From Hydrolagus colliei (taxonomy: Eukaryota): a stretch of 64,000 nt of DNA. The first letter of the stretch is position 1. Every line of letters begins with the position of its first letter. Made by a program: the position numbers and the translations under genes. The stretch covers positions 57,040,001 to 57,104,000 of the forward strand of contig CM068745.1 of the NCBI GenBank assembly GCA_035084275.1. Direction: 5' to 3'. Below the pieces are notes generated by a model. That model did no database searches. It saw only the letters and a list, made by a program, of their open reading frames with translations, and was not told where the DNA came from. This document shows positions 1-64,000 of the stretch, one piece after another.

Positions 1-1319
1 TCATGGTAAGGTCACAAGATTGGTTTGGAACTGTCTGTCTGTCTATGTACATATCTATACATCTATGTATATCAGCGCCTTGGGACGTCCTCCTGACAAG
101 AATGGCGCTCTATTATTATAATTATATAAATATAGTAATATAATATATAAATATAATAATTATATAAATATAGCTATGTATCTGCTGTAATACCTCAATA
201 ATCCAACATTCTGCCAACATCCTAAAACAGGAAAATTTCAAAATTTAAAGTGTTAGATTTTTTTCCAATTTCCGACAAATCTCCCAATCAGCTGCTTGTA
301 GTACATGCTGGCGTCGCTCTGCCATCTGGCACTGTGGTTGAAGCTCGGGCATTTTTTGGCTTCAGTACTGTGTTTACAGCACACATGGTGTATGGGGCAG
401 AGCTTCCCCAGCCGTGGAAAGTGATCCACCAATCGACTAACAACTGGGTTCCTATTAATTGCTGGTAAACACTATTATTTTATTATTATTGTACAAGAAA
501 TCAAATAGAGGTCCAGTTTGTGCATCCTCAGATGGACTTTAATGAGTCATGATACTATTGTAAAGAGAAGGCAATTACAACTCTGATAACAGGGAATCTG
601 TTTTCTTCGTCAGACCTTCTCGAAGAGCCACCAAATAGCAATCATTCATAAAACCTAATATTTGTTTTCCATCTTTGATTGAAATGAGAATTCTAGATGC
701 GTATTACTGATATTGCGAGCAACTGATTTGGGGCCAGTAATGGATTTTTCCATTACTCGAAAGGAGCCATAGGTAACGTTACACAATAACTAGATTTGAT
801 TAGATTATACAATTGGCTGCATAGTCACATAAAGAAGAAGGACATACAACAAACAACAAGAAAGTTACATTTATAGAGCGCCTTTCACATCGGGAGGACA
901 TTTATGACATAAAAGGACATGTGTACCTAACAATCAATAAAATCTGCAATTCACATTTCCTGAATAATGCTAATTGAGTCACCATCAAAGTAGCAGTGGA
1001 AAATCCTCCTACTTTTAATGACACTTTTATGATAATACAAAGGATGTATCTCTGTGCACAACTTAGAAACATAAGGCATGTACACAGGGGCAGATGTTAA
1101 ACCTAACTAGGAAGGCAACTATCTTGCAGCTTCACTAACTGAAGAAAGAAGGAAATAGTCACAACACAAAATCAACACAGATTACAGAAACAACAGCAGA
1201 ATAAAGGCAAACCATTTAACAGAATTGGAAGAGTCTGAAGGTTTTTTTGTTCAGCTGCATGTCTTGTACATGCTGAAATCCTTCACCATGCTAAAGAGTA
1301 TCCAAAACAAACTAAAAAC

Positions 1320-1640
1320 CTATCCTATTTACCTAATTCTAGAGGGTATTTGGCTTAGGTTGGTGAAAGCCAAGGTTTAGGGACCCCACCGTGTGCATTG
1401 CAGTCTAAAACCATGTATCTTCCATTGATATCAGTGTATATCAAGCTTTCCTACTATCCAGTTATCCAGCTAGGACCAACCGTTAGGCCTTTGGCTTGCA
1501 GGGTTAACAGAGGTGAGAGGGATGATTCCCTGACCCCATTGATTGGTCTGCCCTTCTAAGTCCCGCCGATGAGCTAGGCTGGCTATGCTGTCACCATCAG
1601 CATCTGAACTGATTTTGACACATGGATAGCAGTTTTCAGT
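1320..1640 (+). repeat. Old unclassified interspersed repeat, copy 1
   Basis: Shares blocks (ggttgg..aagcc, gctaggacca, tgcagggttaacag, tggtctgccctt) with 20373-21020, 39030-39215 (-) and 60950-61165. Confidence 0.65.
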
Positions 1641-4600
1641 AACTTTGGCTAAGTGATTTGGCTAAATAAATGGTCTGATGTAATCAGGTATCAAATATGC
1701 AGAGTAAACAACAACATATTTCAATGACTTCAACACTTGCTGAAAAGGTATCAAACTCTTTAAACAGGAAAATACAAAATGCAAACTACATGTAAATGAT
1801 ATGTGTTGATTTATTCATTGACATGGATAAGATTGATATGTAACATGTTTCCGTGGATATTCACACATGTAATTCTGGTATTAAATGAATAAAATCCATC
1901 AGTGTCAAAATAAAATGTATGCAACGTTGGCACTGGATTCTCTATTGCCCTGTCAGTGAGACGAGAGTAAGAAAAGAGAGATTTGGAGAACTTCAAAAAC
2001 AGGAGTCATGAGAGAAATAAATAATTACACATCTTCCACTTTAATAATCTGTTGAGTACTTTTATGAGCTTGAAGGGATGATGTTTTTCCCCTACTGTTG
2101 AATATGATTTGTTGAGCCTTCCAACAAATATATTCAAAAATTGTAAGTGTAAACTGATGAAAACAATTTTAAAATAGATACAATAATTATTCAGTTTACT
2201 ACATAGTCATTTTGAATTCCCTAAAACCTTCACGTTTTATAGGTACACAGCATGAGACAGATCACTGAGCAATGATGTTTTGTTGCTCTACCAGTTGCCT
2301 AAGATCGAAGAGTTTAATTTTTCAAAAGTATTTTTATTTCTAACATGCAGTTCTAATGCATCTTACATATCCTGTGATTTGCATGTATCATATGCATCCT
2401 TATTCCTTAAAATCTCACAAGCTATGTGAACTTTTGTAATCTGTGTGACAACAATGCAAGCAACTGCTATTTTAAAACCTTGGGTGGTGTAGATTAGATG
2501 TTCTAATCTGGTCTTGCGTCTACCTATTTTCTAAATAAGTCACTGACATGAGCTCCAATGAATTATATTATTTTTAAGCATCCTAAAGTTAAGAAATGTA
2601 GATAAAGAATTGAATATATAAACAAATAGATGAACATCATATAATATTCCGAGCCATGATGCCCCATTTGTATTGGAAACCAGCCTGTGATTTAATTGCA
2701 ATATAATTTATACTTTCCTGCTGTTGTTTAGAGAGAGTCTGTCAGTTTTCCCCACTGTCTCCCAGGAATGATACTGTTTATATGTAACTGCAGCAAGATT
2801 GGCGGTGCGCTGTATTATAATTTCTGTCTCCACTGATGAACAGATAGCTCAAACATTGATAGTAAAATATGGTGCTTCCTGAAGTGTTGCACAGTGGTCT
2901 AGCTATGAAACTATGCTTCAGTGAAGTACTGTTTATTTATGACCTTGCTTGCTTTCATATGTTTACATCCATTACCTTGGAATAAGATCAGCCAAAAGCT
3001 GAATGGAGTTCATAAGAACTCTGTTAAAATCACGTTTAAAGTCACTATTCATTATCATTCAGTAGCTATTTTATTATAACATATATCGATATGCTCCATT
3101 GCATTGCTTGTTAGCAATCACTGATAAAAGTAACGATATTCTTATTTGAAATTCAGATACTATACTTTTCTTCTCCTGGGATAGTTTGTTTACTAGTTTG
3201 CATGTAATTCATCAGCTATGGCTTTTAAAAATGGTGGTGCAGGTCATTAGCATGCATTAGCATCTGTTATCCACGTTTGGCATGCATTAGCATCTGTTAT
3301 CACATAGCTTACAGTAGCTGTTTCCCAAATGGTTTCTTTTTTTGCATGATTCTGATTTCTGCAAATTCCTCACATCTTGGCTGAAAATATAGAGAATGAG
3401 GAAACACTTTTTAAAAAAAATATCCACTTAACATCTTGATTTGCTTTGCAAAAATAAATTTTCAAAATTCTTCTACAGAATGATGCACAAAGTCAATATG
3501 TTTTCTGAATGCCAAATTCTTTTGAAATATTCTGTCTATACAGTAGTAATTAATAAACCACATCTATGTATTTGCATTAAAAGAAACAAAAGTCTTTGGT
3601 TCATGAATAGAGGTAGTACACTTCAAAAGCAGTCTCTAGTGTCATTCAGTTGCCTATTTTCACCGCAGTGATTTTGATTCATGCACAACTGAAATTCCAG
3701 ACATGATTGGTGAATTTCAGCTCTGTTATAAATGCACAGATCATACACCAGGTGCACATTTGCTATGCATTTTGTACTACAGGGTAATTAACACTGGATG
3801 GATTCCAAAATAAAGCAAAGATCATCATGTAAATAGGATCCCCAAACTAATACATTTAAATTGCTTTGTTTTGCAAGAAACTGTGTTTTGGCACTGAAAG
3901 CATTTGTAACGTATTCACTAACTCATAAACTAAATGATTGATGCTGCATACAATTGTATCTTGGAGGTAGCAGTGCTCCAGCCTCTGATCTCTCTTTTCC
4001 GTTTTGATCTTTTTTTCCTTTATTTAATTACCAAATGGCTGCTGTCTGATCCAGTGTAACTTTAAATGTTTTCCTTTCTACTTTTCCCATAGGATGTAAA
4101 AAAACACAGCTTTAAAAAGGATGAAATCGTAAAAAATTATTGTGTTGTTTTGCTAAATAATGAATACTGTCTCATCTATATTGAATTATGATATGTGGGT
4201 AATTTAATTTGTACAATGATGTACAGCTTCATTCAGTGGTATGATCCTCTATACTGATGAATTTCTGATCTCAACAACAACAACCTGCATTTATATAACA
4301 CCGCTCACGCAGGATAGCATCCCAGAGCTCTCAGTATTTTTACTGTAAGAGGTGCTTCACCCAGTATCTCCCCAGAGAAGAAACACTTCTCAGGTTTGCT
4401 CTTGTACTATCCCCACCCTCCACCTCAACTGGCTGCCTCAGAAGCCTCATTGGTAAAATGGTCTGAGCAGGTTTTAGCATCAGCTCTTAATAGCACGTAA
4501 TCCTCTGCACTGAAAGGCAGTGCAGAGGAGAGCAATGAAGCTGTTCCACAAATAGAGGGATGAAATACGAGAAAAGGCTTTAGAATTCTCCAGCCTTAAA

Positions 4601-5351
4601 GAGGGAACTCCAAGATAATTTATTATAGAAGTATGCAAAATGAGATAGAAAAAGTAAACACAGAACAATACTTTCAGATATGCCAATGCATCATAGCATG
4701 TTTATAGTTATGTACGACAATGTTAGGACAGACACTAGGAGGTATTTCTTTACAAAGAAAGTAATGAACATCTGATTTACAATGCAAAGTCATTGAAACC
4801 AGGACAATTAACTAATTTCAAAGATCAGATTGATGCTGTAATGGGAAGATGGTTGGGTTGGTGTTCTGAAAGGATGGATCTAATTCCAAATCACTTTTCT
4901 GATAATTTCATTGAAAATGAAGAGCCAATACTGATGACAGCAGATGCTGCCTCGAACCACACCTAACTGATAGAATCAGGGATCCAAACAATTGAACACT
5001 ACATGCAAAAAAGGGGCCCAAATGCAAGGCTCTATGGGAAAAGTGTATGCTAAGAGCTGTTGAATATTTGCTTTAATTACATAATTGGTGCAAATATAAA
5101 GGGATTCTGGGAGGAGTTACTTGCAGATTTGAAAGAGAGTTTGAAAGACGTTGACTTGTAAAGTTTGCAATCTACAGTGAATCTACAGTGCATTTTGTGG
5201 ATTCAATAACATTACAAGAGCCTTTCACATCTATTGTCTACCACAAATAAATTTTCTGCACTGGAGTGGTATTTGTTGTTGCTTGCTTAGCCTCTAATGC
5301 AATCTACCATCTACATTTTGCCTACAAAATACACAATTATTGCTCCTGGAA

Positions 5352-6962
5352 CTAGGAGTCTGAAGCAAAAATCTTCAATTTAAATAGAGCCAACTTTGCT
5401 GGTATGAGAGAGGATTTAGCCAGAATAAACTGGGAGACTAGACTTAAAGATTTGACAGTAGACCAGCAATGGCAAACATTCAAGGAGATAGTGCAAAATT
5501 CCCAACGAGCACATATTCCTTTGAGGAATAAGAATGCCATGGGAAAGGTGGTTCAGCCTTGGCTAACTAGAGCAGTTAGGGAAAGTATCAAATCAAAAGA
5601 AAAAGCCTATAAAACAGCGAAGATGAGTAGTAAACCCGAGGATTGGGAGAACTTTAGGGAACAACAGAGGAGGACCAAAAAATTGATCAAAAGAGAGAAA
5701 ACAGATTATTAGGGTAAACTAGCAAAGAACATAAAAACAGACTGCAAGACTTTTTATAAATATATAAAGAGGAAAAGGCTAGCGAGGGTGAATGTGGGTC
5801 CATTACAGGCAGAGACGGGAGGAATTATAATAGGGGACAAAGACACGGCGGAGTCATTAAACAAGTATTTTTCTACCGTCTTCACCGTAGAAGACACTGG
5901 AAACATAACAAAAATAGAGGGGAACCAAGAAAACAATGCTAGCAAGCAACTTAGGGAGATTAATATTAGTAAAGAGATGGTTCTAGGTAAATTGTCATGT
6001 CTTAAAACTGATAAATCCCCTGGACCGGATGGCCTGCATCCTAGAGTTTTAAAGGAGGTGGCTACTGAGATAGTGGATGGCATGTCTATAATCTTCCAAA
6101 ATTCTGTGGATACTGGAAAAGTCCCCATTGATAGGAAGATTGCAAACGTAACTCCACTATTTAAGAAGGGTAAGAGAGAAAATATGGGAAACTATACAGA
6201 CCTTTTTTAAATAAGGAGACCAACAGACCAGTTAGTCTGATGTCAAATGTAGGGAAAATTCTTGAGTCCTTAATAAAATACGTAGTTATGGGATACCTTG
6301 AAGACCATAAAAAGATTAGGCAGAGTCAACATGGCTTTACAAAAGTGTAAGAGTAGGGAAGTCTTGCTGCAACGTGCAAGGCTCTGGTGAGACCGCACCT
6401 AGAGTATTGTGTGCAGTTTTGGTCTCCTTATTTAAAAAAGGACATACTTGCCTTAGAGGGGGTGCAGCGTAGATTCACTAGGTTAGTTCCTGTGATGAGG
6501 AGACTGACCTATGAGGATAGGTTGAATAAACTAAGGCTGTATTCTCTAGAGTACAGAAGAATTAGGGAGGATCTTATTGAAACATATAAGATTCTTAAAG
6601 GGCTAGATAAAGTAGGCACTGACAGACTTTTTCCCCTGGTAGGAGAATCTATAACCAGGGTTCATAGTCTTAAAATTAAGGGTCAGCCTTTTAGAACAGA
6701 GTTGAGGAAACATTTCTTCACTCAGAGGGTAGTGAATTTATGGAATTCACTACCCCAGAAGGCTGTAGATGCTCAGTCCTTGAACATTTTCAAGGCTGAG
6801 ACTGGTGGATTTTTGAAAAATAGAGGGATTAGGGGATATGGAGATAGGGCAGGTAATTAGAGTTAGGTGAGAAGATCAGCCATGATCTTGTTGAATGGCA
6901 GAGCAGGGTCAAAGGGCTGAATGGCCTACTCCTGCTCCTAATTCTTATGTTCTTACGTTCTT
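5352..6962 (+). mobile_element. CR1 LINE ORF2 remnant, internally deleted, with intact 3' end
   Basis: Translations PWLT..., [53 protein letters not shown]. In-frame stops present. The RT core is missing at ~6345 (HGFTK joined directly to the C-terminal part). Ends in a (TTCTTATG)-type microsatellite tail. Confidence 0.95.
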
Positions 6963-7065
6963 TTGAGTTGCAAGGACAGTAGTTATGTTTGCAGATTACA
7001 CCAAGATAACAAAGGTGGTAGAATGCAAAGCTAAACAAGATAGGTTACAGGAGGATTTTAACCTA

Positions 7066-7383
7066 CAGTAAAAGGCCGTTTATCTGGCACTCTCCGGGGG
7101 TTGACTAATTGACTGTGTTGGATAATCGGGCGGCAAGTTGCCGAAAACCCAACACAAAAAATTTACTTATTTTAATACATACCATATTAATAACATACTA
7201 AATAGTAACATAATATTGTATGGTTACTTTCTAATAAAGATTCCAGCACACTCGGTTAAAAACCCAGAGTTCGTAAGTTTAATAAGTGCGCATGCAAAGT
7301 GAGCATTGCTAGAATGGGGAATTGCCCCGGGAGGGGGTCACGCAATCCGGTTGTTCGGGTCACGGATAAATGGGCTTTTACTA
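7066..7383. mobile_element. Non-autonomous Tc1/mariner-pogo (Tigger-like) MITE, 318 bp
   Basis: Imperfect TIRs CAGTAAAAGGCCGTTTATCTG / CGGATAAATGGGCTTTTACTA, TA on both sides (7064-65, 7384-85). Removing it restores CR1 QEDFNLLGN*ADRWQMKF. Confidence 0.85.
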
Positions 7384-7899
7384 TACTTGGAAATTGAGCA
7401 GATCGATGGCAGATGAAATTCAGTGTGGAGAAATGTAAAGTACATGGGGACAAAAAATTACTAATATTTGAACACAAGGAAAATAATATGTATGGAAAAT
7501 AAAAGCGATCTGGGAGTCCTGATTGACAATAAATTTAAGCTCTCCTAACAATGCTATATGCGGCAGTGAGTAAAGCAAACCAGATGTATCAAAAGATCAA
7601 TAACAAGCCAAAATAGTGGGGTAATCTTGCCACAGTATAAATCATTAGTGAGACCACATCTCGAGTAATGTGTACATTTCTGGTCGCCGCATTACAAAAA
7701 GAATATTGGAGAAATCGAAAAGATACAAAGGAAAACAACCAAAATGGTTGAGAGAATGGAGGGACTCAACTATGAAGCGCGACTAAGTACATTGTGCATG
7801 TTCATGCTGGCTTTTAAGATTCTAAAGGATCTAGACAATATGGATCATGTTTCAACTTGTCCCGAATAGTAAAACCAGAGGACATGGCCTGCAATTGAA

Positions 7900-7924
7900 G
7901 GGGGGGGGGGGGGGGGGGGGGGGG
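7900..7924 (+). repeat. G25 homopolymer
   Basis: Direct read; lies 3 bp before the duplication start. Confidence 0.95.
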
Positions 7925-9260
7925 CGTAAATTTAGAACAAATCTATGCAGTGAGCATACAGTAAACCTGTGGAGCAGGTTCTCTAGGGAGACAGTTGAAG
8001 CAAAAAATGTTCATTCTTTGAAACACAGAATAGATCATTTTCTTTTAAGAAATAAAATTATGAGATATAGTACAAAGGTAGTTCGGGGTATATGTGCATG
8101 CAACCACCAGGAAGGTGGAAGGCTAACTGGATGGATCTTGGGGGTGAGGGTGGGTTTGTCTAGCATTTCTTAATGTTCTTATTACATTTTGTAGTAAATC
8201 CTATGAAGAGGTTTGAGACATGCTCTCAAAGTGAAATGTAGGATTATTATTTATTATTATTAATACATCTCCTTCTCCTGCTCTACGAGAATATAATAGA
8301 TAATGACTGTTCCATCCATGCTCTCCAAAACCCAAATTCTGTACTCTGAAATCTCTCCTAGCGTGATTATTATGAACTGTTCGCTAGCTGTAACAAATCT
8401 TTAGTTATGTGCTTGTATGAGAAATCCTATTATATATGTACCATGTTAAGTGCCTGCATCTGTTCAGCAGTACACGATAATCTCCTAGTCTCAATTCATT
8501 GGCTTCATTCTTTTTACTTAAGTATACACTTTTGATGTGTCTCCTTAGCTCAGGACATTCGCATAGATTTCTCTTTAAGAACTTCAACAAACTCAATTGA
8601 CTTTTTAAAAAAAGGCAATTTACTTTGTGTTGTGAGAGAAACCATTTCAGAAGCTTGACTAAATATTTATTTAGCAAAACCATTTGACAGACTGCTTCTG
8701 CTTGTACGGGAGGGTCACCATTTTGCTCAAATTAGTAAACAAAGGAATTTGGGGCCTATTTATATTTGAACCCTGCATGTTGAGATTGGTAAATGATATT
8801 GCACAGGGTTTGCCTGACATGTTATATAACATTCAAATTGATGAAAGTTTGCTTGTTACTAAAAGTAGTTCTGATTTACGATATACTCTGAATCCCATGA
8901 TGAGATACTTCTCTTGTAGTCACTGTCACGCACCGATTATTTTCTATTTATTCAGGGAAAATAAAAATGATGTTTTAAATGCATGACTGAATTGAATGCA
9001 TCATAGCCAACCACAATAAGATATGAGGAATTGCTCTGCTTATGTTGCTAACCATAATTCACTTGTGACTTTGTTACTCAGGAGTTATCCTGTCAGTTTC
9101 ATTTGTGGAGATGTTTATCAAATGTGATAAGCAGCCCTCCATAGTTTGTGGAAATAGAGTGTTTATACTTTTTGTGATTTTCTTTTTATCCAACCACATA
9201 TTTGAATCTATATTTTCAAATTTATATTGATAAATATCCACTTATATTAATACCATTTCT

Positions 9261-9737
9261 AATGGGGTCACAAACGCAGCCTGTGAAGTGTTAATTAACA
9301 TTGGTAATAATGATCACTGGTGCTAATCATTGTGTTATTCCAAGTTATGTCCTGTTAGTGCCTTAATTTATTGACTGCTCTGTTGATGTGATCCCCACCA
9401 TTACAGTCACATTGCTCAGGCAATACATCAGTCCATGGTCCTTGTTGTACTTGTCAGTCAAGGATCGTGGCATTGAAGTGGCAGTTATGGGAATATCAAT
9501 TCAATTAAAAAAAACTTTAGAGTTACTTTTCAGATATTACTAACTAGCACTTCAATTTGCAAGCCAGAAAATCCAATGGTAGCTAAATTTTGTGATCGGG
9601 TGAGTAATGGGTGGGTGGGTCAGCGTGTCCACCAGAGAGCAGTTTTTATAATACATTGACAAGGCATAATTTTCAACAATGTCATAATCATCACCAGTTA
9701 ATTAACACATCACAGGTTATGATGTTCACCCCAATGT
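9261..9737. repeat. Degenerate long inverted repeat, probable old MITE (second copy at 14005-14481)
   Basis: Arm atggggt...cctgtgaagtgttaattaac (9261-9330) pairs with gttaattaacacatcacagg...accccaatg (9668-9737). Confidence 0.55.
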
Positions 9738-11029
9738 ATAATTAAAAATGTGAATAATGATTTTACTGATAGGTTTGAGAGGCACACATGTGCCATTTCA
9801 GCATGGGACAGCAACTACCTATTGCATTTTCTTACATGAAAAAAATCTATTCTATCAAACCATACAGAGATGAGGTATCCTCACTGGCTTACTGCTGTTT
9901 GACAAACCTTTTAATTACAAGTGGTTTCAGAAGTTGGTCAAATATTGACTAATTTACAGACAGAAATAATTGGATATCCAAAGGGTAAGCTCAGAGCATC
10001 TCTGTGGAATTCAAATCAGAAACAGTAGATTGAGCAAATCCAGATTCAATCTGCTTGATCTATTTAGATTTGGACAAGATCTGCTAAAGTCAGGATATAT
10101 GGGGTCAATTTTCAGAAGATGCAGAAATGCCTGAAATGTTTCATTTGGTTTTAGATAGTATTTGAGGCAGATTTCTATATGTGATGAATTTTTGGTCTAT
10201 ATTCCTGACAGCTTCTAAGCCTTAAGACAAAAATAATTCTCACTTTATTTCTAGAGATGGGTCCACATGATTTACTCTTGTCTCCAAAAGCAATTTTTTT
10301 GTCAAATCGTAACCATGAGGGAAAATAGTTTAAGATTATATTAGCTTTTTAAACCAATCACAGGCATAAGTTGACTACAAAAGACTTCTAAACAGGTATG
10401 AGGGACTTTTAAACATCATCTTTGATACATTAGATGTTCTCATTCAATTGATCTATTGCATCTATTCAATTCTGTCTGATTTGTATTTTCTCATTATAAA
10501 AACAAATTGTCAAAGTTGGTACCAAGGGAAATATAACTAAGTTATGATTTTGTCAGCAATCCTTATACAGTATAAGTGTAATCACACAGCTCACAGAATG
10601 TATGTTTTATAACTGAATACATGTACTTTGTACCATAAGAGAATGCTGTTCATTTTCTGTATTGTATAACAATAATAGTAATAATGCTTGCATTTGATAC
10701 GTTGTCTTATTATGCTGTTGAGATGTCTCAAAGTAGTTTCATGGAATATAATGTAAATCACGTAATGTAAATAATGTTTCGCCCAATACATTGTCCCAGT
10801 GTCCCACAAACAGTCAAGGAGTGTTTTTTTTTATTTGGGTGATTCTTGGCAAGGGTACTGGAAAAAAAATATTTTCTCTTTTCAAATAATCCCAAGGGAT
10901 TTCTATCGTCCACTTGAACAAGAAAGTGGAACCTCTGTTTCAAATATCATCCAAAGTAATACACTGATAAAAACAATAATAAATTGGTCACTTCAATCCA
11001 GAAAGGACAGTGCCCAGGTTCCTGACTGA

Positions 11030-11400
11030 CTTGTAGTGTGCATCCTCAGATGCAGATGCTGTCAAAGCCTGAGGTGCAGAGTTGCTGGTGCCAGCCAATC
11101 AGGAGGGCCTCAGTATTGCTGACGTTCAGCTGCAGAAAGTTGTCTCTCATCCAGGACTTGATCCCTGACAACAGTTGTCCTGAAATCAAGGGTGGAGGCA
11201 GACATAGAGTTGGGTATTATCCGCGTATGCATAGAAATTGACCCATGATGTCACCAACGGGAAGCATTTAGATGTTGGAAAGGAGAGGGCCAAGGACATG
11301 GCCCTGGGATATGCCACACAGGATGATGGCTGAAAGAGAAACCATTAGCGGAGACAAATTGGAGATGGTGTGAAACATAAGACCTGAACCAGTCAAGGAT
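11030..11400 (-). mobile_element. L2 LINE RT fragment (also duplicated at +4744)
   Basis: GISQGHVLGPLL (variant of [12 protein letters not shown]), YADN and FLQLNVS remnants. Confidence 0.8.
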
Positions 11401-11485
11401 AGAACAACAACAACAAGAAAATTACACTTATATAGCACCTTTCTCAAGGCCTTTCCCAAGGGATGGGGTCAACAGCAACAAAATT

Positions 11486-11640
11486 AAACAAAAAATACTA
11501 CAGATGCTGGAAATCTGAAACAAAAACAGAAGTTGCTGGGAAAACTCGGCAGGTCAGGCAGTATCCATGGAGAAAGGAAAGTGAGTCAACGTTTCGGATC
11601 CATGACCCTTCGTCAGAACTGGAAAGTGGAACCTCTGTTT
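11486..11640 (-). mobile_element. Short Penelope-derived 3'/pLTR insertion with a hammerhead-like fold (duplicate at 16230-16384)
   Basis: Homologous to 33481-33618; perfect TSD cagcaacaaaatt(a) at 11473 and 11641. Confidence 0.85.
11584..11620 (-). ncRNA. Minimal type-I hammerhead ribozyme-like motif (duplicate at 16328-16364)
   Basis: Minus strand reads agtt CUGACGA A GGGUC aug GAUCC GAAA C GUU gacu: core boxes, stem II, short stem I and a palindromic loop-less stem III. Confidence 0.7.
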
Positions 11641-12057
11641 CAGCAACAAAATTACATTTATATAGCGCCTTTCACATCGGGAGGATGCCCCAAGGCACTG
11701 GAAGGGAACCAGATGGTGTGATGCATTGTCAATATGATGGTGATGAGGGAGGAGTGGGAGACAGGTTTGAAAATGTGGAAGGAGGAATGGGTAGACGGTC
11801 GAAGGTGGGGGTAGATGCGGAGGGATTGATGGTTGGGAGGGTAGAGGCAGCTGCACGGATTCCCTCGATATTAGACTTGAGGAATCCAGCATCCAGTTTC
11901 GCTCACAAATATACAATCAATTTATTTTTACAATATATTCTGTGAAGCACTTTCAGATGTATAGAATACACTTTCAGATGTATGTGAAAACAACTATATC
12001 AAATGCAAGGATTATTATTATTAATATAACAAGATTAGCAATGCTGAGTAATTCACA

Positions 12058-12260
12058 CCTAATAATAATCCCTAAAATAATACAATAATAAAATGGTCAT
12101 TTCAATCCACGACTGTTTGTGGGTACTGCTGTGCACAATTGGCTGCCGCGTTTCGCTCAAAATTCACAGTCAATTCACAGTATATTCTGAATATATTCTG
12201 TGAAGCGCATCTAGAAGATGTGAAAAATGCTATATCACATGCAAGGATTATTATTATTAT
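12058..12260 (+). mobile_element. 5'-truncated Deu-type SINE with L2-like tail (duplicate at ~16802-17004)
   Basis: ctgtttgtggg..ctgctgtgcacaattggctgccgcgtttcgc core; tail gcaaggattattattattat. Confidence 0.8.
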
Positions 12261-12671
12261 CCTATGAATGAACAAAATGGAATTTTAAAGGTGAATTTTC
12301 AGAATCAAATCACAAGATCACAAAAGAAGCGCAGATGAAGATATAGCTCTCTGGCCCTCTGTCTCTCTGTGTAATATATTGTTCTAACCCTATCATCTTC
12401 CAGTGAAAGCATTAAACTGCTTTCTAGATTAATCTAGGACATGGGAATTGTACTCAACGGTATTTAGAGAGACAAAGAAGGAGATTTGAGACTTAGTGAC
12501 AGATATTTTGAAGGAGTCAATTAACATTCAGGAGTTTGCAACAGACCGGATGGGAACAAGGAAATATGGTTCCCATATTTCTTTAAAAAAGGTGACAGAC
12601 CTAAATCTGAAAGCTGTAGATGGATTAGCTTGCCCTTTATGATTCAAAACGGAATGACATAAATCACTAGA

Positions 12672-15600
12672 AAATTTAGAACAAATCTATGCAGTGAGCA
12701 TACAGTAAACCTGTGGAGCAGGTTCTCTAGGGAGACAGTTGAAGCAAAAAATGTTCATTCTTTGAAACACAGAATAGATCATTTTCTTTTAAGAAATAAA
12801 ATTATGAGATATAGTACAAAGGTAGTTCGGGGTATATGTGCATGCAACCACCAGGAAGGTGGAAGGCTAACTGGATGGATCTTGGGGGTGAGGGTGGGTT
12901 TGTCTAGCATTTCTTAATGTTCTTATTACATTTTGTAGTAAATCCTATGAAGAGGTTTGAGACATGCTCTCAAAGTGAAATGTAGGATTATTATTTATTA
13001 TTATTAATACATCTCCTTCTCCTGCTCTACGAGAATATAATAGATAATGACTGTTCCATCCATGCTCTCCAAAACCCAAATTCTGTACTCTGAAATCTCT
13101 CCTAGCGTGATTATTATGAACTGTTCGCTAGCTGTAACAAATCTTTAGTTATGTGCTTGTATGAGAAATCCTATTATATATGTACCATGTTAAGTGCCTG
13201 CATCTGTTCAGCAGTACACGATAATCTCCTAGTCTCAATTCATTGGCTTCATTCTTTTTACTTAAGTATACACTTTTGATGTGTCTCCTTAGCTCAGGAC
13301 ATTCGCATAGATTTCTCTTTAAGAACTTCAACAAACTCAATTGACTTTTTAAAAAAAGGCAATTTACTTTGTGTTGTGAGAGAAACCATTTCAGAAGCTT
13401 GACTAAATATTTATTTAGCAAAACCATTTGACAGACTGCTTCTGCTTGTACGGGAGGGTCACCATTTTGCTCAAATTAGTAAACAAAGGAATTTGGGGCC
13501 TATTTATATTTGAACCCTGCATGTTGAGATTGGTAAATGATATTGCACAGGGTTTGCCTGACATGTTATATAACATTCAAATTGATGAAAGTTTGCTTGT
13601 TACTAAAAGTAGTTCTGATTTACGATATACTCTGAATCCCATGATGAGATACTTCTCTTGTAGTCACTGTCACGCACCGATTATTTTCTATTTATTCAGG
13701 GAAAATAAAAATGATGTTTTAAATGCATGACTGAATTGAATGCATCATAGCCAACCACAATAAGATATGAGGAATTGCTCTGCTTATGTTGCTAACCATA
13801 ATTCACTTGTGACTTTGTTACTCAGGAGTTATCCTGTCAGTTTCATTTGTGGAGATGTTTATCAAATGTGATAAGCAGCCCTCCATAGTTTGTGGAAATA
13901 GAGTGTTTATACTTTTTGTGATTTTCTTTTTATCCAACCACATATTTGAATCTATATTTTCAAATTTATATTGATAAATATCCACTTATATTAATACCAT
14001 TTCTAATGGGGTCACAAACGCAGCCTGTGAAGTGTTAATTAACATTGGTAATAATGATCACTGGTGCTAATCATTGTGTTATTCCAAGTTATGTCCTGTT
14101 AGTGCCTTAATTTATTGACTGCTCTGTTGATGTGATCCCCACCATTACAGTCACATTGCTCAGGCAATACATCAGTCCATGGTCCTTGTTGTACTTGTCA
14201 GTCAAGGATCGTGGCATTGAAGTGGCAGTTATGGGAATATCAATTCAATTAAAAAAAACTTTAGAGTTACTTTTCAGATATTACTAACTAGCACTTCAAT
14301 TTGCAAGCCAGAAAATCCAATGGTAGCTAAATTTTGTGATCGGGTGAGTAATGGGTGGGTGGGTCAGCGTGTCCACCAGAGAGCAGTTTTTATAATACAT
14401 TGACAAGGCATAATTTTCAACAATGTCATAATCATCACCAGTTAATTAACACATCACAGGTTATGATGTTCACCCCAATGTATAATTAAAAATGTGAATA
14501 ATGATTTTACTGATAGGTTTGAGAGGCACACATGTGCCATTTCAGCATGGGACAGCAACTACCTATTGCATTTTCTTACATGAAAAAAATCTATTCTATC
14601 AAACCATACAGAGATGAGGTATCCTCACTGGCTTACTGCTGTTTGACAAACCTTTTAATTACAAGTGGTTTCAGAAGTTGGTCAAATATTGACTAATTTA
14701 CAGACAGAAATAATTGGATATCCAAAGGGTAAGCTCAGAGCATCTCTGTGGAATTCAAATCAGAAACAGTAGATTGAGCAAATCCAGATTCAATCTGCTT
14801 GATCTATTTAGATTTGGACAAGATCTGCTAAAGTCAGGATATATGGGGTCAATTTTCAGAAGATGCAGAAATGCCTGAAATGTTTCATTTGGTTTTAGAT
14901 AGTATTTGAGGCAGATTTCTATATGTGATGAATTTTTGGTCTATATTCCTGACAGCTTCTAAGCCTTAAGACAAAAATAATTCTCACTTTATTTCTAGAG
15001 ATGGGTCCACATGATTTACTCTTGTCTCCAAAAGCAATTTTTTTGTCAAATCGTAACCATGAGGGAAAATAGTTTAAGATTATATTAGCTTTTTAAACCA
15101 ATCACAGGCATAAGTTGACTACAAAAGACTTCTAAACAGGTATGAGGGACTTTTAAACATCATCTTTGATACATTAGATGTTCTCATTCAATTGATCTAT
15201 TGCATCTATTCAATTCTGTCTGATTTGTATTTTCTCATTATAAAAACAAATTGTCAAAGTTGGTACCAAGGGAAATATAACTAAGTTATGATTTTGTCAG
15301 CAATCCTTATACAGTATAAGTGTAATCACACAGCTCACAGAATGTATGTTTTATAACTGAATACATGTACTTTGTACCATAAGAGAATGCTGTTCATTTT
15401 CTGTATTGTATAACAATAATAGTAATAATGCTTGCATTTGATACGTTGTCTTATTATGCTGTTGAGATGTCTCAAAGTAGTTTCATGGAATATAATGTAA
15501 ATCACGTAATGTAAATAATGTTTCGCCCAATACATTGTCCCAGTGTCCCACAAACAGTCAAGGAGTGTTTTTTTTTATTTGGGTGATTCTTGGCAAGGGT

Positions 15601-17415
15601 ACTGGAAAAAAAATATTTTCTCTTTTCAAATAATCCCAAGGGATTTCTATCGTCCACTTGAACAAGAAAGTGGAACCTCTGTTTCAAATATCATCCAAAG
15701 TAATACACTGATAAAAACAATAATAAATTGGTCACTTCAATCCAGAAAGGACAGTGCCCAGGTTCCTGACTGACTTGTAGTGTGCATCCTCAGATGCAGA
15801 TGCTGTCAAAGCCTGAGGTGCAGAGTTGCTGGTGCCAGCCAATCAGGAGGGCCTCAGTATTGCTGACGTTCAGCTGCAGAAAGTTGTCTCTCATCCAGGA
15901 CTTGATCCCTGACAACAGTTGTCCTGAAATCAAGGGTGGAGGCAGACATAGAGTTGGGTATTATCCGCGTATGCATAGAAATTGACCCATGATGTCACCA
16001 ACGGGAAGCATTTAGATGTTGGAAAGGAGAGGGCCAAGGACATGGCCCTGGGATATGCCACACAGGATGATGGCTGAAAGAGAAACCATTAGCGGAGACA
16101 AATTGGAGATGGTGTGAAACATAAGACCTGAACCAGTCAAGGATAGAACAACAACAACAAGAAAATTACACTTATATAGCACCTTTCTCAAGGCCTTTCC
16201 CAAGGGATGGGGTCAACAGCAACAAAATTAAACAAAAAATACTACAGATGCTGGAAATCTGAAACAAAAACAGAAGTTGCTGGGAAAACTCGGCAGGTCA
16301 GGCAGTATCCATGGAGAAAGGAAAGTGAGTCAACGTTTCGGATCCATGACCCTTCGTCAGAACTGGAAAGTGGAACCTCTGTTTCAGCAACAAAATTACA
16401 TTTATATAGCGCCTTTCACATCGGGAGGATGCCCCAAGGCACTGGAAGGGAACCAGATGGTGTGATGCATTGTCAATATGATGGTGATGAGGGAGGAGTG
16501 GGAGACAGGTTTGAAAATGTGGAAGGAGGAATGGGTAGACGGTCGAAGGTGGGGGTAGATGCGGAGGGATTGATGGTTGGGAGGGTAGAGGCAGCTGCAC
16601 GGATTCCCTCGATATTAGACTTGAGGAATCCAGCATCCAGTTTCGCTCACAAATATACAATCAATTTATTTTTACAATATATTCTGTGAAGCACTTTCAG
16701 ATGTATAGAATACACTTTCAGATGTATGTGAAAACAACTATATCAAATGCAAGGATTATTATTATTAATATAACAAGATTAGCAATGCTGAGTAATTCAC
16801 ACCTAATAATAATCCCTAAAATAATACAATAATAAAATGGTCATTTCAATCCACGACTGTTTGTGGGTACTGCTGTGCACAATTGGCTGCCGCGTTTCGC
16901 TCAAAATTCACAGTCAATTCACAGTATATTCTGAATATATTCTGTGAAGCGCATCTAGAAGATGTGAAAAATGCTATATCACATGCAAGGATTATTATTA
17001 TTATCCTATGAATGAACAAAATGGAATTTTAAAGGTGAATTTTCAGAATCAAATCACAAGATCACAAAAGAAGCGCAGATGAAGATATAGCTCTCTGGCC
17101 CTCTGTCTCTCTGTGTAATATATTGTTCTAACCCTATCATCTTCCAGTGAAAGCATTAAACTGCTTTCTAGATTAATCTAGGACATGGGAATTGTACTCA
17201 ACGGTATTTAGAGAGACAAAGAAGGAGATTTGAGACTTAGTGACAGATATTTTGAAGGAGTCAATTAACATTCAGGAGTTTGCAACAGACCGGATGGGAA
17301 CAAGGAAATATGGTTCCCATATTTCTTTAAAAAAGGTGACAGACCTAAATCTGAAAGCTGTAGATGGATTAGCTTGCCCTTTATGATTCAAAACGGAATG
17401 ACATAAATCACTAGA
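12672..17415 (+). repeat. 4,744-bp tandem duplication, copy 2
   Basis: Starts aaatttagaacaaatc, ends aaatcactaga, then unique sequence resumes. Confidence 0.97.
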
Positions 17416-17487
17416 AGCAAAATGGAGGAATGCCTGTAAGAAAGTGATCCAGAAGCCAACACTCTTTTGAAGGCCTTGATCTTACAT

Positions 17488-17642
17488 AGATTTTTTTTTT
17501 AATTGTGTCCCAGATTGAGTGGACATTTTTTGATTCAAAGATGTCAAATCTGTGATGAAGCAATACATAGGTTTTTTATAAATGTCCCAGATTGAGTGGA
17601 AATTTTTTGATTCAATTATGTCAAATTTGTGATGGAACAATA
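17488..17642 (+). repeat. Two-copy ~77-bp tandem repeat
   Basis: tgtcccagattgagtgga.attttttgattcaa at 17506 and 17583. Confidence 0.85.
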
Positions 17643-18791
17643 AAAAGGAAAAATGTTGAGACTTTTTATTTTTCACTCATTGGCAATACAGTAGACGAGT
17701 TTTCAAAATGGCCTTCAATCTTTCACAAGTAAAGCATTCAAGTACATTTGTTTAAATGAAAGTTTCCAATGTATTATGTGTCTTGTTTCCTCTCTTAGAA
17801 TGTCAAACAACTGAGTAAGTAGCACTGTATGAAAAATCATCCCATTCTATTACTCATTGCAGGAGAACTAAATGCATCAGAAGGTTGCTTAACCTGACCA
17901 AACAGTTTTTGTTCTCTTTGATGAATAACAATTGTAGAACTAAAGTTTGATTCTGGTTCTCTTCATAGAAGCAAAATATGAAGTGTTGAAAAATGCTATT
18001 GCAATAAAGATACTTCCTGGAAGTAGGTACAGTCATGGAAATAATGGTAATTATGTCTTTAGTACTATATACATTAATTATGATAGTCTTGTATCACATT
18101 CAGTGACAGGAAATAAGCTTTGAGAAAATTATAGTTCTAGCTTTTATGAATGACAGCTTTAATCTCCACTTTTTCGACTGAAATTGGCTTGTCAAACTAT
18201 TTTTTCTCAGCAAAGAACAAAGGCATTGGTTAACCTAAGAACTCTTGAAGCTCAATGATGATTATCAGTAATTTTCCTGAGCTTGAAATCTCAGAGAAAG
18301 TGAAGTTACGATTGTCCCCAGAAATTAAATCTTTTGTGTGTGTGTTTTGATGTTTTATTTATGTGCCATATGGAAATTTGCTTTGGAAGTTTACCTACTT
18401 CTTGGCATTTTGAATATCATATCAGTGGTCAGTCATGAGAATAATACTATCCAGAAAGGTTGAAATGAATGTCTAGAAATTATACTTGTCAGTTGGTGTT
18501 GTGATTCCTGTAAATATAGAAATAATAGATATGTGAATTGTAGTTTTCATCTTGTGTCAATCTTTGTTTCATGTTTCCCCCTGATTGAAGTTTTGTCTGT
18601 AGTGACTTTGTTAAATAAACAACAAAAAAAGAAGTGGAATGTCATTGCAGGTATACAAAACAGATTTTGGAGCATGAAGGATTATCCGGCTGAAAGAGAA
18701 AAAATGAATCAGAAAAGGAAAAGAAAACACATAAATAAAGGAAACATTTGCAAGAGAAAAGTTGTTTAGACATGCAAAAATATGGATATAT

Positions 18792-19497
18792 CAACAACAA
18801 CAACAACAAATTACACTTATAAAGCACCTTTCATGTCAGGTGGACGTCCCAAGGCGCTGCACAGGAGGCGTGTGACCCTAGCTGGGAGGGGAGTGTACGG
18901 GAAGGGGTGAAACAAGTAGAGTAGGTCGAAGAATTCGGGGTGGAACAAAAGGCACGGTCGAAGAGGAAAGTCTTCAAACCGGCCTTGAAAGAGGAAAGGG
19001 AAGAAACAAGACGGAGGGATTGGGGGATGGAATTCCATAGGGTCGGAGCAGAAAAACTGAAGGCCCGGCCTCCGATGGTGGGGCGGTTCGGGCGGGGGGC
19101 TTGGAGCAGGCCAAGTCCTACTGAACGGAGGGTCCGGGTGGGCTTGTAGGGGGAGAGTAAATTGGTTAAATAGGGTGGGGCAAGGCCATGTAAGGCCTTG
19201 AAGGTGAGGACGAGGATCTTGAACTCGATCCTCTGGAGGATGGGGAGCCAGTGGAGACGGGCGAGGGTGGGGGTTATATGGTCGCAGAGGCGGGTGCGGG
19301 ATAATACATGGGCTGCAGAGTTTTGGATGACCTGCAGCCTGTGAATGGAGGAACTGGGGAGGCCGACGAGGAGAGAGTTTCCGTAGTCCAGCCTTGTAGT
19401 GATATACGCGTGCACGAGTGTTTCGGCAGCGTGGGGGGTGAGATAATTGCGGAGCCTGGCAATGTTGCGCAGGTGGAAGTAGGCAGTGCCGGTCAGG
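18792..19497 (-). mobile_element. Young 5'-truncated L2 LINE
   Basis: [14 protein letters not shown]...LDYGNSLL...LHWLPI, very similar to 44590-45288; 3' stem-loop plus (GTT)n tail. Confidence 0.95.
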
Positions 19498-20372
19498 GTA
19501 AGAAAAGAATGAATAGAAAAGAAAAAAATCCTGGTATGAGAAAAAAACATTCAGCTCATGATGTTTGTTTCTTCCAACAGATTATAAGCAATTTATACAA
19601 TCATAGAGTCTGCCCATTTACTTAATCTCCTGAAGTGAATAACCGTAGGCAACAACATCTAAGAGTATAAAGTTCCATGAAATTTCTTCCTGAATCCCTA
19701 ATATAATCAAGCAAAGCTCCAGGATATCAATCTGATATTGCTATCTACATTATTCAACTCTCATCAGTTGCATTGTGCAGATATAACTTGCCTGATCCCA
19801 GCAGTGCATCCTATTCCATACAGCATACGAATATCCATTCCTATGCTTACTGTCATATGTTTTAATCCCATGTTTACACCTTGGAGCAATGCAGACAAAT
19901 TCACTCATCTGTAAACTGCTATACCTTGGGATCTGTTAACAAGTACTCCCCCATTTCCTTTCACAGATGCAAATATACCCCCAGAGGCTGACAAGTTGTC
20001 AATCTTTTAAAATTTCAATCATAACTTAGACTTAACTACATTGTTTCAATGTGGCAGTCCATTTTGTTGGTCTGCCACATTTCTGAACTCCCCTCACCAT
20101 TTTTTTTTACCATGCCTTCGATCTTCCTACCCCGCCCTATACCCTCCATCCCGCTTGATCCCAACCCCTACCTCAGATGAAAACTCTTAACTGTCCATTG
20201 TCTTGGAATATCCTTCTGACACGAAAGGCCCCGTATAAATGTAATTTGTTACTGTTGATCCATGTGTAAACACATCACCATAGTTAAGAGTGTCCAAACC
20301 AGACTGAGTGTTCTCCATCTTTATGCCACCTATAAGTGAAAATTTCCCTATATCTCAAATTGAATGCACACT

Positions 20373-21020
20373 ATCTCTCTGGAGGGATGCGTCATCTTAT
20401 CTAATTCTGGAGAGCATTAGGTGCAAGTTGGCAAAAACCAAGGGCTGTGGACCTCAGACTTTGCACTGGGGTACTGCTGGAATTTAATCGGCTGAAACCA
20501 CATAGTGTGCAATTGAAAGCACTGCCTGGCAAGTTTTCTGCTATTTGCTCAACTGAAACCAGACACCAAGTCATTGTATGTATTATACCTGTTTCTTGCT
20601 CAATGTATTATTAAAACTAATGTGCCATTCATCAGCTAATATACTCCCTTTTTTTGTTATCTCACATCCAATATTAATTGTTGGCCTTTACCATTTTGCA
20701 GGTTGGCAAGACTGAAGACTTGGGGTCCCCAGACTGTGCGTAGGGGTACTGCTGGAATTAAACCAGCTAAAACTGCATAGGTTGCTATTGAGAACATTGT
20801 CTGGCAAGCTTCCCACTGCTTTTCCAACTAGAACCACATTACCCGTTTGTGCTTTGGCCTGCAGGGTTAACAGGAGCCAAGTGGGAAAAATCTCTTCTCC
20901 CAGTGAGTGGTCTGCCCTTCCAAGTCCTGGTATTGAGCCAGACTGGAGTGTCTATCATCAGCAGGGTCCTGAAACACTGCGTACTTGCCTGGCTCACAAA
21001 TCGGAGTACCGAGACAGCCA
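20373..21020 (+). repeat. Old unclassified repeat, two tandem partial copies (20373-20560 and 20700-21020)
   Basis: ggggtactgctggaatt..ctggcaag block repeated; homologous to 1320, 39030 and 60950. Confidence 0.65.
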
Positions 21021-23259
21021 CAGAGGATTCATTCGATTCTAACATTCCATTGAAATATATTCCATTGAATGAATTGAAGCACGTCACCTTGGAGCCAGTT
21101 CTTTGTGATAGTACCAACCATTTATGTTGAATTTAAATAATTTGTTTTGACTTCTAGCTACACTTCCTCAAGATGCATTCCAATACACAATTAGCTTTGC
21201 TCATACTAACTACTCGCACAGATTCCTTTCCATCAATGGGACATAATCAAATCATCTGCTTTTCCTTTTCCACAGGTATTGTCACTCACTAATAGGCACC
21301 AATTCATTGTGTATTGTGTACCAGTTTCTTGATCCAATACATATTTTCTGTATTTATCCACAATTAAAATCAATGTGCCCATCTATTAGCTAGCACACTC
21401 CATTGTCCTATTATCTTTCTTATTATATTAATCGTGTGGTCATAATTTTGTTGTTACAATATTTGCCATTTTTTATAATTGCTATTATAAATCTCCATTC
21501 CATTTAAACAAGGTGAACAACAGTGGCACAGAGCAAAACTCTCATTATGACTGAACATAGCTCTATGCCCTCTTTGGTATAGGGCTGTATTCAACCATAA
21601 TGCTCAGAGCTTGTTAAAAATCTTTGCTCTTCTAATAGGAGATTTATTTCTGTTTGTATTCAAGGTAATAATCCTCAACATGCAGTGATTAAGCTGCCAT
21701 GGCTGTTCTACCCTCTTCGCTTTGTGGAAATACAGGTGGATGATTGTAAACCTCACCTTTCCAATCCACTAGAAAGATTTAAAAAAACTCCCACTTCACA
21801 TACTTCCTCTCCTTTTGTTACTGACTTGCTGCATCATTATCTACGCACTCAATTATTTCTCTTATATCTGTGTGGATTTAATTGTAGCATTAACTGTCTA
21901 CCTCTTCTGTGCTCTTGTCCTAAATACCTTAAACAAAGCATGTGACTTGTAACCTGATATCATTGTCCTGAATTATCTCATCCCTTTTAGAAATAATTCA
22001 AACACAATTACAATATTTTTCTTAATTTTATAGATTTTAATTAATCATGTAAGTTCCTCAGACCACCATGTTTGCATTTCCACTATGAGAAATTAACAAT
22101 ATCATTTGTTAGTCTGCTTCTATCCACTTGTGCTGAGGTGTTGTTTCAATCTCTGTTAAACTGAGATAACAGAGGATGTGTCCTTTATTTTCCAAGTGTA
22201 TTATCCTACTTAATTCTTGCCCTAATCAGAAGCTACCCAGACATTTGAGGAAGACTTCAGGAAGAAATTTCCGACATATGAAATTTCCTTCATGCACATT
22301 ATTTTGAATTAACCCTTAAACCGCTAGTAGGTAGTGCAGAATTCCAGTTTTCACTGTCTGGTCAAATTTCTTATGTTTTCAGTTGATACACAATGAATCT
22401 AAATCAGTAATTTTACAGTTATAATGTTTCTTAAATGTCAGGAACAGCTTTAATATTCCAGTGTCAACCGGCTGACTCACAATCTTAGTTTTTCAAATAT
22501 TCTCACTTTTTTCACATTCTCTATTCTAATTTTATATTGAATTTTATATTTTCTACCTACGGTTCAAACCACATCCTGCCTGATAGGATGAAACTGCCCA
22601 CTGACTGTAATGGCCTTTTGTGAAATGAATTTGGGCAGTTTGAAGCCCGTTTCTGTTAAATATGTAATATGTTAAATATGTAATCCACAGAATAAATACG
22701 GCCACAATTAATCACAGATTGACATAAATGTTGCATTTATACTTTTGGGAATTAAGTGAGGTGTAGACATGAAGTTTGATAACATTTGCTGATCTACATT
22801 GCCTTAAGTTAGGGGCAAAAAAGTGGACATAATTCATTAATGATATTAAAAGGCTGGTCTGGCAATTGGTTCTTGAGCAACAACACACACTCTATTTAAT
22901 GTTCCAAGGCATCCTGAGAGCATTGGATGGCTCACAGCAAAGTGAACCCCATGGGATTCACACCTTGCAGGATTATACTGCATGGGAATGAATTGCACAG
23001 CTTGTGGACTCACCTCTTCCAAGTGGTGTCAGGACCCAGCTGATTTGTGATGCCTCATCGCTCGTTTCAACTGCGCAGCAATTTGTCAGCAAACGTATGT
23101 ACAAATGCAGTAGAAGTTGGTGATCTAAGTGGAGGGTAATATACATCCTTGTAACAGGAAGTCGTGAACAGCAAACATCTGCCAGAAACTGTGTAGGTAA
23201 CCTGTGGGAACCCTACTTCCACATTCTTGGAAGTAAATCACTCAGGAGCTCAAGTAGTA

Positions 23260-23575
23260 TTATAATAATAAACCTTGCATTTTATATAGAATCTTATCAA
23301 TTTGTTAGGTCATCTCAAAGCATTTCACAGGATTTATTGTAAAGTAGATTGACTGTATATTTTAGTGGATGAATGTGGCAGTCAATTTTGCACAGCAATG
23401 TTCCACAAAGATATGGATTCAATGCTGATGGAATTATTACCTACAGAAAACAATCTGCCAATGGACAGAGTGGTGTGAAGGAAGGAAACTTATTTAATGT
23501 TTTGCCCCATCGCAGAATCAAACCCAGCACCACTCTTGTGGGGTGAGCACACTAACCACTATGCTACGGGACTCC
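23260..23575 (-). mobile_element. Diverged tRNA-headed SINE
   Basis: Minus-strand head ggagtcccgtagcatagtggttag, B-box-like gggtttgatt, and an L2-like tail. Confidence 0.65.
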
Positions 23576-24960
23576 ATATTGCCATATTTTAGCAGGATTT
23601 ACATTCAGTTACTGACAAAAGCTTTCATTTGTTGTTTCCACTCATAAATAATTTTGTTAATTTAAATTTTTATGATTGATCATTAACATATCCCTCGGAT
23701 TTATAGACCTGGGCAATAAGAAAAGATGACTCCTTAACCTGAAATCAGTTTACTTGCTTGCTTGGTTGCTTGATTGATTGAAACATTATCAACCTGTCTG
23801 CTCCTTCCACTTGGAGCCACCATCAACAATTGGGCCTTTATCCAAGCTTACCCCAACTTCTGGAACTCCATCCTCGAGCTCCTCCACTTCATCCACTCCC
23901 TTGCCTCCTTCAAGGCCCTTCTCAAGCTTCCTCTTCGACATTTGGTTATCTTTTCACCACCACACTTCCATTCATCCATCTCTCTTGATTCCAACCCCCT
24001 GCTTGGATGCAAATCCTTTACTGTCCAGCATCTAGGGATATCCTCCCAGCAGGAAAAGCACTATATAAGTGCAATTTGTTGTTCTTGTATCCAATTTCGT
24101 ATGACTGTAATTATATCAAAAAAAGAAACACTTTCCCATTCTCTCTTTCCTGGACTTTTGTTCTATTTGTCTTACTTTCATGCTTTATAAGACCTGTTTG
24201 GCCTAGATTCGCCTTTCACTTGTGTCCCTCTTGAGTTTGAGTAGTGAAGCTTCAGCACCACCAGTCTGTCTAACACTTCATCAGTCTGCAAATGATCTGA
24301 TCCAGGGCAAAGAAAATAGGTTCATTTTTTTCACTTTCTCACATATTGTTTCTGACACTGAAGATTGTCAGATGTAATTGTTGCTTCAGCGCATATACCG
24401 CAGGGCAGTTAACTCAAGAGAAGAATCCCACTGATATTCTGTTTTCTCTCCTTTCTGTGAAGATATTGAATCCTTTTATTTTCAGAGTCCCCTGGTGTCT
24501 CAGGCCACACACTGACAAGACAAGAGGCTGGGGAGCTAACCTGCTCCCAGGCCTCTGCCAATCTTGACGTACAATAGTTGCCAGAAGATGTGCAAAAGCA
24601 GCCCAAGGCTGAATATTCCCTCCGATTTTATTTATCTCTTGTTAAGAGACACGACCCCAGTTTAATGCCTCTTCACAGCTGGGCATCTGAAAATGTGGTG
24701 TAAAGGATTAAACTTATGTTGCATTGCTCTGCTGTGTCCTGGAGTCTTGATGTTTTCATATGCTATGCCTCTCTGCAATCCTCCTTGCTTTTGTCGATTA
24801 TCATAATAAACGTGGTATTTATTTGGGATAATGTGGCATTTGGTATTTGCTCAGGAAATAAACAATTATGGTTGAGCTAAATGGCAGCAATGGAATCAAG
24901 GGGTCAGATGGAGATCAGAATACTGCTGCACTCAACCTACCTGAGTGGTCATTAAATGGG

Positions 24961-25145
24961 AGCATCGAATACGCGCACACACCAGAATGCGAGCGCGCAC
25001 CTCCGAATGCGCGCGGGCCTTCAAATGTGCACGCGCCTCCAAATGCGTGCACATGCGCAGTATTAAAAAAACTGCAAATATTGATATATCGATATGAGCC
25101 CACCGATAAATTGATATCGGAAAATTTCTATATCGATGGACCCTA
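24961..25145 (-). mobile_element. One-ended fragment of the hAT family seen at 56753
   Basis: Reverse complement starts tagggtccatcgatatagaaattttccgat, matching the left end of the 56753 element; CpG-rich. Confidence 0.85.
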
Positions 25146-25291
25146 GTCTCAAGACTTTCCTCTTTGACTGTGCCTTCATTCATTCTTCCACCTGCTTTTT
25201 TGGATTCCAACCCTCAGTTTGGATGCAAATCCTTCAGTGTTCGGCACCATGCAATGTCATCTCAAACTGAAAGACATTATATAAATGCAAT

Positions 25292-25960
25292 AACAACAAT
25301 AACAAAATTGCACTCAGGAAGCGCCTTTCACGTCGGGAGGACGTCCTAAAGCGCTGAACTGTCAGGTTGGGACCCGGGGATGGGTGGGGGATGGGGGGGG
25401 GCGGGGGAATGGGAAGGAGAGTGGGAGAAGGGAAGAGTTAGTGGGCAGCCAAAGGCGCGATCGAAGAGGAAGGCCTTGAGACCAGCCTTCAAAGAGGAAA
25501 GGGAGGAAACAAGGCAGAGGGATGCAGTTCCACAGAGTGGGAGTAGAGAGGCTGAAAGCTCAGCCGCCGATAGTTGGGCGGTTAGGGCGGCGGACGCGGA
25601 GCAGGCCTGAGTCTGCTGAACGGAGGGCATGGGCAGGCTGACAGGGAGACAGCAGGTCAGAGAGATAGGCGGGGGCAAGGCCGTGAATGGCCTTGAAAGT
25701 GAGGACAATGATCTTGAATTTGATCCTCTGGGTGGCGGGGAGCCAGTGGAGATGGGTGAGGATGGGAGTGATGTGGTCGTAAAGCCTGGTACGGGAGAAT
25801 ACATGAGCTGCAGAATTCTGAATAATCTGCAGCCTGTGAAGGGAGGAGCTGGGGAGGCTGACGAGGAGAGAGTTCCTGTCGAGCTTGGAAGTGATAAAGG
25901 TGTGGATGAGAGTTTTGGCGGCATGGGGGGGTGAGGTAGTGGCAGAGTCTGGCAATATTG
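25292..25960 (-). mobile_element. 5'-truncated L2 LINE
   Basis: LQIIQNSAAHV..LHWLP..FKIIVLTFKA; 3' stem-loop and tail. Confidence 0.92.
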
Positions 25961-28900
25961 TTACCTAAATAGAGCAAAGCTAGACCCAGATATTTTTCTT
26001 TCTCACAATTCTATTTAATTGCAGCTGCTATTGTACATGTTTCTCATTTGTATCTAGGCAATCTTCATTGTTTGTCTCTTTCTCATAAACAGTTCAAAGT
26101 AACAGAATTATATTTCATGTTTATATTTTGTTTTTCTATGGTCACTCATTTCATGGCTGTTTGTAGATTATTACTGTGCACAAATGTCTGCCACATTTGC
26201 CCAGAAAAAATCCAGTCTCTACACTTCAGAGGGAATCTTGTGAAGGATTTTGAGAGGTCTTCCTGATGTGAATAGCCTTACATCAAATAAAAATATTATT
26301 ATTTTTGTACTTTTATCATACACTAGAAAGTATGAAGGAGGAACTACCAGAAACTGAAGGTCAGGAGGATCAATTGGTGGTAGTGAGTGGAACCAACTTT
26401 AGTGAATGAGTCTTCTGTCCTCCCCCACTTTATTTTTAACCTGTTTGTTTGTTGTCTCCAATTACTCAGTCTATCACTTTTTAGTCTTATTCTGTGTATC
26501 TCACATTCACTTGCTCTTTAGAGAAGATTCACCTCTCTTCCTTCTTTGACACTCAGTCAGTCCCATCTCCTACTATAGCATGTATCTTGTGTGTGACAAT
26601 CACTCTCTTTTCTGTCATTTAGGTCTTATTTGTCAGTGTCTTACTGATTCACATTTGTTTCCCTCACCCACTCGCTGCCTGCTGTATTCCCACTCACTCA
26701 TACACATGCCCTGCCCTGTTTTAGTGTTATTTGTGTGGGTGGTGCAAGGAGGGGGATGGTTGATGTGGCACTTCAGCTGCTATCTCTTTGTGCCTTTCCT
26801 TATTTCTGCAGCATATTGTCATTTACTTTGAATTAGAGCATTTTTGCAAGATATGATTTTTGATTTGTCCTTTTGAGCAATTATAATAGTCATCCTAGCA
26901 ATTAATTGATAAGCGCTTCTTTTGGTTGATAAGTGCTGCACACAATGTATTATTTACTGAATTGACTGTGTGTTCAATAGCGTACAGCAGTGTCCTACGG
27001 ATAGCCATGGATTGAGTGACCAATTTTTTTTTGGGTGGGGATTATTACTCCAGCAAAATAATCTGCCAATCGACGAACAACTGGTTTTCTACTTCCTGCT
27101 AGGTAAACTGAGGCATATGGAACAAGGAAATTTGCCTGACGTTTTGCCCCACCCAGGAATCAAATCCAGATCCTCTTGCTTGCAAGGCTAGTCGCACCAA
27201 CCCCCACTACTCAATGGGACGCCACAAATTAACCTCAATCGTGGCGGGCAAGCACATATGTGTGAAAGCGTAATATTATACTTATAGTATAAATGCAAAT
27301 GCAGGAGACATTGCCCTTATTTGTTAAAGTGGTGGATGGGTCGGGCGTGGGGCACTCATAGTGATACTTTAATATTATATTTTAATATTGTACCAATTTC
27401 AAAGCGGGAACTGTATAGACCTAACATAACCCGATTGTGGTACATGTCTTGTCGATTGATATTGGCCAGGAAGAGTGGTTGAGGTTATGAAATTTTACTT
27501 TCACATGTTGATTAAGTGTAATGTTGTATGTAATTTTTATGCATGTTATGTTATCGCAGTATTTTAAATGAAAGTGTAAAAAAACACTGGAAATTTGCAC
27601 AGAGACTCAAGTGCCAAGCCAGGACAGTGTCTGGGACACCCTTCTGATGTGAAAGGTGCTATACTAATGTAAATGTGTATTTTATAAACACCCATTAACC
27701 ATCTTGAAAATACAATTTAACAAAAAAATCTAATTATTATACACCATACAATGTAAAGCTTTTGTTTAGAACTGAAATATTAATAAAATATATATCTAAA
27801 TTACATTATTTTCCTTAACTTTTGTTAAGGAAAATAACGCAATTATTTTTTCATGATCATGAACTTGTTTATGAACTTGTTCATGATCATGAGCTTGCCC
27901 GTAAAATAAATTACCTTAAAATTGAGACTGAGTTGAAGAATTTCTTACAATTCTATGTGATCTTATATTTTAAGACAAAACGAGTTTACAAGATGGAAAT
28001 ACTGAATATGCCTTTAAATAGCCTCAACTAAAACTAAATTTTAGTTATAGTTCTTCTGTAAGAAACACTTGCAGAAAAGTACAAGTTGTAAATATCTTGT
28101 AGATCTCACATTTGTCTTGAAAATTGCTGAGATTGGGACGCCTTGGGACGTGAAAGGCGCTCTAAAAATGTAATTTTGTTGTTTGTTGTTGTTGTAACTT
28201 TTTTTTACTTTCTGTATAAATTGATTACTTCAACAATATAAAAACAAGGTGTCTTGGTAACCTGCTTTAGTACAACAACATAAAAGCAGCATTTCATATG
28301 TTTTTCCTTTTTGAACAAATGAAAAACATATATAAAGTAAAAGTTCTACAGAAATTCTTTGTTTTGTTATACTTGAAGGGGGCAAAGAATCCATTGCATT
28401 TGGATGGTGATGTTATTCTGTATCTTCACAGACTGCAGGTAGATAGGATTATCTAAAGCAAGATGATAATGAGGATTCTAACAGTCCAGTACTTCAAAGA
28501 ATAGCAATACTACCATCCCACACAACATTGAACAAGGAGAGGTCTTCATCTCTGTGCATTGACTGCACAAATTGTCAGTCTTTTTTCCTTGACATCACAT
28601 GGCTTCAATGGTAAATGATCCACTTCCCAATCAATTATTTTTTTGACTCGACTATTAAAATTGTACAAGGAAAATTTGGACAATATGATGCAATTTGCAG
28701 ATTGTACTATTCATATGTAAACACTCTCGGGAATTATGGATACCCTCAATTATGTCATTAATTAACGAAAAAATACAGAAAATCACCAATTAATGTACTA
28801 TAAAGAGAGAAGTAGACAAGGTGGATGACAAATGAAGGCAAAGCTGATATTTATATGTAAGATTTCACAAAGGTTATATTGACTTAATCATGAAAGCATT

Positions 28901-29384
28901 TCAAAATAATATTTTTAAAATTTCCAGTTACAACATTATATTTAATACTTTAAATCAAGTTTTCATTTATCTGAACATTCAGGCCAACAATTTGGCATTG
29001 TGTAAGGCAGTTAATAAGATTTTCTAGCTTTTTGACAAATTAAAGAACTGAGAACAAGAAAAAGGATTTCACTGTTCAACTAAAAGGAATTGGTGGTTCC
29101 ATCTCTTTCATTCATAAGTTAGTATTCACAAAAAAAGAATGCTTCAGTTTGGGATGTCATCCCAACTTGAAAGGTGCTTTCAAGGGTATAAACTTTCAAG
29201 TGTATCAACAAATAATGAATAACAAAGATCGAGGACATTTGATAATAATAATAACCCTTGAATTTGATACAGCGCTTTTCACGTCTTCTAAACGTTTCAA
29301 AGCACTTCACACAATATACTGTAAAGTGAATTGACTGTGTATCTTCTTTTCTTTGCATTATAATATGACTATTACACACACCCT

Positions 29385-29685
29385 GCTTGATGGACTCCAT
29401 CCCACAGTCCCTTTGCCTGTCTTCCTCCCTTGTCTACTTCAAGGCTAGTCTCAAGACGTTCCTTTTCGATCTTGCCTTCTGCCACCCTCCCACCTCTCTC
29501 CCTCCCCTCCCCGGCACCATTCCTCATTCTCAGGTCCCAACCCCTGACTGTTCAAAGTGCTCTGAGATGCCGTCCGGCGTGGAGGGCGCTATATAAATCA
29601 AAGTTGTTGTTGTTGTTGTTGTTGTCCTCCTTGGGATGTCCTACTGACATGAGAGGCAAACTATAAATGTAATTTTGTTGTTGAT
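29385..29685 (+). mobile_element. L2 3' fragment followed by a second L2-type 3' end
   Basis: FKASLKTFLFDLAF; two consecutive stem-loop + (GTT)n tails. Confidence 0.8.
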
Positions 29686-30739
29686 GCTTAATACATTTCA
29701 TGTCTATCAACAATTTTGATGATTCTATTTCCAAGGTCAGCACACTTTCTGTCCAAGCACTTTTGGTGATTTAGATTGTAGGTACAAATTAGATTTAAAT
29801 ATAGTATTTAAATTAGTTCAGTGAGGCTATGAAAGTGCTGCATTGAGGTCAGCCCTGAGTAGAAAATATAACACATTAATATAAATAGATGAGGAAAAAA
29901 CAACAGTAGTTTTGGTGAAAGTGAGAATGAACCTTTTGACAAATAAACACTTTTAGTTTGAATAAGTTTATGAGAACAAAAATCACAGGTAAACAAAAGA
30001 TAAAGTATTTGAGCCTGAAGAGCTGTGAACTAGAAAAAATCCCATGGCAAAAGAATCATGAATTTTGGAGAGAAGGCCAAGATATCAGTAGGTACTGTGA
30101 TAAGAAATCTGTATCAGTAGGATCCCATTTAATAGAAAGAGTGTGATTAGTTTGATGATGGGATAGATGTGTCTATTGACACATAGATAGACCAATGTTG
30201 TATTCCTATCTGATAGAGTTACTATGTAACTGATGATTATCCAGCAGGCATCTGCTAGTCTTTTGTTTCCCCAATGGGAATATTTCTCCCCATTTCCGTA
30301 GTGCAGAGCAAGAGGAGTAGGGGATGTCTGGTAAAAATACATTGGAGACTTCCCTCTTCCCAATTCTGAAAACTAAAATTTGGTTACCGTCGCTGTCTCC
30401 TCATTTTCTCTTTCTCCCAGCGAAGCTCACGCATAATATGGCTGCACTAAAATGGGGGAGAGACCACAAGTTATAATGCTGCCATAATCCCCCATAATTG
30501 TCCCCGGAGTGATCGCACCACCTACACCATTGTAGTTATATCATTGCCTCATTTTAGAAGTAAAGTGTTCAGACCAGGAAGTTACAGTTCCAATTTACAT
30601 TGACATTTCAATGTAAATTTCAAGTTGGGACAATACCTCAAACTCCTTCCCACCGCTGACCGGGAACCTGAGTTGGGGTAGGGAGAGGGAGGGTTAGCTA
30701 AGGATGGTGGTGGGGAAGGGCAGAAAAAAAGTTTATATT

Positions 30740-31210
30740 AATGCAGATGGGACCTCTGATTAGATGGCTCTACAAGGCAACAGCTTTATTAAAACAATGT
30801 ACATTACAATTTCAGCTTGGATTGTTTGGTCGGAACACACAACCTTTGACATAGTGACGAGAATGATATCAATTGAGCCAGACCTTAAAACACCGCATAT
30901 CAAATTCAGAATTCCATTTGCCTTTGTCCTGGCCTTTTCAACCTGCACTCCCACTTTTTAACAAACTATGTTTTTGTATCCCAAGATCATTCTGTTCCTC
31001 CATTCCAATGATAATTCTTCCATCCTAGGTATAATTCTGCTTCCTATTCTGTTCCTCAAAATGTATTACTTTACATCTTTCTTCATTGGCCTCTATTTTC
31101 CACAATTCTGCCCTCTCCATGAACATGTCAATATCTCCTGTAGCATCCTGCAAGCTTTGTCATTATTAACAATATCTCAAAATTTAGTAACAATTGCACA
31201 TTTAGCGATT
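30740..31210 (-). mobile_element. Degenerate CR1 RT C-terminal fragment
   Basis: QVEKARTKANGILNLI resembles CR1 'Q..A..KAN..LG.I'. Confidence 0.6.
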
Positions 31211-32231
31211 TTGAAGGCAGTGCCAATATTGGCTGTGGATTGCAGGAAACCAGATTTAAATACTGTTGATACAATTTACATTTATATTTATATAGCATCA
31301 TTCACATCAGGAGGATGTCTCAAATTGCATGCATACTGGTAGCTAGGAACCCGAGTGAGAGTACGGGAAGAAAAATGTGCAGTGACAGAGGTACATTTAG
31401 TGACATGCTTTGAAAGTCAAGAGGGAGGGAGTGAGTTGGAGGAACTCTTAAGATGGAGTTCTAGAGAGTGGTGATGACTGATGGTCATGTGGGTAGGGGA
31501 GGGGACGTGAAGCAGACTGTTGCCCACTGAGCAGAGCATTGATGTGCTCAAGTATGGATGTGATGAAGTTGTGGATGACGGTCCCAGTAGCCCAAGGGGA
31601 GATGTAGTGCTAGAGGCGAGCAATGTTTCTGAGATTGAAGGAAAGATAAGCAGGTAAGTTCTACATTTGTAAAGAGCTTTTCATGTCAGGAGCACATCCC
31701 AAGGCACTGAACAGTCAGGGGTCAGGACCCAAGCATCGGGGAGGGGAGGTACAGAGTTGGGATGAGAGAGGGCAGAGAGGTAAGCTGAAGGCACAGTCAA
31801 AAAGGAGGGTCATGAGTTGGGCCTTGAAGGAAGCAAGAGAGGGAGCAAGGTGAAGGGATTGTGCGATGGAGCTCCAGAGAGTGAGGACAGAGAGGCTGAA
31901 AGCCTGGCCGCCAATGGTAGGGTGGGTTGGGTGGGAGACATGGAGCAGACTAGAGCCAGCTAAATGGAGGGTTGATAGCGGGTCAGCAGATCAGAAGGGT
32001 ACGAGGAGCAAGGTCATGAGGGTCCTTGAGAGGGAAGACAAGGATCGTGAATTCTATCCTCTGATGGATGGGGAGCCAATGGAGCTGGGAAAGGATGGGG
32101 TTGATGGAGTCACAGGGCCTGGTGTGTGAAGGGACATGTGGAGGGAAGAGTTTGGAATGCTGACAAGGAAGAGTTTCTATAGTCGAGCTTGAGGTGACAA
32201 ATGTGTGTATGTGGGTTTTGGCCATCATCCA

Positions 32232-32652
32232 GGGGATCTAATTCAAGGTTCTGGTCCACACATTCAAAGCCCTCCACGACCTCACCCCACCCTACATCTG
32301 TGACTTCCTAACCCCTACCAACCTATTCATCCCCTCCACTCAGCAGGCTCTGGCCTGCTCCATGTTCCCTGATCCATCCGTCCCACCATTGGCAAATGAG
32401 CCTTCAGCCACTTTACCCCAACCTCTGGAACTCCAGCCCGCAGTCCCTCCACCTCACCCCCACCCTGGCCTCCTTCAAGTCCCGCCTCAAGACCCTCCTC
32501 TTCGACAGTCCCATTGGTCACCCCAAATCTCCCCATTTGCTTCCATCCTCCCCATTCCTGACCCCAGCTCGGGTCTGAAACAATGTCTGTCCAGCACCTT
32601 GGGCATCCTCCTGATGTGAAAGGTGCTATACAAGTGTAATTTTGTTGTTGTT
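32232..32652 (+). mobile_element. L2 3' fragment inserted in the opposite orientation
   Basis: LWNS..SLHL...FKSRLKTLLFD, stem-loop and (GTT)n tail. Confidence 0.85.
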
Positions 32653-33007
32653 GGCTTGTTGAGGGGTGAGGCAGTGGCAGAGTTAGGCAATAATGCAGGG
32701 TTGGTGGAAGGTAGTGCTGGTCATGGCATGGATATGGGGGAAGAAAGGATAGTTGAGGGTTGAACAAGACACCCAGATTTCTGACTGGCCTGTTGAGGTG
32801 GAGTGTGCATCCGTGAATGCTAATGCTGCCAAGGCCTGAGGTGCGGAGATGCTGGCGTGAGTGAAACAGGAGGGCCTCGGTCTTGTTTATGTTCCGCTGT
32901 ATAAAGTTGTCTCTTATCCAGGACGATGTCTGATAGGCAGTTTGTCAGGACGCCAGTTGTCCTGGAATCGAGTGTAGAGGCTGTGTAGAGGCAACAAGAT
33001 AGATTTG

Positions 33008-33618
33008 CTCTGTATGGAAGGTCAACCCTGATCTTCCAGTCTCCCTCCATTTCAACTTGCGCTCACATTCAGAGGCTGATCTTTCGATCCATGATCTCCT
33101 GCGCTGTTCCAGTGACCCACAGCGAAAGCTTGAGGAACAGCACCTCATCTATCTACTGGGGACACTACAGCCGTCTGGCCTCAACATTGATTTCAGCCAT
33201 TTTAGGCCATAGGAGATTCCCCCCCATCACAATCATAACTCCAGACACCGCTTGCCTCTCTGGTGCTTTGTTTATTCTATCACCACTAAATACCTCTTCT
33301 CCCCAGTTTTGTTTAAATCCACCCCCTTCTGTTTCTCCCCCTGAGGTCATTAACACATATTCAACCCATCAGTTAACACACTCTTTTTTTTTTACCTTTT
33401 CCTTTGTCTTCTTTGTCTCCTTTGTCTTCCATGTCCTGCCTTTTAACGTCCTTAAGAAACCTTTCCTTCCAAACAAGCCCCAGTTCTGACGAAGGGTTGT
33501 AGACCCGAAACATTGACTCTTTTTCCTTTCTCCATGGATGCTGCCCGACCTGCTGAATTTCCCCAGCAGCTTTTGTTTTTGTTTCAGATTCCCAGCATCT
33601 GTAGTATTTTATGTTTTG
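33008..33618 (+). mobile_element. 5'-truncated Penelope-like element: GIY-YIG endonuclease C-terminus, 3' region and hammerhead-like motif
   Basis: 33009-33212 reads SVWKVNPDLPVSLHFNLRSHSEADLSIHDLLRCSSDPQRKLEEQHLIYLLGTLQPSGLNIDFSHFRP*; 12-bp TSD aagatagatttg at 32996-33007 and 33619-33630. Confidence 0.9.
33481..33519 (+). ncRNA. Hammerhead-like motif in the Penelope 3' region
   Basis: cagtt CUGACGA A GGGU uguag ACCC GAAA C AUU gacu; the G before UU appears CpG-decayed to A. Confidence 0.6.
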
Positions 33619-33686
33619 AAGATAGATTTGGGTGTCATCCGTGTACATGTGGAAATTTACCCCATGTCTATGGATGAGGTTACCAA

Positions 33687-33746
33687 TGTTAGAAGATAAA
33701 CTGGGCCATGAATTGTAGGAACAATAACAAGAGTGGTTTATTAACA
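33687..33746 (-). mobile_element. 60-bp LTR remnant (Gypsy-like termini)
   Basis: TGTTA...TAACA ends, 4-bp TSD ccaa, AATAAA on the minus strand; removing it restores the L2 sequence. Confidence 0.6.
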
Positions 33747-36700
33747 CCAAGGGGGAGCATGTAGAGGTTGAAGAGGAGGGGACTGAGGTCAGAGCCCTAA
33801 GGAACATCACACAAGATGGTGCGGGAGCTGGAAGAAAAACCAATAGCAGAGACAAATTGAAGAGGGTGTGGGAGATAAGCCCTGAACCAGTCAAAGATAG
33901 AACCTTGAAGGTTGAGATGAGAGAAGAGGCGATGGAAGAGGATTGAGTGATCCACCATGTTGTAGGCAGCAGAGAGGTTGAGGAGCATGAGGAGGCAGGG
34001 GGAGCCCTTGTCACAGATGGACAGGATGTTGTTTGTGACCTTGACCAAAGCAGTTTGCTTGCTGTGAGCAGCACAGAAACTGGATTGGAAAGACTCATGA
34101 AGGGAGTAGGAGGAGAGGAAAAAGCAAAGCTGGGAAGCTGAAAAGATTGGAGACAGAGAGGTAAAGGTTGGGCATTATTTGAGGATGTGGAAGTCAACTC
34201 CACATCTGTGGATGTCCTTGAGTGGAAGCTGTAGACATTCAAAAGAAAAGGACTGAGGATGGAGCCTTGAGTAACCAGTATGTGACCATGTGGGGATGGG
34301 AAGAGAAGCTATTCAAAGAGACAAAGTGGAAACGCTGAGAAAGGTAAGAGGAGAGGTCATCTAAAATGATAGATTGGTCAAAGGCAACAGAAAGATCGAG
34401 GAGAATGAGGAGGCCGAGAGAACATCGGTCACAAGAGGAGAGAATGTTGTTCCCCTTGACTTTGATCAGGGATGTCTGTGTACTGCAGACTAGCATGAAT
34501 CTGATTGAAGGGGTTCATGCAGACAGTGATGGGAAATGAAGGGCAAAGCTGGGAAGCAATGTTTCATTCCTGTACCATGGAACTGAAAGGCAGGTTGGAG
34601 AGGGGTTAATAATTTGAGAATATGGAAGTATCGAGGGAAGGTTTTGAGGAGAGGAATGGTGACATGGTTCATGATATTTGCTCACAATGGCTGGCAAGGC
34701 AGTGAATCTAGGAGATCAGGAGAGGGATGGGGATGGGAGCACATGATAGGTTTCATGCTGGAAATGAGGGAAGTAAAGAATGAAGGTGAGACTGAGCCAA
34801 ACATGTGGAGGTAGAGGTAAGTGGAGGTCAGAAGAAAGGGAAAATGGCAGAGGCAGCAAAGTGGATCCTCTCATTTTTTAACCAGAGGAAATCAATTTGG
34901 ACATGGATGAATATTCTACAGTGTTTGCTTCATGTTTGCTTTCCGATGAGATAGGATGGTATGGGGGTGAAGTTTATCATGAGTTAGCATTTCTGTGGTT
35001 TGAAATGATGGGTTTGGTACAGCATAGGATAGTGACTATGGGCTTTCTCAAGCAGTACCTTCTAATGTCATTTTAGAGATTTGGAAAGGAGAAGGAATGT
35101 GTGAATGGTTATAGAAGAGGATGAGGGGCAGGAATATTATCTGTTATGGATTGTAATCACAATCTCAAAGATGGGAATGTTGTTAAATTCTTAGTGAAGG
35201 CAAAGTATGGAAAGAATAGCTCCATTAGGAAGTTGATAATAGTGAGGGACCATTTGTTTAGCAAAAAGTTACAAATCATTTTAAACAATGTTGACTGACA
35301 AATTATTATTCTTGTTGCTGCCGTGGTCTAAATATTTCCATTGGCAAAGAAGGCAAGTACGGAAGTCACCTTCACTGACACTGGCAGGTCATAATCACAG
35401 CAAGTGTGACGCTAGAAATTATCTTTCACTTGTCACACAAATCACACAGCATTTGCTTATTAAATGTAAATCTTTAAGCACAGCAGATGTCATCTTAATC
35501 AATAAAATGAAAGAATACAAAGTCTGTTGATCTGAAGGGGTGACTTTCCATTCTAAATCGAGTGCAACTCCATGAACTATTTTGAAACAAATTGGAAAAC
35601 AACATGAAAAATAGTAGCAACTTTGTTCTACTGAACATATTGCTTGAAGTCCACACTTCATTTACTGGTCACTGAATCACATTGACATCAGAAAAAAGTA
35701 CTAAAGGGGAATATGCCACATTCAAAGATGTTGCCCAATCTGTTAAGATAAATTAGTTTTGACTTTTTGACCTGGACTGACAACTCCCCCTAGTGGATTT
35801 CCTGGGGTCTCTGTCACATAATACTTTTAAATGTACCTGTATTCATTTTAACTCCACAAGTTGAACTTTGGCTTGAGTGACGTGACTTGAGGGGGGCTGT
35901 ATTGCCATTGAAAATGGTTTCTAAAACCATTTGTGTTCAGGGAGGCATTGGAGCCACATCGCATTTCCATCAAGGAACTATAGCAAATCACTCGGTGATG
36001 TGATTCGATAAACTTTATGATTTGTATCACTGTGCATACAGGTAAACATATTTTTCATTTTATCTGTAACTTTCCTGAAGTCAGTTAATGGGTATGGTGT
36101 ACGATTCAATGGGGATGGTGTACAATTCAATGGACACTGACAGTCATTGTTTAGGTATTAGCCCAGGCAGTGATTTCTCAGCAAAAGCACTGGGCCAAGT
36201 TGTATTTCCACAAATTATTCTTTTGGGCAGATTTGTCAATGAGTAAGTGTTCAGGAATAAAATACTGGCTAACTTTTCTATTCCCTTGCTTATGAAAACC
36301 ATTCAATTATAGTCTTGCTTTTCTACTTTGGAAAATAATCCTTACAAATTTTCATGAACTTGTTCATATCTGTCGAATACCCTAGGTAGGTGATAAATGC
36401 CCCATGTTGTTCCCAATTAGCTGGTTTTGATGGAGTTGTACTGCCCCAGATTTGTCACAAATTTATTGTTTTTAAATGAAAATTCACCAAGGAAGTCTGC
36501 TCATTAGATGTGTTCACACTTCACAGGACCATTCATTATGAAGACATTTATGTCTTTACTATGAAGGTCAATTTCAGGAATTCGTAGTTTGCGCACATGC
36601 AATCGCTCTTGGCTCCTGCCAATCACAGAGCCACAATCCAGGAGAGAACAGAAAAAATTAACATTCATAGCAAAACTATAATGGATGCCAATAGAAAGGA

Positions 36701-37070
36701 AACATTATAGCTGGCTGGAAATTTTAGCTATTACCTCTGTATTAATTTTTATGCTCATAAATGTAAGGCAGTATATTTCTAAAACAGTGCAATTTCTACG
36801 TTATTGGAACATTGATCTTATACATTGCCAAAAAGAACTAAAGTGCTCAATTTTGCAATTCCATGACTAAAATTCTAATTGCATTGAGTTCACTAGAATT
36901 GTAACATGAACTAGTTACTCACTGAAATGTGTTTTGGAATGAGAATTTCCCAAATTCCATAGATAAGACCCTTGGTTGATAAAGTTTTCATGCCATTGCA
37001 TTGAATGCTTGTTGTCAGTGATTTGCAAATATTTAGCTATTCAATATTTGGAATATTCTGTGCATTTTTG

Positions 37071-38215
37071 TCAAGGGCCCCAAGCACTATTCCAGGTGAG
37101 ACAACGATTTACATGTACCTCCACTAATTTAGTATACTAGGAGTGCTGTAACTCAGTGGTTAGAGCACTTGCCTTACAAGCGAGAGACCTGGGTTTGATT
37201 CCCTGTAGTGCCATACCTTGGGAAAGTTTCCTTACTTGACACGCCCCTGATGAAAAAAAAATTGGTTATTTCAACCCACAACTGTTTGTGGGACACTGCT
37301 GCGTGCAATTGGCTAATGCATTTCGCCCACATATATACAGTCAATTCACTTTACAGTACATTCTGTGAAGCGCTTTGAGACGTTTAGAATATGTGAAATG
37401 CGCGATATCAAATGCAAGGATTATTATTATTATACACTGCATTTTCTGCTCACAATATCCCCTCTACATCAGGGACACCAAACGCAGATTGGGTGGTCAC
37501 TTTGGCAAACACCTCCATTCCGTCCGCCAATGCAACCCTGAGTTTCCGGTAGCTTACCACTTTAATTCTACTTCTCACTCCCACTGTAAGCTCTCTGTCC
37601 ATGGCTTCCTACACTGTTTCAACAAAGCACAGAGGAAAATCAAGGAACAGCACCTGATTTATATCCTAGGCACCTTACATTGATTTGAATCACTTCAGAC
37701 CTTAAACACAGCTCCCATCTTTTCTCAACCTTGCCTGCCATCTCATCCTCTTCTATAACCATTCACACATCCGCTGGGTCTCAGATACAGCATTTCTTTC
37801 TGTAATCGCCCACTGTTGTGTTCTTTTATCTTGCAACATCAATACCTCTGATCTCATCATCTACTGTCCTCCATTTTTTTCCCCATAATGAAATTTCAGT
37901 CAATAACTACTTCACATCACGCTCCTTGTAAACTCAATACAATAAATTATTATTTCATTCCCCCTTCTCTGCTGTTCCTTTTAAACTGCTCACTTCAGCA
38001 TTCCCCAGTTCTGCCATAGGTAATTTACCTGAAAAGTTAACTAATTTTAATAATAATAATACTTGCATTTGCATCTTCCAAACGTCTCAAAGCGCTTCAC
38101 AGAATATACTGTAAAGTGAATTGTATATTTGTTTTCCTCTCTCCATAGATGCTACCTGACCTGCTGAGTGTTCACAGCAACCTCTGTGTTTAGCATCTGC
38201 AGTACTTTGCCCTTC
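37071..38215 (+). mobile_element. Penelope-like element remnant (GIY-YIG endonuclease) with nested SINEs
   Basis: KGPK..FQVRQRFTCTSTNLVY // CIFCSQYPLYIRDTKRRLGGHFGKHLHSV..PVAYHFNS..EQHLIYILGTL; decayed hammerhead at ~38006-38042; 3' hairpin region gatgctacctgacctgctg...agcatctgcagt. Confidence 0.85.
37139..37433 (+). mobile_element. Full-length tRNA-derived Deu-type SINE with L2 tail
   Basis: A box taactcagtggttag, B box gggtttgattccc, central ctgtttgtgggacactgctgcgtgcaattggct, (TTA)n tail. Confidence 0.9.
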
Positions 38216-38409
38216 GTTTTAGAAAATGATGCAATTTAAAAAAATACCTTATTTGAAAAGTTATTCTATTTTTCATTCAATTGCATATCATGATCCTGTT
38301 GATTGTTGCTCATGCCATTGTTTAATCTCTTTACCTAGACATTAACCATTTCCTGTTTACATATTGATACTGATCAGTTCAAATCTGTCTTCTTATGATA
38401 AAATTAGGA

Positions 38410-38760
38410 ATACAGTAATGTGAGAAAAATGTATTGATGGGGGACTTCAGTCAGCCCAACATAAACTGTGAATGCCCAAGTGGGAAGGACTCTGAGCTTG
38501 TCAATGTAGTGCATGACTGCTTTGTGACTCAGTGTGTCAGGGAGCCCACAAGGGGCAGTTCCTTCTTGACTTAGTTCCAGTCAATGACCCAAACACTATT
38601 CAGGGAGTGTGAGTAGTTGATCCACAAGGGGACAGTGACCACTGCTTTATAATATTGAGCCTGACTTGGGAAATGTCACAAAGACTCAAAAGCATTTTCA
38701 AAATAGCATGATGCTTTGATGGGTAAACATTAGGAAGGGTATTATGGATCGATGGGTTCA
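38410..38760 (+). mobile_element. CR1 apurinic-endonuclease domain remnant
   Basis: VLMGDFSQPNIN, CFVTQCVREPTRG, LDLV and GDSDH motifs. Confidence 0.75.
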
Positions 38761-39029
38761 AATGGACTGAGGGGACTTCTTTATCTGAACCAATCATGTG
38801 ACCTGTGATCTACACCATACCACACAATGGGTCACAGTGATTCTTTAATTGTATGACTAGTAGTAGATAACATGCAATACATTTGGCACATATGAGGTGT
38901 ATAATTCTGGATATATGTTTGGAAATGCATGGCTGTTTGATCTCTTTGATAATAGTGACAGCAAGTTTAAATGTATCAATAAAAAGAAGGCAAAGAGAGC
39001 TATTGACATAATATAATTCCTAGCTGCTT

Positions 39030-39215
39030 GGATGGGGTGGTCCTAGCTAGACAAGCAGGAGGAAAGCTTGCCGGACAGTTGTATCAATAGCAAACTGGTT
39101 TTAACTGTTCCCTAAAGCACATTTGGGATCCCCAAGCCCTGGCTTTTGCCAATCTGTACCGAATACTTTCCGGATTTAGGTAAGCAGGATGCACCCCTCC
39201 AGAGAGAGAGAAGGT
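39030..39215 (-). repeat. Old unclassified repeat, 5' part
   Basis: Reverse complement ctctctggaggggtgcatcctgcttacctaaatccgg matches 20373 and 60950. Confidence 0.65.
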
Positions 39216-39339
39216 GTGTATTATATTTCTAACAATCTAGCTCTGGGATTACTATGTGTAGGTGGGATGCATTCAAATCCCTTTGAAGGCCCTTAAAAGA
39301 GTTGTCGCTTCTCAACTTCACTGCTTCCTATCCTGCCAC

Positions 39340-40050
39340 TCCCTTTATGAACCCCTCAGCCAATCAGGAACCTAGGCAGCTTGTTCGACCCTCAACATTA
39401 CTTTCTACCCCCACATCCAAGCCATGACCCACCCTGCCTTCACCCACCTCTGCAACATTTCCCGACTCCGCCACTACCTCAACCACCACTGTTTCGACCC
39501 ACCCTCATGCATGCCTTCATTATAACCAGGCTTAACTATACCAATTTCCTGCTTGTCTGCCTTCCCAACTCTTCCCTCCACAAGCTGCAGATCATTCAGA
39601 ACTCTGCAGCTCATGTCCTCTCTTGCACCAGGCTCTATGACCGCATCACACCCAACCTGGCCCAGCTCCACTAGCTCCCCATCCCACTGGCTCTCCATCC
39701 CTGAGAAGATTGGGTTCAAAATTCTCGTTCTTATCTTTAAGGCCCTCCATGGCCTTGCCATCTACTACCTCACTGACCTACTAACCCCTTATCAACTAGT
39801 TTACTCCCTGCGCTCACCAGGCTCCGGCCTACCATCGTGGTTAGGCCTTCAGCCTTTCTGCCCATAATCTCTGGCACTCCATCTGAATATCCCTTTGTCT
39901 CACTCCCTTCTTTGCCTCCCTCAAGGCATGACTCAAGGCCCTCTCTTAGACCTTTGGCCACACTCTTACCTCCACTTTCTCCACCCTCCATGCTTCCTGA
40001 TCCCAACACCAGCCCCCCTCACCACCACCGCCTTAGCTTCTCAGTTCTAT
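39340..40050 (+). mobile_element. L2 LINE 3' fragment
   Basis: HAFIITRLNYTNFLL..LQIIQNSAAHVL; FKILVLIFKALHGLA. Confidence 0.85.
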
Positions 40051-41659
40051 CAGGTCTAAGAAATTGTAATCAGGCCAAGAAATGCTCAGGAAAAGATGTT
40101 TCCTCATTTGCAAATTAGCATGTGTCTTCTGATTGCAAAACCTTCTGATTGTAGCAGCACAACTCACCTAGCTTTGATATACTTCATGCTTCATTAATTT
40201 CATTACAAAATGTCTAGAGCAACCTCAGCAACCCAATTATGAGTACAAAAGTAGACTGAATTATTTTGATTATTGAACATCAGCCCACATCAAAACACCA
40301 TGGGAAAAATTCTAAAGCAGCTTCATATTGCAATGTGAAATATGACACAATCCATTTTCTTCCACATGAAGAATTGTTTCTGTTCCCTTCAATTTCATAC
40401 CCATTTGATTTCATTATTGATATTTCCACCTTTTACAATACAGGTGGCATGGCATTTTATTGTTTCTGGAGTGTATTATTATATTTTAATTTTAAAAACT
40501 GACAATAGCTGGACACAAGGGACAGATTTTTTTTTAAACAAAACTTTTTTCTTGCTGGACTAACTGGGCCTAGAGTTAATGGTTTACAACATCAACAAAA
40601 TTATAGCGCCTTTCACATCAGGAGGATGTCCCAAGGCACTGGGTTTAAAACTTCAGTTCAGTGCAATGGGTGACTTTGGTGACATTGGCCTTCAATCCGA
40701 GTAAACACTGAATGGAATTTTGACCCAAACGTTTTTGTGCTGGTGTGCTAAAGTATTAGAGCCATACATGGATAAAATTAAGAACAGCTATAAACAGTTC
40801 ATTGGTATGGATTCTGTTAGGTTGCTTCTGACAAGTGCCTATGTTACACATCTACAGAACTGTGTTCACCAACACTTTACTGATTCATTTAGCATCACCT
40901 TGGAAACTGTTTAGTCTAGAAACCTCTACTATCATATGATCTTCCAGCAATATTCTGCTTGGTGTTATCTTGTTTCCCTTTAAATTGCTCTGTGTGTGCT
41001 GGAATTGACGAGCCATCCTTTTTCTAACAGCTCAAGGGTTCCTCAGGGCTGTGTTCCCACTCACAATTTTTTCACCATTTCCATGGCATCCTCATGCATC
41101 TCTAAATCTCTAACCCTATGCACCCTTATTGATGATTCCAGTCTATGCTGATCAATTTATTGCAGATCATATGCCCTCAGTACATACAATCTTTATTCCT
41201 CTCACAGTGCAATGGGTGGATCACTATATTTTGATCTCCTCCATGTGCTTGAATTGAGCAGTGAAAATCTTGGTGCTTTCAACTGTTCAAAAACATTATT
41301 ACTTAATTTCTCTTCAAGTGCAACCAGCATTATCTTTGGTGCCTCCAGTTTTAATTCATCTTCATCTATTTATATAGGGATGGAAACTTTGGGATTTGCA
41401 CCTAGATTCACAAAGGTTTCATAAATATCGAATCCCAACCAGATGTAACCAGATATACATTATGCTGACCTGTTGCTGACCACACTGATTCAATACATCT
41501 GGAAGTAGTTTGTGTTTCTTGTAGGTTGTCGGCCAGAATCTAAATACTGTCAGGATTCAATATTCAGGAATCCTTTGTAAATTCAGATTATGATTCAAGC
41601 TTTTTTAACCTATTTTTGACCCACTGTTGATCATGCTATCTTCTCTGATTTTAAATTGC

Positions 41660-42160
41660 ACAACACTTTAGAAGGTATACCAAATCCGCGGAGAGGGTGC
41701 AGGAGATTTACCAGAATAGTACCAGGGTTGAGGGACTTTCCAGGGATAGTGGAGAGACTCAAGAAGCTGGGATTGTTCTCCTTGGAAACGATAGGGTTCA
41801 TAGGGAGATTTAATAGAACTGTCCCAAATTATGAGGGCTTTTGATATGGTAAACAGATAACAACTATTTCCACTGACAGGTGGGTTCGCTAACCAAGAGA
41901 CATAGAATCAAGATAATTGACAAAGAACCAGAGGGGAGGTGAGAATTTTGTTTTTATCAAGAGAGTTGTTACAGTCTGCACTGCATTGCCTGAAAGGGTG
42001 GTAGAAGCAACTTTCAAAAGGGTATTGGATTGATACTTGAAGAGAAAGTTTAAAACAAAATATATGGGGAAAGAGCGGGGGAGTAGGAATGATTGGGTGA
42101 AGCCGGCACACTCATGATAGGTGAAATGGCCTTTTTTGTGCTGTAATATTCTATGCTTCT
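41660..42160 (+). mobile_element. Diverged CR1 3' fragment
   Basis: RRFTRIVPGLR..ERLKKLGLFSLE; tail atattctatgcttct. Confidence 0.75.
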
Positions 42161-43635
42161 TATCTATTCCATTACTGAAGTTGTTTCTCAGAATCCCGGC
42201 TTCCTTTTCAAGCTAAACATTTATTTTCATCTGAACAACTGTAACTCTGTGAAATCTGAGTTAATTCAAGACTCTCATAATTCACAATTACAGCTACCAT
42301 TCTCTGAGCACATCTCTTACACTTGTGGATATGATATAGAACTAACAGATTTAAATAATTATAACCCTTACATTGAATAGAGCGCCTTCCCTATTGGGAG
42401 GATGTCTGAACCACATACACAGCATTCAAGTGTCAGAGTAGACTTTATTAATTTCAGTTCCAATATGGAACTTGAACCAATATCCTTTTGATTCAGAGGT
42501 CATAGTGCTACCCAATGACCTATGCTGATAATATATACAATTCTCCACCTCTTTCCTTCTGCAGTCTGCAACTTTATTCAACAGAATCATATAACATAAT
42601 TCAGGTATCACGTTACCTTTACTTCCTTACGTATCTTTTCTCGCTCACTCGTTTCAACTTTGCTGTCTTGCACGCCTATGTTTCTAAATGAAAAAAATGT
42701 GTTCTGCATCATGCAACATTACTCAATTTCTGTGCTGCCCTGGAATGCTGATTCTGTACCCGAAGTATGGCAGAAATTAATTTGGGGCTAGAATTTGAAT
42801 ATTGTTGTATATTTTTATGGTGCTGAAAAGAATAACTAAAGCAGAAGCAACAAAAGACACAGCAGTGACCATTCCAGTGTACCATTGTGTAATAGAATCT
42901 GTCTGGGTATGTTGCATTTTCTTTGGAGTATTGCATTCTCTATTTCAAATTATCAGAGTGAATGCAACACAAGATGAGATACAAGCTGATTACAGGAATA
43001 TCTTCTCCGTATATATTGCATCCAAGTGCATCACTAGACATCTCCTGATGGGTAAAGAGAAACACAGTCTTACAAGTGGAATTTTGACACAGCAGTGCTC
43101 ACTTCTCTGGGGATTTTGTAAGAAAAACCATTGAATTACAGTGAAAAACTCTCATAATGAACTGTTATAATGTAATTCCCTCTCTAATAAAAAGTTTTGT
43201 CACACCAAATGTTGTTACAGTCTCGAAAGGCTTCTTTTATTGGAAAACTTTTTACATATTATCACATTTAATATGGTAAATAATATTTCATTACAAAAAT
43301 GATTTTTTCCCACCTCAAGTTTACTTGATTTGTTTTGAGTGACAATGATCATACCCTCGGGAAGGCACAAAACCCTGAATAATTAAGTCACATTTTATAT
43401 TGATATTCAATATTTTTTTAATTCATTTGTTTGTAGAATGGTTTCAGTATTCTAAATTAAGTAGAAAAGAACAAAATAGCATAATTGAAAGATGGGATTT
43501 ATCACTGAACAGATGGAAAAATCTATGTGGAACTGAAGAAACAAAAGAAGAGATTTTGTCGTAAATGACTGTTTCAAACAAGAATGAGAGTTAAGGATTC
43601 AATCAGTGCACTATAGGATTGAAAGCTATAGGCTG

Positions 43636-45288
43636 TGCTCATTGGACCCCATCCCCACCCCCCTCCTCCGCACCCAGCTCCATTTGTTAGCCCCACTCAT
43701 TTCTGACACCATTAACCTTTCCCTCTCCTCAGGAACTGTCCCTACCTCCCTTAAAACAGCCACCATCACCCCTATCCTGAAGAAACCCTCCCTTGATGCG
43801 TCGCAACCATCAAGTTATGGACCCATCTCCAACCTCCCGTTTCTATCCAAGGTCCTTGAAAGAGTGGTTGCCTCCCAGCTCCGCTCTTTCCTTTCAACTC
43901 ATTCACTTTTTGAACCCCTCCAATCAGGTTTCCGCCCTATCCACAGCACAGAAACTGCCCTGGTCAAGGTCACAAATGACATCCTAACCGCCTGTGACCA
44001 GGGCTCCCTCTGCCTCCTCGTCCTCCTTGACCTGTCTGCTGCGTTCGACACAGTCGATCACACCATCCTCCTTCAACGTCTTTCCTCCCACCTCAACCTT
44101 CAAGGCACAGTCCTTGACTGGTTACACTCTTATTTGACCCATCGTTTACATTTTGTTTCTTCCAATGGCTTTTCATCAAACCCCCGCACAGTTTCCCACG
44201 GCGTCCCTCAAGGCTCTGTCCTTGGTCCCCTTCTTTTCATCCTTTACACACTCCCTCTGGGCGACGTCATCCGCAAACATGGGGTAAATTTCCACATGTA
44301 TGCGGATGACACCCAGTTGTACCTTTCTGCCTCATCCCTCAACCCCCAGACGATCGATGTTCTGACAGCATGTCTGTCCGACATCGAATCGTGGACGAGG
44401 GACAACTTTTTGCAATTGAACGTGAGTAAGACCGAGGCCCTCCTGATTGGCTCAAGCCAGCGCCTCCGCACATCAGGCGCTGCCAGCCTCAACATCCAAG
44501 GCTGCACTCTCCACCTCACAAAGCCAATCAGGAACCTCGGCATCATGTTCGATCAAAAACTTTCCTTCCTCCCCCACAACCGCGCCTTGACCGGCACAGC
44601 CTATTTCCATCTGCGCAATATTGCCAGGCTCCGCAACTATCTCACCCCCCGCGCTGCCGAAACACTCGTGCACGCGTACATCACCTCACGGCTGGACTAC
44701 GGAAACTCTCTCCTAGTCGGCCTCCCCAGTTCCTCCATTCACAGGCTGCAGGTCATCCAAAACTCTGCAGCCCGTGTACTATCCCGCACCCGCCTCCATG
44801 ATCACATAACCCCCACCCTCGCCCGTCTCCACTGGCTCCCCATCCTCCAGAGGATCGAATTTAAGATCCTCGTCCTCACCTACAAGGCCTTACACGGCCT
44901 TGCCCCATCCTACCGATCTACTCTCCCCCTACACGCCCACCCGGACCCTCCGTTCAACAGGACTTGGCCTGCTCCAAGCTCCCCGCCCGAACCGCCCCAC
45001 CATCGGAGGCCGGGCCTTCAGTTTCTTCGCTCCCACCCTATGGAATGCCATCCCTCAATCCCTCCGTTTCGCCTCTTCCCTTTCCTCTTTCAAGGCCGGT
45101 TTGAAGACTTTCCTCTTCGATCGTGCCTTTTGTTTCACCCCGAACTCTTTTACCTCCCCTTCGTGTTTCACCCCTTCCCAAACACTCCCCTCCCAGCTTG
45201 GGTCACACGCCTCTTGTTTAGCGCCTTGGGACGTCCTCCCGACGTGAAAGGCGCTATATAAATGTAAATTGTTGTTGTTGTTGTTGTT
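43636..45288 (+). mobile_element. Young 5'-truncated L2 LINE containing the whole RT domain
   Basis: Long open frame with [47 protein letters not shown] and YADDTQ; single frameshift near 44915; stem-loop gcgcctt..acgtc/gacgt..aaggcgc plus (GTT)n. Confidence 0.97.
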
Positions 45289-46075
45289 ATGTTATCTGAA
45301 AGTTGATGAACTGGAGTGGAATTAAAGGTCATATATTGGCAGCGATGATTATTTTCAGGTTTTGATTCAGCTACAAGCTTCGCAATATTTTTTAATTTAT
45401 ATTTTTGGTGAATGTCTCTTTGTAAGTTGGAAACCCAGTTTCAGCAAAATGGCTAGGCAAAGCCTGTGACTCAATGGAGCAGCTATATGTAGCTCATCAA
45501 GCTTAAAAGAACATTCATTACTGAAACTATGGGAATTTTCCCATTTCATATATCAGCCATTTCCATGGCGTTTGTGCAATTATCAATTTAGTTTTGAGTT
45601 ATAGGCAGTGAGCTGAGACTTCCCAAATTGATTTTGTATAGGCCACTTTAAAGCTAGCAATGAGAGAAAACTTTCATCCCATTAATCTGGATTGGATTCC
45701 TACCCGGGTCTCAGAGGTAAAAGGACAATAAACTAAAAGCACAGATAATTCCAAATCAAGGAAGGTTTAAAGTGACTAGCATCATCACAGTTTTTTAGAG
45801 CATTGCCCTTTACAATGATATGACTTGGTGTAAGTGAAATGAACAACTGGAGATTGTTCTCGTCTAAGGGGAGGGGTAAAATCAGGTACCCCACCCCAAC
45901 TGCGGGATTTTTTACCACAAATTTCACATAACCATGGTTGGCTTGCTGCGACCATCCTTGCCAACCATGGCAATGGTTTTTGCGTATCCACGGGTTTTAA
46001 CACTAACACTAGCATTTGGCGCTAGGACCCAGTTGCATCAACCAGCTACGATGTCGCTTCTCCGCATCCACCCCA

Positions 46076-46156
46076 CCTCGGTGTCATCCACCACACCACC
46101 TTCTCCACATCCACTACCCTCGATGTCACCCATCACACCACCTTCTCCACATCCAC
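46076..46156 (+). repeat. Two-copy 42-bp tandem repeat inside a GC-rich patch
   Basis: cctcg.tgtca.cca.cacaccaccttctccacatccac occurs twice. Confidence 0.85.
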
Positions 46157-48058
46157 CCCTCTCGCACTTGTCAGTGATTTATGATCTGGAGGAGGAGGCA
46201 GAGGAAGAGGGTGCACAGGGCCCCTCTTCCATGTAACAGCACGCAATAACCACCTCCCCCATTATCATCATCATTAGGATTTAGGTAAATAATATGAATT
46301 TTTTTGTGTTTAGTTCAAGGACAAGCAAACTTACTCCCCCTATCCCCATGTTTCCCATAGGGCCCTGCATTTTCCAAGCACGGTTTTACTAACCGCGGAG
46401 GTTTTCAGGAATGTATCCCTTGCTGTTGGGGAGGGATACCTGTAGTTATAGTGCTGATTTGTAACCTTCTTTGAGAATCCAAACCGTGAAACATCTGAGA
46501 TGGCAGGTGTGTGCAATAGGGGATGATAGAAATACCTGGATAATTTCCTTCATTATTTGATCCATAGTATAAAGTGATGATGAATGATTGATTCTGCACC
46601 AATTGCAGAAAAGAACTAAACCATTCTCTATTTTGATAAACATTTATTTAGTGATCAAACATTGCTCCCTAAATTAACTTGTTTAGAGTTGCACTACTTA
46701 ATTGTTCTTTAAAGTTCAAGGATGCTGAGTCCGTTATTGGTATTAAATACTTGGCTAAAAGGGTTATAACATTGTAAAGTTTGTGAATCTTTCTTTGAAA
46801 AGCCAATTGAGCTTGTTAATTGGTTGTAATTGTTCCCTTTTGTGCAATACTTCTGTAAATCTGCTATTTGAAACTGAAATCCAAAGGAGGGCAGATCGCT
46901 TCACTTTAGACTTGTGGTTAAATGAGACTTGCAAAATCTAACACACAGCATTTGCAGATGCCAAACTGTGCATGCATGCTGTGCAGAATCTAACTTTATA
47001 CTGAATTGGTTTAGAAGTTTTGTAAATTTTGTTTGCACTTCTAGTTGCCAACATCTTTGTAGTAATGCTTCTTGAATCTACAATTGTTTTTTAATGTTTG
47101 TTTCAGTTTGCATCTAATTGAACACAGAAATGCTGATGCCATGCTAAAATACATAGGGTAGAATAGATATGATAGGTTAGTATGGACATGGCTTCTACAT
47201 TCAGCATGCTGACAAAATGGGTTTTACATTGTGAAGTGTATAAAATTGCAGGCTCTACAAACATATATTTGTCTTTGCAGACCTGTGCCTTGCTGTTTGT
47301 TAGGTAACAATTATTTGGTATAGCAGAACACATGTTTCTACCTTTTTCAGGTACCTGTATCTGGAATGTTCCCTTTTGTATAAATGTATGTATAAATGTA
47401 TAAAATGTATATAGCTTTGATTGTCAGGTGTCATCATCCACTTTCTGGAAGTAAATAAGGAGGCAGCATCCTTCCAGAGACAGAGCCCAAACTCCAGTTC
47501 AGCACTACACTTTACAGTATATCCTGTGATACACTTTGAGACGTCTGCCTGACGTGAAAGCCACTATACCAAACACAAGGATTATTATTATTATTTATTA
47601 TTATTATGTTGACTGAGAGGAGATGGTGGCCAAACAACATTTCTTCTGGGGATGCGGTGCAGATGTCCACAATTGTATGGTTAGTTGGGTATCTGACACT
47701 TATAGACACCCATAAGCATGTGTAGGGTTATTGAAACTACAACAATAAAATTACATTCATAGTGCACCTTTCACTAAACCGTGTACCCCATGTATGTATG
47801 CCACCAATGCATGAACATTTTACCGTGTCCAGAATGGATTGTATACTCTCTTCCATCCCACAGTCCCTTCACCTCACTTCCTCCTTCAAGGCTGGTCTCA
47901 AGATGCACCTCTTCAATCGTGCCTTCTGCCAACTCTCTCCCTTCCTTCCCCTCTGACCTACTGTGCCCTGCCCCTCTCCTGTGCTTGGATCTCGTCCTGA
48001 ATGTTCAATGCCTTTGGACGTCCTCCCGATGTGAAAGGCGCTCTATAAATGTAATTTT

Positions 48059-48635
48059 AAGAACATAAGAATTAGGAGCAGGAGTAGGCCATTTGGCCCT
48101 TCGAGCCTGCTCCGCTATTCAATAAGATCATGGCTGATCTTCTCACCTTACTCTGATTACCTGCCCTATCTCCATATCCCCTAATCCCCCTATTTTTCAA
48201 AAATCTATCAGTCTCTTTAAGAATCTTATATGTTTCAATAAGATGCCCCCTAATTCTTCTGTACTCTAGAGAATACAGCCCTAGTTTATTCAACCTATCC
48301 TCATAGGTCAGTCCCCTCATCCCAGGAACTAACCTAGTGAATCTACGCTGCACCCCCTCTAAGGCAAGTATGTCCTTTTTTAAATAAGGAGACCAAAACT
48401 GCACACAATAGGTGCGGTCTCACCAGAGCCTTGTATGTTGCAGCAAGACTTCCCTACTCTTATACTCTAAACCTTTCGAAATGAACGCTAGCAAGCCGTT
48501 CGCCTTCTTAGTTGCTTGCTGCACCTGCAAACTAACTTTTTGGGACTGGTGTACAAGGACACCCAAATCCCTTTGAACACTAACACTATCTAACTTTTCC
48601 ACCTCTAGAAAATAATCTATTCTTTTAATTTTCAT
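48059..48635 (-). mobile_element. CR1 3' fragment, same subfamily as 5352-6962, inserted into an L2 tail
   Basis: [27 protein letters not shown]; internal deletion near 48215; splits aaatgtaatttt|gttgttg. Confidence 0.93.
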
Positions 48636-49164
48636 GTTGTTGTCTCCTTGGAGGACATTCCCTTCTTATTCATTTCCAGAACATATTAGGTACAGGTTTC
48701 CAAGAGCCAAGACTGACATCAAAGTGTGTGGATATTGCTGGAGTTTAACAGATGTATTCTAATAGTGATGTATAAGGAAGGTCACATCATCCAGAACAAT
48801 ACATTGCACTCCCACCACACCCTTTCCAAATCCCTCCCTTTAACCCTTCTTTGCTTTCAAAGCTGCTTAAAAACCTATTCCTCGTCCCCTTCCATACATC
48901 CCTCCCCGTACAGGCTATCACTCATACTTCGTAAAAACCCCCGTGATGTTCTCCTACATGAAAAGTGCTATATAAATGAAAGGCATGGTTGATGTTGATG
49001 TTTCCAGCCTATCGTCCCACACTGATCCTGTAACTTTGCCAGCATTTCAGTTACGAGTATAGAAAACCAACTTTATATAATTGTTTTACTTATATAGGTG
49101 GTTAACATATTGAATTTAACTCCAACATTGAAAAAAGATTTCTTCCTGGTTGAAAACCCCTTCT

Positions 49165-49475
49165 TCCTGGAGTGGGTGCAGCGGAGGTTCACCAGAATGT
49201 TACCAGGCCTAAGAGGGTTAAGTTATGAGGAAAGGCTGCATAAACTTGTTTTCGGCTCAGGCTCTGCTATTGTGAAGCGTTCTGATACGCCGTCTGGTGT
49301 GGAGGGAGCTATATAAATCCAAGTTGCTGTTGAGTTTAGAAGATTGAGGGGTGATTTGATAGTTTTTTAGGATGATAAAGAAATTTGATAGTGTGTATAC
49401 TATTTTCTCTGGTGGGGGGATGCAAAACAAGGGAGCGTAGTCTCGGCCATTTAAGAGTGAAATTAGGAAGCAAGG
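49165..49475 (+). mobile_element. CR1 fragment interrupted by a short L2-type tail (~49250-49330)
   Basis: LEWVQRRFTRMLPGLRGLSYEERL, resuming with RRLRGDLI. Confidence 0.75.
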
Positions 49476-51819
49476 ATTATTATTATTGGTTATTATTATT
49501 AGCATGCATTCAATGTTCCAAGTATAAATGTGCACAGCAACACTCAAAGTAAAAGATTTTTTCCCAAAGCGATTATGTTCTACTTATGAGTGAATGGCTT
49601 TATTATTTAGGTAAGGTGAGTTCATAAGAATACACAAAGAAACAATCTTTCAACAGCACTAGTTTCCAAGGATGAGCCTTTATATACAGAGGCACAGGGT
49701 CAGACTTGATGAAAGATTATACAGTACATGCATTGACAACAGAAATACCAAAAAAGTGGTGAATGGTTTCTAATAATCATCGATCCTCAACAATTGATTT
49801 TTCAATAGTTTGTAAAACTATTTTGAATGCAAAACAGAACTATTCTTTTTCTGATTTACTATTCCTCAGTATTGACTGTTACATGCAATAATTGTCCAAT
49901 TGTTGGAAGATATTTCACACTGCACATTTGTTTGATTGATATTATTGATTTACTACCCTTCATTTTTCTCCCTTCCACTCCTGAAGATAGGGACTTACAT
50001 ACCATGAGCACCAACAAGTCTCCGGGACTTTACCTAAGGGTTACCCTTCTTGTGAGCCTGATAGTCAGTAGGTTAGTGGTGTGGTAATCTTCCTGAGTAT
50101 GAACCTTTATTAAGAACAATTATCCTTGCATTTGATGGAGCTCAGTGTAGTGAATGTATACGGTTCATTGTAGTGACTGTGTATTTGTAGTTGAGTGTGC
50201 AGACACTTGGCACACTGTATGTCCCACATATGCACAGGAGATGAATGATAAATCTGCCTGTGGGATTGTCCCAGCGTCTTGGGACATCCTCCCGACGTGA
50301 AAGGGGCACTATAAATGTAATTTTGTTGTTGTTGTTGTTGTTGTTTTTGGCTAGGATACTGAGAAAGCTTCAGTTCTCTTTCAAAATAAGTCACTGGGTG
50401 GTGATCAGAAGTTGGAACCATGCTTTTTTTTTTCTCTGCTATGATTGCGGATGGTACCCTCATAGCTGACTTAAGCACGGACCACAGCCTGAACCTGGAA
50501 CCTGTTAGTCGGTATGGTACAGTGTTGCACGCAACGCATGGTACATTTATCCACTGAAGCCCACCTGTGGATCTAATTTGCGGGGATTCATAAATTATAA
50601 ATTATCTGCTGGTATCAAAATAAATGAAAGTTTTGAATCTTGCGGATATCTTGGTTATGGCTCTCGCTCTCACTGGTGCCACGCTTAGATGATGCTTCTA
50701 CAAATTAGATGTCAATAAATTAAAAATCAAGATTCACCTGATTATTTATGTTTTACATAAGAGCTAACTATCATGTTTGAATAATTTAATATTTCAGTTT
50801 GTAAAATGAATAATAAGTCTAAAAGATAATTCTGACCATTTTTATACATAAAGACATTTAAAATGCAGGAAAGAATATTGTCACACCCACAAAAGAATAC
50901 ATTGTAGGCAGTTAAGGTCATTTGACTAAGAACTCTATTCACAGCTTGGATCCAAATACCTGACGGGACATCTTCCTGATGTGAAAGGTACAACTCAAAT
51001 ATAATTGTATATTTTATTGTAATAAGCTTCACATCGTTGTTTTCTTTAACGCCAAAGCAGGAACACTGCTAAATCGTGGTTCTTCATCATAATCCTGTAT
51101 TTACATGATTAATTAAGGACATTAATTAAATAATTGAAATCATTGATCAATATTGATTTGGGGTTCCTAAGGGATCTAATTTTCACTCGGCATATGATCA
51201 ATATGCCATTTGAAACTTTTCACTTTTTACGTGTCAGTTGTTAATTCAGGGCACAGCAAAATACAGTCATGATCAGTTGTAACTATTTGTTTTGTTCTCT
51301 CTCTGTTGAACAGTCTCCTGCAGGGCAAAAGCAACTAGAGCTGCCTCAGTGAGTCAGAAAGTGTCATTAGAGTCATACTGGGCTTTGCTCCTCATCTGAT
51401 AAATTAGTTCAGCTGGTAGAATGTGAAGTTTGTGGTTGATCAGGTACATGGGTGGTATGTTCAATGCTTGAATAATACTGGAATCTAAGCTACGCAAAGC
51501 AGCTGATAAAATGAAGGAAATCTTTGTGGACCATGAAATAACCTTTATTATTTGATGTGTATTATGTGTATGTAGCTTATATTATTATACTATTTGATTT
51601 TTTTTTCAAAAATGAAAACAGGCAGAACAAATAAAAAAAAATATATTTTTAAAGCAAAATGAAGAGGGATTTTGCTCAGTTTCAAGATTTTTTTAATACA
51701 TGGAAAATTATGTTTTAAAAGCTAATAATAATACTGAAATTTGATGCAGCACCTTGTGATTTAGACGGTTTCAAAACATTTCAGAGCTTTTCTGTCAAAT
51801 GTAGTGACTGTTTTTGTGC

Positions 51820-52140
51820 ATCAGCCTGTCTTTGTTGATCATACTCTTGCCTCTGAGTCAGAAATTTATTCAAGCTTCAATGACAGGATTTGGAACTCAT
51901 ATAGTCTAAACTGACCCTCCTATGTTGGGGGTGTGCTGCATTGTCGGAGTGTTGTCCTTCATATGAGATTTAAACTGAGATGGCAACTGCTTGTTCAGGT
52001 GGATGTTAAAGTATTATTTGAAAAGAAAAGGGAGTTTCTCTCCTGGTATCCTAGCCAACAATCCCCAAAATGAAATTGGGCATTCACTTCCTAACTATTG
52101 TGGGACATTTTGGTGTGCAAATTTGGCTGCTTTGTCCAAA
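51820..52140 (+). mobile_element. Older Deu-domain SINE (SacSINE1-like)
   Basis: actcttgcctctgagtcagaa head, caggtggatgttaaag, tgtgggac..gtgtgcaaatttggctgc core. Confidence 0.6.
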
Positions 52141-52639
52141 CATAAAGTAGATACTCACTCCACTCCCAACGTACCCAGGCATCAATGATATCTACACCTA
52201 ATATCATTGGCGGGCAGGTTTTCAGCCATTCTGCACCCCCCCTCTGGAGCTCTATCCCGCATTCCCTCCACCTCGCCCCATCTATCATCTGTCTAGCACC
52301 TTGACGTGAATGGCACTACACAAATCTGATTTTGTTGTTGTATTTATCACATGCTGCTTGTTAATGCCTATAAAGCTGTCAGGTCTAAATTTGGTATTTC
52401 TTCATGAGATTCCCTAATTGTGAATAATGTTTGAATTCACATCATTCTATAGGAATTCTGGAAGTGATTTGTATCCAAGTGGAGTTTCTGCACTTCCAGA
52501 TCACATAACTCTGCTTCTGAAGTCTCAATTCATCCACACAATATACAGTCAATTCAATATACAATATATTCTGTGAAGCTCTTTGAGACCTTGAAGCCAT
52601 GATAAGGCGTGATATCAAATGCAAGGATTATCATTATTA

Positions 52640-54330
52640 TTGGATGGGGTAGAGATGGCTGAATGAATCCCCTCAATTTTGGATTTGAGGATGTCCAGCA
52701 TTTCCTCGCAGTTGGAATCAGAGGAGAGGTTTGGTGAGGTGTGGGAAGATGGATGGAGGAGACGGTTAGTGGTGGAGAAGAGAAGCCTAGGGCTATCCTT
52801 GGCCTCCAAGATTAACTTGGAGTAGAAGTAGGACTTAGCGGAGGCAAGGGCGAAGTGGTAGGTCATAGTATGATTTAGCCAAATCTGCCGATGGACCATT
52901 AGAAAGGATTTGATCCAGGCGAGTTCGGTAGCTCTCAGTTGTGCCTTGAGGGATTAGAGATGGCTGACTTACTAGGGGAATTAACAGTGTATAAAGCATT
53001 TCAGAAAGTGAGGGTGCAAGGAAGTCAAGTATGGAGGAGAGGGAGTTGTGGGGAAAAGAGAGTGAAGAGGGTCGATTGGTCTGTGAGGGCCTTAGAGACA
53101 GGAGTTCAGATAACTTGGAGAGGGAGAAGGAGGAGATTTTTTCCAGGGGTAAGATGTAGAGGTAAACAAAACACAAAATACTACAGATACGGAGAATCTG
53201 AAACAAAAAGAGGGCCCAGTCCTGACGAAGGGTTGTAGACCCGAAACGTTTACTCTTTTTTCTTTTCTCCATGGATACTGTTTGAACCTGCTGAGTTTCC
53301 CCAGCAACGTTTGTTTTTGTTTAAGATGCAGAGGTGTTCAGAGAAGAGGGAAAGGGAAGATGGGAGGGTGGATATGTCTGAGAGGAAGGTGGAGGATGGC
53401 TTTGAGGAACAGTAGACAAGGAGGATTTTGAGGGAAAGACTGGGGGTGTAAAGGGTAAGGTGCACAAAGTAGGAGAAGTAGCAGAAGTAAGCCAATCAGG
53501 AGGGCATCTGACTTGTTGACATTGAGCTGTAGGAAATTTGCCCCTTGTCCAGGACTCAGTGTCGGACAGACATGCAGTCAGAACGCCAGTAGTCCTGGAG
53601 TCAAGGGTGGACATGTATCTGAGCTGGGGACAGGTGGGAGGGAGGGAAGGTGGGTATTAGGAGTTGCCGATGGGACCATCGAGGAGCAGAGTCTTGAGGT
53701 GGGACTTGAAGGAGGCTAGGGAGGGAATGAGATGGAGGGACTGTGGGATGGAGTTCCAGAAGTTGGGGGCAGAGTGGCTAAAGGCTCGCCCGCCAATGGT
53801 GGGGTGGGTGAGGCGCGGGACGTGGAGCATACCTGAGCCTGCTGAGCGGAGGTGTGAGCAGGTTGGTAGGGGGTTAGAAGGTCACGGATGTAGGGTGGGA
53901 TGACGTTATGGAGGGTTTTAAATGTGAGGACCAGGATCTTGAAATGGATCCTCTGGATGATGGGGAGCCAATGGAGTTGGGTGAGGATGGAGGAGATGGG
54001 TTCATGGAGCTTGGAGTGATAGAGGTCAAGAGACACAGAGTTCTGGATCATCTGCAACCTGTGGAGGGAGGAATCGGGAAGGCCGACAAGCAGGGCATTT
54101 GCATAGTTGAGCCGGGATGTAATAAAGGCATGAATGAGGGTTCCAGTGGCCTTGGGGGTAAGGTAGTGGCGGAGTCTGGCAATATTCTGGAGATGAGGAG
54201 ACGCAGAGCGAGTCATTGCTTGGATGTGTGGGAGGAAAGACAGTTGAGGATCGAACAAGATGCCTGACTGGCTTCGTGAGGTTGAGTGAGCAATCATGGA
54301 GGTTGTTGCTGCCAGCGGCTGGCAGCACTA
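52640..54330 (-). mobile_element. Cluster of L2 fragments (ORF2 tether region, RT and 3' part)
   Basis: AKSYFYSKLI....PRLLF; LQNIARLRHYL..LHWLPIIQRIHFKILVLTFK. Confidence 0.85.
53164..53322. mobile_element. Short Penelope-derived insertion with internal inversion; hammerhead-like motif at 53218-53254 (+)
   Basis: TSD aagatgtagaggt / aagatgcagaggt; 53164-53209 is the reverse complement of the element's 3' end; CTGACGAAGGGTTGTAGACCCGAAACGTT. Confidence 0.85.
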
Positions 54331-55499
54331 TACATATATAATTTAGTTTTGTTTTTGTTGTACATAAAATACTTAAGTTGATTTAAGGGATACATTCCCC
54401 GTTCTCTGTAATCCTTACAGTGTTGAGGTAGATTACGTGTCTAACAACAATCTTCACAAGCTTTGAGATTGGGTAACCACAATAGATGAGCGAAAAGAAA
54501 TAAAATAAAGTCCCATTAGCTTTCAATGCAGCACCATCAAATTTAAAACAAAGACTGAGGAAATGGTGATCCAGTATTTTCCATCATATCCTCAGATTGA
54601 CACAGATACTGACCCAAATTTTCTTGGATTTAGAAGGAAGAAAGGGGATTTAATGGTTTAGAAATGTTCTGATTGCCTCAGATATAACAGCTAAGGTAGA
54701 AAGTGTGACATGCTATTACACTGTACTCTTGAAGATGTCCATGACATATTTGATGTGCAGCCAGGATCAGATAGAATACATGACAATGATAAAAGTTTGA
54801 GAAGTACCAGAGTTATCTTGTGCCAAAGGGGAAACGTGGAATAGGAAACATACAATTAGAGGAACGAGACGAGCACTGAGTAAGTTGCCAGACATGTTCG
54901 ATGTACGATTTTGACAATTAGAAGCTATGTGTAAAGATCATAAATTGCATTCAGCTACATCTGTCCCTAAGATCGTAGATACTAAGTGCACAGATGGAGT
55001 GACATGTGGGATATTAAAATTACAGAAATGGAAATGTGCTCTGCTTTTTTTTCAAAAACAAATCATGAATTGGGTTTCTCCTGATGTGAAGGCACTATGT
55101 AAATGCAAATTTGTTGTTGTTGTTTCAGAACTGAGTGTCATGTGGGAAAAGTATCCATTAATTCACAATTTAGTGTGGCCGATTGCACAAAGGTTGTAAT
55201 GAACTGCTGTTCCAACCAATTGTTCACACCAGTAAATTAGGTTCACATGCATTTGGAATCTACCACTGGGAAAATGCAGCTGTTTCACTGCATTATATGG
55301 GAGTTAACCCTAAGTTGAATACTAGCAATGGAGTATGTGACAGAATTAGCCAATATACCAGTTTATACATTTGCAGGGTTTAATTTATGGGTTGTGTTGT
55401 GTAACTATGTGTAAACGCCAGTGTTCAGAAGAAATTACAAATGCCCTCAATTAAGTAATTAGGAACCAATAAAACTACTGTACATTAGAACTGCCATTC

Positions 55500-55755
55500 G
55501 CACCAAGTTGAGAAAATACTTCTTCACTCAGAGGGCAGTGAATTTATGTCAATAAATTCTCTAACCCAAAGGGCTGTAGATGCTCAGTCATTGAACATAT
55601 TCAAGACTGAGAATGATAGATTTCTTGTGGATAAAGGGATTAAGGGATATGGGGCTAAGGCAGGTAAGAGTTAGAATAGATCACCCATGATCTTATTGAA
55701 TGGCGGGGCAGGCTCGAGGGGCTAAATGGCCTACTCCTGCTTCTAATTCTAAAGA
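55500..55755 (+). mobile_element. CR1 3' end fragment
   Basis: ttcttcactcagaggg..gaatttat; gggctaaatggcctactcctgcttctaattct. Confidence 0.85.
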
Positions 55756-56049
55756 ATTCTGTTACATTTAACCAATTTAAAATAGATAATTTCTCTGTTA
55801 GCCATATATATATCAAGATAGCAACTTAGCTACACAAATAAGTGTACATGTCATTGAAATTGAATGCAGAGTACAATGATACCATGTCCATCAAAGTCCA
55901 TCCTTGCCACCATCAATTAGTTTGTTTGTTTCAGGATTGATTCAATGCAACATATTGTGTAGTTGTGATGCATGGAATGCTCAGTTAGGTTTGGATACTC
56001 TTAAGCATGGTGATGGGTTTCTCCATATGTCAGACACATGGCTGACCGA

Positions 56050-56360
56050 AAGAAACAATGTCCCACAAACAGACACAAAGTTAATATTCAATGTCTTTTG
56101 GGGGATTGTTGTCCAGACACACAGAGAAACTCACTTCCTTTTTTGAATAGTGACACTCAAAGTCCACCTGTACAGGCAGATGGAATCGAGGTTTAACAAC
56201 TCCACTCGAAAAATACAGCTCACCCCAAGCACTGCATTGGAATGTCATCCTGGATTATATGAGTTCAAATCCTTAATATGTAGCAAGAATTAACATGAAT
56301 CTACAACCTTTTGACTTATGGACAAGAGTACTGTCAACTGAGCCAGTCTGACACCCATTG
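56050..56360 (-). mobile_element. Older Deu-domain SINE
   Basis: gtcccacaaacag, gtccacctg..caggcagatgg..gaggtttaac, acaaccttttgact..caactgagcca. Confidence 0.6.
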
Positions 56361-56752
56361 TCAATTGTGCATTGCCTTTTTGTAGTGATTTGTTTAAGTG
56401 GAAACTCCGCTAAGCTTATCATTTATTGATAAGATTTCTATCAATTGTTTAATTTTTTTTGCGGTCAAAGATTAAGTCCAATGATCAAAGTTTTCTGTTT
56501 GCAACTCATAATAGGAATTTTACAGAAGCAGATCAAACACTAAGTTGATATCACATAGATGACCAGAAATTCCACCTAGTTTCTTTTGTAAGACTATTTT
56601 ATCTTCAATTTAGAAACAAGAAGAATTGTGAAAAATTCTTAAATCAGTCTTTATTTGAGCTAAAGTCTTTATGTGGGGTTTGAACTCATTATCTTCTTAC
56701 CCTGATGCTGGGATGCTGCCAGCTAACTATTATAGTATGTAATAGTATATAG

Positions 56753-57641
56753 TAGGGTCCATCGATATGGAAATTTTCCGATTTAGATATATCGATGGGC
56801 TCATATCGAGATATACCGATATATCGATATTTTCGGGGTTTTCGTACTGCACATGTGCGTGCGTCGCGAGGTGCACTCGCATTCGTGGCCAATCTCCTCA
56901 GGAAGTAAATATCTCTCTCTTTCTGTGTCTCTCACACTCACTCTCTCCATCTCTGTGTTTTTCTGTCTGTGTCTCTCTCCTCTCTCACATCCCCCCCATC
57001 TCTATCTATCTGTATATTATCACATCCACCCCGTCTCCACCCCCCCCCGTCTGTCCCCCCTCCGCCATCCGTCTCTCCCCCCCCGCCGCCGCTGTCCCTC
57101 TCTCCCCCACCCCCCTCGCCGCCATCCCCCTCTCCCCCCAACTCCCCACCGCCGTCCCTCTCTCCCCCTACCCCTCCCACTGCCGTCCCTCTCTCCCCCC
57201 CGCTGCCGTCCCTCTCTCTCCCCTCCCCCACCGCCGTCCCTCTCTCCCCCTACCCCTCCCGCTGCCGTCCCTCTCTCCCCCACGCCGCCGTCCCTCTCTC
57301 TCCCCCCCCACCGCCACCGTCCCTCTCTCTCCCCCCCCACCGCCGCCGTCCCTCTCTCCCCACCCCCCGCCGTCTCTCTACCCCCCCCCCCCCCCCACCC
57401 CTTGCAGACCTGTATATTGTATTCGAGGACTATGAATACAATATGGTGGCTTGCATCTCAGTCTGTGCATTGTGTATAGAGATGAGTATTCTGGGTCTTC
57501 TAGTTCAATGCATGCGCATTCCGATTTTTTCGATATATCGACTTTTTCGATATATCGATATTTTGAAAATGCCTATATCAGCATATCGATGTGAAAATTA
57601 TATCGAATATAACCGATATATCGATATATCGTCGGACCCTA
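56753..57641. mobile_element. Non-autonomous hAT DNA transposon, 889 bp
   Basis: TIRs TAGGGTCCATCGATAT / ATATCGTCGGACCCTA; perfect 8-bp TSD gtatatag (56745-52, 57642-49); many subterminal ATATCGAT motifs. Confidence 0.92.
57025..57400 (+). repeat. C-rich minisatellite (ccgccgtccctctctccccc units) inside the hAT element
   Basis: About ten degenerate units; explains the proline-rich spurious ORFs. Confidence 0.9.
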
Positions 57642-58504
57642 GTATATAGTATATAATGATATATAGTATACTATATGTAATTTATTGTTATATAATATAA
57701 TAGTATATTATATACCAATAAATTATATGTGATATACTGCATTAATAAAACAACAATGTCCTCCCACATGAGAATAGATGCAGATGAAATGCCTGTTTCT
57801 GTGTCTATCTCTGTGTCAATCTACAATCCATATTGGCATATTTGGTGCAAGCATAGCTACAATGAGTACAGTTAGTCTTGACCTGATCGAGAGATTAAAG
57901 TATATGATTTCCTGCTTATTGCATGTAGCTCAAATATTCAAGAGACAACATTTCTCCCAAAAATATTTACCTCATCTCCTCTGCTCTATATAATGCAACT
58001 GCACCCCAATTCACTGGAATTCTTTGCTTCAATCCTTCAGTCATGCTCCCATCTTCAAATCACACCTGATGATTTTCAAAGCCCCATATTGCTTTGGCTT
58101 GGCATCAACCATGTTGCTCTTGTGTGCTCGAAGATGAAGGGCACTATATCAATAAAAGTTGTTGTTGTGTTGTATATTGGACAGACAACATTTTGACAAT
58201 GCACTTTTGGGCAGCAAATTCCATAATAAATCAGACACCAACAGTAAGACACAAAGCAGCTAAATAGCATTTATAAGGTATAAAGAAAGTATGGATGTAC
58301 TCAGAGTTGACTAGGTGTTTGAGAAATCCTAAAATTCCCAGAATGTCCCACTGAATCATTCTGAAGCAACTCTGTTAATAGCTCTCAATGCTCAACAAAG
58401 TTTTTTAAGGTGTGGATATTTCATGCTGTTTACCAGCCCCTAATCTTGCCCCACCCACTCCCTCACCATCTCCCCCATCACCCATAAATTGGTAATCCCT
58501 CTTT

Positions 58505-58850
58505 TTATTATAATAATAATAATAATCTTTGTATTTGATACAGGGCTTTCCACATCTTATCAACGTCCCAAAGCGCTTCACAGAATATACTGTAAAGTGA
58601 ATTGACTGTATATATTTGTGGGCGAATCGTGGCAGCCAATTGCGCACAGCAGTGTCCCACACACAGTCGTGGATTGAAATGACTAATTTCATTATTGTGG
58701 TTTTTTGGAGGGATTATTATTAGGCATGTGGAGTAAGGAAATTTGCCCAAGGTTTCACCCTGACTTGCCTGGATTTGAACACAGGTCTCCCCAGCTTGGT
58801 CTCCCCAGTTTGCAAGACAAGTGCTCTAACCACTGAGCCATAGGAGCTCC
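58505..58850 (-). mobile_element. Full-length tRNA-derived Deu-type SINE
   Basis: Head ggagctcctatggctcagtggttagagcac, B box gttcaaatcc, same core and tail as 37139; small internal duplication ggtctccccag. Confidence 0.9.
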
Positions 58851-59704
58851 TATTATAAACCTAAGGCCTTTGGGGGAGCCAGTCTTCCACTTGATATACT
58901 GTAATTGTTTACACAACAGGTTATGTAAGCATTCAGCCATGTAAGTGATTACTGGAAAGATGGTTGAAAACAATAAAAAGTATTACAGCTGGGAGCACAG
59001 CTAACGTATCCTACGGGCAATTCCCAAAGAAGTATGCGATAATTAAGGTATCCAAAGGGACAATACAGATGAGCCAACTAATATACAGCCTAACTCATCA
59101 AGAAAAGTTGGTGAATATGAAATATGTTATGTAATCTACCCCGGAAAACTGGTTAATGAGAAAGTTATGCTGAACCTGTCTATAATACGACAATAAATTG
59201 AGATAAATAAACTCAAGAAGAATAGCTATGACAAACAGAAATACTGCATATAATTGCCAAAAGTAATCAAAATGACATTCTATCAATCTGCGATAATTCA
59301 ATATCAATGCTGAACTGAAAACAAAAGTAAAATGCCTAAGATTCTATGTGGTTAAAAGAAAAATAGATTATAACTGAACTGTCAGAGAGAACCTGACCTG
59401 GGACTGATCCAAATCATCAACCCTTAGTAACTTTGAAACAGATTCAAAAGGTGATATTTGTTAGTCAAGACGATGGTCCAGATGTAGAGTTTAAAGCTAC
59501 GATCAGGACCCAACAAAACATTGTGGCTGTGCAATAACATGCTTCAGTCCAAGTGTGCAAATATAAAAATTGGAACACAACAACTACAACAACAAAATTA
59601 TATTTGTGTAGACCCTTTCACATGGGGAGGACATCCCAAGGCGCTGGAAAGACAGTATTCATGACTCGAGCTGAGGGATTGGAGAGGGTGGAGGGCAGTG
59701 CAGG

Positions 59705-60260
59705 AACAACAACAAACAACAACAAAATTACATTTATGGAGTGCCTTTCATATCAGGAGGACGCTCCAAAGTGCTGAAGGAGTCTGATCGACAGCATCGT
59801 CAAAGTGCAGGGCCTTGTGGTGGGTCCTGAAGGAGGTAAGGCACAGGGCAAGGCAGAGGGACTGCGGGATGGAATTCCAGAGGATGGGGGCAGAATGGTT
59901 GAAGGCACAGCTGCCAATGATGGGGCTGGTGAGGCAGGGGAAGTGAAGCAGGCTGGAGGCAACCAAGTGGAGGACGGGGGCAAGTTAGGGGATAAGGGGA
60001 TAGGTCACTAAGGTGGGGGTGGGGGTGGGGGGCAAGGCCATGGATGGCTTTGAACGTGAGAACCAGGATCTTAAACTGTATCCTCTGTGTGATGGGAAAC
60101 CAGCAGAGTCTGGCGAGGGTGGGGGTGATGTGGTCATGGAGCCTGTTGCAGGAGAGGACACAGACTGCAGAGTTCTGGATGGTCTGCAGCCTATGGAGGG
60201 AGGAGTTGGTGAAGCAGACAAGCAGGGAGTTTACATAGTCAAGCCTGGATGTTATGAATT
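59705..60260 (-). mobile_element. L2 3' fragment, with an extra solo tail at ~59575-59645
   Basis: cagaactctgcag and ILWNSIPQSL; stem-loop plus tail. Confidence 0.85.
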
Positions 60261-60949
60261 CATGTAAAACAGCAGCAGCTTAATATAATTATACATATAA
60301 TCATAAGCCTGCCTACCTGTGATTCATTTCAAAATAATTTATTGTGTTATTCTTGATTAACTGTTTATTGCATACATTTATTACAATATGCCCTTGAGGC
60401 AGCAAAGAAAGTGTACAAAAACAAATCTAATTCAAACAGATCAATGAACTATTAGTTAATATGTTTACAGTTTCAGGCAATCTTCCTGCAGGATCACGAT
60501 AGGAATATACACATTTCAATCTTGTGTTATTGTGCGGTAACTTTTTAGTTAGGGGAAAAAATAACATTTTTAAAGCATATATTTCCAGTTGTGTTATTGA
60601 TTTATTATATTTTTGTACACCCTCACTAAAGGCTGTACATCAGTAGATTAAACTAGCTTCAGCATTGCTTCATCTACCAAATTACATACAGAAATCTATT
60701 CCTACTGTGGAGTTAGTTTCAACAAGTACATAGATTTTTTTTCAGGCATCTGAACTTGAGGAAATCTATCAACATGCTTAAGTGTATCTAGACCAGATTG
60801 AGAGCTCCATGCATGCCACCTACACATGGAAATTCTCTTGTCTGGAATGGAATATAATAATAATTCACACATTTGATACAGATGTTATCGTATTGTTGAG
60901 ACGACAAACACTTCACAGAATAATCTGTAAACTGGTTTGACTGCAGTTT

Positions 60950-61165
60950 CCTCCCAGAGGGATGCACCTTACTTACGAAATTCCAAAGAGTATCTGGTAC
61001 AGGTTGGCAACAGTCAAGGCTTGCTGACCCACGAGTGTGCGTTGACGTACTGCTGGAATGTAACCAACTAAAACCATGTAGCTTGCTATTGAGAGAACTG
61101 TCTGCCAAGTTTCCCACAGCTTGTCCAGCTAGGACCATTCTACCCAATACAGTTTGGCTGGACAG
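60950..61165 (+). repeat. Old unclassified repeat copy
   Basis: agagggatgcaccttacttac..ggtacaggttggcaa..gtactgctggaat..gctaggacca. Confidence 0.65.
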
Positions 61166-64000
61166 AGCACATGAAGTCAATCTATTTTAATACCTCATCT
61201 TTCTTCAATAAAAAAACATGGCCTGTTTCTGATCCAGATACTAGGAAGTAGAAGTGATGACTTGACCTCTGACTGTTATCCCTCATTTGAAGGTGTGCAC
61301 CTTCTCTTGATGACATTGCTAAAATCAAGTTATTTGACATGTAATGGATCATGTAAAAACCTAAATCTTCCTACAACATGAAGCATGTTAGACCATACGT
61401 TTACCTATAGGTAAAGTCTGTGGTGTTCCTCAACATGTTCCCTGCTTATCTACACAAAAAATACATTAAACAACACTGTAAATTTTACCCCGTTGTCACA
61501 GGATTATGCAGATCTAGTTCACAGAGCCCGTTTTGAAAACTACTAGTAAAAAGATCCTTCGCATGATTGTCTCTAACCTCCTTTGGGAAATACCTGCCTT
61601 TCACCTAATGCCTCCTGATAGTGATATATCTGAGATCGAGAGCTAGTTGTGTAATGAAACACAAGTGTCAGCCCATATCCTACTATTCAATGTGTGGTGA
61701 TCTAATATGCTGCTTGCGGTGTTAGTCAAGATAAAACAAGGCATGATCTTTTGAATTCCCACATACTCCTCGAAGGGATCCTTCTGCTTTTTTGAAAAAT
61801 AAACATCCTTTTGAAATGGTAAGACTGGAAGCACCCAACCTGATAGGTGCATGACTGAGAATTGTTTCATTCATATATTAAAAGTTGTTTCTTGTTATTA
61901 GTAGAAGTTAGTAGCATCTTATTTAGTCATTTGTAATTGGAAATTTGATTTCACCATTCAGCCTTCGCATCACGAGTTACAAAAAGAGCTGGCAATCTTG
62001 TTATGATTGCCATAGCCTCTGAAGGAATGTGCCTTACTTATTTAACATCTCCAGCATGTGTTCTTCAATAAGCTCCCACAAGACGTATCCTGCTCCCACA
62101 GCTAGCTTTATCTCTAGGTGGATAATTCCATAATTTAAAAGATGGATTGCACAACTGGGTGTGGTGGGGGGATCAGACCCTGGATGTTTTTAAATCTCCA
62201 ATGTTGCTCAAGTTGCTCTAAGTCTATATTGATTTGCAAAAGTATTTTCAAATGACCCAAATCACATATAGTATTTCTTCAAAACCTTTGCTTTAGCAGT
62301 TACAGTTACTTCATAATAGTTAGTGTGTTGGTATGTGTACAATATGGCTGTATCTCCCATGACCAACACAAAGATTATGGCTGCTTTGCAAACTGCTGGA
62401 ATCACTGTACGTGTATGAAGACAATCAACAGATTGACAAATAATGAACCAGAAGAAGTTAACAGGACTATTGCCAGATAAGATGAAAGGTTCGCTCCAGT
62501 GATTTGTAAGTAGGTTGCATAATAATAATAAATGAGGCAAGAGACTTTCTTGGAATGTATAGCTGTTCTTGGAATATAAATCTGCCACAAGTGATATGTG
62601 AGAAACCCAAGTGTTTAGGTTTACAGCATTTTTGAAAGTGCATCCTGCCATCTTGAAAAGAAAACAATTGAAGTACAGTATCTTGCAGATCTGCTGACCA
62701 TGGTTTAAATATTGATCAAACCAGTAGGAAATTTTAGTGCATAACTCTGCAATTTGTGCTTTGTGCAAGCAATCCTGTAAAATGAACAACAACAATAACT
62801 CATAATTTTACAGCAGCCTGGTTCTACCTGAATAATGATTTGCTCTTTGTTGCTCCTAACTGCACAGAGCAGAGTTTGAATAGAGCCATACGTAGGATGC
62901 CAACTAAATGCAACTGGTATTTTGTGTAACGACATTTGAATGCTGGCTCCAGGATAAGAAAAGCAAACATTCCAAGGCTGCCATTTATATTTTGGAAATC
63001 AAATTTTAGACCAAAATGCTCTGCTAAAATTGGGCATGGAGTGGTTCAGTTAATAACCTATCTTTATGATTGTATGGATCAATTTAATGTATCATAACAA
63101 ATCTGTAAATTATAACAATTACCATAATTTTTGTCACATTAAAAGTTTATAATTTAGTTATTCACATGAATAATAAGGCTCTTAGCACACAAAATATAAT
63201 ATTTAACATTAGACCCTGTGAATATCCAGGAAAAATATACAGAGTTTTTGTTAACCTTTAATCATGCTACAAGAATAATCTCTACTGCAACATGATATAA
63301 CCTGTAGCTTGCTATAATTTATGTGGAATAGTGATTAACTGCTACAAATGCATTATTTTACCCATGAATGACATTTATATTGGGATTTAGTCAGTCTTTC
63401 ATTTAGGCTTTCTCCTGGTAGTGATATATGCTCAAAGATAAGTCTACATTACTTCAATTTGTGGTTTCCACAGTATCTCATTACAAAGGTCTGAAAAATT
63501 ATTTACGTTTCATGAGTTTCAGCTTGAACTTGCAACAAAGGCTAAACCAGTTAATCTAGATGTTGTTAGAGGGGACATTCCGTTATATCTCAGACATCTA
63601 TTGATTCCCAATGTATTTAAATGGGTATGTAATAGGTTTTGCTAAATGGGAAAATCTGATAAATGGTATCATTCAGATTTCAGCAATGCCTCCCAATAAA
63701 TAGGATTCAACTCAATTACATGTTAGTTGTAGTGTTTCACAATTTGAACAAAAAAATAAACTCATTTAAAAGTCTAAAATGCAAAAATGTAACAAATTAT
63801 TTTAATAAATATTCCTTATGTGAAATATAGCCATGAAAATGTTTCAAGAAATTTCACAGGATTTACTAAAAAATGTAGTGACTATACATATGTAGGGGAA
63901 GGTGGTAGTCACTGTATGCACACATAACTATAAATGAAGGACCAAATTTATCGGGATGATTATTGATCAGGACTTTGGGAGAAACTTCCTTCTCTTTTCA

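Follow-up and report, generated by a model that had tools for sequence, protein, structure and literature searches.

A truncated, likely Neptune-type Penelope-like retroelement with a minimal hammerhead motif that is predicted to be inactive in this copy

The stretch of DNA analyzed here (the window, 64,000 nt) contains at 33008-33618 an element that, judged from its sequence, is a 5'-truncated Penelope-like retroelement (PLE), hereafter the focal copy. The features of the locus are as follows.

32663 to 32995, resuming after 33630, minus strand: older L2/CR1-type LINE that received the insertion (flank alignment; a YTDDTQIYL frame is readable)
32996 to 33007: left TSD, 12 nt, an exact match to 33619-33630
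33008 to 33618, plus strand: 5'-truncated PLE insertion, likely Neptune (TSDs; end of the family match; flanks rejoin as LINE)
33009 to 33212, plus strand: last 67 codons of a GIY-YIG endonuclease and the stop at 33210-33212 (BLASTP to proteins P0078 and P0002; tblastn)
33213 to 33481, plus strand: pyrimidine-rich 3' UTR (sequence; region covered by family contigs)
33482 to 33518, plus strand: minimal type-I hammerhead (descriptor scan; local fold of a 49-mer)
33482-85/33515-18, plus strand: helix I, 4 bp
33486-92, 33493 and 33507-09, plus strand: core CUGACGA, extra A and GAA (descriptor scan)
33494-98/33502-06, plus strand: helix II, 5 bp with a 3-nt loop
33510-13, plus strand: half of helix III, with U17 at 33514 (GAAA is followed by C-A-U-U)
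33512, plus strand: A instead of G at position 16.2, likely CpG decay (G in the other window copies and in family reads)
33514/33515, plus strand: predicted cut (hammerhead descriptor and fold)
33585 to 33618, plus strand: optional PLE tail, 34 nt (also at 11487; at 53164-53321 on the inverted arm only)
33619 to 33630: right TSD, 12 nt, an exact match to 32996-33007

The first-pass annotation had proposed a TSD-bounded insertion in which the C-terminus of a GIY-YIG endonuclease is joined to a hammerhead, and this was borne out by the 12-nt TSD, the continuity of the empty site and the endonuclease homology. The TSD is an exact direct repeat, AAGATAGATTTG, whereas only 9 of 20000 random pairs of 40-nt windows placed 620 nt apart shared a 12-mer. 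When 33008-33618 was excised in silico, the two flanks gave one unbroken alignment, spanning the junction, with another copy of the host LINE at 44264-44648 (71.5% over 397 nt); the interrupted LINE had received the insertion in its RT catalytic motif. The best-kept copy of the receiving L2/CR1-type family has a stop-free RT frame of 557 codons at 43588-45261. Hundreds of contigs and reads of the PLE family cease to match at 33617-33618 and continue into unrelated sequence in four of four sequencing runs, which fixes the 3' end of the family at the right TSD. At 33570-33587, where the optional tail begins, a pyrimidine run followed by CAG looks like a 3' splice site; introns are known from Penelope pseudo-LTRs. 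The three TSDs of PLE copies in the window (32996, 11654 on the minus strand and 53150) are 12-14 nt long with AA on the element strand at, or within one letter of, each start, and each follows an element end rich in T, which may point to a target preference or to short microhomology.

Owing to its 5' truncation, the focal copy has neither the GIY-YIG catalytic motif nor the linker nor the RT, and the window contains no copy of the element that is full-length or in tandem. The product of 33009-33212 matched by BLASTP the C-terminus of P0078, an 813-aa protein with RT and GIY-YIG (43% over 63 aa), and that of the skate protein P0002 (57% over 65 aa). A Pfam search with the two window endonuclease fragments alone gave no match, and a word-index protein search with these fragments found none among longer proteins. 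Using a HMMER profile of the two fragments, we collected 844 proteins at E up to 0.001; among the named matches, skate, ray or whale shark accounted for five of the six best and seven of ten overall, and sea urchin for one of ten, which makes a cartilaginous fish the likely source of the window. Within the best 150 of the 844 matches, 20 of the 35 proteins that reach far enough upstream contain a CX2-6CxxC linker, which is also readable in several related loci. An RT is present in the relatives P0078, P0028 and P0032, and the second window copy (37057-38216) shows a YIGET-like motif. Craig et al. 2021 (PMC8557442) describe a CX2-5CxxC linker in Neptune and Nematis, and in the account of Li et al. 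2026 (bioRxiv 10.64898/2026.07.22.740005) the vertebrate PLE clades are Neptune and Poseidon only; Nematis has the linker of Neptune but is not among the clades reported there for vertebrates. The linker in relatives and this vertebrate distribution together make Neptune the likely clade of the element, an assignment made through relatives; the window copies themselves stop short of linker and RT. One related locus (L008) carries the motif published for an Acropora element labelled Neptune.

Two further observations concern the homologs. Several annotated proteins of cartilaginous-fish type (P0025, P0116, P0002 and P0001; a neuromedin-U receptor model is an example) terminate in the endonuclease fragment of the family. 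These are probably gene-model artefacts, with exonisation a conceivable origin as well. Neptune-type loci (L081-L095) were also found in contigs of three bacterial MAGs of a prokaryote genome collection, 13 of the 15 in a single one, and likely represent animal host DNA binned there.

The hammerhead core of the focal copy begins 274 nt after the endonuclease stop, on the sense strand. The motif had been described as a minimal type-I hammerhead with a palindromic, loop-less helix III and with cleavage after GUU. This description fits the family and the intact sequence at 11616/16360, for which GUU is the right predicted site, but not the focal copy. Since 33512 is A, the triplet at this copy reads AUU instead of GUU (position 16.2 = A) and the palindromic helix III is broken. 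A homodimer of the focal copy keeps two of the four helix III pairs, its double hammerhead has a computed energy of −3.4 kcal/mol compared with −10.5 kcal/mol for the intact copy, and the focal copy is predicted to be inactive in self-cleavage. An AUG at 33534 was considered as an ORF start and rejected, as in most family reads its fifth codon is a stop (C33546T, among the differences listed).

The extra A had been presented as an oddity of the catalytic core. We found instead that it is an ordinary unpaired nucleotide at the base of helix II and no new catalytic feature. A nucleotide lying between position 9 and position 10.1 belongs to the consensus of metazoan PLE hammerheads, as do the G10.1-C11.1 pair and a palindromic 15.2-16.2 (Cervera & de la Peña 2014, PMC4209133). 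By our own count of Fig. S3 of that paper, the extra nucleotide is present in 54 of 56 rows (A in 30), including 10 of 10 jawed-vertebrate rows, and all 23 motifs of related loci described below carry extra nucleotide(s) here. The published family consensus thus rules out a new variant.

To search the window for further motifs, we used a strict descriptor that required the core, a stem II with 4 bp or more, and GAAA-NN-U-H. It gave exactly four sites, 33486 (+), 11616 (−), 16360 (−) and 53222 (+), all of which are family copies. The other copies and the features within them are listed here.

11487 to 11640, minus strand: short stub with hammerhead 11620-11584 and tail (14-nt TSD, 11473-11486/11641-11654)
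16231 to 16384, minus strand: same sequence as the 11487 stub, which an exact tandem duplication of 4745 nt carries twice; not a separate insertion
37057 to 38216, plus strand: older PLE copy of a diverged subfamily (endonuclease remnant 37057-37680; decayed hammerhead 38007-38042)
37142 to 37433: tRNA-derived SINE splitting the endonuclease remnant (tRNA-like head 37142-37213)
38048 to 38132: SINE 3' fragment just after the decayed hammerhead, within the older PLE copy
38132 to 38216: downstream PLE family sequence, within the older PLE copy
53164 to 53321, plus strand: fold-back stub (14-nt TSD with one mismatch, 53150-53163/53322-53335)
about 53164 to 53209, inverted: tail-bearing arm of the fold-back, with the 34-nt tail on this arm only
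up to 53321, plus strand: tail-less forward arm of the fold-back, with hammerhead 53218-53254 (2.1-1.1 pair lost)

The recurrences noted in the first pass at 11584, 16328 and 53218 are all real sites, but the first two are a single duplicated sequence (4745 nt, 100%); the decayed relative placed at about 38006 was found at 38007-38042. The CUGANGA and GAAA boxes with U16.1-H17 are present at all four non-decayed sites and not at 38011, and all four sites have the extra nucleotide between 9 and 10.1 and the G10.1-C11.1 pair. The palindromic 15.2-16.2 is kept in 11616, 16360, 53222 and the family reads, but not in the focal copy. The copy at 53222 has lost the 2.1-1.1 pair adjoining the cut site, which breaks helix I, and only the 11616/16360 sequence is structurally intact among the window hammerheads. 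At 38007-38042, helix I is kept and helix II is different, and the first core box and the palindrome are lost. The surrounding stretch, 37057-38216, has a nested history in which the older PLE copy was broken by a full SINE and by a SINE 3' fragment.

These scans bear on whether the motif could have arisen by chance, as a fit to a short, degenerate consensus in DNA full of repeats. A loose two-box pattern was not above chance in the window (19 found, 16.3 expected), as such a reading would have it. The strict descriptor, however, matches family copies only, and three of its four sites still pass when at least 1 bp of stem I is also required, compared with 0.027 per shuffled window (300 shuffles). 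With the strand-specific recurrence of the motif behind related endonucleases and the helix covariation reported below, this refutes a chance match, to which we assign next to no probability. An Rfam scan of the whole window returned no hammerhead family at E up to 5; because minimal motifs do not have the helices modelled in Rfam, this null result is no evidence against a hammerhead.

The stubs at 11487 and 16231 both lie within one exact tandem duplication, 7928-12672 = 12672-17416 (4745 nt, 100%), so the motifs at 11584 and 16328 are not independent and the reading of them as two insertions is ruled out; the window holds three independent hammerhead copies plus one decayed. The duplication starts 3 nt after a 25-nt G run, and it may be a very recent event or an assembly artefact. 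We considered whether the host has recruited the focal copy, or the duplicated intact pair, as a live ribozyme for cutting one of its own transcripts. The motifs at 11616 and 16360 are both intact and have the same sequence; they share a strand and are 4744 nt apart, which is about the natural spacing of tandem PLEs, and RNA reads from a related organism contain family sequence. Against co-option, helix III is broken in the focal copy and helix I in the 53222 copy, the perfectly identical duplication next to the G run may be artefactual, and no host gene was identified within the 64,000-nt window, without dedicated gene prediction. We regard such co-option as very improbable. A broader version, in which intact stubs are so numerous that a host pre-mRNA often carries two (as might 11616 and 16360), which pair into live double hammerheads that cut host RNA, is an equally long shot; if true, transposons would have seeded a layer of co-transcriptional cleavage of RNA in cartilaginous fish. 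The window is generally repeat-dense, with many LINE fragments and tRNA-derived SINEs, and a C-rich 29-nt minisatellite of about 12 copies lies at 57055-57396.

The stubs 11487-11640 and 53214-53321 both start a short way before the hammerhead core (only about 8-25 nt), and the summed contig depth of the family climbs about 7.5-fold at 33479. Transcription beginning just upstream of the ribozyme could account for these two features, as could subfamilies that differ in their UTRs. The motif and tail have a summed contig depth about 10-20 times that of the endonuclease, a ratio that is not a copy number; it would fit a family made up mostly of short stubs, or several subfamilies with only the 3' end in common.

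Differences in stem II between the copies had been taken as evidence of pairing, a claim that did not survive closer comparison. Stem II of the 53218 copy is identical to that of the 33486 copy, and when the three copies are compared as 5-bp stems, the only changes are one-sided, C-G to U.G (10.5-11.5) and G-C to G.U (10.3-11.3), rather than compensatory. This is the pattern that neutral deamination would give, so the window copies show no covariation, and the candidate was rejected. Double-sided changes (two, if the register is right) are found only in the 38006 copy, which belongs to the diverged subfamily and no longer has an intact first core box. Variation among the three window copies affects 0 of 14 core positions and 7 of 25 others (p = 0.03; small sample).

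Absent among these three copies, covariation is strong across related elements. Out of 95 related loci fetched, we used the 57 that have an endonuclease end and at least 150 nt downstream, and dropped 38. The motif occurs within 700 nt after the endonuclease on the sense strand in 23 of the 57 loci and on the antisense strand in none (0.04 in shuffles); the remaining 34 have no motif within this distance. All 23 carry extra nucleotide(s) after A9 (21 a single A, one a G and one two letters), 21 have G-C at 10.1-11.1, and 10 have a GUC triplet. Selection by the core boxes only gave 27 matches, all in sense orientation. Among these, the first four helix II pairs form in 104 of 108 cells with one nucleotide skipped and in 47 of 108 without the skip, and the middle of helix III is self-complementary in 25 of 27. 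With the set collapsed to 17 rows (16 plus the window copy), 127 of 136 helix cells pair, compared with a permuted mean of 77 and a maximum of 93, and there are several pair types per column; some rows are related to each other, several of them belonging to a single coral family, and this dependence inflates the permutation p-values, although the direction is clear. The related loci are 38-51% identical to the family among the rows listed. A search with the DNA motif just downstream of the hammerhead gave no match in metagenome or viral contigs, and the protein search gave no confirmed relative in viral contigs; the related loci are therefore distant invertebrate-type elements and not the PLE family of the window. 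L008 and L010 carry, without a single difference, the motifs published for Acropora (labelled Neptune) and Nematostella. From cnidarian-type elements to the family of the window, the core, the strand and the pairing have been conserved, which argues for lasting selection for the fold; on this comparative evidence, the lineage has kept a hammerhead fold.

A fold can be kept for reasons other than catalysis, and the motif might be a protein-binding or promoter element that resembles a hammerhead and never cleaves in this lineage. Besides the empty Rfam scan, the fold is weak: the double-hammerhead fold of the intact copy is about −10 kcal/mol, compared with a computed minimum of about −24 kcal/mol, and 91-nt stretches fold no better than shuffles. 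The triplet is GUU, not GUC as in the 10 related motifs, and published cleavage of such motifs is low (PMC4209133). Every conserved position nevertheless fits the catalytic core, covariation is seen in three helices, and helix III retains its palindrome; moreover, dimers and trimers of the Schistosoma motif cut weakly (PMC4209133), and the anole motif cuts when protein is present (PMC11167929). We thus consider a motif that never cleaves unlikely.

We hold with considerable confidence that the focal copy is a truncated, likely Neptune PLE copy whose parent RNA was likely cut after GUU through paired minimal hammerheads, probably aided by protein, with the copy itself predicted to lack activity. 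That the parent RNA cleaved itself is what we infer. The parent would have been transcribed from a tandem array, which would place two hammerheads on one RNA. The four-letter palindromes would then pair into helix III and allow slow cleavage after GUU, probably assisted by the element's own protein, so that multimeric RNA would be trimmed to units. For insertion, the element's endonuclease would nick the target with a 12-14-nt stagger, and the RT would begin at one of two start sites spaced by 34 nt, copy a 3' hammerhead that had not been cut, and then stop early; the focal copy would afterwards have decayed neutrally. Dimer cleavage of PLE hammerheads was reportedly described by Lünse et al. 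in 2017. No window copy records the end of a cleaved RNA, as each still has sequence from upstream of the cut. The one-sided tail and the inverted arm at 53164-53321 fit the published anatomy of PLE insertions.

The purpose of such cleavage is where another explanation departs from ours, and solely there. In this explanation, the hammerhead is a regulatory or parasitic passenger: rare, protein-bound cutting inactivates or trims transcripts, and insertion uses uncut RNA. In the anole Poseidon element, mutating the core abolishes cleavage while insertion in vitro persists, and RNA-seq is reported to show no ends at the cut position (PMC11167929); Naiads proliferate without canonical hammerheads (PMC8557442). 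All window copies likewise derive from RNA uncut at the site, and no pile-up of RNA starts or ends was seen at the cut site in two poly(A) single-cell runs of a related organism, a type of data in which 5'-OH ends are hardly visible. The conservation of core, strand and pairing from cnidarian-type elements, on the other hand, points to lasting selection for the fold. A passenger role is a real possibility, to which we give roughly one chance in three.

Cleavage of the parent RNA by paired hammerheads as a step of the element's own life cycle is the reading that we retain as likely. An essential role is argued against by the uncut window copies, by the missing pile-up of RNA ends (a weak test) and by an active dimer fold that differs from the computed minimum. 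The observation at this locus is real and was correctly recognized, and it is already explained by published PLE hammerheads. It extends the published association of Penelope elements with hammerheads to another vertebrate family, represented at 33008-33618 by a decayed fragment. We found no report of a shark PLE hammerhead in the literature searched; the supplement of Li et al., Repbase or Dfam may already contain the family. Being very abundant, the family could supply a genome-wide test of whether the cut site coincides with 5' truncation points or with RNA ends, whereas the locus at 33008-33618 makes the in vivo role of the PLE hammerhead no more testable than other PLE families do.

Among known systems, the minimal hammerhead of metazoan PLEs (Cervera & de la Peña 2014, PMC4209133), described there in Xena, Poseidon and Neptune elements of fishes, is shared in most respects. 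Common features are the type-I topology, CUGANGA with one extra nucleotide, G10.1-C11.1, a helix II of 5 bp, a helix I of 4 bp, a loop-less palindromic helix III, location on the sense strand in the 3' repeat, and mostly truncated single copies. Differences are the 3-nt loop of helix II and the decay of the focal copy, and none of the 56 rows of Fig. S3 nor Table S1 of that paper includes a cartilaginous fish. In the assays reported there, the monomer showed no cleavage, and dimers and trimers showed low cleavage. Hammerhead-bearing non-LTR retrozymes are reported in one chondrichthyan (Li et al. 2026, bioRxiv 10.64898/2026.07.22.740005), and these too are short PLE-derived sequences with a hammerhead. 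They form short tandem arrays, however, whereas the copies here are dispersed, each with its own TSD, and no tandem array over the motif was found in the window (periods up to 500); a retrozyme array is thereby ruled out.

Compared with the Neptune clade as described in PMC8557442, no difference was found. Both have a C-terminal GIY-YIG endonuclease, 5' truncation, inverted arms, a one-sided tail of 30-40 nt and a hammerhead in the 3' repeat; the RT and the CX2-5CxxC linker of that clade are seen here in relatives of the window copies. The Poseidon element of Anolis carolinensis (Frangieh et al. 2024, PMC11167929) belongs to another clade, and its ORF starts at helix II, whereas here an AUG 19 nt past the cut is closed by a stop as its fifth codon in most family reads (among the differences listed). 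The hammerhead of the Anolis element, the one PLE assayed together with its own protein, cuts only when that protein is added, cleavage is dispensable for insertion in vitro, and RT starts at two sites, which define the tail, on both strands. The two systems appear to have in common a hammerhead in the pseudo-LTR, two RT start sites with an optional tail, and priming on both strands, which is mirrored here by the fold-back at 53164-53321.
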